Below are positions 1-64,000 of a DNA stretch of 64,000 nucleotides, one piece after another; position 1 is the first letter of the stretch; the number at the start of each line of letters is the position of its first letter. Position numbers and translations under genes: made by a program. Origin of the DNA: Mobula hypostoma (taxonomy: Eukaryota); the NCBI RefSeq assembly GCF_963921235.1, contig NC_086097.1, positions 62,932,001-62,996,000 of the forward strand, read 5' to 3'. A model generated the notes under the pieces. That model did not search any database. It saw only the letters and a program-made list of their open reading frames with translations, and had not been told where the DNA came from.

Positions 1-443
1 CTTTTGAAAGTTGTGTTGTCCTCAATACAGTAAAAACAAGGAACTGATTGTTGATTTCAGGAAGTGGAAGTCAAGGAGACACACACCAGCCCTCACTGAG
101 GGATCAGAAGTGGAATGGTTGAGCAGTTTCTAGATCCTAGGTGCCAGCATCTCTGAAGATCTACCCTGGGCCCAACATATTGATACAATCACAAAGAAGA
201 TGCAACAGCAGCTATATTTCATTAGGACTTTGAGAAGATTTGATAGGTCACCAAAGACACATGCAAATTTCTACAAATATACCGTGGAGAGCATTCTAAC
301 TGGTTACATCACCATCTGGCATGTTGTGGCCACCATATCTATTTATAGATATTTATTATGTTTTTATTCTGTATTGCAATGTGCTGCTGTCAGAAAGCAA
401 CACAGTTCACAACATATACCAGTGATATTAAACCTGATTCTGA
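1..443 (+). mobile_element. Rex1/Babar (L2-group) non-LTR retrotransposon, decayed 3' fragment
   Basis: Translates to KTRELIVDFRK...ISEDLPWAQHIDTITKKMQQQLYFIRTLRRF...NFYKYTVESILTGYITIW, the typical post-RT region of this clade. Ends in ATTAAACCTGATTCTGA. Confidence 0.8.
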
Positions 444-654
444 ACAGACAATAGTATTGAATTTTCAAAAGGATTCTGTTAGCTGGGATATGCCACCTGT
501 GTTAATATGCAGTTCCATAAAGTTATCTGACTATATTCAAAATATTAAAGATCAGTAGGTGATTATAGCTATTGAAACTGTAATTAATCATTTATCATTG
601 TCTTTGTGGTTAAGAAGTATAAAACATCTGTCAGGAGAGTGAGATTCTTTTTGA

Positions 655-674
655 CTCTCTCTCTCTCTCTCTCC
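655..674. repeat. (CT)n microsatellite
   Basis: Direct read of a CT run. Confidence 0.9.
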
Positions 675-1610
675 AGGAGGTCTGCTGAGTGACTAAAGAC
701 TACAGCTACTGCGTGGCTCAGTTTTAATCAATCGCAACACATGGTAAATCCTGTGTTGTTGGAATCTTGATCAAATTGCCTGATTGTAACGTGTTATTGG
801 GAAATAACGTTAGAACATTTCTAGAACTCATCATAACAGGAGAATTTATTTATCTGTGTGAAAATATAAAAAAACTTTTTCATTAAATCATCAGAAACGC
901 TAGCAATACCCTCGTTGGTTACTTTATTCAAATGGATGCAAAGGCCACAAGATAAACTCAATTGCGAAGAAGCACTCTTCAGCTCACTGCTCCACGTTTT
1001 GCCGTCTAAGATCAACAATAATAAATAATACATAATAGTTAAACGTCCCACTGTTTCACTTATGCTCATCAAATGTGTTTTGTTTTATATCTGAAGAGAG
1101 TACATTTAGTAAACCTTTGCTAGTAATTGCCACATATTGCAAACTGCATGGAACTTAGAAGGATAATAGATTGGAATTTGCAGAGATTCTGTTCGCTGCC
1201 TGTGTGCTTGTCACTGAAAATTTCCTCTGATCCATTGTCTCTGGCAGCATGTCGCCCCTAATGAGTGAAAGGGGTGAACTGCTGGAGCAACCAAGAGGCT
1301 CTTCAGCCAATCAGCGTGAAGAATCCTCAAAAAGAAGCAACATTTTAGAAATTCATTGCAGGCTGCAAATGCGTGAAGTGGTAATGTTTTCACTTTAAAG
1401 TGACACCTACTGAATCAAGTTTCAAAGCTAAAGTTCTGAACTCTCAACACATATCATGAATCTAATGCAGTTAATTGAGAGAACATTTCTATCCCACAGA
1501 GGGCAATGAAGAAGTACAAAGCATTCAATATAAAGCAGATTTAATTTATATAATGAAGCAGTATAAGCATTAAGAAATCCAGAAGGGGTAATGGAAAATA
1601 TGAGTCAAAG

Positions 1611-1714
1611 AAGTTTTAATATTTTTTAAACTCAACACTAAATTTGAGAAACTTTTACTCCAAAGTTTTAATATTTTTTAAACTCAACACTAAATTTGAG
1701 AAACTTTTACTCCA
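1611..1714. repeat. Perfect 52-bp tandem duplication
   Basis: AAGTTTTAATATTTTTTAAACTCAACACTAAATTTGAGAAACTTTTACTCCA occurs at 1611-1662 and again at 1663-1714. Confidence 0.95.
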
Positions 1715-2249
1715 GCACTTGTGAAATTATTATTTTTAGGGTCAGAAAAGCTGTTAAGTAATAATTCACACTTACCATGAAGATGAAATATCACTTATTC
1801 CAGAATTAGCTGGCCTCATTGCATCACCATCATTTATTAAATAACCAGAGAGCAAGCAGAGCAAATTTATGTTACTGCTGTTATTTCAATGCCAAGCCAG
1901 CTTGTAAAGGTTGCAACAGTGCACTCTTTGGAGAAGCATGGTATTGTTGAAAGCAACTCCTGGATTTTCACATTTAACTGTAGATAAGTATATTCCTGGT
2001 ATTGAAATCAGCTTCTTCTTTAAATGGAGAGTAGTGAAAGCCTCTCCAATACTCTCATTATATTCTCAATGACCAGGAAGATGTTTTGTGGAAAATTAAA
2101 TCCATATAGCAGGATTCTTGAAAGATTGGTGAGTTATATAAAGTTGTTTCTATTCATCAAGATATGAACAGTACAATGACAACTACATTAAGGATTATTT
2201 GAATTAAATGCCATACAAAATGCAAAACTACTGTAAAATTAAATAAACA

Positions 2250-2346
2250 TAAGAGATTCTGCAGATGCTGGAAATCCAGAGCAACATACAAACACAATGA
2301 TAGAGGACATCAGCAAGTCAGGCAGCATGTATGGAGGGTCTTGGCC
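2250..2346 (-). mobile_element. Penelope-like element 3' pLTR/tail relic
   Basis: CTGCAGATGCTGGAAATCC...GCAACA...GGCAGCAT matches the reverse complement of the terminus at 48800-48880. Confidence 0.75.
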
Positions 2347-2835
2347 AGTTATTCTCTGCGAAATTAAATAGATGTGATAAAGTATTCCTCATCTCCTCAA
2401 GGTAATGCTATGAAGAATTTCTTCATGTACAGATTCCCAGCTTCCAAACCAGGAAAGATGAAAATAGCAGTACACAATCATTTAAAATGGCATATCCATT
2501 TTGAATAAAATGTGTATCAGCACAAATTTCTAGCATTTAAAATCAGATACATTCTGGAAAAAGCATGCTGGCTTGATTTTATTTCCGATTCTAGTTTTCT
2601 TCCTCTTGCCTCTGCCTTCCTGAGGTATTTGGTCATGGGCAAGCACATTTCCAGACCATCAGTGGAGACATAAGCATATAAGCATGAAGCACTGATGTGT
2701 GAACTGCTATATAGGGCTGTTGATATGAATTGCACAATCATCAATGGACTTTTGCTTTCTCATGAGAGACACCAGTAATGGAAGGAAAGAATCTCCTAAT
2801 CTCAGTGCAAGTGGCTGACTCCTTATTAGACCATG

Positions 2836-3842
2836 TCATAGGAGCAGAATTAGCATACTCGTCCCATTGGGCCTCTACCATGTAATAATGACTGGTTTAT
2901 TTTCCCCCTCTACCTCGGTCTCCTGCTTTCTCTCCATAACCTTTGACATCCTTACTAATTAGGAACCTATAAACCTCTACTTTAAAAATACCCAATGACT
3001 TGGCCTCTACAGTCATCTGTGGCAATAAATACCACAGATCTACCATCCTCTTGCTTAAGAAATTCCTTCAGATCTCTGTCCTGAAGATAAGTCCTTTTAT
3101 TCTCATGCTGCTCCCTCTGGTCCTAGACTTTCCCACTGCCGAATCATCCTCCCCACGTCTACCCTACCTAAGCCTTTCAATATCCAATAGATTTGAAGTG
3201 AAATACGCGCCCCCCCCCCCGCACTGTTCCTTTAAACTTCGACGAGTACATGTTCAGGGCCACCGAATGCTGCTCATGTGTTAACCCTTTCATTCCCACA
3301 ATTATTCTCATAAACCTCCTCTGAACCTCTTTAATACTAAAACATTCTTTCTGAGATATAAACCCCAAACTTTTCACAATACTCGAAATGTGGTCTGATC
3401 GATGCCTTATACAGCTTCAGCATTATACCCTTGCTTTTATATTCTAGTCCTCTTGAAATTAATACTAGTATTGCATTTGCCTTCCTTATCATTGAATCAA
3501 CTTACAAATTAACTTTTAGAGAATCCTCAACACAATTCTCAAGTCCCTTTGCACCTCTGATGTCTGTATTCACTCCCATTTGAGAAATTAGTCTATGCTT
3601 TAATTCCTTCTACCAAAACACATGGCCATTTACTTCTTCACACTGTATTCCATCCGCCACTTCTTTGCCCATTCTCCTAATCTGTCCAACTTCTGCAAAA
3701 TCCTTGCTTTCTCAACACTACCTCCCCCCTGCCCAACCACCTTTGTATCATCCACAAACTTGGCCATCAAGCCATCAATTCACGCATCCAGATCAGAAAC
3801 ATATAATGTGAAAAGTAGCAGACCCCGACACCATCTACTAGT
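2836..3842 (-). mobile_element. CR1 LINE 3' fragment, decayed
   Basis: Minus-strand VQRRFMRII-like remnants. 3' UTR similar to the other CR1 copies in the window. Confidence 0.85.
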
Positions 3843-4251
3843 GTTATTGTGATCCTAGATGTCAAATCTTCAATTCTGATAAACATCCTCCTAGCAACTA
3901 TCCTTTCAATCACCATTAGAATTTCATAGTTTCTAGTAAAATCCACCATGTTTCATAACTTTTGATGACATTCAATCAAATCTTGCAAGTAAGGCCTCTA
4001 TATCATATTCCAAGAATCAAGTGATTGAACGTTCATTCTATCAAAAGAAAAAGACAATAGCAATTTCAGAACTCCACCTAGAGCATCAGTAATGCCCCAA
4101 GCGATTACAGCAAGACATCTTCATCATTGTATTTCAAACCTTTCACAATAAATGGTGAACATCCTTCATGCTTATCTGAGAGCTTCATGTTGCCTGGCTA
4201 TTCACTTTCAATGAAACATGTGCTAGTCTCTTTCTGCCTTCCTGTTCCTAC

Positions 4252-5110
4252 TGTTACGTACCCCGTAACTGGGTTGCCAAACCAGCAGAAATGGATCACT
4301 CAGTTGGAGTCTGGAGTACTAGAACTAAGAAAGTTTTATTAAAGAAACAAGCAACACAGTAATCGAAAGGATAATAAATGCAACAATTCAACAATGATAA
4401 CCACACATGTGCACAGAATTAAGATAACAGCATCAATCAAGCTCTATCGTTGTCTAGGGGTAAATGACCAATCTCAAAATGACTCAAAGTTCAGTCCAGT
4501 TTGTAGTTCAGTTCGCAGTAATCGTTGCCATGGCGATGGACAAGGTGGGGGAAGAGAGACAGAATAGGAACAACTGATCATTCAGAACACTGCTTCACTC
4601 ACAGACCAGCGGGATGGCTCACAAACAGCTTTTGGGCAGGTCCTTGGTGATGTCACCTGAGGTCACCGACTGTGACCCCTCCTCCAGATGCGGTCGATCC
4701 TCTGCAGTGAACCCGGCACCCAGGCAAGGGCGGACACACACCGGGTTCCCGCTGATCGTACCTTTCCACCCTTGTCGTTGTCCGGTACTTCTCACCCACT
4801 CGTGAGAAGCGCACCGCTTCCAGGGTCTCGTTACCTCGGGTGGCGTGTGTGTCTGTCTTAGCGAACCTGTCCCTTTTTATCCCCCTGCTGGGGTATCGCC
4901 TGTCCATCACTTCAAACAGTTCAGGGTTCAAAGGGGGGAGCCGCTCCAGACAGCTCTTCCTCCCACATCCCTTCATTACACATCTCCAGACGCTGCTCCA
5001 TTGTTCCTTATCTCTCCTTCCCCTGAGGGCAGGTGGCAGACCAACTGCTGATGCCACTGATGCTAGCCCAGGCCAGCAAACATCTTAATTTTATGTGTAT
5101 TCTCGTAACA
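4252..5110 (-). mobile_element. Solo LTR (Gypsy/ERV-type), 859 bp
   Basis: Termini TGTTACG...CGTAACA (7-bp inverted). Exact 4-bp TSD CTAC at 4248-4251 and 5111-5114. AATAAA on the minus strand near 4335-4340. CpG-rich relative to the flanks. Confidence 0.88.
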
Positions 5111-5604
5111 CTACTACCAAAGTGGCTCTTTCATGGTAATTGTAACATAATGAATCTTCTTTGTTGCCCTTCGTTTACTTGCTAAATTGCTTTACATCAG
5201 CAGATAACTTGGTTGTATTACACTCAAACCTCTCATCTAAGCTCTCGACATACATTGTAAATAAATGGTAGCCAAACACTGAACCTTATGGCACTCCATT
5301 AACTACAACTTGCCAACCAGGAAATGATTCATTTCTTTAACACATCAAACCTTACATCAAACTGTGCATTTCCTAGGCTTGCCTTGTGGTAACCAGAAGA
5401 CAAATCAGCATGACAAGAGCAGTGTTAAACAAACAGAGGTGAGTGTAAATCTACAATCATTCTGTCTAAACTTTTAAAATTACCCTCCTTAAATCAGTTT
5501 ATTGATCCATCACTAAAAGAAGGGCTCTCATATATAACATGTAAAATCCAATACTGCAACATGAGGACTGGAAACCCAAATGATCACATGACAATGGCTA
5601 AAAG

Positions 5605-6092
5605 AACTATCTCCCACCATCTCCATCCTCTTCCTCAATCTCTCTGTCTCTTACTCTGGAGATAGTTTATCTACTGATAGCTTTTATAAACCCACTGAAT
5701 CTCACAGCTACCTGGCCTATACCTCTTCCCACCCTGTCACTTGTAAAAAAATGTCCTCCCTTCTCCAGTTCTTCCATCTCTGCTTCATCTGCTTTCAGGA
5801 TGAGGCTTTTCACTCCAGAACTAATGTAATATCCTCCTTCTTCGATTTCCCAGCTCTTTACTTCACCCCTCCTCCCACCCAGTTTCACCTATCACCTACC
5901 ACCTTGTACTTATTCGTCCCCTCTCCTACCTTCTTATCCTGACTTCTCATCTTATTTTCCAATCGCGTTGAAGGGTCTCAGCCCAAAATGGTGACTGCTT
6001 ACTTTTCTCCATAGATGCTGCCTGACCTGCTGAGTTCCTCCAGCATTTTGTGTGTGTTGCTTGGATTTCCAGCATCTGCAGATTTTCTCATA
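5605..6092 (+). mobile_element. Penelope-like element relic (RT thumb fragment, internal deletion, pLTR with decayed hammerhead)
   Basis: LQFFHLCFICFQDEAFHSRT is homologous to SQFLRLRCICSQDEAFHSRT of the 32420-34666 ORF. It is followed by a pyrimidine-rich tract and the GAAGGGTCTCAGCCCAAAA...CAGCATCTGCAG terminus. Confidence 0.85.
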
Positions 6093-6099
6093 TTTTTGA

Positions 6100-6405
6100 A
6101 ACTATGTCCTTGAGTTTTTGACTCCCCTACCCTGGGACAAAGGTTTTGGCTATTCACCTTATCTATAACCCTCTTCATCTTGTAAGCCTCTATAAGGTCA
6201 CCGCTCAGCCTGTTATACTCCAAGAGAAAAAATTCCCAGCCTATTCAGCCTTAGCTTATAACTCAACCTATCCAGTCCCTGTAAATGTCCCTGTTAATAT
6301 TTTCTGCATTGTTTCCAAATTCATCATTCCCATAGATGGACAACTAGAACTGGGTACAATTCTCCAAGTATGTTCTTACCAACAACTTATATTGTTGCAA
6401 AATGT
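6100..6405 (-). mobile_element. CR1 LINE fragment
   Basis: RLSGDLIEAYKM...CPRVGESKTQGHSF on the minus strand. Confidence 0.8.
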
Positions 6406-6419
6406 CATCCCAAATTCTC

Positions 6420-7030
6420 AATGGATCAACAAATTTGCAGGAGACGCTAAGATTTAGGGGCATAGTGGACTGTGTAGAAGGCTATCACAGCTTACAGCAG
6501 GATCTGGACCAGCTAGAAAAATGGCAGATGGAATTTAATGCAAACATCCATGAAGTGTTGCAGTTTTGCTGGACAAACCAAGGGAGGACAAATACAATGA
6601 ACAGTAGAGCTCTAAGGAGTGCAACAGAATAAAGGAATCTGAGAATACCGATCCATAATTCATTGAAAGTGGTAGCTCGATAGGGTCATAAAGAGAGATT
6701 TTGGCTTTGGCCTTTGTAAATCAGAGCATAGGAGTTGTGATGTTAAGTTGAAGTTGTGTAACATGTTGGTGAGGCCAAATTCAGTATATTGTGATCAGCT
6801 CTGGTCAACTACCAACAAGAAAGATATCAAGAAGTTTGAAGAGTACGGAGAAGATTTACAAGAATGTTGTCAAGACTTGAGAACCCGAGTTATAGGGAAA
6901 GGTTGAAGAGGTTAGGCATTTATTCCCTGGAGCATAAGAAAATGAGGAAGAGATTTGCTATTATGAGGGGTATAGGCAGTCTTTTTCCACTGAGTTCATG
7001 TGAGACCAGAACTAGAGGTCATAACTTAAG
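6420..7030 (+). mobile_element. CR1 LINE ORF2 RT fragment, decayed
   Basis: WINKFAGDAKI (decayed FADD motif), LQQDLDQLEKWQMEFN, SYRERLKRLGIYSLE, TRTRGHNL. Confidence 0.85.
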
Positions 7031-7405
7031 ACCATGCGACCATGAGACCATAAGATAGGAGCAGTGTTAGGCCACTCAGCCCATCAAATTTGCCCGCCAT
7101 TCCATCATGGCTGATTTATTATCCCTCTCAACCCCATTCTCCTGCCTTCTCCCCGTAACCTTTGATGACCTGATTAATCAAGAACCTATCAACCTCCACC
7201 TTAAGTATACCCAAGGACTTGGCCTGCACAACTATCTGTGGCAATGAATTCCACAGATTCACCACCCTCTGGCTAAAGAATTCTTTCCTCCTCTCTGTTC
7301 TAAATGGTTGTCCCTCAATTCTGAGTCTATGTTCTCTGGTCCTAGACTCCCCCATTATAGAAACATCCTCACTACATCCGCTCTATCTAGACCTTTCAAT
7401 GTTCA
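7031..7405 (-). mobile_element. CR1 LINE 3' end inserted into the preceding CR1
   Basis: GESRTREHRLRIEGQPFRTERRKEFFSQRVVNLWNSLPQ...KGYGEKAGEWG plus the 3' UTR. Confidence 0.88.
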
Positions 7406-8139
7406 CTAGGTTTCTGTGCTGTAGTACTCTATGACTATGCTCATACCCTGCCCACAATTGCACTAAGGCTGGAAGAGTATTACTTTAACCACTTGCTGTA
7501 AAGATCATGCCTGCAGCATAAAAGGCAAACTATGAGATTTTACATCACATCAATTTAAGAATGCTTGGCTCAAATTGACAATGCCAGTTTCAGCATCATG
7601 TCACATAAGGAATATTGTCAACACAGTTCTGTGAATCTAGCAATTAAACATCTTATTCTACAAGCATCTTTCACCAAGATTGTTAGAGTGACTCACATTG
7701 CTGTTTTAGCACCATTAGAGATAGCAGTGCAGTTTCTAGCTCAATCAATTTTGCTAACACAGCTCCCTTTATGTACTTGTTTTCTCATTTTCACCAGATA
7801 ATTCCTTAGATGCCCCAACTAACATTTATCATTCGGCTCACACCTAAAATAGATGATCCAGTCTTTTATTTCAGTGTTGCTAATAGAACTTGCCTGCAAT
7901 CTAATTAGCTTCTTCATTTACAGTATAGTAACGTAGGAATGTCTTTGAGATGTGCTGAGAGAAAGAAAATATTAATCTCTGTTCTCTCTTTAATGAGAGA
8001 AATATGGGAAATGTTTAAACATGAATTTGAAAAGATTACCTGTACTTACACTGCACTTGAATAACAAGAATCATAGTAAAACAATAATCAGGGCTCTAGC
8101 CATTGGACATTAATAATGTAGTTAAAATCTCTGATAATC

Positions 8140-8620
8140 CACTACTCTCTGAAGCTGCAGACCGTGGTAGACTCTGTCCAGTATATCACACGTACATCCC
8201 TCCTCATCACTGGTAGTATCTACAGGAGGAGCTACTGTACCTCAAGAAGGCAACAGTGATCATCAAAGCTCATCTCCATCCAGGCCATGTCTTCTTTCAC
8301 AGCTATCATCAGGCAGGAGGTACAAAAGCCTGAAGTCCAACAACAGCTGCTGCCCTCCAACCATTCAGTTCTGAAACCAACTGGCAAAACCTTAGTCACT
8401 ACAATCTGGCAGCACTATAAACACTTCGATCACTTTGCACTAAATTGTATTTATTTGTTTTCCTCGAAGTGTGCTATCTTCTAAAAATCGTGTATAATTT
8501 ATGTCCAATTTATGTTTTTCTTCTAAATGCTGCATATATGATGTGCTGCTGCTGCCAGTTTTTCATTGTACCCGTACGTACATGTATTTGCTCATATGAC
8601 AAAAAACTCAACTTCAATGA
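8140..8620 (+). mobile_element. Rex1/Babar-type LINE 3' fragment, decayed
   Basis: Similar to the 3' ends at 21690-22438 and 59076-59945 (CCATCAGGCAGGAGGTACA-type motif). Confidence 0.65.
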
Positions 8621-9067
8621 CATAAAAGCAATTATTAACATTTTGTGTCACTAAAGGTATTTTTTCAAAGACGTACATTGATAGAAATTGGAAAATATTT
8701 AATAAAATTGTAGTCAGTTCAAATCATGAAATGTCAACTTCAACTTTAATGAAATAAGAGAGGAAAAACAAACAGGTTTAAGTATAGCAATGTAAATATT
8801 CTGATCACAAAACATGGCATAAGTTGGTCAAAATGGGTTCAAAGCTCAGGAGAACAATCCAAAGCAATTTTCTGGTGCCACTTTCTGATAAATTTGATGT
8901 ACAAAATATGATACTATAATCCCACTTCTGACATTTCTGCCTGGAAATAAAAAACTTATCTACCCAATATTATTTGACCCCCAACAGACTAGAACTGCTA
9001 ACTTAAAGAGCCTTACCACTTGCTTCACATTTCTCCTTACCATTCAGGGGTTAAAGTTGTTTGAATT

Positions 9068-10120
9068 AGAACACAGAACATAGAAGATAGAAATTTACAG
9101 CACCTTATAGACTCTTGGGCACACCATGTAACCTACCCTGAAACTGCACAGACTTTCCATCATATAGCCCTCTATTTTTCTAAGCTCCATGTACCTATCT
9201 AAGAGCTCCTTAAAAGTCCCTGTTGTACCTAACTCTACCAGCTTCACTGGCAGTGCATTCCACGTACCCACTTCTCATTATGTGAAAAAAGTACCTCTGA
9301 CATCCCCCGTGTACCTGCTTCCAAGCACCTTAAAACTATGCCTTCCATGTTAGCAATTGCAGCCCTGGGAAAAGAAAGCCTCTGGCCTCTTATCATTTTA
9401 TACACCTCTACCAGGTCACCTCTCATCCTCTGTCGCTCCAAGGAGAAAAGGCCAAGTTCACTCAACCTATTCTCATAAGGCCTGCTCCCCAATCCAGGCA
9501 ACATCCTTGTAAATCTCCTCTGCACTCTCTCTATAGTATCCACATCCTTCCTGTAGTGAGGTGACCAGAAGTGAACACAGTATTCCAAGTGGAGTCTAAG
9601 GTCTTTTATAGCTGGAGCATTACCTCATGGCACTTGGACAAAATTCCACGGTTGATGAAGGCCAACAACAACACTGTCAACCTGCGCAGCAGCTTTGAGT
9701 GTCCCATAGACTCGGACCCCAAGATCTCGCTAACCCTCTACGCTATCAAGAGTCTTACCATTAATATTATATTTTTTCTTCAAATTTGACCTACCAAAAT
9801 GAACCATTTCACACTTATCTGAGGTGAACTCCATCCCCCACTTCTCAGCCCAGTTCTGCATCCTATCAAAGTCCTGCTGTAACCTCTAACAGACCTCCAC
9901 ACTATCCACAACACCCCCAACCTTTGTGTCATCAACAAACTTACTAACCCACCCTTCTCTTTCCTCATCCAGTTCATTTATAAAGATCAGAAAGAGGAGG
10001 GGTCCCAGAACAAATCCCTGTGGAACACCACTGGTCATTGTCCTCCATGCAGAATGTGAATCACCTACAGCTACCCTTTGCCTTCTGTGGGCAAGCCAAT
10101 TCTGGATCCACAAAGCAGCA
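9068..10120 (-). mobile_element. CR1 LINE, 5'-truncated
   Basis: WIQNWLAHRRQRV...SGVPQGFVLGPLLFLIFINELD...SKFVDDTK, EYCVHFWSPHYRKDV, and a (TTCTA)-type tail. Confidence 0.92.
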
Positions 10121-10234
10121 CTACCAATCGTGCCTCAAATCAATGACAGCACATCATTGTTGTGATGCTTGACCAAAGAACAGTAGGGCCATTTGGGGGC
10201 TGAGCAGAGCAGATACAGGGCAGTTTAGTAAACA

Positions 10235-10367
10235 CTAGAAATTCTACAGATGCTGGAAATCCAAAGCAACATACACAAAATGCTGGGGGAAATCAGCAGG
10301 TCAGGCAGCGACCATGGAAATGACCAAACAGCTGTCTTTTCAGGCCATGACTCTTCTTCAGGAACAG
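10235..10367 (-). mobile_element. Penelope-like pLTR relic with decayed hammerhead
   Basis: Minus strand reads CTGAAGA AGAGTCATGGCCT GAAA, followed by the conserved terminus. Confidence 0.75.
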
Positions 10368-10470
10368 ATGTTAAAAGAAATAAACGACTGACTGAATTGG
10401 GTGGGTGGCCATTAATGACTATAGAAGACATCACTCGAGAGGGTTGTGGAGGTAGCTCCTCCCTTGCAAA

Positions 10471-10748
10471 TACTCAGAGGGTCATGAGAGTGTGGAACGA
10501 GCTGCCAGCATGTGGTGCGTATGAACTAGATTTCAGCGTTTGGGAGAAGTTTGGATATGCTGAATCAAGCTCATAAACACCGCTTGTGAAGCCAGCTCAT
10601 TGCACACTCTCATGACTCTCTGAGTACTTACATGGCTGGTAGCAGTAAGGTCCTGGTGCAGGTCGATGAGGGTAGGCAGGCTAAATGATTCATCACGGAC
10701 TAGATGGGCCAAGGGTCCTGTTGCTGTGCTGTACTTTTCTATGACTTG
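10471..10748 (+). mobile_element. CR1 3' end with an internal inverted duplication
   Basis: TQRVMRVWNELP at 10471-10509 recurs inverted at about 10592-10626. The 3' UTR ends in TTTTCTATGACT. Confidence 0.75.
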
Positions 10749-10859
10749 ATTCAGACCAGCACTTGAAGTACCATGGCATGGACTAAGTGCTGAGAAGTGG
10801 AGAAGTATACAGTAGATAGCTACTTGATGGCTGGAATGGATGCAGTGGGATGAAGAGTA

Positions 10860-13800
10860 CGAGGGGTGATTGATAAGTTTGTGGCCTAAGGTAGAAGGAG
10901 TCAATTTTATAAAACCTAGCCCATCTAAAGGACAGACAGACAGGTGCGCAGAGAGGGTGGGGTGGCTCTGTTGGTGAGGAATGAAATTCAGTCCCTTGCG
11001 AGGGATGACATAGAAACAGGAGATGTAGAGTCAGTATGGATTAGAACTGAGAAATTATAAGACCAAAAAGACCCTATTGGGAAGTTATCTACAGGCCCCC
11101 AAACAGTAGCCTGTATATAGGGTGCAAGTTGAATCAAGAGTTAAAATTGGCATGTCGCAAAGGTAATGCTACGGTTGTTATGGGGGATTTCAACATGCAG
11201 GTAGACTGAGAAAATCAGGTTGGTACTGGACCCCAAGAAAGGGAGTTTGTGGAGTGCCTCAGAGATGGATTCTTAGAGCAGCCTGTACTGGAGCCTACCA
11301 GGAAGAAGGCAATTCTGGATCTAGTGTTGTGTAATGAACCAGATTTGATAAGGGAACTCGAGGTAAAGGAGCCATTAGGAGGTAGTGACCATAATATGAT
11401 AAGTTTTAATCTACAATTTGAGAGGGAGAAGGGAAAATCGGAAGTGTCAGTATTACAGTTGAACAAAGGGGACTATGGAGCCATGAGGGAGGTGCTGGCC
11501 AAAGTTGACTGGAAAGATACCCTAGCAGGGATGACAGTGGAACAACAATGGCAGGTATTTCTGGGAATAATACAGAAGGTGCAGGATCAGTTCATTTCAA
11601 AGAGAAAGAAAGATTCTAAGGGGAGTAAGGGATGACCGTAGCTGACAAGGGAAGTCAAGGACAGTATAAAAATAAAGGAGAAGAAGTATAACATAGCAAA
11701 GGTGAGCGGGAAGCCAGAGGATTGGGAAACTTTTAAAGAGCAACAGAGGATAACTAAAAAGGTAATGCGAGGAGAAACGATGAGGTATGAAGGTAAACTA
11801 GCCAAGAATATAAAGGAGGATAGTAAAAGCTTCTTTAGGTATGTGAAGAGGAAAAATTTAGTTAAGACCAAAGTTGGGCCCTTGAAGACAGAAACGGGTG
11901 AATTTATTATGGGGAACAAAGAAATAGCAGACAAGTTGAACAGGTACTTTGGATCTGTCTTCACTAGGGAAGACACAATCTCTCGGATGTAATAGTGGCC
12001 AGAGGACCTAGGGTAACGGAGGAACTGAAGGAAATTCACATTAGGCAGAAAATTGTTTTGGATAAATTGATGGGACTGAAGGCTGATAAATCCCCAGGGC
12101 CTGATGGTCTGCATCCCAGGGTACTTAAGGAGGTGGCTCTGGAAATCGTGGACGCATCGGTAATCATTTTCCAATGTTCTATAGATTCAGGATCGGTTCC
12201 TGTGGATCGGAGGGTAGCTAATGTTATCCCACTTTTTAAGCAAGGAAGGAGAGAGAAAACAGGGAATTATAAACCAGTTAGCCTGACATCAGTGGTGGGG
12301 AAGATGCTGGAGTCATTTATAAAAGATGAAATAGCGGCACATTTGGAAAGGGGAAATCATGCTTGACTAATCTTCTGGAATTTTTTGGGGAACTAACTAT
12401 GAAAATGGACAAGGGAGTGGATGTAATGTACCTGGACTTCCAGAAAACCTTTTATAAGGTCCCACATAGGAGATTAGTGGGCAAATTGGAGCACATGGCA
12501 TTGGGGGTAGGTTACTGAAATGGATAGAAAATTGGTTGGCAGGCAGGAAACAAAGAGCAGGGATTAACGGGTCCCTTTCAGAATGGCAGGCAGTGACTAA
12601 TGGGGTACCGCAAGTCTCGGTGCTGGGACCGCAGCTATTTACAATATACATTAATGATTTAGATGAAAAGATTAAAAGTAACATTAGCTAATTTGTAAAT
12701 GACACAAAGCTGGGTGGCAGTGTGAAAGGTGAGGAGGATGTTATGAGATTGCAGGGTGACTTGGACAGATTGGGTGAGTGGGCAGATGCATGGCAGATGC
12801 AGTTTAATGTAGATAAGTGTGAGGTGACCCAGTTTGGTGGCAAGAACAGGAAGGCAGATTACTATCTGAATGGTGTCAAGTTAGGAAAAGGGGAAGTGCA
12901 ACGAGATCTAGGCGTCCTTGTTCATCATTCACTGAAAGTAAGCATGCAGGTACAGCATGCAGTGAAGAAAGCTAATGGCATGTTGGCCTTCGTAACAAGG
13001 GAATTTGAGTATAGGAGCAAAGGGGTTCTTCTGCAGTTGTACAGGGCCCTGGTGAGATCGCACCTGGAGTATTGTGTGCAGTTTTGGTCTCCAAATTTGA
13101 GGAAGGACATTCTTGCAATTGAGGGAATGCAGTGTAGGTTCACGAGATTAATTCCCGAGATGGCGGGACTGTCATATGATGAAAGATTGGAGCAACTGGG
13201 CTTGTATACACTGGAATTTAGAAGGATGAGAGGGGATCTGATTGAAACATATAAGATTATTAAGGGAATGAACACACTAGAGGCAGGAAACATGTTCCCG
13301 ATGTTGGGGGAGTCCAGAACCAGAGGCCACAGTTTAAGAATAAGGGGTAGACCATTTAGAACGGAGTTGAGGAAAAACTTTTTCACACAGAGGGTTGTGG
13401 ATCTATGGAATGCTCTGCCTCAGAAGGCAGTTGAGGCCAATTCTCTGGATTCTTTCAAGAAAGAGTTAGATAGAGCTCTTAAAGATAGCAGAGTCAAGGG
13501 ATATGGGGAGAAGGCAGGAATAGAGCACTGATAGTGGATGATCAGCCATGATCACGGTAAATGACACTGCTGGCTCAAAGGGCCGAATGGCCTACTCCTG
13601 CACCTATTGTCTATTATTTTTCCTGCATTTACGCACTTAGTCCAGCGGTCGTGGAGCATACGGATCCCTTCTTTGTAGAAGTCGGCATCTTGGACCTTCA
13701 GAAGCAGTCCTCAGCTGGGGTGATTGATAAGTTCGTGGCCTAAGGTAGAAGGAGATGAGTTATTAACTTCAAACTTTCTACATTTTCACTCAAAGAGTTG

Positions 13801-14013
13801 AACTGCACATGCACATAACAAGAGCTGTATAACTCATCTCCTTCTACCTTAGGCCACGAACTTATCAATCACCCCTGCTGTGGACCACCTGGAGGTCCAA
13901 GACGTTCTCTTTACATGCACGTACAGTTCAACTCTTTGAGTGATAGTGCAGAAAGTTTGAAGTTAATAACTCATCTACTTCTACCTTAGGCCACGAACTT
14001 ATCAATCACCCCC
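10860..14013. mobile_element. Non-autonomous Tc1/Mariner-type foldback element, interrupted by CR1
   Basis: TA followed by CGAGGGGTGATTGATAAGTT(T/C)GTGGCCTAAGGTAGAAGGAG at 10858-10900. The reverse complement is at about 13972-14012, with two more internal copies at 13717 (forward) and ending 13875 (reverse). Arms are about 10860-10920 and 13614-14013. Confidence 0.8.
10921..13613 (+). mobile_element. CR1 LINE ORF2 (APE endonuclease-RT), 5'-truncated and disrupted, with 3' UTR
   Basis: GGGVALLVRNE, VMGDFNM, AILDLVL, LGGSDHNMI (APE). KSPGPDGLHPRVLKE, GNYKPVSLTSVVGKMLES, LEYCVQFWSP...FFTQRVVDLWNALPQ (RT and C-terminus). Multiple stops and frameshifts. Confidence 0.95.
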
Positions 14014-14039
14014 CCCCGCCATGTCTCCATGTTGTATGT

Positions 14040-15370
14040 TTATAACTTCATGTCCTTAGAGTGTTAGAAAGAGAGATCCTGAGACAGACTTCTTTTGATT
14101 AAAAGTTAAGACGCTAGAAGAGTATGGAATAGCTTATAAGCTTTCAAACAGTGATAAAAAGATGGAGGACTATATCTGTAGTCAAATTACAGAGACATGC
14201 AGAAATTACAGAGAAGTGATAGTGGGGGGATTTTAATTCTCCAAAAAAAGTCAGAAGATGTTAGAATAAAAGGAACAGTGGTGGGGGGGGGCTTTTCTGA
14301 AGGGTGTTCGGGAGCATTTTCTTGCTCAGCTTGATTAGTAGGGAGGCATTGGTGGATAATCTGCACCATGACAGGATATTTGGTTTAAAGTGTTAATTGA
14401 ACCTTAAGGTTTAAGCAAACAATGGAAGAGAACAAGGAACAACCTAAAGTGGAAGTTCTAAACAAGAAGAATAATAAAATCAAAAGGATCAGTGGGAATT
14501 AAAGCAAAATGGAGCCATAGACTGACTTCAGAAACATGAGGAAGGGATAATGCAAATATTCTCACAAGATGGAAAAGGAGTGGAAGCAAGTTTCTTGGAT
14601 GTCAACAGAAAGATGATGGAATAAGTAATAAGAGGTAGGTTTATGACACAGGCAGTGTGAATTCTTAATGTGACAACCAAACAAAATACAAAAAGCTGAG
14701 AGAGAAAGTGAAGACAGGAATAAAGTTGACAAAAAGATAATATGAGAATAGCAGGATTGTTATCATTAAAGGGAACCAAACATTCTTTCCTGGCATGTAA
14801 GTTGTAGGTAGATCATAAGAGGCTCACTGAATCCTACCAAGGACAAAGATGGTGCTTATGAGCTTTGGACAGGTGAGAGTGCTGAAGTGTTGTATCCAAT
14901 TTTAGCTGATACAGAAGTATTTACCCTAATGAAAGAGTTTAGCTAAAATTTAACAGGGAAGTGGAGATTGCTTTCGTTGAAGCAAATGAAGCTGAAGGAA
15001 ATTAGATAAGTGTACAAGACTATAAGCATTTTTGATGGGGAAAGCAGAGAAAATAATTTGCTATTAAGTGAGTATATAAGCACTGGAGAACACAGAGTTA
15101 AGAGTTTAGTCAAGAGATACGGAGGATATGTGAAGAAAATGCTTTTTAACGCAACGAACGGTAGTGATCTGGAACCTACCTTCTATAATGGTGACAAAAG
15201 TTGATATAATCAATGATTTCAAGAGGAAATTGGATGCACACTCAAGGGAAGTAAACTTGCAGGCCTGCACAGATAGAATAGTGGAAGAAGACTGACTGAA
15301 TTACTCTGTGGAGGGCCACCATCAATTCAACGGGCCAAACAGCTGCTTTGCTGTGCCATAAGACACAATG
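14040..15370 (+). mobile_element. Ancient, heavily decayed CR1 LINE
   Basis: Faint remnants: VIVGGF(GDF)N-like at about 14215; TGEHRVKSL...KKMLFNA similar to the CR1 C-terminus; purine-rich composition. Confidence 0.55.
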
Positions 15371-15859
15371 GCCATGAGTTCAAAAGTTGTGTGGACTGAG
15401 GGATTGTTAATATGAGGCACCATTTTCTATAGTTTATTGACATTGTTCCTATAAATCTCAAATGATATGACAGTTTGAACGTCTAGCTCATTTGCAACCG
15501 TCATCGAAAGATTAAGCAAGTCAATAATTCTTTACCAGATAACTGTGTTAATATCTTCATTTTAGAGCAGCCCACGTTCTGTCTAGCATTTGACCCATAA
15601 AACTAATTGCTATATTAGCTCAATCCCTCTGCAGCCATGGTTCATTAGCATATGTGGCATCCCAAAGACTTTCACTGAAATCAGATATAGTAAGACTGCA
15701 TGGTTGATTTGGGGTTGCTGATCATACTGAAACTGCTGCCTTCTCATTAGAGTAATTTCTGAGCATATACTCCTATATAGTCTAGCTAAAGAATCGATGA
15801 TAATGGTAATCTGCAACTAGCCGGACACTATCTAGTAAAAGGACAGTCAGAGGAATATT

Positions 15860-18800
15860 AGACCTTAAGACTATAAGACATAGGAGCAGAATTAGGCCAT
15901 TCAGCCCATTGAGTCTGCTGCACCATTTCATCATGGCTGATCCATTTCCCTCACAACCCCATGCTCCTGCTTCCCCCCCTCAATAACCTTTCACACCCTG
16001 ACTTATCAAGAACTATCTACCCCTGTCCTAAATAAGTCCAATAAACTAGCTTCCATAGCTGCCTGTGGCAAAGAATTCCTCAGATCCACCACTCTCTGGC
16101 TAAAGAAATTCCTCTTCATCTCCCTTCTAAATGAACATTCCTCTGTTCTGACCTTGTGCCTTCAAGTCCTAGATTCCACCACTATAAAATTTATCCTCCT
16201 CGCATCCACTCTATCTGGGCTTTGTAGCATTCAATAGGTTTCAATGAGGTCATCCCTCATTTTTCTAAATTCCAGTGAGTGCAGGCCCAGGTTATCAAGC
16301 GCTCCTCATGTAATAACTCTTTCATTCCCCGGAATCATTTTTGTGAACCTCCTTTGAACTCTCTCCAATGTCAGCACATCCTTTTTAAGACACGAGACAC
16401 AAAACTGCTCCAAGTGAGACCTCACCAGTGCCTTAGAAAGCCTCAGCATTACATCATTATTTTTATATTCTACTCCTCTGAGAGTGAATGTTAACAGTGG
16501 ATTTACCTTCCTCACCACCAACTCAACCTGCAAGTTAACCTTTAGGGAATCCTGCACAAGGACACCCAAGTTTCTTTGTGCCTCAGATTTTTGAATTTTC
16601 TCCCTGTTTAGAAAAATGTCTGTGTCTGTCTAACATTTGACCGATAAAACTAAATGCTATATCAGTTCAATCCCTCTGCAGCCATGGTTCATTAGCATAT
16701 GTGGCACCCCAAAGACTTCCACTGAGATCAGATATAGTAAAACTGCATGCTTGATTTGGGTTTGCTGAACACATTTAAACCACTGCCTTCTCATTAGAGT
16801 AATTTCTATTCCTTCTACCAAAGTGCATGACCATACATTTCCTGACACTGTATTCCATCTGCCACTTCTTTGCCCATTCTCCCAATCTGTCCTTCTGCAA
16901 CCTCCCTGTTTCCCGAACACCACCTGCCTTCCACCTATCTTTGTATAGTCTGCAAACTTGGCCACAAATTCATCAATTATGTCATCCAAATCATTGACAT
17001 ACAACATAAAAAGAAGAGATCCCAACACATTTCCCTGAGGAACACCACTAGTCACTGATAGCTAATCAGAAAAGGCTGCCTTTATTCCCACTCTTTGCCT
17101 CCTACCAATCAGCCAGAGCTCTATCCATGCTAATATATTTCCATCAATACCACGGGCTCTTACCTTGCTAAGCAACCTCATGTGTGACACTTTGTCAAAG
17201 ACCTTCTGAAAATTCAAATAAACAACATCCGCTGATTCTCCTTTGTCTCTCCTGCCTGTTGTTTCCTCAAATAATTCCAAATGATTTGTCAGTCAAGGTT
17301 TTTCCTTAAGGAAACCATACTGACTTTGGCCTATTTTATCATGTGCCTCCAAGTATCCCAAAACCTCATCTTTAACAATCAACTCCATCACCTTCCTAAC
17401 CATTGAGTTGAGGCTAACTGGCCTATAATTTTCTTTCTTCTGTCTACTTCCCTTCTTGAAGAGTCGAGTGACAATTGCAGTTTTTCAATCCTTTGGACCC
17501 ATGCCCAAATTCAATGATCCTTGAAAGATCTTTATTAGTGCTCCATAATCTCTTTAGCCACCTTTTTCAGAAGCCTGAGATGTAATCCATCAGGTCCTGG
17601 TGACCTCTCCACCTTCAGACCTTTCAGCTTCCCAAGCACCTTCTTCCTGCTAATAGCAACTCACTTCTGCTTCCTGACACTCTCCCAAACTTCTGACATA
17701 CTCTTAGTGTCTTCCACAGTGAAGACTTGTGCAAAATACTTATTCGTTATTTCCTTGTCCCCCATTACTACCTCTCCAGAATCATTTTCCAGTGGTTCAA
17801 TATCTACTCTCACCTCTCTTTTACTATTTATGTATCTGAAAAATCCCTTGATATCCTCTTTGATATTATTAGCTAGCTTACCTTCCTATTTCATTTTTGC
17901 CGCCTTAAGGTTTTTTTAGTTCCCTTCTATTGGTTTTCCAGTCCTCTAACTTCCCACTAATTTTTGCTCCATTATATGCCCTCTCTTTTGCTTTTATGTT
18001 GGCTTTGACTTCATTTTGTCACTCACGGGTGTGTCATCCTGGCTTTAAAATACTTCTTTAGGATGTAATTATCCTCATCTTCCAAGTTACCTGCAGAAAC
18101 TTCAGCCATTGCTGTTCTTCCATCACCCCTGCGTGTGTCACTTTCCAATCAACTTAGGCCAGCTCCCCTCTCATGCCTCTGCAATTGCTTTTACTCCATA
18201 GTAATACAAATACATTTTACTTTAGCTTCTCTTTGTCAATTTCAGGGTGATATCTATAATATTATGATCACTAGCTCCTCAGAGTTCCTTCACCTTAAGC
18301 TCCCTAATTAAATCTGGTTCATTACACAACTCCTAACCCAGAATAGCTGATCCCCTAGTGAACTCAACATAAAATTACTCTAACAAACTATCTAGTAGAC
18401 AGTCTACAAATTCTCCCTCTAGGGATACAGCATCGATCTGATTTTCCCAATCTACCTGAATATTGAAATCACCCATGGCTACTGTAACCTTGTCCTTTTG
18501 CTATGCCTTTTCTATGACCTGTTGTAACTTGTAGCCAACATCCTGGCTACCATTCGGCAGCCTGTACATAACTCCCATCATCGTATTTTTACTCTGGCAG
18601 TTCCTTAACTCTACCCACAAGAATTCTACATTTTTTCATCCTATGCCACCTCTTTCTAAGGATTTGATTTAATATTTTACCAACAGAGCCAAGCTACCTT
18701 CTCGGCTTACCTACCTGTCTTTTCGATACGGTGTGGGTCCTTGGATATTAAGCTCCCAACTATAGCCACGTCCACAACATTATACCTACCAATCTCTAAC

Positions 18801-19725
18801 CGTGTTTCAAGATCATCTACCTTATTCTGTATATTGCATACATTCAAAGATAACACCTCCAGTACTGAATTTGTCATCCTTTTCAATTTTGTCCCCCTGT
18901 TACACTGCAACTCATCCTACTGACTGCAACTTTGCCCTATCACATGTTTATCTTTACTGACAATCTCACTACATACTGCCTCTGCTTGTATAGCCAAGGC
19001 CCTATCCTCAGCCCTATCATTCAGGGTCCCGTCCCCCTGCCAAATTAGCTTATAGCCTCCACAACAGTTCTAGCACACCTGTCCATAAGGATGTTTGTCT
19101 CTCTTGGGTTCAAGTGCAACCTGTCATTTTTGTATAGGTCATACCTTCCCCAGAAGAGATCCCAATGATCCAGAAATCTGAAGTGCTGTCCCCTGCACCA
19201 GTTCCTCAGCCACACATTCATCTGCCAATTCATCCTATTCTTACCATCAGTGGTGCATGGCACAGGCAGCAATCCAGAGATTACTACCCAAGAGGTCCTG
19301 CTTTTCAGCTTTCTACCTAGCTCCTCAAATTCTTACTTCAGGACCTCCTCGCTTTTCCTACCTATGTCATAGGTGTCATTATGCACCAAGATTTCTGGGT
19401 GCTTACCCTCCCCTTTAGAAAGCTGTGGACCTGATCTGAGACGTCCTGACCCTGGCACCTGGGAGGAACGTACCATCTGGGTGTCTCTATTGCATCCACA
19501 GAATCTCATGTCTAGTTCTGTAAGTATGGAATCCCTATCACAACTGCAGTCCTCTTCTCCCCACTTCCCCTTCTGAGCCACAGCACCAGACTCAGTGCCA
19601 GAGACACAGTTGCTGTGCCTCTCCCTCCACAGTGTGCAAAATGGTATACTTATTATTGAGGGAAACAGCCACATGGGTGCTCAATTAGCTGCCCCTTTTC
19701 TTTCCCTCTCCTGACAGTCACCCAG
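15860..19725 (-). mobile_element. Near full-length decayed CR1 LINE including ORF1 SGNH-esterase remnant
   Basis: ORF1: NVWLRNWCRGQHFRFLDHWDLFWGRYDLYKNDRLHLN. ORF2 start: LEVLSLNVCNIQNKVDDL. RT: DVVYLNFQKVFDKVSH, SGVPQGNVLGSLLF, KFADYTK. 3' tail (TCTTA)n at about 15860-15880. Confidence 0.92.
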
Positions 19726-20844
19726 ATTCATTATCTCCAATAGCCTGATAATGGGTGTACCCTGTGCATATATCAGTACCTTGGTAAATTTAATTGGTTA
19801 CTTACGACTGTGCATTTTGATGAAGTTAATAGCAATTTTCGTGGAGAACCAATTACATCCATAAGGATTTCTGTATCTCTACTTCTCTCCAGATATAGAG
19901 TAAAGAGTTTGAAAGAGAAACTGCTGACTTTTTTTTTGATGAGTAATTCATTTTTGGCACATAAAAAACATGACCATTTAAATCTTTTTGCTCAGTTTTG
20001 TTTCCTTATGAACATGAATGTATAGTGAATATGGCATGTCTGTTTATGTACGCTTTGCATTAATTTTATATTTGTTTAACGTAATTCTGGTCAAATATTT
20101 AAAACTGATGGAGTTGAAAACATTAGCTGCTAGTCCTGAAATCAGGACACAAAATGATGGGGTTCAGTTGAACATAATCAAGCTTTGCCTTTGCCTGCAA
20201 CATTATGAGCGATGGGGAGGATCTCAGTTTTGGTTGCAAGCACTAAGCATGTTGAACTATCAATCATTTTCCTTTGTTCTAAATTTTAATTCCTGTAACT
20301 TTTAAATTAACCTATTAGTTTGAAATTGTTAGGAAACTTTGGCATCCATAATCAAGTTTGTGAAATGAGAACTGAGCTTTCTTTTTGCCATTCACGTTAG
20401 ATTGTTTACGTTCTGACCAGAGTTTATAAAGTTTGACCTTACAAAAGGTCACATATTTAAATTCATGAGTAGTATTTAAATTGCATTGATTACAGCAAAT
20501 TTTCCACAGGGTGACTTAAATTATTGCCAGTGGTAAATGATGTGCTGTGACCTGAATGAAAATTATGGGCGTTCCAATCCTTGCTGCTGAAATAATTTGA
20601 ACAGCCCAAGTCAGTTCCTTGCACTGTATTATCTGAGAAATGCAAGTCGTGTTCCACCTTATGGCCTAGAGAATTGTTCTCTCTAACAAGCATGCTTTTA
20701 GCCAATCAGGAGGTTTATGATTTCAGACCACCTCACATAATAATTGAAAGAAAAGAAACCCAGCAGAAAATAGCCATGCAGCTGTGGCTTTTTTTAAAGT
20801 AAATCCATGGGATCAGAACAATTTTGGGCAGGCCTCCTTTTAAT

Positions 20845-21075
20845 GTCCATCTTGATTATCCCAAATTGTGTGGCATCTCAAAGGGCAGGTAAGTGGCAAC
20901 CAAGTACTGTAACTAGGTCACTGCAGGCAAGGGCAGCAGAGTTCCTTCCCTGGGGACAAGAGTGAACCAGATGCATTCTGATGACAGTGCAGTAGATTCA
21001 TAATCAACACTCTGAAAATTAACCTTTATTTTATTGAATTTAGTTCTCACCTGCCTTAGTGGGATTCATACCTAC
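20845..21075 (-). mobile_element. Old interspersed repeat fragment (SINE/LINE-related)
   Basis: GGCAGCAGAGTTCCTTCCCTGGGGACAAGAGTGAACCAGATG...GTGGGATTCATACC, with a reverse B-box-like end. Family assignment is from memory only. Confidence 0.4.
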
Positions 21076-21689
21076 GGTTAAATATGTTACATTTGTAATT
21101 GCAGCAAACTTTTAATTGCATTCTATTTACATTAAAATTTGTAAAATTCTGCAGAAGGAATGAAAAGTTAATTTAATCTTCCTCAGAGATACCTGGATTT
21201 GAGAACCACAACAAAGGACCTAGAGGAAGTGATTATCCCTGGATTGTGCCACCAGTACTAATCTTGCTGTAGTTCACTGGGTCACATTTAGAGCACTACA
21301 TCAGCATGAGCCTGACTGGCATGTGGTATTCAGGCTTCTCAATATTCACTGGAATCAGTGACCCTACTGAGGATATCCACTTATTATAAACAAATAACAC
21401 AACACAATAGAGTTCTCCCTCTGATCCTTAATGTGTCACCACTGATATCCTGGGGAAGGAAGTTTTATTGACCAGGTAGTGTCCATTTTGCAGATTACAT
21501 TTACAATTATCCTTGGTGACATGCCAAATCTGGAACTTATTAATGGTGCCCATATTTATATGATGGCTAATTAGTCAAATAGTTAATCGCAATCCAACAT
21601 CCACCATTCCACATGGTCCTACAAACTCCCAGGTTAAGATTCTTCCATCCACCATCCTTCTCTGAGTTTTTTTGACTGTAAGTTCCACA

Positions 21690-22438
21690 ATTATCTGATT
21701 ATCAACAGCAGGGGGATGAAGCTAGGGGTCCATGAGCCAGCTCTCAATAGGGGATCAGCAGCTTTAAATTACGTGGCGTTAACATAGTAGAGAATCTGTC
21801 ATGGGACCAGCAGATAAGTATCATCACAGTCAGGGCATGACAGCACCTTTACTTTCTAAGAAACTTGCAAAGATTGAGCATCTCACCAAACATCTATAGA
21901 TTCACAGTAGAGATGATCCTAACTGGTTGCAACATGGTCTGGTATGGAATGGTAAAGGTTACAGAAAGTAGTGGATACAGCTCATTCCATCACAGGCAAA
22001 GCCCTCTGCACTACTGAGTACATTTACATGGAGCACTGCCACATCCATTATCCTAGACCCTCACCATCCTGGCCTTTCCTCTTCTCACTACTACCTTAGG
22101 TGCCACACCATCAGGTTCAGGAACAATATTACCTGTCTACCATCAGTTTCCTGAAGCAGTGTGGATAAATTCATTCACCACTACTCAGAGCTGCTTCCAC
22201 AACCTACAGATTCACTTCGAAGGACTCTCTACAACTCATGTTCTCAGTCTTATTTTTATTTGTATAATTTGTCTTCTTTTTCGTGTTTTATGTTTGTCAG
22301 TCTTTGTCAATGTATAGTTATTCCTAAAATTGTATTGTACTTCTCTTTTTCTGTAGATGCCTGCAAGAAGATTAACCTCAAGATTGTATATGGTAACATG
22401 AATGTATTTTGATAATAAATTTGTTTTGAATTTTGAAC
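21690..22438 (+). mobile_element. Rex1/Babar-type LINE 3' fragment
   Basis: FKLRGVNIVENLSWDQQIS...YRFTVEMILTGCNMVWYG-type remnants. Tail AATAAATTTGTTTTGAATTTTGAA. Confidence 0.75.
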
Positions 22439-24221
22439 CAATTCAATATAGGAAAGACAGGAAAACAACAATGAATTTTATTTTCCTAATCTTTGGAAGG
22501 GTTAAACTTACTATGCTTTACGACTATATCTCAAAACTTGACTTTGCATTTTAATGGCATGATTGGCCATAATTTTCATTTATCACAACAGGATCATTAC
22601 TATTAAAATATTTACAGTATGTATATAGCTATAAATCCCTGTAACAAGAAAAGCTAGTTTGTTTTCATTTAGATTCATTGATTCACTGAATACTGTATAT
22701 GGTTGTTAGTGTGCTCAATAAATTATATATTAGGTTATTATTTCACATTTAAGCTTTTTCAAAAGGTATTCAAGAGCAATTGTTATCAAAAAGCTGAAAG
22801 GAACGGAATTGTGCTGGCTGTGTATTGAAACCGTTGGTTCAACCTTGCTGCAGAAACAACAGCATTGTCCTGGAATTCAGATCATAGAGTGCCATGATAC
22901 TTGATCAAATTTTAATAAAAAATTAGATGCGTTTGAAATTGGGGACTTCATGGTTTGTACAAGGTCTATGATCATTTTTCTGTATCCTACATCTGGCACA
23001 TGACTTCATGAACTACCCCAAGCAAGATCAGTGACATCCAAAGGCAGTCGTACTCCCCTTCATGCCATTTCCACTTTCGTAGAGTGCACATTTGGACAAC
23101 ACCATCCAACAAGCACTTATGTAGAAACAGGAGTTAAAAACAGCCACCTCTGTGAAGCAAAACAGGGCCTGCTTGAGCAGATTGATGCTTGGAAGATAAC
23201 TCAAGTAAGACCTTGTTAAGATAGTTACCATTGTGCCTCCCATCCAGGCCAAGCTGGATCAACTGCTAAAGCCTCCTCCCACCCGTGGTAAGTTTTCAAC
23301 CTTCTCTGCGCTAACTATCAACCTTTGGATCTGACCTGACAACATTCCTTCAACCACTCATCCGACAACACCACACTGCTACCCTCTGACCACTGATCCC
23401 AACTCCAGCTGCCAATTATAACCTTTCAATTACCAAACCTACTTCTCTTCCATAGACACTCCCAACCACCAGTCCTGACTTGCAGTTTCTAATTCTTCTC
23501 CACCCCAAGGTACCAAGGCAATGATCCTTCCCCAGGCACCATCCCTACCCCTCTGAGTACCAGTTAGGCAGCCTGTCCTTGCCTTGTTTCCTCTCCAAAC
23601 CATTTGACATCAGCACTCCTGAAGTATCTATACAGTCCTTGAGCTTCTATTGTGCATGAATCTCAAACATGGGAAAGAGCTGGCCTTGCCTTTGTCCAGT
23701 TTCTTTTACATGCTCCACGGGATGTAAAGGAAAAAGTGGTGTGAAATGCCCGTTCATGTGTACAGTGGGTCTGCATTTTATAGCAAAATGTAACCAAACT
23801 CCATCCAGCAGTATCCTTCTCACATCCTTAATACCTCCAGTTAACTAAAATGTATAAGAAGTTTGAAGTTGGACATAATGATCAATCTGACATCAGTTGT
23901 AATTTTTGCACAATTCTGCACATAGAAGAATTTCCAAATATACTCCTTAAATTCCTGCTCTAAAGTTTAAGTCATGCACCTAATTACCTCCTACCATATT
24001 TCTATTTGTCCTTTTGATTTCCACTTAAACCTTCAATGAAGCTATCTCTTAGCCTTGAAAACTCCAGGGATACTACCCAGGTTTGCATAATTTTTTGTAA
24101 TTTAAAACTTGTAACTCAAGGAATAGCATTCTGTCCTCAATCACAGGAGTCAATCATACAGTGGAGAATATATGTACCTCAACTAATCCTATGTATGTTT
24201 ACAACAAGATTCAAGAGAGAG

Positions 24222-24343
24222 TACAGATTCTGGAAATCAGGAACAACAGCTAGAAAATGTCAGAGGAACTCAACAGGTCAAGGACCATCTAGAGGGAAAT
24301 GAACAGTCAATGTTTTGGGCTGAGACCCTTAATTGGGACTGGT
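24222..24343 (-). mobile_element. Penelope-like pLTR relic
   Basis: Reverse complement of CCAGTCC...AAGGGTCTCAGCCCAAAACATTGACTG plus the terminus. Confidence 0.7.
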
Positions 24344-25562
24344 TCAAAACAAATAAGGATTTAACTGCTGCAGCTTTAAACGGGTCTAACCAAAAAAATT
24401 AATAAGTGATAGTAAAGCAGAATTTCTAAATCTGTAATGACTTTCCATACCTTCTGAATTGAGAGATTTCAGTATTGACAACTTTCAGTACCCTCTCTCA
24501 GGGTTGCAAGCTTAATTCAATGAACTCACAGCCAATCTGTTGGTTGAACTGTTGATGATGCCAATGATATTTACCACCTGGTCACTGACCAGGTCTTCCC
24601 TCTCCAACCACAGTACTGTCACAACCAGCGGGCTGTATTTTTTTTAAGGACATCCCCTGCTGGCTATTATAAGAAAGTACTCTATCTTCTTTCTTTTTCT
24701 ACAGCTAAAGTTCACACTTGACCACATCCACCCATCTTTTACTCATGAGCGCAAATTGTGCTTGCAAAGTCTCCGGGCCATCTCGCCTAGAGTATGGGAA
24801 AGCTTCACTCAACTAATGTTACCATGCCTCTGTTTCAGCTTTGTGCTTGTTTCAGGACAAATCAATAGATCACAGATCTACAATCACATTATGCTCCACG
24901 TGAGGAAGTGCAGTGGGTGATTCTTCATATCTGCTTTTACACCATTGATATGATATTGAAACGATGGCACATGATTAACACACCAACCAAGCTCCAGCAG
25001 TTGATTTTATTACATGAGGTTGGCTTGGGTTGGTACTGGCTTAGTACTGTCACATGCATTGAGGTTCAATGAAACACTTAGTTTTGCAAGCCATCCATAC
25101 AGATCAATTCAGAACATAAATACATTTTTGTAATACAAGGGAAAAACAGTCATAGAATGCAGAATAGAGCATTACTGTTGCAGATACAGAGAAAGTGCCG
25201 TGCAAGTAGACAATAAGATTATATGAAATTAATCCAACATGAAAATGACTGAAGTATCCTATCCCTCACATCAACACCAGAGAATTGCCTGGGATGCTGC
25301 TCTCCCATCAGAGGGTTTCAAGCTGCTGACATGAGATGCTCAGAACTGTATGGCCTCATTGAAGATTTGCCAACAGCAGAGCCATTGCTGAAAATCATGA
25401 CTGACCATTACCTGTAAACTAGAGTAAGGAAAACCAGAATGCCTGCAGTGTTTACGAAAGCAGCTTACTACTATCTATCTCCCCAAGGTCTGTTGAGGAT
25501 GGACAGTAGATACAGTCCATAAGACCATAAGACAAAGGAGCAGAAGTAGGCCATTCGGCCCA

Positions 25563-26013
25563 TGAATATCAAATGAAGCATTTCCCAGATCGATATCACA
25601 ACCGTAGATTTGGCAGCGCAGTAGATCAGGCAATTGTGCTCGTGATTATGCACATGTCAGCTAATTATTATTTTATTGTGATAGTATTTGACTCCATTCC
25701 TTCGGTTGTAGTATTTGTTCGAGACTTGGACACAGTAACGTTTTGCTGCTTGCATTTCTCCTTGCCTGAGAAATTGGACTGTCGGGTCAACTGACTCTGA
25801 AAGCTAGCGATATTCATTTTATTCTTAGTTGTTTCTTTCAGCCGCAGTGTAGGCTTGGTTTTCCATTTGAGAGTTTTAGTTAACGGCCCTGTTTGGCCTA
25901 CTGTTTATTGTTTTCTTTTCCCTTTAATATTGTTCACATTAAAGTCTGTGAACTGTCGACCTGCTTCAGTGTCTCTCACTCCGCATTTGGGCCATATCCC
26001 GAACCTAGTGACC
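25563..26013 (+). mobile_element. Probable LTR fragment (U3-R-U5-like)
   Basis: CpG-richer, T-rich block with ATTAAA at about 25938 and a ...CTAGTGAC end. Sits directly after a short minus-strand CR1 tail (25515-25562). Termini are imperfect. Confidence 0.45.
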
Positions 26014-26835
26014 ATCGACACCAAAAGGAACTTCAGTATCTTCACACATCCCCGAACTTCACCATTTTTTCATCCAAAAATTTGAAACTAACTTTCGTGT
26101 TCTTAAACTCAAAGAATCAGAAACAAAACACTCAAACACGAGTGTTTTCAGCTACATCATTTAAGAAGAACTTACACAAGCATTTGAAACATCAAAGGCT
26201 ATGGGCCAAATGCTAAGGAAATTAAGTCAGTATAGATAGGCATTTATGCAAAACATAGAACAGTACAGAAGAACTCATACAAAATAAGTATAATTACCAC
26301 TGCTTACCTTCTTGATCAAAGGCATGATATTTGCTACTCTCCAGTCCTCTGGGTCTTTACTTGCTGCTAGGGAAGGCATAAAAATCCTTGGCAAAGCCCC
26401 AGCAATCCTTTTATTGCTGCTTTCAATATTCTGCATTATAACAATCATGCCTGAGGACTTCAATGCTTTTCAAAAGTCCCAGTACTATCCCATCCTTAAA
26501 CTCAATATATCCAAACACGCCACACTTTGTTTTCACTATCCTCCCAAATATTTCTCTGTAAATACCATTGCACCAACGCCAAGCACAAATACCCTCCTTT
26601 GTCCTTAAGTAGAGCTACCCTCTCCTTAGCAATCTTATTTTCCTTAATATAACTATTAAATATTTTGGGATTATCCTTGTTCCTGTTTGCTAAGGATATT
26701 TCATGGCCTTGGTAATCACCTGCTTGAGCACTTTCCTGCAATCTTCATTTTCCACAGGAGTCCAGATTGATTTTACTTTCTTAAATCTTATGTCCACTTT
26801 CTGACTAAATTTAAGCCTTCTTGGATCATCCAACA

Positions 26836-26933
26836 TTCCTGCCAAAGGGTCTCGGCCCGAAATGTCAACTGTATTTTTTTCCATGGATACTGCCTGGCCT
26901 GCTGAGTTCCTCCAGCATTTTGTGTGTGTTGCT
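26836..26933 (+). mobile_element. Penelope-like pLTR (about 100 bp) nested in CR1
   Basis: CCTGCCAAAGGGTCTCGGCCCGAAATGTCAACTG...CAGCATTTTGTGTGTGTTGCT. Confidence 0.85.
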
Positions 26934-27604
26934 TTGCCTTACCTTGCCATTTTTGTCCTTACTTCCTACTGGATCATGCCAATCCTGCATTCTGCTCAGC
27001 TGCTCTTCAAACAAATCCCAGACGCTAGACATGAACTTGTCCGATAGCAGCTGCTCGCAGTCAGCCCTGCTTAGCTCCTGTCTTATCCTGTCATAATTTG
27101 CCCTCCCCCAATTTAGTACCTTACCACAAGGTCCAATTTTGTCCTTACTCATAACTATCTTAGAATATAATGAGTTGTGATCAGTATTCCCAAAATATTC
27201 ACTAACTATCAGGTCTGTCACCTGGACTGTCTCATTTCCCAAAAATAGGCTCAGTATGCTCTGTCTGCTTGTTACACTTTCCACATACTGCTTCAAGAAC
27301 CCCTCTTCGATGCACTGAAGAAGAAGCAGCCAATCTAATTTTTTTTTGTATCAAGTAGGTTAAAATCAATACTGAAGTCACCCACTTTGACAACCCTGTT
27401 GCCTCTACGCCTTTTTATCTGTTCCTCCACCCCTTGGTGGCTATTGGGGCCCTATAGTTTAATCCAATTGGGGATAATTGCACCTTTCTTATATCTGAGC
27501 TCCATCCAAACTGCAACTGTAGGTGAGTCCTCCCCTATATCCTCTCTGAGTATTGCTGTGACACTTTGCCGTATCACTCGCGTAACCCATCCACCTCTTT
27601 TTTT

Positions 27605-28203
27605 TAGATTATGAGGACACACAGTCCTCTTTTATTGTCATTTAGTAATGCATGCATTAAGAAATGATACAATATTCCTCCGGTGTGATATCACAGAAAC
27701 ACAGGACAGACCAAGACTGAAAAACTAACAAAAACCACATGATTATAACATATAGTTACAACAGTGCAACAATACCATAACTTGACGAAGAACAGGCCAT
27801 GGCACAGTAAAAGAGTTCAAAGTCTCTCGAAAGACCCACATCTCACGGAGCCGGGAGAAGGAAGAAAACTCTCCGTGCCATGCCCGACCACAGTCCGACT
27901 CGAAGTCATCCGAAAACTTCGAGCTCCGCTCAGCCCTCCGATACCAAGTACCGAGCACCACCTCTATCAGAACGCTTTGACCTCAGCCTCGGCTGCCAGC
28001 AGCAGGCAAAGCCGGGGATTTTGGGGCCTTCCCTTCGGAGATTCTCGACCGCACAGTAGCAGCGGCAGCGAACCGGCATTTCAGAAATTTCTCCAGATGT
28101 TCCTCTGTGCTTTCACGTCTGTCTCCATCAAATCAGAATTGTCCATAGCCGCTATTTAACAGATACGATATCATTTCACCGGAGAGCTGCGCGCACTGCC
28201 ATT
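27605..28203 (-). mobile_element. Non-autonomous non-LTR retroelement (SINE-like), copy 1
   Basis: On the minus strand it starts AAATGGCAGTGCGCGC and ends AATAAAA-GAGGAC TGTGT GTCCTC-ATAATCTAA. Homologous to 29028-29540. CpG-rich and non-coding. Confidence 0.75.
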
Positions 28204-29027
28204 TTCTCCTTCCGCTTTTTACTTCGCTTTCCATCAAGTGTATAAGAACAAAACCCAGAAAGGTTGAGTTGCCAGTACTAACCCTCATGAAACTAGGTCT
28301 CTGTAATGGTAACAACATCATAATTATATGTACTGATCCAGTCTCTAAGTTCATCCTCCTTATCCATAATACATACCTCAGCCCATCAGTCCCACCATAT
28401 ACAGTATGTTAGCTTACCCCCTGTTATCCTTCCCTTCAGTCTTACTTGTCACACCATCTTTCTTGCCCTCAACCCACGCAGTGATGCAGTGAACAATTCA
28501 TGCAGAGAGGCATTTCACAGTTGACATGGACACAATGGCCAAATTTCTCGATAAAGAATATCACTTCATCTCCTGAAAAAGGCCACACGTGATATCTGTG
28601 ATATAGATTCCATGCTATATTAATAATAAAGAAGAACTTAAAAAAGGGTGCACCTAAAGGCGAAAGGAAACGTTTCTCTACAGATGTGGACCCAACTCAC
28701 TTCTATGATACCAAAATTAAATGCAATCCATCCAAATTCAATCAAACGAAATTTGAGGTAATGTAGAAGAGAAAGGAGCTAAAAGGTATTTCCTAACCCA
28801 AAACTCAGTGTTTCTACGGTGGCCCTGATCTCCAAAGGCTCCCCAGTCATTCCAGTCTCGGCCTTCTTACCAGCTCATGTTCAGTTATCCCCACCACACC
28901 ACACCCCCCCCCCACTGCTTACTACCTGCATGATGACGAAATCCTCAGCTCTGCTGAAGAGGTTTTATTATTGTGAGGTCCTGTGATAGATTTCTGGCTT
29001 TTTATGTCTAAATTACTCTGATTTTAT

Positions 29028-29540
29028 ATTAGATTAGATTATGAGGACACTCAGTCCTTGTTTATTGTCATTTAGAAATGCATGCATTAAAAAATGATAC
29101 AATGTTCCTCCAGAAAGATTTCACAGAAACACAGGACAAACAAAGACTAAAACTGACAAAACTACACAATTATAACATATAGTTACAACAGTGCAAAGCA
29201 ATACTATAATTTGATAAAGAGCAGACCATGGGCACAGTAAAAAATAGTCTCAAGTCCTGATAGCCCCATCATCTCACGCAGATGGTAGAGGGGAGAAAAT
29301 CTCCCAGCCATGAACTCCAAACGCCGCAAACTTGCTGATGTATTGGAAGCACTGGACCGCAGCCGACTCTGGGTCCGCCCGAAAACTTCGAGCCTCCAAC
29401 ACCGAGCTCCGAGCACCATCTCTACCGAGCGCCTCGACCCCGGCCCCGGCCACCAAGCAACAAGCAAAGCCGAGGACTCGGGGTCTTCCCCTCTGGAGAT
29501 TCTGGATCGCACAGTAGTAGCGACAGCGAAGCAGGCTGAT
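29028..29540 (-). mobile_element. Non-autonomous non-LTR retroelement (SINE-like), copy 2, 5'-truncated
   Basis: Shares the 3' ~200 bp and internal blocks with 27605-28203. Tail (ATCTA)n. Confidence 0.75.
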
Positions 29541-29699
29541 TTTTTTGCGATAACCTCCATAGAAAATTAAGTACAGAGTTCTGGAACTTCTATATTATTT
29601 TATATATTTTATATTCATGCCAGATTGTGTTCTGACTTTGTTTCAAGAACCTTTTATGCCATCTTTTACCCAATTTCTTTCTTTTAAGCTAATTGGGTA

Positions 29700-30075
29700 T
29701 TGATGCTACAGTGTTCACTGAGCTTGGCAATTAGCTTGCTGACGTTTTGTCACCAGTTGAGGTGACATCCTCAGTGAACAGTCGTTAGTGTTTGCACACA
29801 TTTACATACGCTTCCATTTGCATGCCTCAGTCCTGATTGGTTACCCGTTCAGTTAACCTGTGAATTCTAATAGCTCATTTTTCTTTGGCTCTTAGGTGTT
29901 CATAGATGGCATCTATTTCGATATGTTTGTTTACAGAGTTGTCAGAAGAGATTACGAATGCATATTGCCAAATAATTGTGCCATTTACAGAGATACAAGT
30001 TTGGATATGTATTTTGCAGTATGGTTATATCTTTGCAAAGGTGCATGCCATTTGGCTACCAGTAATGACTTAACA
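29700..30075 (-). mobile_element. Poseidon-type Penelope-like element 3' relic with hammerhead remnant
   Basis: Minus strand encodes SDNSVNKHIEIDAIYE (resembles the PLE C-terminal SINKHIxLDPIY motif). It is followed by CTGAGGA T GTCACC TCAACT GGTGAC AAAA CGTC at 29774-29741. Confidence 0.65.
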
Positions 30076-30290
30076 CTAGTGGCTTAATTTTTTTTAAAAT
30101 ACTGCACTACTGCGGATAAGCAGTGAACTAATATTCGCTGGAACCTTTGTCACTGCATAGCTGTGTGACCAGTGCAAAGAGTCCAGGTGAACCCAAGGAA
30201 CCTATGTACTTCAGTATTTTATTACTGATCATTACGGTGACACTGTCCATCGTTACCTCATCAGAATATTCATGAAAACATCAACCTACA

Positions 30291-30953
30291 TGTACGGGGT
30301 CTTTCTTTTTTTGTTAAATTTAAAATGGCTTCTTTTGTTATGTTATACTGGGGAATGCTGAGACAGTCTCTAACTAGACAGTTGCTTGGGTTATTATAGA
30401 TAGCAGGGTGCTATTAGCCAATGGGTGGTCATGTGTCGTTTTGTTTTCAGATACCATGCTGTATCATATGACTGTGGACGGGGTTTTGGCGGAGAGTCGG
30501 AGGAGAGACGAGGAGGACGGTGGACGGGGGTTTTGGCGGAGAGTCGGAGGAGAGACGGGGAGGACGGTGGACGGGGGTTTTGGCAGGGAGTCGGAGGAGA
30601 GACGGGGAGGATGGCGGACGTGCAGAGAGGCTCCAGTCGATCACTTCAGGTGGTCCTGAGCCGTGAGTCGACAGGATTCGGGTGGTCGTCAGGAATCGAT
30701 TGAGCTCCAACGGTTGCGCGTGAAGAACTTTGACTTTTTTTTCATTACTTTCCTTTCTGTATCGAATTTATATTAATGTCATAGAATTAGTAATATCTAT
30801 AAAGTGTGCTTGTTAAAATTTACTGGGTGTGCTGGCTGATGATTGATGTTTGGGATTGATTCGGGCGGCAACCGACCCTGTGGGGAGTGTTGAGGCCGGT
30901 GCTGGGTGGGATTTCCCCTAGACATATACGAGCCAATATAACGGAATGTTACA
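30291..30953 (+). mobile_element. Solo LTR, 663 bp, with internal 47-bp minisatellite
   Basis: Termini TGTA...TACA. 4-bp TSD TACA at 30287-30290 and 30954-30957. CCAAT at about 30418 and TATAAA at about 30798. Strand is tentative. Confidence 0.8.
30474..30613. repeat. Three-copy 46-47 bp G-rich tandem repeat
   Basis: Unit GTGGACGGGG(G)TTTTGGCGGAGAGTCGGAGGAGAGACGGGGAGGACG starting at 30474, 30520 and 30567. Confidence 0.95.
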
Positions 30954-32090
30954 TACATATCAAGAGTTGCTTTGTACTTCTCATATTAGAGAATATTTTA
31001 AAGTGTGAAATTCAACTCCAGATGAAAATAATGATGAAACATGTTACAACTTTCTAGGTCTGCCCTCCAGGAAACCTTGAAACAAAAACAAAGTAAAGAC
31101 TGCAAACCACAATGGAAATGCACCAAGTGAGAAAGGAAAATTAATGTTTCTGGTATAAGTCGTTTTGATATAGGAATACAATACCTTTAAAGTATTGTAC
31201 TGAACTATTTGCCTCTTGAAACTGCATCAAACACTGGATCATCAATCTTTCTGTATAAAAATGTACTTGGATGATGATCTTTGTTGGAATTCATTTTTTT
31301 ATTTTCATAATTGTCCATAATCACAAGCAATACAAGGCAATCAGGAAACAATTAATCAACATAGTTTAATAAAGTATATAATTAGCCAAGTTTCATCTAA
31401 AATTAGTTCCCATATTGGACATCAAATCATCCACTGAGGTTAGACTCTACTTATCAGGAGTACATTCACTTTAGTGGAAGTAATATCTCTGTCTCTGCTT
31501 TACAGGTCTGTTCTACAGAAGCCTTTGACCTTTAGTCTACACATGCCAAGTATTTTGAACTTTACAAAACCTCACTGAAATAATTTAATTTTTGACTTTG
31601 TCATTTTTATTGCTGTAAACTTTCCTCATCTATTTATGAAAAGTTCAAATTTTTGATTTATATTCTCAGACTGGCATAAGAAGCAAGAATATTTTTCATA
31701 TCTGAAAAGTTCATGAAATGATCTTCATGGCTATAAAATGAAATGAAACTGTCAACAGCTTAGCAGTTAACCTGAAGCTGTATCCGATCTGCACTTCACA
31801 AGTGAAAAGGTCAAAACACTTTGCAGTGGATTAGAGACCTCAGGGCTCTGCACCCAGTCAACAATGGAAAAATACCACGAGCACAGATTGAAAGACGAGC
31901 ACCACTGGCTAAAGCTGGGGTTTCATCATGTGTTGCATAGATACACAAATAATGAAAGGCTGCATTATTTTTAGCCAAAGTTGGAATACTAAGCATTCAG
32001 TAGTTCAAACAAGGCACAGAGTTTCTAAGCAACATACATCAAAGTTGCTGGTGAACGCAGCAGGCCAGGCAGCATCTATAGGAAGAGGCG

Positions 32091-32128
32091 CAGTCGACGT
32101 TTCAGGCCGAGACCCTTCGTCAGGACTA
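32091..32128 (-). ncRNA. Minimal type I hammerhead ribozyme in the PLE pLTR
   Basis: RNA reads UAGUC CUGACGA AGG GUCUCGG CCU GAAA CGUC^GACUG. Core CUGANGA and GAAA intact, stem I UAGUC/GACUG, stem II AGG/CCU, palindromic ACGU stem III, GUC cleavage triplet. Confidence 0.85.
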
Positions 32129-32419
32129 ACTGAAGGAAGAGTGAGTAAGGGATTTGAAAGCTGGAGGGGGAGGGGGAGATGCAAAATGATAGGAGAAGAC
32201 AGGAGGGGGAGGGATAGAGCCGAGAGCTGGACAGGTGATAGGCAAAAGGGGATACGAGAGGATCATGGGACAGGAGGCCTAGGGAGAAAGACGGGGGGGG
32301 GTGACCCAGAGGATGGGCAAGAGGTATATTCAGAGGGACAGAGGGAGAAAAAGGAGAGTGAGAGAAAGAATGTGTGCATAAAAATAAGTAACAGATGGGG
32401 TACGAGGGGGAGGTGGGGC

Positions 32420-35400
32420 CTAGCGGAAGTTAGAGAAGTCGATGTTCATGCCATCAGGTTGGAGGCTACCCAGACGGAATATAAGGTGTTGTTCCTCCAA
32501 CCTGAGTGTGGCTTCATCTTTACAGTAGAGGAGGCCGTGGATAGACATGTCAGAATGGGAATGGGATGTGGAATTAAAATGTGTGGCCACTGGGAGATCC
32601 TGCTTTCTCTGGCGGACAGAGCGTAGATGTTCAGCAAAGCGGTCTCCCAGTCTGCGTCGGGTCTCACCAATATATAAAAGGCCACATCGGGAGCACCGGA
32701 CGCAGTATATCACCCCAGTCGACTCACAGGTGAAGTGATGCCTCACCTGGAAGGACTGTTTGGGGCCCTGAATGGTGGTAAGGGAGGAAGTGTAAGGGCA
32801 TGTGTAGCACTTGTTCCGCTTACACGGATAAGTGCCAGGAGGGAGATCAGTGGGGAGGGATGGGGGGGACGAATGGACAAGGGAGTTGTGTAGGGAGCGA
32901 TCCCTGCGGAATGCAGAGAGAGGGGGGGAGGGAAAGATGTGCTTAGTGGTGGGATCCCGTTGGAGGTGGCGGAAGTTACGGAGAATAATATGTTGGACCC
33001 GGAGGCTGGTGGGGTGGTAGGTGAGGACCAGTGGAACCCTATTCCTAGTGGGGTGGTGGGAGGATGGAGTGAGAGCAGATGTACGTGAAATGGAGGAGAT
33101 GCGTTTAAGAGCAGAGTTGATAGTGGAGGAAGGGAAGCCCCTTTCTTTAAAAAATGAAGACATCTCCCTCGTCCTAGAATGAAAAGCCTCATCCTGAGAG
33201 CAGATGCAGCGGAGACGGAGGAATTGCGAGAAGGGGATGGCGTTTTTGCAAGAGACAGGGTGAGAAGAGGAATAGTCCAGATAGCTGTGAGAGTCAGTAG
33301 GCTTATAGTAGATATCAGTGGATAAGCTGTCTCCAGAGACAGAGACAGAAAGATCTAGAAAGGGGAGGGAGGTGTCGGAAATAGACCAGGTAAACTTGAG
33401 GGCAGGGTGAAAGTTGGAGGCAAAGTTAATAAAGTCAACGAGTTCTGCATGCGTGCAGGAAACAGCGCCAATGCAGTCTTCGATATAGCGAAGGAAAAGT
33501 GGGGGACAGATACCAGAATAGGCATGGAACATAGATTGTTCCACAAACCCAACAAAAAGGCAGGCATAGCTAGGACCCATACGGGTGCCCATAGCTACAC
33601 CTTTAGTTTGGAGGAAATGGGAGGAGCAAAAGGAGAAATTATTAAGAGTAAGGACTAATTCCGCTAGACGGAGCAGAGTGGTGGTAGAGGGGAACTGATT
33701 AGGTCTGGAATCCAAAAAGAAGCGTAGAGCTTTGAGACCTTCCTGATGGGGGATGGAAGTATATAAGGACTGGACATCCATGGTGAAAATAAAGCGGTGG
33801 GGGCCAGGGAACTTAAAATCATCGAAAAGTTTAAGAGCGTGAGAAGTGTCACGAACATAGGTCGGAAGGGATTGAACAAGGGGTGATAAAACAGTGTCGA
33901 GGTATGCAGAAACGAGTTCGGTGGGGCAGGAGCAAGCTGAGACAATAGGTCGGTCAGGACAGGCAGGTTTGTGGATCTTGGGTAGGAGGTAGAAACGGGA
34001 AGTGCGGGGTGTGGGAACTATAAGGTTGGTAGCAGTGGATGGGAGATCCCCTGAGCGGATAAAGTCGTTGATAGTGTGGGAGACAATGGCCTGGTGCTCC
34101 TTGGTGGGGTCACGATCGAGGGGTAAATAAGAGGAGATATCCGCGAGTTGTCGCTGTGCCTCGGCAAGGTAGAGGTCAGTACGCCAGACTACAACAGCAC
34201 CCCCTTTATCAGCGGGTTTAATAATAAGGTTAGGATTAGTGCGGAGGGAGTGGAGAGCAGAGCGTTCCGAAGGAGTGAGGTTGGAATGGGGACAAGGTGC
34301 GGTGAAGTCGAGACGGTTGATGTCCCGTCGGCAGTTAGCAATAAAGAGATCCAGAGCAGGCAGAAGACCAGAGCGGGGTGTCCATGAAGAAGAGGAGGGT
34401 TGAAGACGGGAGAAGGGGGTCATCGGTGGGGGTGGAAGAGTCCTTGCCGAAGAAGTAGGCTCGGAGACGGAGACGGCGGAAGAAAAGTTCCGCATCGTGG
34501 CGAACACTGAATTCGCTGAGGTGTGGGCGAAGGGGGACAAACGTGAGGCCCTTACTGAGAACAGAGCGTTCTGCCTCCGACTGTTGAAGGTCGGAGGGGA
34601 TGGTAAAGACCCGGCACGGATGGGAGCTGGGATCAGAGGGGGGAGGGGGGAGGCTGGTGGTGTCAATGGAGAGGGGAGGGTTGGGGTGAGAGGAAGATGG
34701 AGCCTCTGAGGGCCCAGGAGTTGACGGTGGGATCTGAGGAAGACGGGGCTGCCGAGTGGTGGTGGGGAAAGGGGAGACGGGAGTCACAACAGCAGCACAT
34801 AAAGACCCGGCCTGGAGTTCAAGGCTGGAGTCACAGTTGGTGGTTGTGCAATCGCTGTGAAGGTGTCCATGGTCGTTGCTGGAGTCCGGGTTTTGAATAT
34901 GCCCTGAGGTGTTGGAGCCGCCGAGATCAATGGCAGGCGCCGCAATTGAAAGTTCATGCCTGCTAGCGTCGGGGCCGGCAGGCTCTGGAGTCCGTAGATG
35001 TAAGATCTTACGATCTTTGCCTAACATGACAAAGTCAAAAAAACGGCGATTGCAGGCGTGGATCCGACGGAGGATGAAATAGCGGGTAGGACCATTACAG
35101 ACGGCGAAGAAAGTGTCCCGAAGGTGTGGAAGGGTCTGGGATAGGGACACCAAGTACCTCCTCATGGCGGAGAGCGTCGCCTTCAGAGCTTGACGGGAGA
35201 AGCGGCGAGAGGCAGAGTCAATAAAATGTGAGTACCTGGGATCCTCAGAAGGTCCAAATTGAGAGGCTTGGAAACGAATCCTAAAGCCAACTGGAGTAAG
35301 TTGGCGACGGAGGCACGTTCCAAGAAAGGATACATGGCAGTGATAGCGAGTCTGAGTCAAAATGTGGTCGAAAAGTTGAAGAGCCGAAGAAATTACAGAT

Positions 35401-35474
35401 GGGGAGCAGTGAGAGATGGTTTCACTGAACTCCCGTCGAAGAGAGGATCTAAACTTCTTCGGTGTAGGCATCAC
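32420..35474 (-). pseudogene. PLE polyprotein (N-terminal domain, RT, Cys-rich linker, GIY-YIG endonuclease), about 1017 aa if one frameshift is repaired
   Basis: HVSFLGTCLRRQLTPVG; SEAERSVLSKGLTFVP; IIKPADKGGAVVV; FYLLPKIHK; MDVQSLYTSIP; QTKGVAMGT; FLRYIED (YIDD to YIED); CKRNKCYTC; VIYCVRCSRCGLLYIGETRR. ORFs 34335-35474 and 32420-34666 join at an extra C in GATGACCCCCTTC (about 34415-34420). Confidence 0.93.
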
Positions 35475-35989
35475 CAGAAGAGGCTTCGCAGTAGTGAATT
35501 TCTAAGGTTAACTTTCTTCTTTCTTGTAAATGATTCTGAAGATTACTGTTTATTTGGCTTGACATATAAGAAAACAATCAAGTTCCAAAGGCATGGTAGT
35601 AGTTTCAGTAATGGAAGGGCTGAGGTAATGTTAGCAATAAAAGGTGAAAATAGATTTTCCTGGAGGTAAGCTGGATAAGTGACCAGTTTGTCATTCCCAA
35701 GAATGAGCAGTAACACCAGTATCTAGGACAGCTGGGTTTAACTTGAATGATCAGAGAGGATAGCAGATTTAATGGTAAACGCTGAGGGAACCATCTTTGC
35801 TCAAAGCATTCTTATCCTTTGAGTATTTTGATGGATTGTTGAACACTGCAAATTATCCCTAAACAATCTAAATAAGAGCTATTCACTGTCAAGAATCAGT
35901 GAAGAATACAATTAAAGCAAAGAATTAAACTACTTTTTCTCCTGCCTGCATCCATGTCTCCCCAATGTTTTCTGGCCACAATTTAAAGT

Positions 35990-36118
35990 TGCCCTGTTGA
36001 AGATCCTCAGCCCAAAACATTGACTTTTTATTAATCTGCATAGATGCTCTCTGACCTGTTGAGTTCCTCTAGTATTTTGTGTGTGTTGTTCCGGATTTCC
36101 AGCATCTGCAGAATCTTT
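35990..36118 (+). mobile_element. Penelope-like pLTR relic
   Basis: CTGTTGAAGATCCTCAGCCCAAAACATTGAC...CCAGCATCTGCAG. Confidence 0.75.
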
Positions 36119-36224
36119 AATGTTTCTTTAAAGTTGTCTTTTTATTCAATGCACTTATTTGGTGGCAACTTTAACCAATGGCCTTGATATCAACTTATGG
36201 GCAACAAACAATACATAATTGTTA

Positions 36225-36395
36225 GGCAACACACACAAAATGCTGGAGGAACTCAGCAGGCCAGGCAATATCTATGAAAAAAGAGTACAGTTGACATTTC
36301 AGGCTGAGAACCTTCATCAGGACTGGAGAAAAAAAGATGAGGAGTCTCATCTTTGGAATATGTTGCTTGGATTTCCAGCATCTGCAGATTTTCTT
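36225..36395 (-). mobile_element. Penelope-like pLTR with near-intact hammerhead and inverted tail
   Basis: Minus strand reads CAGTC CTGATGA AGG TTCTCAG CCT GAAA TGTC AACTG (about 36325-36288). The tail GTTGCTTGGATTTCCAGCATCTGCAG is on the plus strand at 36362-36387. Confidence 0.8.
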
Positions 36396-38225
36396 TTGAT
36401 TGCAATTAGAATACATAATTATTAGTTTTACAATGGGCTAGGACTTTTTATTAGTCTGGATTATTTGAAATAATATCCATCTATCTTTCATACTGCTGCC
36501 GCAATCCCTAGGGGTGCAGCCACTCTGCATATTGCCTCTCTTCTAATCAGAGAGCTGCCGACCAGGAGCACTTTCATTCTAGTCACTTGCTCATGCATGT
36601 TAATGAGTGGTAACCCAGAAACTCTAATAGATCCCTGTCAACCTCTGTACCTGGCCATCATTCTCTCCTCATCCATCTTGCTCAGGTACAAAAATAATGG
36701 AGTTAATTCTGATTCATGATGAATTTTAAATGACAGGACTGGAACCTGCTAAGAATATCAACAGTCCCACATCAAACTGAAAGTATTTCTCAGCTTGCTT
36801 GTCCTCCAAATCAGGATTCCCTGGTAAAAGTAGAAGTCCCAAATTATTGGCTACTCTGTGACGGTGTGTCCAGAATTGCAGACTGAAATTGAATTTCTCT
36901 TGCATTACTGGAGATAGAGAGTGAACTTGCTGAATTGCTCCAATAACCACCTGAAGAAATCTACCATGCTCTAGAATATCAGAAAAATGAAGAATGACAT
37001 AAAGTCATTGTTTATCTGTTGAGTTTGCTTAAATATATTTATATGTGTAAGTGTTTTCTTTAATTTTCTTTTTTTTTTGCTTTTGCTATTTTATAATATT
37101 GTTTCCTTGTTTTTAATAGAATTTGAATTACTTCAAAAGTTTCATATTGTTAGGGACATTCAGGAACATACATGTTTCCGTGAAACTGCAAGAGTAGTTG
37201 TTTGGCAGTGAGATTTTCCAGTTATTAATTTGTTGACTCCCTCAACATATGCCTGGGTTTATTTGGGCGATTATTACCACATGCAAGGCCTTGTCATTGT
37301 ACAAGTTCCAATATCGTCAGCACCAGCAAGTAGGTAAGAAGTACATCCCTACCACTTGCTCAAAAGCAATAAATGTTGATCCGGGTTCCAAAATTATATA
37401 GTTTTTTTTAAAACAGTCTTCAATTTCAAGAGTTTGCAACTAGCAACAAGTTATGGCCCACAAAATGAACAAATTCAAGAGATCTTAATGTCCATACGTT
37501 ACTCCTTGGAGTTTGAGTCACAATCATTGTATGATACATACAGCACAGTCGCAGCTCTTTCATCCTATCTTGTCTGTGAAAACTTTTGATTACAGTATCT
37601 GGTTACTTACATAGCTTGCATGTTTATTTATACTAAGAAGCAATTTAACAAACAATATTTTATAAAATTACAATCATAGTAAGACAATCAAGTATATGTG
37701 CAAGAATTTGGTGTGCTTGGATATCCCAGCACCCACGACAACCAGTCAATACTCAAGTTCCTTTGTTTGCTGCAGATTCCAGCCCTTTAGCTTTGAAGAT
37801 AAAATTATGAATCAAGATTAACAACAATTTTAATTCTGTATTGAATGGCTATTAAATTCAGGACTTATGCATTCACAACAGGAGTTCTGAATTTGATGTC
37901 AACTATGTTGCGAATTGCTGTCAGTTTGATGTGGAGCTGATACATTTCTATCAGTATCCAGCTTTGAAGACGAGCAAGTTGCCAGACACCAAACTCTAGG
38001 ATGCTTCCAGAACTCATACAGTGATTATTTTACTCTCAGTACAATTACACGGGACCTGTTTCATCCAGTCCCAAAGTTACACATCACTGTTGAGCACTCT
38101 CTCAATTAATGCACATTAAATTGTCACTTCCTGAGCAACCGGAAGATGAAAAACATATACATACTCAGAATCCAATTGTAACAAAACATCCCTTTGATTC
38201 AATCAAGCAATGCTGAAGGATGAAT

Positions 38226-39017
38226 AAGATGGCGCCAGCGAACAACGCGGCAAAATACAACGTCCTGCAGACAGTTCACAAAACTACTTCTTTTACTTCT
38301 TTCAAATGTGATTCTGCTAATAATCTGCATGCAATTGGAACCTGTGATTTGAGCCGATTGTGTGAAATGGCACTTTGCATTTCGGTGAGGTTCGGAGCGG
38401 AATGTGCAGCCTGGAGACCATGGTCAATTCCGTTTCTCGCCGAACTCACCAATTAAAGCATCGAGCAAGATTGAAATCAATAAGGACAAAAGTGGAAGGC
38501 AAGCGGGTGTTCAGCACTGTCCACCTGCGTTTGACCAGTCTCTTTCTCTCTCCCTCTCGCTCGCTGCTGCCAGAGAGTGGTGCTAGAGTCTTGGGGCTTG
38601 GGCAAGGTTTTAATTGATGTGGTTTGTGAGTTGGACTCTGCATTTCATGTTATACATGTTTCCGGTTTCTGGTCATGCCTTTTTGTTATTGCTATTCTGT
38701 GCGATTTTGATCAGGGCGGACTGACTCTGCAGCCTATCATCGGCAAATGACACAGCACTAAATTGAACTGAACTGAACTGAACTAAACTTTACTAAACTG
38801 TTTCAATGACTCTGTGGTTTCATGTTTTATATTCTGTGCATTTTTTGCACTTTTTTACCACTTGCGTGATTTGTTCTCTTTTGTTTTTGCATGTTGGGTG
38901 TTTGATATTTTCTTTAAATGAGTTCTATGATGTTTTTTTGTTTTGTGACTGCCTGTGGGAATATGAATCTCAGGGTTGTATAAACATACACACTTTGATA
39001 ATAATTATACTTTGAAC
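38226..39017 (+). mobile_element. Non-autonomous L2/Rex-type retroelement
   Basis: 5' AAGATGGCGCC motif, CpG-rich body and (ACTGA)n at about 38765-38790. The 3' end ATGAATCTCAGGGTTGTATA...ACTTTGAAC is similar to the 22370-22438 tail. Confidence 0.6.
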
Positions 39018-39359
39018 CATAATTATTAAACATCTCAAATTTCAAGGTTCAATGTAAATATTAAAGTCTACCAATGTTACTATATATTACCTTGAGATTC
39101 ACTTTCTTGCAGGTACTTAAAGAAAAAATATAATAGAATTTTAAAAAATATATACATAAATAAAGACTGACAAACAAGAAACGTGCAAAAGTGGGTTGGA
39201 GCTGACTGTTTAATTCTTAGATTATATTGCTTAATTGTTAATTTCTTTGTAGGTTAACAATTAATTGTGTGCTTGCATTTTATTTAATTACTTATAAACA
39301 GATAACTGCTTTCTATGCTTTCTGGTGACCGTAGTGTGCATATGGAAGTTCTGTGTGCC

Positions 39360-40045
39360 TGTATAAAGTACATATTGTTCCCTGAACTTAGACCATTTTG
39401 TATTACTTGACGGGAGCTTTGTTGAATTGTAATATTTTTCTGATTGTCAATAAAAAAAAATCCAGAGTTATTACCCCATTTAGGACAGTGCAGAGTGTAA
39501 TTGCATGAACCATGTCTACTAGAATAGTACCTTCTAAACTCAAGCAAAAGTAACTTTTATAGTGAACACATGAAAAGATTTAATGACTTTGTCATGAAAG
39601 TTAAATGTGGATATGTATATCCCAGGATTAGACATGAATAGGGCCTGATATGATATGATTCCCCAAATCATGCAGATTATATTTACATAAATTAACCAGT
39701 TTAGGATTGTATGTGGGAGGCATGATCATTGTATATTTATGTCTCCTTGAGAATAGTGCATCATTGGCATAATGTCACCATTGCTGGAATGGTTAATAAA
39801 TCGGTGCATCTTTGTTCTGGATCTGCAGGAATGTCTAGCATTCATGAATATTTTGAAGTGTGAGGCATATATTGACATATCCAACAGCTAGAAGCATTAA
39901 CAGCATCAGCAAATTCCTGTGATACCTGCAAGTGTACATTATGAGTTAATTCAGGTGGTACACTGCGAGTAGGGAAAATTGAAAAAATATAGCAACTAAT
40001 AATATTAGAATAAACTTCATAATGTCCAGTTGTCGACTTGTTTGA
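39360..40045 (-). pseudogene. env: Env SU remnant
   Basis: NASSCWICQYMPH (CWIC/CXXC motif at 39886-39875) after a signal-like segment. Ends GLSSGNNMYFI, similar to the SU C-terminal NGTYFICG motif. Confidence 0.75.
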
Positions 40046-40149
40046 TGTCTTCTGGTTGGTTAGTGATATACTCACCGTAGCCCAGCAGTGTAGGTTAAGA
40101 GGTTACTTGCACATTAGCCACAGCACTCATTGTCCTCATTGGATCCACT

Positions 40150-40635
40150 TTAGCTCACTTGCAGTGGCTGGTCTGTATCCACTTACTTCTACCTTCTGCT
40201 TCCACCACTGAGTTGGTAAGTAACAGCACTTGGTAAGCCCTTCCCGTCAAGCTACCAGTGGTTCCTTATGAAGTTTCTTAATCAGGGTCCACTCACCAAG
40301 AATCAGTCCAAGCAGCAGAAATCTGTTGAGAAGCAGACTGCACAGCTTGAATTAATTTCACACAATAGTTAACTCAACTGTCTGCCATAATGTGTATATC
40401 AGCCTTTCTGAGGTTGAGGGCTCCCGGCAGTGACAGGGGACACCCTGTTACCACCTTGAATGCACTTAGTTCAGTTTTCTTGTTTGGGTTTGCTCTGATG
40501 CTATATAAGACATAGGCCATGGTACATCTTCCTCATGATACATTGTCTGTCATTGTTTGACAGTTCAGTTCATTTGTTCCAGTCACCCCGATGACCCTGA
40601 GAGATGGGGACAATGAAAAGTCAATGCTTAGCAGT
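40150..40635 (-). pseudogene. pol: Retroviral integrase core end and C-terminal domain (decayed pol)
   Basis: SSG*LEQMN*TVKQ; LYSIRANPNKKTELSAFKVVTGCPLSLPG; LGEWTLIKKLHKEPLVA*REG.YQVLLLTNSVVEAEGRSKWIQTSHCK. Confidence 0.85.
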
Positions 40636-40639
40636 TAAC

Positions 40640-41150
40640 ACAATTATTTACGGCATGTTTTCCTGCCATGTGACATACACACGTCTTACCTTTACCTCCC
40701 GACTCTAGAAGTAAATGGGGCATTTCAGAAGGAAATCATTTTTGCATCAATTTTATCCCCATTTAATGGTATTTCAAGGACTATAAAAGAGATTAAATAT
40801 GTTCTTGCAGCCTTAGAAGGAGTAAGCTGATACCTTCAGAAAAGTAACAATGCAAATGGTTGCCACGCGAAATATGGCTCTTCAAGATCATATGGCATTA
40901 GATCTTCTCTTAGTAGTTAAGGTGGCAGCATAGGCAAGGAGTGTTGTCCTTACATACCTGACAAGTCTGAAGACATAACTTATTTGGCTGATCGTATCCC
41001 CAAGGAAGCATATACATTAATCTGATGGATGGGATTTATTTGGTTGGATTCATTTAAGTTTTGGAAGCTGGAGTTACTCAATATTAAGAGTCATGTTAAT
41101 CTTACTAATATGGCTTATCACAATTTGCATCTTATTTTACTTCTTTAAAA
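40640..41150 (+). pseudogene. env: Env SU end and TM remnant
   Basis: RSKW at 40707-40718 (likely RSKR furin site after CGG to TGG). Immunosuppressive domain MALQDHMALDLLL at about 40874-40912. IGKECCPYIPDKSEDI (remnant of CX6CC). Confidence 0.88.
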
Positions 41151-41829
41151 GCAATCAGTAATAGAATAGTTCAAACTCACGTAAGTGTGCTGACTAATCT
41201 GCCTAACCATGGCATATTCCTATGAATATTCTGAGAAGTATATATCCTTTGATATTTCCTAACTTAGGTCATTTTTTATCATAGATACCACAAGTTTTTC
41301 TGACTCTGAATTTTCAGGTGGAATTATTCTAAATGTGTCATTTAGAATCAAAGGGGGGATTGTTGGATCCAACTTGAATTCTTAGACTGTTTAATGGTTA
41401 TTTACTTTGCAGTTTCTGCTTCTATTTAATATAATTACTTATATACAAAAAACTGCTTACTATACTTCCTAGTGGTCATAGTATGTATGTATATGCAAGT
41501 TCGGTGTGTCCCCAGTAATATTTGTAGCTTATATTTGTAGGATTCTGGAATCTTCCCTCAGTACTGCAGTATTTGAAAAAGAGCTTTCTCATTAGTTACA
41601 AATTTGAATGTAATTTCCCTTATCTATGAAGTGTAAAAAGATCTGCATCATGAGTTAGCTCCATCTTAGTCCCTTTGTCTTCGATCTTTTGACTATCCCT
41701 CTCTTCAACTAAAAGATCTCTATCACTGTCCAGATTCATCTCCCTCTTTGTTCTATTAACGTTTAATAAGACGATCATGAAGCAATAAATTTTGTGCCTC
41801 TTTCCTAACTTCAGAAAGAACCTTGGATT

Positions 41830-42012
41830 AAAGCATTGGAATCCAGCACATGTGACGGACTGGCCTGTACTCACCACTTTCTGTAGTCGTGTCTATTCCT
41901 GGCCACTGGAGTTTCCATACCAGGCCATGGTGCCACCATCTGGGAATCTCTCTACTGTGCATTTATAGAAGATTGTCAAGGCTTCTGATGACATGCTGAA
42001 TCCACCTCAGAA
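41830..42012 (-). mobile_element. Rex1/Babar-type LINE fragment
   Basis: Reverse complement of the FYKCTVERF...MAWYGN region. May be the continuation of the 39040-39190 tail fragment split by the ERV. Confidence 0.6.
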
Positions 42013-43027
42013 TGTCATCTGTACTCCATAGCATATTAACATGATAATAGTTTTCATTTTTCTTCGGTAACTAACTGTGCTGAAATTATCTTTCAGCCCT
42101 CCCTGCACTCCTGTAGAGGTTAATTGTTTTATGGCTAGAAAAAGTTGAAGTTCCTTTATAATAATGCACAAGGGCAATCTATATTTTTTCTATCTGTAGA
42201 TATTCTGCGTCTATGTGCCTGGATATAAAAGTCTGATTAAGGCTTTGTTAAATATCTCCAACTGTATTGTTCTTCTTGCTTGTCTTTGTGCTGAGCCAGG
42301 CTTTTCATTGCCTTGACATTACAACAAAGAATGCTGTAATACTGTGATTTCCTATGTTATTATTGTAACCAAGTCTGCTAGCTCAATTTAAAAAAAAATT
42401 TGACTCGTTTAATATGGAAGGGGTGTTTGTTCAGCTCCAAAAGGTTTTATAAGGACTGTGTCAATGTCCTGGGAGCCATAAAATATTTTATAACTCTTCA
42501 CTTGCTCCTTACCATCTGCCACCAAGCGAAGTATTTCTCAACTAAAAATCCCTTTCCAGTATCACTCTTTATATATCTTGTAATAATTTTTAGTTGAGTC
42601 TTTTACATGAATTACCAATTTATATATGACAGAGAAATCCAATGTTGGAAAAATGCCTTGTTCAATATTTGAAAGGGATTATTCTCTGCATGATACGTAG
42701 GTCTGGGTGAGATTCACAACCAACATCTTATTACAGTCTGACATCATAGAAAAAGGAAAATCTACCATTTTATCTTCTCCTTTCCTTTTCCTCAATGTAA
42801 ATCAAGATATTAGCCATAACTTATTCAATTTAGTATACTGCATTAGCTGCTCACAAATTGTCAAATTGTCCTCCTGTGCAGTGGGGAGATGAGGCATTGA
42901 TTTCTGAGGTTGATTTTTCAATTTCCTCACAGTTATCTGTTAATTTTCTCATCTACATCCACCCTGATATTGGCATCCTCATGTTTTTAACTGCTCTAAT
43001 TTTATTATTTAGGAAAATGAATGTTTT

Positions 43028-43032
<5 letters not shown>

Positions 43033-43090
<58 letters not shown>

Positions 43091-43100
43091 GAGAGAGAGA
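43033..43100. repeat. (GA)n microsatellite, about 33 units with one interruption
   Basis: Direct read. Confidence 0.97.
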
Positions 43101-44799
43101 AGTCATACAAAAGAAGAGAAACAGTAAAGAATGCAGAGTGGCAAGAAATGCTATCAGGTCAAGCAGTGTTATTGACAGGAGAACAATAACTTTACACATT
43201 GCTATTTACAGATACATGAGCTACAGCAAAATAGTTTACTTTCCTTCAAAGTTCAACTAAAGAACTTTCCTTCAAAGTTCAACTAACTCTGCTTCCCATT
43301 CCACAGATGCTGCCTGATTTGCTGAACGTTTCCTGCATTTTTTGATTTTATTCCAGACTCCCAGCATCAGCAGATATTTGGATTTTCATTGAAAAATCCT
43401 TATTCTTTCAGAGCTGTCAGAACTTTGTTTTCTATCAAGAGCTTGCAGAAATGCTTCAAGGCAGGATTTCTCCACTGGAATTTTGGAGGCCCAATTGCTG
43501 CTTTGACTACACAGTTCTTGTATGGGCATCTTCACCCCCAACAAATTTCAACTAAAGAAGACAAATTTTGAAGTTGTATTCTGCATACATACTTTCACGA
43601 TAAAAGTAACCCTTGAACATTTGAACAAATGTGGTTCTGTGCATTTAAACTGACCAATAAGATTCAGCACAATAACTATCTCTCTCTGTCAGTGTGGTTC
43701 CAGCAATAACTGTTCTTTTTTATTTGGCTGAATGGAGTATTTTGCGTTTAGAAAGATTTTCCAACTGGCCTCAACACTTAATAGGCACCCATTTTGAGAT
43801 GCCTTTCATACCTTTCTACATCAGAAACGAGGATACAATCCTGCTATTTCTGGATTGTGTCCGAGCTACCAAGTAAATAAATTCCTGTGGAGATTTAAAC
43901 ATTCTACTGTAATTTTGACCCTTAATGCTTAATGAACCACTCACTTCATTCACACAACATCTCTGACAACACAACCCGAACTACAACAGGCTTGCTTTTA
44001 AAGGTTGAAAACATACCCACGTCAACTTTAAATTTCCTGTTATTGTTAGGTGGAGAACAATCTCGAGAACTATTTTAAATCAAGTTCTATTTTTTTTCAA
44101 AAATATTACCAGATTCCAAATAGAAAGTAGACCTAGAACGCTCAAAATCAATTGTTTAGGTAAAAATTAAAATAAATTATTAACAAATGCATCAATTTAA
44201 AAGCAAAATTGGTGAATTGTTTAAATAGATGTGACTCGAACCATTTTTAAGAGTATATTTTTTAATTGGTCAAATTTTATTTTGAGTGCTTAAGCTATAA
44301 TAAGATAATAAAACCAAGTACTTTTACTGAAATATATTCATGCAAATAAAACTCAGTGGAGTAGAAGCTGAAAAAATTAACACTTTTACCTAACTGAATT
44401 TTACCTATAGAGACACTGAAGACTGTAGGTGTCATAATCTGGAGCAAAAAAATGAACTGCATGGAAATCAGGGTGTTGAGCACCATCTGCGAAGGCAAAA
44501 GGATAGTTAAAATTTTGGTTCTGATGAGGGTCCTCTTGAATCCAGATGCAGCGTCTCAACCCAAAACATTAACAATTCCACAGATACTTCTCAACTCACT
44601 GAATTCTTTCAGGAGCTAATTTTACCCTGGAAGAAAGATAGATGTCAAAACCAAGTTTAGCAATTGTGATTAAACACTAACTACTTGCAGAAAAAGGGCT
44701 TTATGTACAAACTTACAATTTATGTTTAAATTCTCAAACACCTTGAGTGCGAGTAGAAAACAATTGCACATAATACCTGGTGATCCATTTATCCTGGGG

Positions 44800-45530
44800 G
44801 AGCCTTCCACGTGAGGCAACACTTCACTTGTGAGTCTCTTGAGGTCAGTTATTGCATCTGGTGCTCCCAGTGCAGTCTCCTCTATATTGGTGAGACCCGA
44901 CGCAGATTGGGAGACCACTTCGTCGAGCACCTCCGCTCCGTCCACCACAACAGACAGGATCTCCCGGTTGCCACCCACTTCAACTCTGCTTCACATTCCC
45001 ATTCGGATATGTCCATACATGGCCTCCTCTACTGCCACGATGAGGCCAAACTCAGGTTGGAGAAGCAACACCTCATATACCGTTTGGGTAGTCTCCAGCC
45101 CCTTGGCATGAACATAGAATTCTCCAATTTTCGGTAATTCCCTCTCCCTCCCTTCCCCCATCACAGTTTCACTCTGCCCCCTCCCCCAGCTGCCAATCAC
45201 CTCTCTCATGGTTCCGCCTCCTTCTACTACCCATTGTGCTTTCCCCTATTCCTTCTTCAACTTGCCTGCCTATCACCTCCCTGCTTCCCCTCCCTCACCC
45301 CTTGATCATTCCCCTTACTGGTTTTTCTCCTGGCACCTATCAGCCTTCTCTTTCTCACTCTCCCCCCCCACCTTCTTTATAGGGCCCTGCCCCCTCCCTC
45401 TTCAATTCTGACGAAAGGTCTCGGCCCGAATCGTTAACTGTTCATTTCCTCGGACGCTGCCCGAGCTGCTGAGTTCCTCCAGCGTTTTGTACGTGCTGCT
45501 TTGACCCCAACATCTGCAAACTATTTTGTG
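44800..45530 (+). mobile_element. Penelope-like element 3' fragment (GIY-YIG and pLTR), distinct subfamily
   Basis: ORF 44811-45137 HFTCES...YCIWCSQCSLLYIGETRRRLGDHFVEH...GMNIEFSNFR. Hammerhead remnant CTGACGAAAGGTCTCGGCCCGAATCGTT at about 45408-45435. Confidence 0.92.
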
Positions 45531-46102
45531 TTAACCTGATGGAATAACTTGTGAGTTGCCTGTTTTCATTGTGTGCTCATTAGCCAAGACCTGACATCAA
45601 AGGCTTTGGCCAGGCGAGGTGGATGATGCACACTAGGCTATTCTTATTCCTCCCAAAGTTCAGAATATTTTGAAGTCTGCGATCATCAAGAATGATTTGA
45701 TTTATTTCACAAAGTCTGAATTATTAAAAGAAAATGAACCTGTTAATACTAAGAAAGGAGGTCTGCTCTTATCATGTGTGGAGTTTGAAGAGACAGTTCA
45801 CTCATTATTCACTCACATTATTCAAATAAAACATCTGTCAGCCTGTAAGCATGCATTTTCCCACTGAAGTATAATTTTCATTTCTGGTGGATCTGCTGTT
45901 AATAGAAATCTGTCATGCACAGATTAACTGCCACATTTCTCATGCTAGTCCTGCGGTGTTGATAGTTGCTGTGTAAAGAGGAGTTAGCCCTTCTTTGTCA
46001 TTGCATAATTTTATAACTTAACCTGCAAGATTATCAGCCATACACTAAATGGAAGACTCCGTAGAAAATAAGGACCAATATTTAATGGAACCCACCTGCT
46101 CT

Positions 46103-47630
46103 CATAGAAACATAGAAAAATAGAAAATAGGTGCAGGAGTAGGCCATTCAGCCCTTCAAGCCTGCACCACCATTCATTACGATCATGGCTGATCATCCAA
46201 CTCAGAACCCTGTACCTGCCTTCTCTCCATACCCCTTGATCCCTTTAGCCACAAGGGGCTTATCTAACTCCCTCTTAAATATAGCCAATGAACTGGCCTC
46301 AACTGTTTCCTGTGGCAGAGAATTCCACAGATTCACCACTCTCTGTGTGAAGAAGTTTTTCCTCATATGGGTCCTAAAAGGCTTCCCCTTTATCCTCAAA
46401 CTGTGACCCCTCATTCTGGACTTCCCCAACATCGGGAACAATCATCCTGCATCTAGCCTGTCCAATCCCTTTAGAATTTCATATGTTTCAATCAGATCCC
46501 CCCTCAATCTTCTAAATTCCAGAGAGTATAAGCCTAGTCGATCCAGTCTTTCATCATATGAAAGTTCTGCCATCCTAGGAATCAATCTGGTGAACCTTCT
46601 TTATACCCCCTCTATGGCAAAAATGTCTTTCCTCGGATTAGGAGACCAAAACTGCACACAATACTCTAGGTGTGGTCTCACCAAGGCCTTGTACAACTGC
46701 AGTAGTACCTCCCTGCTCCTGTACTTGAATCCTCTTGCTATGAATGCCAGCATACCATTTGCCTTTTTCACCGCCTGCTGTACCTGCATGCCCACTTTCA
46801 ATGACTGGTGTATAATGACACCCAGGTCTCGTTGCACCTCCCCTTTTCCTAATCGGCCACCATTCAGATAACAATCTGTTTTCCTGTCCTTGCCATCAAA
46901 GTGGATAACCTCACATTTATCCACATTAAGTTGCATCTGCCATGAATTTGCCCACTCACCTAACCTATCCAAGTCACCCTGCATCCTCTTAGCATCCTCC
47001 TTACAGCTAACACTGCCGCCCAGCTTCGTGTCATCCGCAAACTTGGAGATGCTGCATTTAATTCCCTCGTCTAAGTCATTAATATATATTGTAAACAACT
47101 GGGGTCCCAGCACTGAGCCTTGTGGTACCCCACTAGTCACTGCCTGCCATTCTGAAAAGGTCCCGTTTATTCCCACTCTTTGCTTCCTGTCTGCTAACCA
47201 ATTCTCTATCCACATCAATACCATTCCCCCAATACCGTGTGCTTTAAGTTTGCACACTAATCTCCTGTGTGGGACCTTGTCAAAAGCCTTTTGAAAATCC
47301 AAATATACCACATCCACTGGTTCTCCCTTACCCACTCTACTAGTTACATCCTCAAAAAATTCTATGAGATTCATCAGACATGATTTTCCTTTCACAAATC
47401 CATGCTGATTTTGTCTGATGATTTCACCGCTTTCCAAATGTACTGTTATCACATCTTTGATAACTGACTCTAGCATTTTCCCCACCAGCGATGTCAGGCT
47501 AACCAGTCTATAATTCCCCGGTTTCTCTCTCCCTCCTTTTTTAAAAAGCGGGGTTACATTAGCCACCCTCCAATCCTCAGGAACTAATCCAGAATCTAAA
47601 GAGTTTTGAAAAATTATCACTAATGCATCC
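46103..47630 (-). mobile_element. Young CR1 LINE, 5'-truncated; RT ORF 46601-47620 (339 aa)
   Basis: DVVYLDFQKAFDKVPH, SGVPQGSVLGPQLFTIYINDL, intact KFADDTK, (TTTCTATG)n tail. Confidence 0.96.
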
Positions 47631-47654
47631 TATGAAGCCTTCTCCTATGAGCCT

Positions 47655-48885
47655 TCTCACAATTCCTCCATCTCCGCCGCATCTGCTCTCAGGATGAGGC
47701 TTTTCATTCCAGGATGAAGGAAATGTCCTACTTTTTAAAAGAAAGGGGCTTCCCTTCCTCCACCATCACTCTGCTCTCAAACGTATCTCTCCCATTTCAC
47801 ACACATCTGCTTTCATCCCATCCTCCCGCCACCCTACTAGGAATAGGGTTCCCCTTGTCCTCACCTACCACCCCACCAGCCTCCGGGTTCAACATATAAT
47901 TCTCCGCAACTTCCGCCACCTCTAACGGGATCCCACCACTAAGCACATCTTTCCCTCCCCTCCTCTTTCGGTTTTCTACAGGGATCGCTCCCTACGTGAC
48001 TCCCTTGTCCATTCGTGCCCCCCCATCCCTTCCCACCGATCTCCCTCCAGGCACTTATCCTTGTTAGCGGAACAAGTGCTACACACGCCCTTACACTTCC
48101 TCCCTCACCACCATTCAGGGCCCTAGACAGTCCTTCCAGGTGAGGCGACTGGAGTGATATACTGTGTCCGGTGCTCCAGATGTGGCCTTCTATATATTGG
48201 CGAGACCTGACGCAGGCTGGGAGACCGTTTCACTGAACACCTACTCTCCGTCCGCCAGAGAAAGCAGGATCTCCCAGTGGCCACACATTTTAATTCCACA
48301 TCCCATTCCCATTCTGACATGTCTATCCATGGTCTCCTCTACTGTCAAGGTGAAACCACACTCAGGTTGGATGAACAACACCTTATATTCCATCTGGGTA
48401 GCCTCCAACCTGATGGCATGAACATTGACTTCTCTAACTTCCGTTAACGCCCCACCTCCCCTTCGTACCCCATCCCTTATTTATTTATTATTATCATCAT
48501 CATCAATTTTTTTTCTCTCTCTCCTTTTTCTCCCTCTGTCCCTTTCACTATACTCCTTGCCCAACCTCTGGGATTCCCCCCTCCCCCTTTCTTTCTCCCT
48601 GGGCCTCCCGTCCCATGATCCTCTCATATCCCTTTTGCCAATCAACTGTCCAGCTCTTGGCTCCATCCCTCCCCCTCCTGCCTTCTCCTATCATTTCGGA
48701 TCTCCCCCTCCCCCTCCCACTTTCAAATCTCTTACAATCTCTTCTTTCAGTTAGTCCTGATGAAGGGTCTCGGCCCAAAACGTCAACTGTACCTCTTCCT
48801 ATAGATGCTGCCTGGCCTGCTGCATTCACCAGCATTTTTTATGTGTGTTGCTTGAAATTCCAGCATCTGCAGATTTCCTCGTGTT
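47655..48885 (+). mobile_element. Penelope-like element 3' portion, same family as 32030-35498
   Basis: Highly similar to the reverse complement of 32030-33230, with frameshifts. Hammerhead CTGATGAAGGGTCTCGGCCCAAAACGTC has GAAA changed to AAAA. Confidence 0.93.
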
Positions 48886-49104
48886 TGTGTTTGATAGATG
48901 TAGTCAGGTTGTCCTTTTAATTAATAATGTAATGTGCTATCAAGCTGAATATTGCTTAGAGGGAGCACTGGCTGTGGCACTAACTAAATATAGCCAAGCT
49001 TTGATGGTATAACTGCCAAAGTGTGATCAAGTTAAGTGATAAGTGGTGACTGAATCATCCGGAAGTGACATACCTAATTCCGCTATTCCTTCAAAGCTTA
49101 TAGA

Positions 49105-50530
49105 ACTTACTCTTTGGAGAGAAGGAGGATGAGAGGAGACATGATAGAGGTATACAAGATATTAAGAGGAATAGATAGAGTGGATAGCCAGTGCTTCTTC
49201 CCCAGGGCATCACTGCTCATTACAAGAGGACATGGCTTTAAGGTAAGGGGTGGGAAGTTCAAGGGGGATATTAGAGGAAGGTTTTTTACTCAGAGAGTGG
49301 TTGGTGAATGGAATACACTGCTTGAGTCAGTGGTGGAGGCAGATACACTAGTGAAATTTAAGAGACTGCTAGACAGGCAATGACTAGTGGGGTACCCGCA
49401 AGGCTCAGTGCTGGGACCCCAGTTGTTTACAACATATATTAATAACTTAGACGAGGGAATTAAATGCAGCATCTCCAAGTTTGCAGATGACACGAAGCTG
49501 GGCGGCAGTGTTAGCTGTGAGGAGGATGCTAAGAGGATGCAGGGTGACTTGGATAGGTTAGGTGAGTGGGCAAATTCATGGCAGATGCAACTTAATGTGG
49601 ATAAATGTGAGGTTATCCACTTTGGTGGCAAAAACAGCAAAACAGATTATTATCTGAATGGATAATATTATCCAATTAGGAAAAGGGGAGGTGCAACGAG
49701 ACCTGGGTGTCATTGTACACCAGTCATTGAAAGTGGGCATGCAGGTACAGCAGGCGGTGAAAAAGGCGAATGGTATGCTGACACTTATAGCAAGAGGATT
49801 CGAGTACAGGAGCAGGGAGGTACTACTGCAGTTGTACAAGGCCTTGGTGAGACCACACCTGGAGTATTGTGTGCAGTTCTGGTCCCCTAATCTGAGGAAA
49901 AACATTCTTGCCATAGAGGGAGTACAAAGAAGGTTCACCAGATTGATTCCTGGGATGGCAGGACTTTCATATGATGAAAGATTGGATCGACTAGGCTTAT
50001 ACTCTCTGGAATTTAGAAGATTGAGAGGGGATCTTATTGAAATGTATACAATTCTAAAGGGATTGGACAGGCTAGATGTAGGAAGATTGTTCCCGATGTT
50101 GGGGAAGTCCAGAACGAGGGGTCACAGTTTGAGGATAAAGGTGAAGCCTTTTAGGACCGAGATGAGGAAAAATTTCTTCACACAGGGAGTGGTGAATCTG
50201 TGGAATTCTCTGCCACAGGAAACAGTTGAGGCCAGTTCATTGGCTATATTTAAGAGGGAGTTAGATATGGCCCTTGTGGCTAAAGGGATCAGGGGGGATG
50301 GAGAGAAGGCAGGTACAGGGTTCTGAGTTGGATGATCAGCCATGATCATACTGAATGGCGGTGCAGGCTCAAAGGGCCGAATGGCCTACTCCTGCACCTG
50401 TTTTCTATGTTTCTATGAATATGGAGGAATTTAAGGTGGGGGGTTATATTGGAGGTAGGGTTTAAGGGTCAGCACAACATTGTGGGCCGAAGAGTCTGTA
50501 CTGAGCTGTACTATTCTATGTTCTGTGTTC
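49105..50530 (+). mobile_element. CR1 3' fragment (second subfamily) split by a younger CR1
   Basis: ERRRMRGDMIEVYKIL...FKRLLDR stops at 49378 and resumes at about 50419 (ATATGGAGGAA...TATTCTATGTTCTGTGTTCT). Confidence 0.85.
49379..50418 (+). mobile_element. Young CR1 LINE, 5'-truncated, nested insertion
   Basis: PQGSVLGPQLF...KFADDTK...KAGTGF and TTTCTATG tail. Nearly identical to the reverse complement of 46103-47140. Confidence 0.95.
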
Positions 50531-52869
50531 TAACTGCTGGAAAACCAATGGACCCCAGCGACTCTGCAATACACCCAAACTTAGTCAGCTGTCAAGTTTG
50601 TGAAAAAAGTGATATTTCTGAATGTCTGAGACATTGAGGAACATTCAAAATCACTGCAAAACCAAATAAATTGTATTTTAAAGTTATTAAGAAAATTTTA
50701 AATATTAAAAGTTTTAAAAAACTTATGAACATACCATTAAACTCAGTTAACCTAAAATGTTAGTTATTGACATTCTGATATAGTTTAACAGTGTGATTTA
50801 AATGCAATTAATGTGTAATTAATCTTCTTAATCATGCAATTAACAGCAATTAATTTTTAACTATGCAAAACCTCCAATTAATATCATGCATTTTTACTTG
50901 CCTAGAAAGGTTTGCTTCATAGGAGTCTGGTTATTAGGTTAAGATGATCTAACCAATAAAATAAAGTCAGCAGGGAATTAATATTGTTCAAGATTATTTA
51001 TGGCAGTCTCTTTAGCTTTATTCTGTAAGAGAAGAAAAGCCATCATAGAAAAGAAGGTGACATAAAAGCATAGCACAGAAATTCCATAAAAATTGGTGAA
51101 ATTCATCAAGGGGATTAAACCTGATAGTACACAAAAGCAGGTGTGATGATAGCAAGTGAATCAGCCACACTAATTCAACACAATACAAGCTACACGTCTG
51201 TAGCAGTGTCACTACAAACAGTACAGCTTAGTCAAGTTTACACAGCAACTGTTAATGACATAGAAGAGGATAATAGATTATGCTAAGCTATATAATGTGC
51301 CAAAACAAAGTGGAAACATTAAAAGATGGAAGCAAGAAAGACTGAGGCTTCCATCAAGTTATCCACAGATGTACCCTAACCTACAAAGCAGGCAATTGGA
51401 ACAAGGAATGAAGGGCAACAGAGGCAGTGGCTCCCTGGAGGGTAAAGTTGCACGCAACATGCACAGAACCATGATGAAAACTCCAACAATTGGAAAAGAG
51501 CCGGTACGAGTACGTAGGAGAACATGGTGCATCGGGGCCCCACAGCAGTAGACTTGTGTTCAATACCAGCCGTGGCATTAGGACAACAATCTTATCCACT
51601 GCTTGAGAAGAACAATGATGCAGCAGTTTATTAGACCTGCTGAGACTCCATCTTGGGGAGCACCAGAGGCTCAACTCACCAGTTTACCCTCTGAGATTGT
51701 CCTAAGGCTATTGCCTTTTTCCTCCACAAAGCACTATGACATTCCATCAATCCCCAGCATGGCAATTTATGCGACTATCTGAAAGTAGAGAGCGGGCAGC
51801 ACCATGAGGGTTCACATACAGTCATGAATTCTTGCATGCAGTACAACGTGATTTCACTTACAAATCTGGACTGCAACATGTTCTTGTGCTGGCTGTTATT
51901 GTTGATCTAAGGCATAGAAAAGAACAGTCAAGACAATGATATAGGAGGTTAACAATTGCGAGGTGGTCGTTGAATGGGAAATCACGACTGAGGCTACTGT
52001 AATTGCATTTGAATTAGATCTTCACATTAAACTGTCCATTTGCAACCTCTTCTTCATCACACCACCTGCAAACATAAGCCGGTAACTAACATGGAATTTG
52101 TTGATCGCCCTCTAAAAACAGTGTTTGTGGAGTAGGATTAGCTGTTTAACATAGTAATCAGTCACATGATTTTTAGGAAAAGTATTAGCTAGTGTTCAGC
52201 TCCAAAATAGCACGTCTAGGGTGAAAGTCAGTCATGATCTGCCTGATCAGTGTACTTCTGTCAGATGTTAATCTTCTACACAACAGCTCCTTCATCAATA
52301 TTGCTTCAGATGCTGACCACTTGAAAAGATTGCCCATGATTCATGAGCACTGTTTTTGAATGTTCATAGGGATCATTGCATCCAAATCTCTGATGCCACC
52401 AAACTCAAATTTGTCTCCTGTGGGCAAAATAGTATTAGCAATTCAGAAAGCAGATCACTAGCTCCTTGTGCCTTTTTTGCTTTTTTTTTGCCGGAAGCTC
52501 CTATTGGATCCAAGAGTTTAAGAATGTTGATGTAATCAGTAGAACACCAATTAAACCTGACATCAGTTAATGTCAGATTCAGCATGGGAACAGATACCAT
52601 CTTATTAGATAAGTCCAATGTATGGAAGTTCTGTGGGGATTTGAAAATTGCATGTGACATTATGCAAGTTTTAGTGTGATAGAGATTCGACATGGAATGA
52701 TTAAGTAGTTTATCACTAATTAAATCATTTTTCACATCCATTTTTTAAAAAGTGGGAATAATGTGTTCACTTCCATCAAGGTGAAACCAGAGGGCTTCAG
52801 ATGAGGTATCCATTTTAAAACTTGGACAGTTTTCCTCGACATTAGATTCAAAACTGATTGGTGTGTATC

Positions 52870-54725
52870 AAGGCTTGACTTCGCGAATGAAGATTTAGGA
52901 AGGGGGCTGCCCATGTCTTCTGCAGTCTCGCTGGTGGCTGACAAGGCCAGTATGGGACAGTGTGGCCCAGCCACAGCAGCTGCAAGGGAAATTCTGTTCT
53001 GGGTTTGGTGCTGCTGTGTCACGGTTCTTCCTCCTTCTCCTTTTGTCCTCAATGCCAGCCCTGCATGTGTTCTCGAAGGAGGAGACAGACTGGTGAATGG
53101 TGTGTCGCCAGGGTTCGCGATCAGAGGCTAGATTAGACCGCTGGCGATGGTCAATGTGACAGGCACCAAGGGATTTCTTCAGAGTCCTTGTACCTCTTCT
53201 TCGGTGCTCCTCTGTCACGGTGGCCAGTGGAGAGTTCGCCATACAGCACAATCTTGGGCAGGCGATGATCCTCCATGCTGGAGACGTGTCCTGCCCAGCG
53301 CAGCTGCGTCTTCAACAGCATGGCCTCGATACTGGTGACCTCCGCCTGTTCAAGGACTTCGATGTTGGTGATGAAGTCACTCCAGTGGATGTTGAGGATG
53401 GTGCGGAGGCAGTGCTGGTGGAAACGCTCAAGGAGTCGCAGGTGGTGACGGTAGGTGACCCACAACTCAGAGCCATACAGGAGGGTGGTCAGTACAACGG
53501 CTCTGTACACACTGAACTTTGTGCCTTTCTTCAGATGCTTGTTGTTCCAGACTCTTTTGTACAGCTTGCTGAATGCGCTGTTTGCCTTTGCCAGTCTGTT
53601 GTCAATCTCTTTGTCGACCTTGGCATCTGACGAGATCGTGCGTCCGAGGTAGCTGAACAGTTGGACTGTCTTTAGCTCTACCTCACCAATGGTGATGCGG
53701 GGAGGGTGGTAATCTTCCTGAGGTGCGGGCTGATGGGGAACTTCTTTCTTCTTCAATCTGACTTCCAGTCTGAAGAGCTCGGCAGCCTCCGCGAAGCAGG
53801 ATGTTATACACTGCAGGGCTGTCTCTGTGTGGGCAACAAGGGCTGTCTCTGTGTGGACTGGGGGGCATCCCAGTCATTCCATGATTTGCCACAGACCTTC
53901 CCCACTCACAGTGTCAAATGCTTTGGTAAGGTTGACAAATGTCATGTACAATCCCTTGTTCTGTTCCCTACATTTCTCTTGGAGCTGCTTGAGAACAAAT
54001 ACCATGTTGGTGGTGCTCCTGTTGGTTCTGAAGCCACACTGTCTCTCTGGGAGGTGTTCTTCTGCAATGACGGGCACCAATCTGTTCAGGAGTACTCTTG
54101 CGAGGATTTTTCCTGTGATGGAGAGAAGAGTTATCCCCCGGTAGTTGGAGCAGTCGGACTTTTCTCCCTTGTTCTTATACAGGGTGATGATGACTGCCTC
54201 ACGGAAGTCCTGTGGTAGTTTACCTTGTCCCCAGCAGCAGACAAAGAACTCGTGGAGTCTGGTGTGTAACGTTGGGCCCCATGCTTCCAAATCTCAGGTG
54301 GGATTCCATGAACTCCCGCTGCCTTGCCATTTTTCAGCTGCTCTATGGCCTTGACTGTCTCTTCTAGGGTTGGAATCTTGTCCAGTTCTGTTTTCTCTGG
54401 CTGTTGTGGGATGCGATGAACTGCTGAGTCTTGGACCATGCGGTTGGCACTGAAGAGAGTCTGGAAATGTTCCGACCACCGGTTCAGGATGGATGCCTTG
54501 TCTGTGAAGAGCGCCTGACCGTCTGCACTGTGCAAGGGACTCTGGACCTGCTGCGAAGGGCCGTACACCGCTCTCAGGGCTTCATAAAACCCTAAATCAC
54601 CGGTGTCTGCGCAAAGCTGAGTTCTCTTTGCGAGGTTGGTCCACCACACGTTCTGAATCTCTCGAAACTTGTGCTGGAGGTTGCTGCATACAAGGTGGAA
54701 GGCTGCTTTCTTATCAGGACAAGAC
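52870..54725 (-). mobile_element. RTE-clade LINE (AviRTE/BovB-related), 5'-truncated, RT core deleted
   Basis: KAAGVHGIPPEIWK, DCSNYRGITLLSITGKILAR, QLQEKCREQ, FVNLTKAFDTV, FSYLGRTIS, LLYGSELW, QLRWAGHV, RLPKIVLYGEL, C-terminal C2H2-like FPCSCCG..LSHTGLVSH. 3' end AATCTTCATTCGCGAAGTCAAGCC. Confidence 0.92.
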
Positions 54726-55469
54726 GAGACGAGAAAAGTGTGTATAAAAAATAGCCAACTATCTCAACTCATTCTCCTACTCACTAAAATTATATTCGCA
54801 ATTAGCCAACCTATAGTGGATTTGATTTTCAAGGTTTGTGAAATGCAGTTCCAGTATGAGTGGCATTGGCTGTTTTAAGTCACACCTACACCATTTATGA
54901 CTTTTATATTTGACAATACTGGTGTCAATATGACATTGATGTAAACAATACAAACTCCCTTAAGTTAAATGTGATGAGCATATATCACAGCTGGTGAAAA
55001 TCTGCAATTTTGACATCATTAACATCACAATCTGCGTTTACAAAATAAATGTAGCATAATTGATGTCTTCTCTGAGATAAATGGCACCTGTTTGTTTTGC
55101 AAAATATCGAGTATGGAGGCTGAAGCGACTGAACTAATAAGAGTTGTGTGAAAGGGGACTGTTTTTCTTTATGGTGGGGATAAAAACTGGAAGTAGCATT
55201 TTATGTGCGGTGTCGATTTCTCTCTCATGTCCGAATCAGAATCAGGTTCATTATCACTTGTCCGTTATTTTGGTCTAAAATGAAGCACTTTGCTTTCATT
55301 TGATATGTCATTTTCAAGCTTAATGCTGAACACTTGCTGAAAACCTGCGGACACCATATTTCTGATTCTCAGACCATGCTGACGACTAACCAACAGTACA
55401 TAATTACGAGGAAACTTTTAAAATACTTCAAGAGGACTAAGGTAGGTTAGATACCTGCTGTACTCCTAT

Positions 55470-57130
55470 ACACAAGAAAGTTTGCAGATGCTGGAAATCT
55501 AAAGCAACGCACACAAAATGCTGGAGGAACTCAGCTGGCCAGGCAGCGTCTATGGAAATAAATAAACAGTCAACATAGTGGGACAAGACCCTTCTTCAGG
55601 ACTGGAAAGGAAGGGGGAAGATGCTAGAATAAAAAGATGGGGGCTGGGGAAGAAGGATAGCTAGAAAGTGATAGGTGAAGTCAGGTGGGTGGGAAAGGTA
55701 AAGGTCTGGAGATGAGGGAATCTGACAGGAGAGGAGAGTGGACCACAGGAGAAAGGGAAGGAGGAGGGGCACCAGGGGGTGGTGATAAGTGGGTGAGAAG
55801 AGGTAATAGGCCAGAAAGGGGAATAGAAGAAGAGGGGAGGGAGAAGGATTTTTTTACGGGAAGGAGAAATCAATATTCATGCCAACAGGTTGGAGGCTAC
55901 CCAAATGGAATATAGGGTGTTGCTCCTCCACCTTGACAGTGGCCTTATCATGGCACATGAGGAGGCGATGCACCAACTTGTTGGAACAGGAATGGGAATC
56001 AGAGTTAAAACATTGAGCCACTGGTAAGTTCCACTTTTGGCGGATGGAGCGAGGAAATTTATGAAGCAGCACCCCCCCCCCCACCGTTTACGATGGGTCT
56101 TACCAATGTAGAAGAGGCACATCAAGAGCACAAGGTACAATTGATGACCTCAATAGATTCACAGGTGACGCGTTGCCTCACTTGGAAGGATTGTTTGGGG
56201 CCCTGAATGGAGGTGAGGGAGGAGGTGAATGGACAGCTGTAGCAGTTTGGCTACTTTCAGGGATAAGTACTGGAAGGGAGATTAGTGGGAATGGACAAAT
56301 GGACAAATGGACAAGGGACTCACAGAGGCTGTGGAAAGCAGACAGTGTGTGGGGGAGGTAAGACATGCTTGGTAGTAGGATCTCTTTGAAGATAGAGGAA
56401 GTTGTAGAGAATGATGTGTTGGATGCAAAGGCTCATGGCGTGGTAGGTAAGGACGAAAGAAACTCTATCATTGTTACGTTGGTGGGAAATTGCGGTGAAC
56501 GTGGATGTCTGGGAAGAGGAGGAGATGCGGGTGAGGGCAGCATTAATGGTGGAGGAAGGGAACCCCCATTCTTTGAAGATGAAGAATATCTCTGATGTCC
56601 TGGAGAGGAAAGCCACATCCTGGGAACAGATGCAATGGAGCCAAAGGAACTAATGGAAGGGAATAGCATTCTTACAGGAGAAAGGGTGGGAAGAGGTATA
56701 GTCAGAAAACCATGGAATTGGGAGGTTAGTAAAAGATGTTGTTTGACAGTTTGTCTCCAGAGATGGAGACACAGAGATTGAGAAAGGGGAGGGAGGTGTC
56801 AGAAATGGACCAAGTAAATTTAACGTCAGGGTGGAAGTTGGAGGCAAGTTACTGAAAGTGCTGAGCTCAGCATGCGTGCATGAATCAGCACCAGTGCAGT
56901 TGTCGGTGTAGTGAAGGAAGAGCTGGGGAGCATTACCAGGCTTGGAATATGGACTGTTCCACGTAGCTAATAAAAAGGTTGGCATAACTACCCTCAAGTC
57001 TGGAGAAAGTGGGAGGGGACAAAGGAGAAAATGTTGAGGTTGTGGACCAGTTCTGCCAGATAGATGCAGGTGCAGGTGGAGGGGAACTGGTTGGGTCTCT
57101 TGTTGAGAAAGAAGTGGAGAGCTTTTATAG
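55470..57130 (-). mobile_element. Older decayed Penelope-like element (RT C-half, GIY-YIG, pLTR)
   Basis: LFLHYTDNCTGADSCTHAEL, SSHPFSCKNAIPF, FKEWGFPSSTINAAL, EEQHPIFHLGSLQPVGMNIDFS; conserved terminus at 55480-55605. Confidence 0.9.
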
Positions 57131-58484
57131 ATGTAACTCTCTCACCATGGCTTGTAACAAATTAGGCTCATTGGCTTTCCCTGTCTAACAGCCACGTGAC
57201 TCAGTGATGCATGGGTACGGTGAGACAGCCATCTCCAATAAGCAATACATGTCTAAGGTCAGTATGATTCAGCCTCAACCAAACAGGAAAGTTGGAATGG
57301 TGACTGCTGTATAAATACTGCCCCCTGCAAAAGTTATCATTTGCCAGGAAATAACGTAACTTACACCAGCATAAATTTAAAGTGGGAATATATTTACAAA
57401 TACTCAATCTTTAACAAACTTAACAGAAAAAGGGCCCATTACAGTTAAACCAGTTTATAATGTGCACATAAACGTTGGAGCTCATTTCTGGGTAATCAGC
57501 TGCTTCAGTTTGATCACTCACAGTGCTGAGCCCATGTTCTCCATGAAAGGCACCAGGCACGATTCAAACTTCCCCCAAGCTCCATTATGAACGAACTGGC
57601 TAACTCAGAAGTATTGACACTTCCTCCTTGAAAACATTTGTCTGCACAAAGCACTTCTTACTACAGTGTCTCTCCTTCGGGCAAGGTTCCACGAGCGTCT
57701 CCCTTTGTGCTTTTCCCCACATCTCTTCATTCTTCAAACACCTGCCAAAAAGCCTTCTCCCATGAACCATGTTCTCCAAGAAATTGGATGCCACCAGTCT
57801 CTCTTGAAAGTTCCATGGCATCCCATTTGACAGGATGTTATCAAGTCAAACCCAGTTGGCTGACATGACATTCCTAAGTTGATCCTTTCTTAGCAGAAAC
57901 CAAAATACTGGACTGCAAAGCTTTATTAACAAAACACATTGTGTTTTACAGAAAAGCTGCAGAAAGTAAATTACTGAACAGCATAACAGCAGTAATACAA
58001 TAAAACATGTTTTTAACCAGGGCATTGCATAGAGAAAGAAGCAGAGTATTCCTATTCTCAGTTAGAATTTTGTGAACCTCTTATTTAGTTTCCAAATGGA
58101 ATTTTCCTTTCTCAAAATATGTGATGGCTTTTCTTAAATATCCAATGCATTTTTGAGTATTGACTCTGCATATGAAAAATGGATTTCCAGCAATGCCACT
58201 CTTAATAATGAACTTGGAACTTAGTGTGGGGTTCAACGCCAGAGACTTCTGTTCTAAATGCAAGGATACGTGCCATTGGGACAAGGTGACCTCATCACTT
58301 GACAGTTCAATAAACTGCAGAAAATACAAAGCCACAGGAAGCAACTTCATTATTAAATGAGAGAGCAGCCAAAAAACATGCAAATGTAGAAAGAAGCTGG
58401 TAAGTAGAGCTAAGTCAGTCTAGCAACATTCTCACAACTGGATTACACGCAACCCATTCTAATGATCCTGTGAAGGAACAGTTC

Positions 58485-59945
58485 AAAGTTCAGAGTAAAT
58501 TTATTATTAAATAGATATATGTCACCATATACAACCCTGAGGTGCATTTTCTTGCGTGTATAATCAGAATCAGGTTTATTATCACCAGCATGTGACGTGA
58601 AATTTGTTAACTTAGCAGCAGCAGTTCAATAAATACATAATCTAGCAGAGAGAGAGATAAAAAATAATAAATAAAATAAAATAATAATAAATGAACAAGT
58701 AAATCAATTACGTATATTGAATAGATATTTTAAAATGTGCAAAAACAGAAATACAGTATATCAAAAAAAGTGAGGTAGTGTCCAAAGCTTCAATGTCCAT
58801 TTAGGAATCGGATGGCAGAGGGGAAGAAGCTGTTCCTGAATTGCTGAGTGTGTGCCTTCAGGCTTCTGTATCTCCTATCTGATGGCAATAGTGAGAAAAA
58901 GGCATGCCCTGGGCCATGGAGGTTCTTAATAATAGACGCTGCCTTTCTGAGACACCGCTCCCTAAAGATGTCCTGGGTACTTCATAGGCTAGTGCCCAAA
59001 ATGGAGCCGACTAAATTTACAACCTTCTGCAGTTTCCTTCGGTCCTGTGCAGTAGCCCCTCCATATCAGACAGTAATATATCCATTAAAGAATAATAATA
59101 ACCATAACAGAATCAATGAAAGACTGCACCAACATGTTCAACCAGTGTGCAAAAGACAACAAACTGTAAAAATATAGAAACAAAGAAATTATAATTATAA
59201 ATAAACAAACAACAAATCTTGAGAACATGAGATAAAGAGTCCATGAAAGTGAGACCATAAGCTGGGGAACATTTCAGTGATGGGGCTAGTGAAGCTAAGT
59301 GGTTATCCCCTTTGCTTCAAAAACCTGATGGCTGAGGGGTAATCACTGTTTCTGAACTTGATGGTGTGAGTCATGAGGCTCCTGTACCTTCTTCCTGATG
59401 GCAGCAGTGAGAAAAGAGCATGACCAGGGTGGTGGGAGTTCCTGATGATGGATGCTACATGTAGATGGCATGGAGAGCTTCTCCCATGATGAAGGGGCCG
59501 TATCCACTACTTTCTGTATGATTTTATGTTTCAGGGCATTGGTGTTTCTATACCAGGCTGTGATACAGCCAGTCAATATACTCTCCACTAGGCATCTGTA
59601 GAAGTATGTTGAAGCTTTAGATATCATGACGAATCTTCGCAAACTCCTCAGGAAGTAGAGGTGCTACCTAGCTTTCTTCACAATTGCACTTACAGGCTGT
59701 GCCCAAGACAGGTCCTCTGAAATGATAAAACTGAGGAACTTGAAGCTGATGACCCAGTCCACCTCTGATTCTCCGACAAAGACTGTCTCATGGACCTTTG
59801 GTTTCCTTCTCCTGAAGTCAATAATCAGCTCCTTGGTCTCACTGACACTGAGTGAGAGGTAGTTGTTGTGGCACCACTCAGTCAGATTTTTAATTTCCCT
59901 CCCACCTTTGATTCAGCCTAAGACAATGGTGTCATCAACAAATTT
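58485..59945 (-). mobile_element. Rex1/Babar-type LINE with a second Rex-type 3' fragment nested at about 58562-59075
   Basis: RRFVMISKASTYFYRCLVESILTGCITAWYRN. Two separate 3' tails: (TTTGAAC)n at about 58485 and AATAAACCTGATTCTGATT at about 58562-58580. Confidence 0.8.
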
Positions 59946-60255
59946 GAAAAAAACAACTATGCTACTGTTGGGGCCATAGGATGAATGTTGTTTTCAGGTA
60001 TGCAGCAGAAAATAACCACTCAGTCAATGTAAATTGTTATTCCTATTGCAGAAGAAACAAAAGGGATCTTGTCTAAATGGATAGTTGAATGCAGCAAGTC
60101 TTAGTCTTTACGTCTTCAGAGAAGATATAGCAAGGAAGTCAAGGGATGGATTTTTGTTGCTGAACATAACATGAAATACATTAAAATTGAACTACATTAT
60201 AGGTTTTTACTTTTACAATACATAAAATGTTAAAGAGATACTACTATACATAAGT

Positions 60256-60544
60256 GTGTGGTGCGTGGCCAAGTGGCTAGGGCGTTAGGCTCACGAGCTG
60301 AAGGTCGTGGGTTCGAGTCTCGGCCAAGGCAGCGTGTTTTGTCTTTGAGGAAGGCACTTAACCACACACTGCTCCAGTCCACCCAGCTGAAAATGGGTAC
60401 CGGCAAATGCTGGGGGTTAACCTCGCGATAGACTGACATCCTATCCGGGGGGAGTCTTGTACTCTCAGTCGCTTCACGCCACAGAAACTGGCATAAGCAC
60501 TGGTCTGATGGGCCACAAGGCTCGGGACAGACTTTAACTTTAAA
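60256..60544 (+). mobile_element. tRNA-derived SINE with a conserved central (Meta/CORE-like) domain
   Basis: A box TGGCCAAGTGG, B box GGTTCGAGTC, central GTCCACCCAGCTGAAAATGGGTACC, (ACTTTA)2 tail. Imperfect 13-bp TSD ACTATACATAAGT / ACTATGCATTAGT. Confidence 0.85.
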
Positions 60545-60749
60545 ACTATGCATTAGTCAATGAGTAATGTATTCTTTGATAACAGATTTCTACACAAATG
60601 GGGTTTTCTGGCTTACAATAGGGAATATTTTCTCAAATACCCTTAGAACGTTATCATTGTTGTATGGTGGAATGGGTTGAGAATGGGAATCCTGTTAAGT
60701 TGGTGACCTCTTTTGTCAATAAGTGTCTTTAGCTACAGACTAGACACAG

Positions 60750-60865
60750 GAGCTGCTGGAAATCTTAAGCAACACAAAATGCTGGAGGAACTCTGCAGTT
60801 CAAGCAGTGTCTGTAGAGGGATATAAACTGTTAATGCTTTGGGATGTGACCTGCATCAGGACTCT
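60750..60865 (-). mobile_element. Penelope-like pLTR relic
   Basis: GCTGCTGGAAATC..AAGCAACACAAAATGCTGGAGGAACTC...CATCAGGACT. Confidence 0.7.
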
Positions 60866-63454
60866 GATTAGACTTGGCTAAAAACAGCCTTCTTCTAAAT
60901 GGGAAAATACATATATATTAAATGTGTGAATATTTTTCTGTATGTATGAGTACAACTTTCCTTTTATGGCTTATTTGTAAACCAACCTGATCACAATACA
61001 CTGAGGCTGCAAAATCAGTAGGACAGATTGAGTGTAATGTAACTGTCAACTGTTTACATGAAAAATCCCAGCTAATAGATTATCTTTCCCAACACCTTCT
61101 GTCCATATTGCATTTTAGCTTGACAGCTCATGTTACACTTGATGATGATCAATACTTCTCTTGATTACATATTTCCTGCAATATATTGGGCTAGTCAGGT
61201 TAATGTCACCTTGTTTCACTGGATAATATCCTTGCATTTAAATCAGGAAATTCTAGAGTCAAGAGCCACACTAAACCCAAATACATTTTCAAGACTGACA
61301 ATGTAGAAAATACTGCAGTATTCATAGACAGAAGAAGCTCTTAAAATTATGTTTTCTGAATTAAAATAATCTTTGTTAAAATTTAGTATTGTATGAATTC
61401 ACTAGATTAGGAGATGGGACATTGCAGAGGTGTTGGAGAGGCATTGGACTGGAAAGGAAGTTCTGGTATTATTTCAATATTTGTGAATATGCTGACAGGC
61501 CTGATCTTAAATTTCTTCATTGTGGAAATTCATTACAGAAGGATCACCATTTTCTAAAAAAGTTTGCAGTTCTGGGATCCTCTGAGTTAGGACATTGATC
61601 TGGAACAGCCAATGGATTTTATCTGCTTAATCATGGATCATGTTAGCACAAATGGGCTATAGGAAATATGGTAAGTGGAACATTTCAAGTCACACTTACT
61701 CTCATACCACTGGACCTTGTTTAGCATTAGACCTGCAGTCAATTGCTGAGACAAAGAAGATAGCTCTCATTGTTAGGTGGTCTCATAAGAGCAAGCTAAA
61801 CATGTGGTTATCTATTTTGTTATTATGACTGAGCAGCCCTCCACAATCTAATGATGTTTTCCCAAGTACAAACTCATTCAGTCTAATATTATACACAGGG
61901 TCCAAGTAACTTTATGTTCCCATGTTTCTTTCCTCCCTTTCTTTGAAAAATGTTTACTACACTCAAAAAATAAAGTCAAAAAGCTAACATCTTGTGACAC
62001 TGGGATTGATGGTCCTTCTCGGTGAATCATCATCACTCAAGAAGGATTACTCTGCCCTTCATAATAATGCTTTCTATATTCACCAATTTAACCCACCTCG
62101 GAGTCCTGTCACGCACTAAGAAGGACACAGCTCGGGAATGTTCCCAGTAGATGATGCTATGCTCTATCTCATCTCAGAGTGTGTCCTCATTCATTGTTTT
62201 GGGCACAGAGAAGGTGGGTCCATCACATAATCATTTGAAGACTCCAGTGTACAATGTTCATGGCACAACTGCCATCCAGAAATACAATCATAGCAGTTCC
62301 ATCAACAGCACGTCTCATTAATGGGCTTCGATTTTGTACAAATGTAGAATCACCTATATTAAAGTGGCAATCATGTTATTTCTCCTACTTCATCTGCTTT
62401 AAACACAATGTCTTGCTGAGCACTGTATTCATGAATTCCTAGTTCATTCTGACTGTCTGCCCATCAGCAAGCCAGCAGGTCTGTATTGTTGTAGCACATG
62501 CTGTATTCGGTTAATGCAGGCCACTTTGGTCTTCATTTAACTGCCTATGACCAGTTTCAGTCTGCCTTTCACAATTTGAACTGTCCAGATTGCCAAACCA
62601 TTTAAGTCTGGGTGGTATAGAGTCATTAACATTTTGTGTGGAAGATTTGGTACTATTGCCAGCATTATTTTAACTGAATGGCCCATTACATTACGTGGCT
62701 CCATTCCAAGTAGAATGTTCTAATCAGTGTCAGTACAATAGAGCACTAGTGTCCCGATATTACCAGAATGTTCAGCAGAGACAGTTTCCACATATTTTCC
62801 TTTCCTTATTTCCAGATAACTGTTGTCTACTGACCAGGGTGTCTATTTCCATTTCTAGTCCTCTTCCACCTCTGCTGAACAACTACCTCCCAAGTTAAAA
62901 CCCCACTTCCATTGCACCCAGAAACCAAATTATTTGGGCTGGGGAGTCTCCTCCTACACACTGACAACAACCAAGGTCAGGATCAAACCCATGTAAGGCA
63001 GCACTTCCAGAGTAGGTCTGAGAGGATAGAGGCAAGAAATGGACCTCGTAGTTTTGAATGAGCCCAAATGTATGACGGGAGTGTTGTATGACATTCGTGG
63101 TTATTGCTCCTTAGTGGGTGGTGATGACTGCCTTGTGGAAAGGAGAGGGATGGTAACTAAAGCAAGGTGGTTATATATAGAGAGATGATTGTTAGAAACC
63201 CAACTGAAATATTTTGCTATTTTGAAGCCAGAAATCCAGCAAGGCAGAGTGTGGAGGAACCATTCATACTGATCAGCAAGGAGGCTTGGTTAGACTTGTG
63301 GCTTCAATCATCAATTTGCACAGCATGACAGTGTAGAGATTACCTGTTCCACAGAGTGCCATCAACCTAAAATACAGAACTGTAAAGGCACTTATGAAAT
63401 TCTCTCTTTAAAAAAAACAGCAGATTCTATCATCTCAAGTAAAAATAGAAAATA

Positions 63455-63765
63455 AAGGATCATTCAGCTGCTTAGGCAGTATCTGTGGAAAGGGAAACAG
63501 AGGTAACACTGCAAATCAATGATCCTTCATCAGAACTGAGGCAATAAGGAGGCACCCATATGGAAAGTGTTCTTCATACCCTTACAACTTTACTTTACTG
63601 TATCCAACAACAAAGATAGTTTGGATACTGTGCTAAGCTGGCAGCTGTTATTCCTATGGAGAGAGGAATAGAGTTAACATTGCACATCCTTGTTTGTTTC
63701 TTCACAGATACAGACCTGCTGAATACCTCCAATATTTTCAACTATTATTTGTGATTTTCTGCAGA
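63455..63765. mobile_element. Ancient Penelope-like pLTR relics in both orientations
   Basis: GGCAGTATCTGTGGA...CCTTCATCAGAACTG (minus) and ACAGAT..GACCTGCTGAATACCTCCAATATTTT (plus). Confidence 0.5.
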
Positions 63766-64000
63766 AGAATTGTATCCTTTCCCTATCATTTCTGCCTTTT
63801 TTGTTTGGCTCTTTTGGTCTTCTCTCTTCTCCTGCACTTACTTCCACCTCATCATTTCATGTTGATTCCCTGCTTCTCAAGTAGTTTCACTCAGCTCTCC
63901 AATTCTTCAATCTTCCTTTGCTTTTCCACTATCCCCCTGCTGTCCCAGCCTTGAAAATCATCACACTTAATATTTATGTCTCTCATGGCATTGTCCAAGT

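Follow-up and report, generated by a model that had tools for sequence, protein, structure and literature searches.

The 38-nt motif on the minus strand of this stretch is best read as the minimal type I hammerhead ribozyme in the pseudo-LTR (pLTR) of a Neptune-like Penelope family (probability about 0.85), and the focal copy as a passenger in an insertion that has since been broken. This reading rests on the observed sequence, position, element anatomy, decay pattern and covariation in related elements. Motifs of this kind, fish Penelope-like elements (PLEs) included, have been known since 2014, and the focal copy is an ordinary example.

An earlier sequence-only reading had quoted a 38-nt minus-strand RNA, which lies at 32128-32091, and most of its description of the catalytic centre held. 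Every core position is present (C3-A9, G12-A15.1, U16.1 at 32097 and C17 at 32096), and the cut that it predicted between 32096 and 32095 is correctly placed by hammerhead numbering. The five pairs that it counted in stem I are four Watson-Crick pairs and a terminal U.G, in an open-ended stem of type I topology, and positions 15.1-16.1 read ACGU, the palindrome that it had proposed instead of stem III, with no helix III in the monomer (Table 1). A full minimal-hammerhead descriptor, which asked for the core boxes, 4 bp or more in stem I and a minimum of 2-3 bp in stem II, matched only here on both strands of the window, that is, the whole 64 kb stretch analysed, against 0.010-0.070 matches expected from 500 dinucleotide shuffles. 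Two loose core boxes without stems were in marginal excess, with 12 in the window against a mean of 6.7 (5 of 100 shuffles reached 12). The Infernal/Rfam hammerhead check that had been suggested came out negative: the whole window gave no match at gathering score, and 31900-32450 at E<=10 gave three weak matches, none to a hammerhead family.

Table 1. Coordinates of the hammerhead motif, its parts and the element that carries it
Feature	Position	Strand	Basis
Minimal type I hammerhead motif, 38 nt	32091..32128	-	core, stems and palindrome from sequence; descriptor match
Stem I, 5' strand	32124..32128	-	pairs with 32095-32091; 4 Watson-Crick + U.G
Core box C3 U4 G5 A6 N7 G8 A9 (N7 = C)	32117..32123	-	hammerhead numbering
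Unpaired extra A separating A9 from G10.1 (feature of the class)	32116	-	13/13 window copies; 15/18 related motifs; described for the class in PMC4209133
Stem-loop II: G10.1.U11.1, G-C, G-C, U.G, loop CUCG	32104..32115	-	energy and conserved register in relatives
U11.1, from C by probable CpG deamination	32104	-	11.1/12 dinucleotide counts, 13 copies
Core box G12 A13 A14 A15.1	32100..32103	-	hammerhead numbering
Palindrome ACGU (A15.1-C-G-U16.1) replacing stem III; putative dimer interface	32097..32100	-	A15.1-C-G-U16.1
Predicted cleavage site after GUC (C17)	32095..32096	-	hammerhead numbering
Predicted 10-bp competing hairpin, upstream pyrimidine-rich flank + core	32113..32137	-	flank ends in CAG, suggestive of a splice acceptor
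3' pseudo-LTR region	32027..32419	-	copy stops before the family's ~35-40 base tail; loose contig ends at 32027 (runs X1, X5, X19)
Penelope-like ORF	32420..35471	-	first Met 35471; DKG motif; RT; linker CX4CxxC 32824-32798; GIY-YIG from 32713
ORF lesions	frameshift near 34415; YIED 33487-33476	-	sequence and contig depth
Candidate target-site duplication CTTAGAAA, 5' copy	35499..35506	-	longest word common to both end regions
Candidate target-site duplication CTTAGAAA, 3' copy	32022..32029	-	3 bases shared with element end; 8-base word
Nearest same-strand hammerhead relic, 4.2 kb upstream, older separate insertion	36288..36325	-	76% identity; core boxes intact; damage in the palindrome, in stem II and at the first pair of stem I

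Stem II is where the sequence-only reading went wrong. It had drawn three pairs (A-U, G-C, G-C) closed by a 7-nt loop, a register predicted at -1.1 kcal/mol against -2.3 kcal/mol for the family register, in which the extra A is left unpaired and stem II has 4 bp. Over seven equal-length motifs the family register leaves 96% of cells paired against 62% for the other, whose A-U pair holds in one of the seven sequences, the focal copy itself. The three-pair stem is an artefact of a decayed base at position 11.1. This base also contradicts the description of the motif as intact, since position 11.1 is U here, whereas 9 of the 13 window copies and 17 of the 18 related motifs have C; in the focal copy a G.U wobble now stands in place of the conserved G10.1-C11.1 pair, and the family keeps the C11.1 form. 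Across the 13 window copies the dinucleotide 11.1/12 is CA in seven, TG in four, CG in two and TA in none. The occurrence of CA, TG and CG without TA points to an ancestral CG, and the U11.1 of the focal copy is therefore most likely a product of deamination.

The motif begins 297 bases past the stop codon of an ORF with RT and GIY-YIG domains, on its sense strand, which bears out the proposed location in a PLE. The ORF had also been called dead, rightly so, as its frame is shifted by one base near 34415 and its RT carries YIED where the YxDD motif would be expected (YIDD in relatives). At position 33479, within the YIED codon, most contig depth in four runs carries another letter, and the extra base at 34415 is absent from 22%, 58% and 98% of contig depth in three runs. 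Apart from the break, the element has the anatomy of an EN+ Penelope-like element: a single ORF with RT, DKG and, at the C-terminus, a GIY-YIG with CCHH, the Pfam match to GIY-YIG (E=0.0008) falling below the curated cut-off. A CX2-5CxxC linker between RT and endonuclease is reported to mark Neptune/Nematis, not Penelope/Poseidon (bioRxiv 2021.04.23.441226), and it is by its CX4CxxC linker, a motif common to Neptune and Nematis, that we class the element as probably Neptune-like. Its nearest proteins are gene models of Mobula (87-94% identity), Hypanus (78-81%) and Chiloscyllium and Rhincodon (63-72%), followed at 45-56% identity by others, a few of them from named marine invertebrates, a ranking that suggests a ray as the probable host. 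Two ray gene models named for kinase-domain and chitinase-domain proteins (P0002 and P0017) match the PLE ORF at 78-87%, and represent either an exonised element or an annotation artefact. A search of viral contigs with the profile of the element protein gave no relative, and a 21-base tail pattern had 0 matches in viral contigs and in metagenome contigs.

The insertion has a single pLTR: no copy of the 3' region at comparable identity was found upstream of the ORF, and the focal copy shows neither the tandem nor the partial-tandem layout with two pLTRs. Single-pLTR copies are described as the common state of PLEs (PMC4209133; bioRxiv 10.64898/2026.07.22.740005). Two relics, at 35989-36026 (+) and 36288-36325 (-), were considered as the element's 5' pLTR and excluded, being separate insertions with 70-76% identity. 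At its 3' end the focal copy stops at about 32027, where contigs of three runs continue into the family tail, and it may be one tandem unit that lacks the tail alone. Its 5' end (35498-35471) provides only about 30 bases ahead of the first Met. Summed contig depth in three runs, which is not a measure of copy number, was a few hundred-fold higher at the 3' end than in the 5' ORF, a pattern that 5'-truncated copies would produce. From 32250 to 32027, across the hammerhead to the element end, one minus-strand frame has no stop.

Comparative evidence came from 90 loci encoding protein relatives, obtained by a protein-alignment search (80 metagenome loci, the best 80 of 523, and 10 from the genome collection), in which two core boxes and a palindrome were sought with no stem demanded. 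These boxes occurred 21 times in sense and 3 times in antisense, against 0.52 per shuffled set; the three antisense matches come from loci with inverted repeats and are placed upstream of the ORF. Both stems, with 3 bp or more in stem I and 2 bp or more in stem II, were present in 20 of the 24 matches, and no match in 100 shuffled sets had both stems of at least 3 bp. In most loci the motif lies 107-531 bases beyond the protein match. After removal of two duplicates, 18 distinct motifs remained; although absent from the descriptor, the class features G10.1-C11.1 and the extra A before G10.1 recur in 17 and 15 of them, respectively, and ACGU is found in 8, within a set selected for having a palindrome. 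Among seven equal-length motifs, the focal one included, two-sided changes affect seven of nine pairs and the covariation score of 0.84 was reached in 0 of 500 shuffles; the seven were picked by hand from the 24 matches for equal length and ACGU, and kinship alone can beat shuffles. The expectation that the stems covary across copies found support between related elements, in that selected set, and failed among 10 gaplessly aligned window copies, whose score of 0.173 (0.177 when shuffled) was reached by 318 of 500 shuffles. For such a comparison, copies that belong to a single family and are dead make an unsuitable set. Judged by its sequences, the clade of related elements very probably carries a true hammerhead. 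One of these loci (L007) shows a tandem pLTR layout: a 98% direct repeat stands at both ends (1-283 and 3838-4122), and the hammerhead, at 323, precedes the ORF and lies just past the 285-base direct repeat. The ten genome-collection loci (L081-L090), with Penelope-like ORFs and in several cases hammerheads, come from three assemblies labelled as bacterial MAGs, eight of them from a single one, and are probably animal host DNA binned into MAGs.

Within the window, a profile search for the hammerhead-plus-tail repeat found 17 pieces, or roughly one every 4 kb. Of these, 13 span the motif region and enter the motif counts; the other four lack it and were left out. The core is intact in 2 of the 13 copies, and stem I and the palindrome are intact as well in the focal copy alone. 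Damage to the motif in window copies falls mainly at CpG sites. Compared with the copy at 47652-48853, the focal copy has lost 9 of 27 scored CpGs, a rate that comes from two sequences and from changes that cannot be fully polarised. With about one-third of sites decayed, the probability that at most one of the five CpGs of the motif is lost is 0.46, so the surviving core has no need of selection; selection on the focal copy was set aside, chance survival being explanation enough. Among the 40 of 373 variants listed from the contigs of four runs, none fell at a hammerhead position.

Minimal hammerheads have been described in the pLTRs of metazoan PLEs, including Xena, Poseidon and Neptune of fishes (Cervera and de la Pena 2014, PMC4209133). 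In that account, members of the class carry an additional nucleotide past A9, conserve the G10.1-C11.1 pair and have a palindrome; monomers are uncleaved, dimers and trimers cleave poorly, and the intron end of Drosophila virilis Penelope maps to helix I. The focal motif agrees with this description in its type I topology, a helix I with 4-5 bp, the additional nucleotide separating 9 from 10.1, palindromic 15.2-16.2, lack of helix III and placement in the pLTR, as well as in the prevalence of single copies from truncated elements. It departs from it in the G.U at 10.1-11.1 and in a helix II of 4 bp against 7-8 bp in Schistosoma families, and rays are not known to be among the hosts named in that report. 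Small PLE hammerheads cleaving as dimers were reported by Lunse, Weinberg and Breaker (RNA Biol 14:1499, as cited in PMC6765202), and the citing review states that a tandem layout helps dimer formation. An extremely short palindromic stem III and proposed cleavage as a dimer are common to these and the focal motif, whose locus, unlike theirs, has no tandem partner.

The closest vertebrate comparison is PAc, the Poseidon element of Anolis carolinensis, whose hammerhead is reported to need the element protein, to be dispensable for insertion in vitro and, in the data described, to leave no RNA-seq reads ending at the cut site (Frangieh et al. 2024, PMC11167929). In both elements a vertebrate PLE pLTR hammerhead is followed by two classes of 3' end 30-40 bases apart. 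PAc belongs to Penelope/Poseidon and is described as starting its ORF inside the ribozyme, whereas the focal element has the Neptune/Nematis CX2-5CxxC linker and its hammerhead region contains no start codon in a long open frame. For Xenopus, a preprint reports cleavage of one of nine predicted dimer elements and none of the other eight, and the same source records retrozymes and PLEs in one chondrichthyan genome (bioRxiv 10.64898/2026.07.22.740005). Animal non-LTR retrozymes also carry type I hammerheads in PLE-derived repeats (PMC7229834; bioRxiv 10.64898/2026.07.22.740005), but these are described as non-coding tandem repeats with a hammerhead per unit (PMC7229834), and this identity was excluded for the focal motif, which is single and sits in an ORF-bearing element. 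Beyond the 2026 preprint, no paper on ray or shark PLE hammerheads was among the matches listed, and supplements may hold chondrichthyan motifs. Given that PLE pLTR minimal hammerheads of fishes were described in 2014 and that single copies are usual, one more copy matters little. For the class as a whole, the question is the function of the ribozyme, given its dispensability for insertion of the anole element in vitro. The ray family, with its high copy number and its young, near-full-length members, provides usable material for that question, but a tandem copy that has C11.1 would serve better as a substrate than the focal one.

By analogy with the published class, we propose that an active tandem source element would place two motifs in one transcript, where they would pair via ACGU and swap stem I strands, each core then cutting its partner after GUC. 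Cleavage would probably be aided by the element's own protein, again as in that class, and the same analogy underlies any putative role of dimer formation and cleavage in transposition. The focal copy would have been carried along in a fairly young insertion of near unit length with a single pLTR, broken since, and its core would survive because little time has elapsed, with one CpG event changing G10.1-C11.1 to G.U. As a monomer it should not cut. Weak cleavage in an engineered dimer is plausible, at somewhat below even odds.

An alternative that differs from this explanation only in residual activity in vitro is that the focal copy is catalytically dead, U11.1 and competing hairpins abolishing cleavage even in a forced dimer; we consider the chances of this to be evenly balanced. 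The near-constancy of G10.1-C11.1 in related motifs (17 of 18) agrees with it, as does the predicted weakening of stem II from -3.9 kcal/mol in a natural C11.1 copy (48764-48776) to -2.3 kcal/mol. So do the cleavage failures reported for eight of nine predicted dimer elements in Xenopus (bioRxiv 10.64898/2026.07.22.740005). In the nearest-neighbour model, whose energies leave out core tertiary contacts, the isolated motif favours an inactive hairpin in which the core GACG, available because N7 is C, pairs with CGUC (-11.0 against -7.0 kcal/mol), and two copies favour an inactive duplex over the active dimer (-30.3 against -11.5 kcal/mol). With the native flanks, the upstream hairpin at 32137-32113 leaves a stem I probability of only 0.001-0.009. 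The same model, however, gives a stem I probability below 0.05 in 9 of 20 relatives, many of them presumably functional, so predicted misfolding is weak evidence on the focal copy and was set aside as a discriminating test. Moreover, G.U still pairs, and one related motif (L022) has G.U at 10.1-11.1. Hammerheads tolerate purine-pyrimidine swaps at 10.1-11.1 with partial loss of activity, which also speaks against complete inactivation, and our literature search found no measurement of the effect of G.U at this pair.

Activity of the ribozyme at the focal locus appears very unlikely, and the copy very probably does nothing where it sits. Nearby there is no second intact hammerhead, there is no upstream pLTR, and the focal copy yields no element protein; the class, in addition, is reported not to cleave as monomers, and to have low activity as dimers (PMC4209133) or to depend on protein (PMC11167929). 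For the locus to be active, a host or upstream transcript would have to run through the copy, which would then cut in partnership with another transcript of itself, a family RNA acting in trans or the 36.3 kb relic, a reading to which we give little credence. In its favour, no other copy in the window keeps core, stem I and palindrome together intact, and the family is abundant, with 13 motif-bearing copies in 64 kb, so that partners in trans may exist; by inspection, a core and a 5-bp stem I for the focal cut site might come from the relic at 36288-36325. Yet stem II of that relic is damaged, and the focal copy itself has U11.1 and lacks a 5' pLTR. A Pfam scan of 46 of the 96 frames of at least 90 aa, in which short exons would be missed, found no host exon, only RT fragments, one ALKBH8_N match above its cut-off and three weak matches. 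The published class is weak even as cis dimers (PMC4209133), and for the anole element no RNA-seq reads ending at the cut site are reported (PMC11167929).

A gated ribozyme is also very unlikely. Here the pyrimidine-rich flank ending in CAG before stem I would be both the acceptor of a pLTR intron and an arm of the core-locking hairpin at 32137-32113, and splicing, a splicing factor or the element protein would switch the ribozyme on. Such a gate would explain the low activity of PLE hammerheads in vitro. Folding predicts the hairpin in the focal copy, inspection points to it in some relatives (L015, for example), and the intron end of Drosophila virilis Penelope is likewise reported at helix I (PMC4209133). 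It is not general, however, since the stem I probability ranges from 0 to 0.98 across 20 relatives, over which the hairpin is not conserved, and it was excluded as a conserved feature. Nor was a GT-AG joint present among the joints listed (15 of 556) in the contig runs, which may not derive from RNA.

That the motif is a chance look-alike, or a protein-binding pLTR signal that is no hammerhead, is scarcely credible: the lack of an Rfam match and of covariation among window copies, together with the reported dispensability of cleavage for insertion of the anole element in vitro (PMC11167929), would fit it, but the core is invariant and the stems covary across distant related elements, the extra A and G10.1-C11.1 recur though outside the descriptor, and the chance rate is 0.01-0.07 per window.

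Further observations concern the repeats of the window. Their 3' ends form two groups separated by about 35-40 bases, which resembles the pair of start sites for reverse transcription reported in the anole element. At 36208-36395 an inverted tail piece (36357-36395, +) comes before a short minus-strand hammerhead relic, and this arrangement is the head-to-head inversion typical of PLE insertions. An inverted pair of about 1 kb (46111-47146 and 49374-50417, 93.8% identity) overlaps an RT-coding frame (Pfam RVT_1, 46604-47629) and flanks a PLE 3' fragment at 47652-48889. Pfam ALKBH8_N, a model commonly matched by the tails of LINE RT proteins, was found at 134-451 (E 1.4e-6) and 59346-59663 (E 0.0076).
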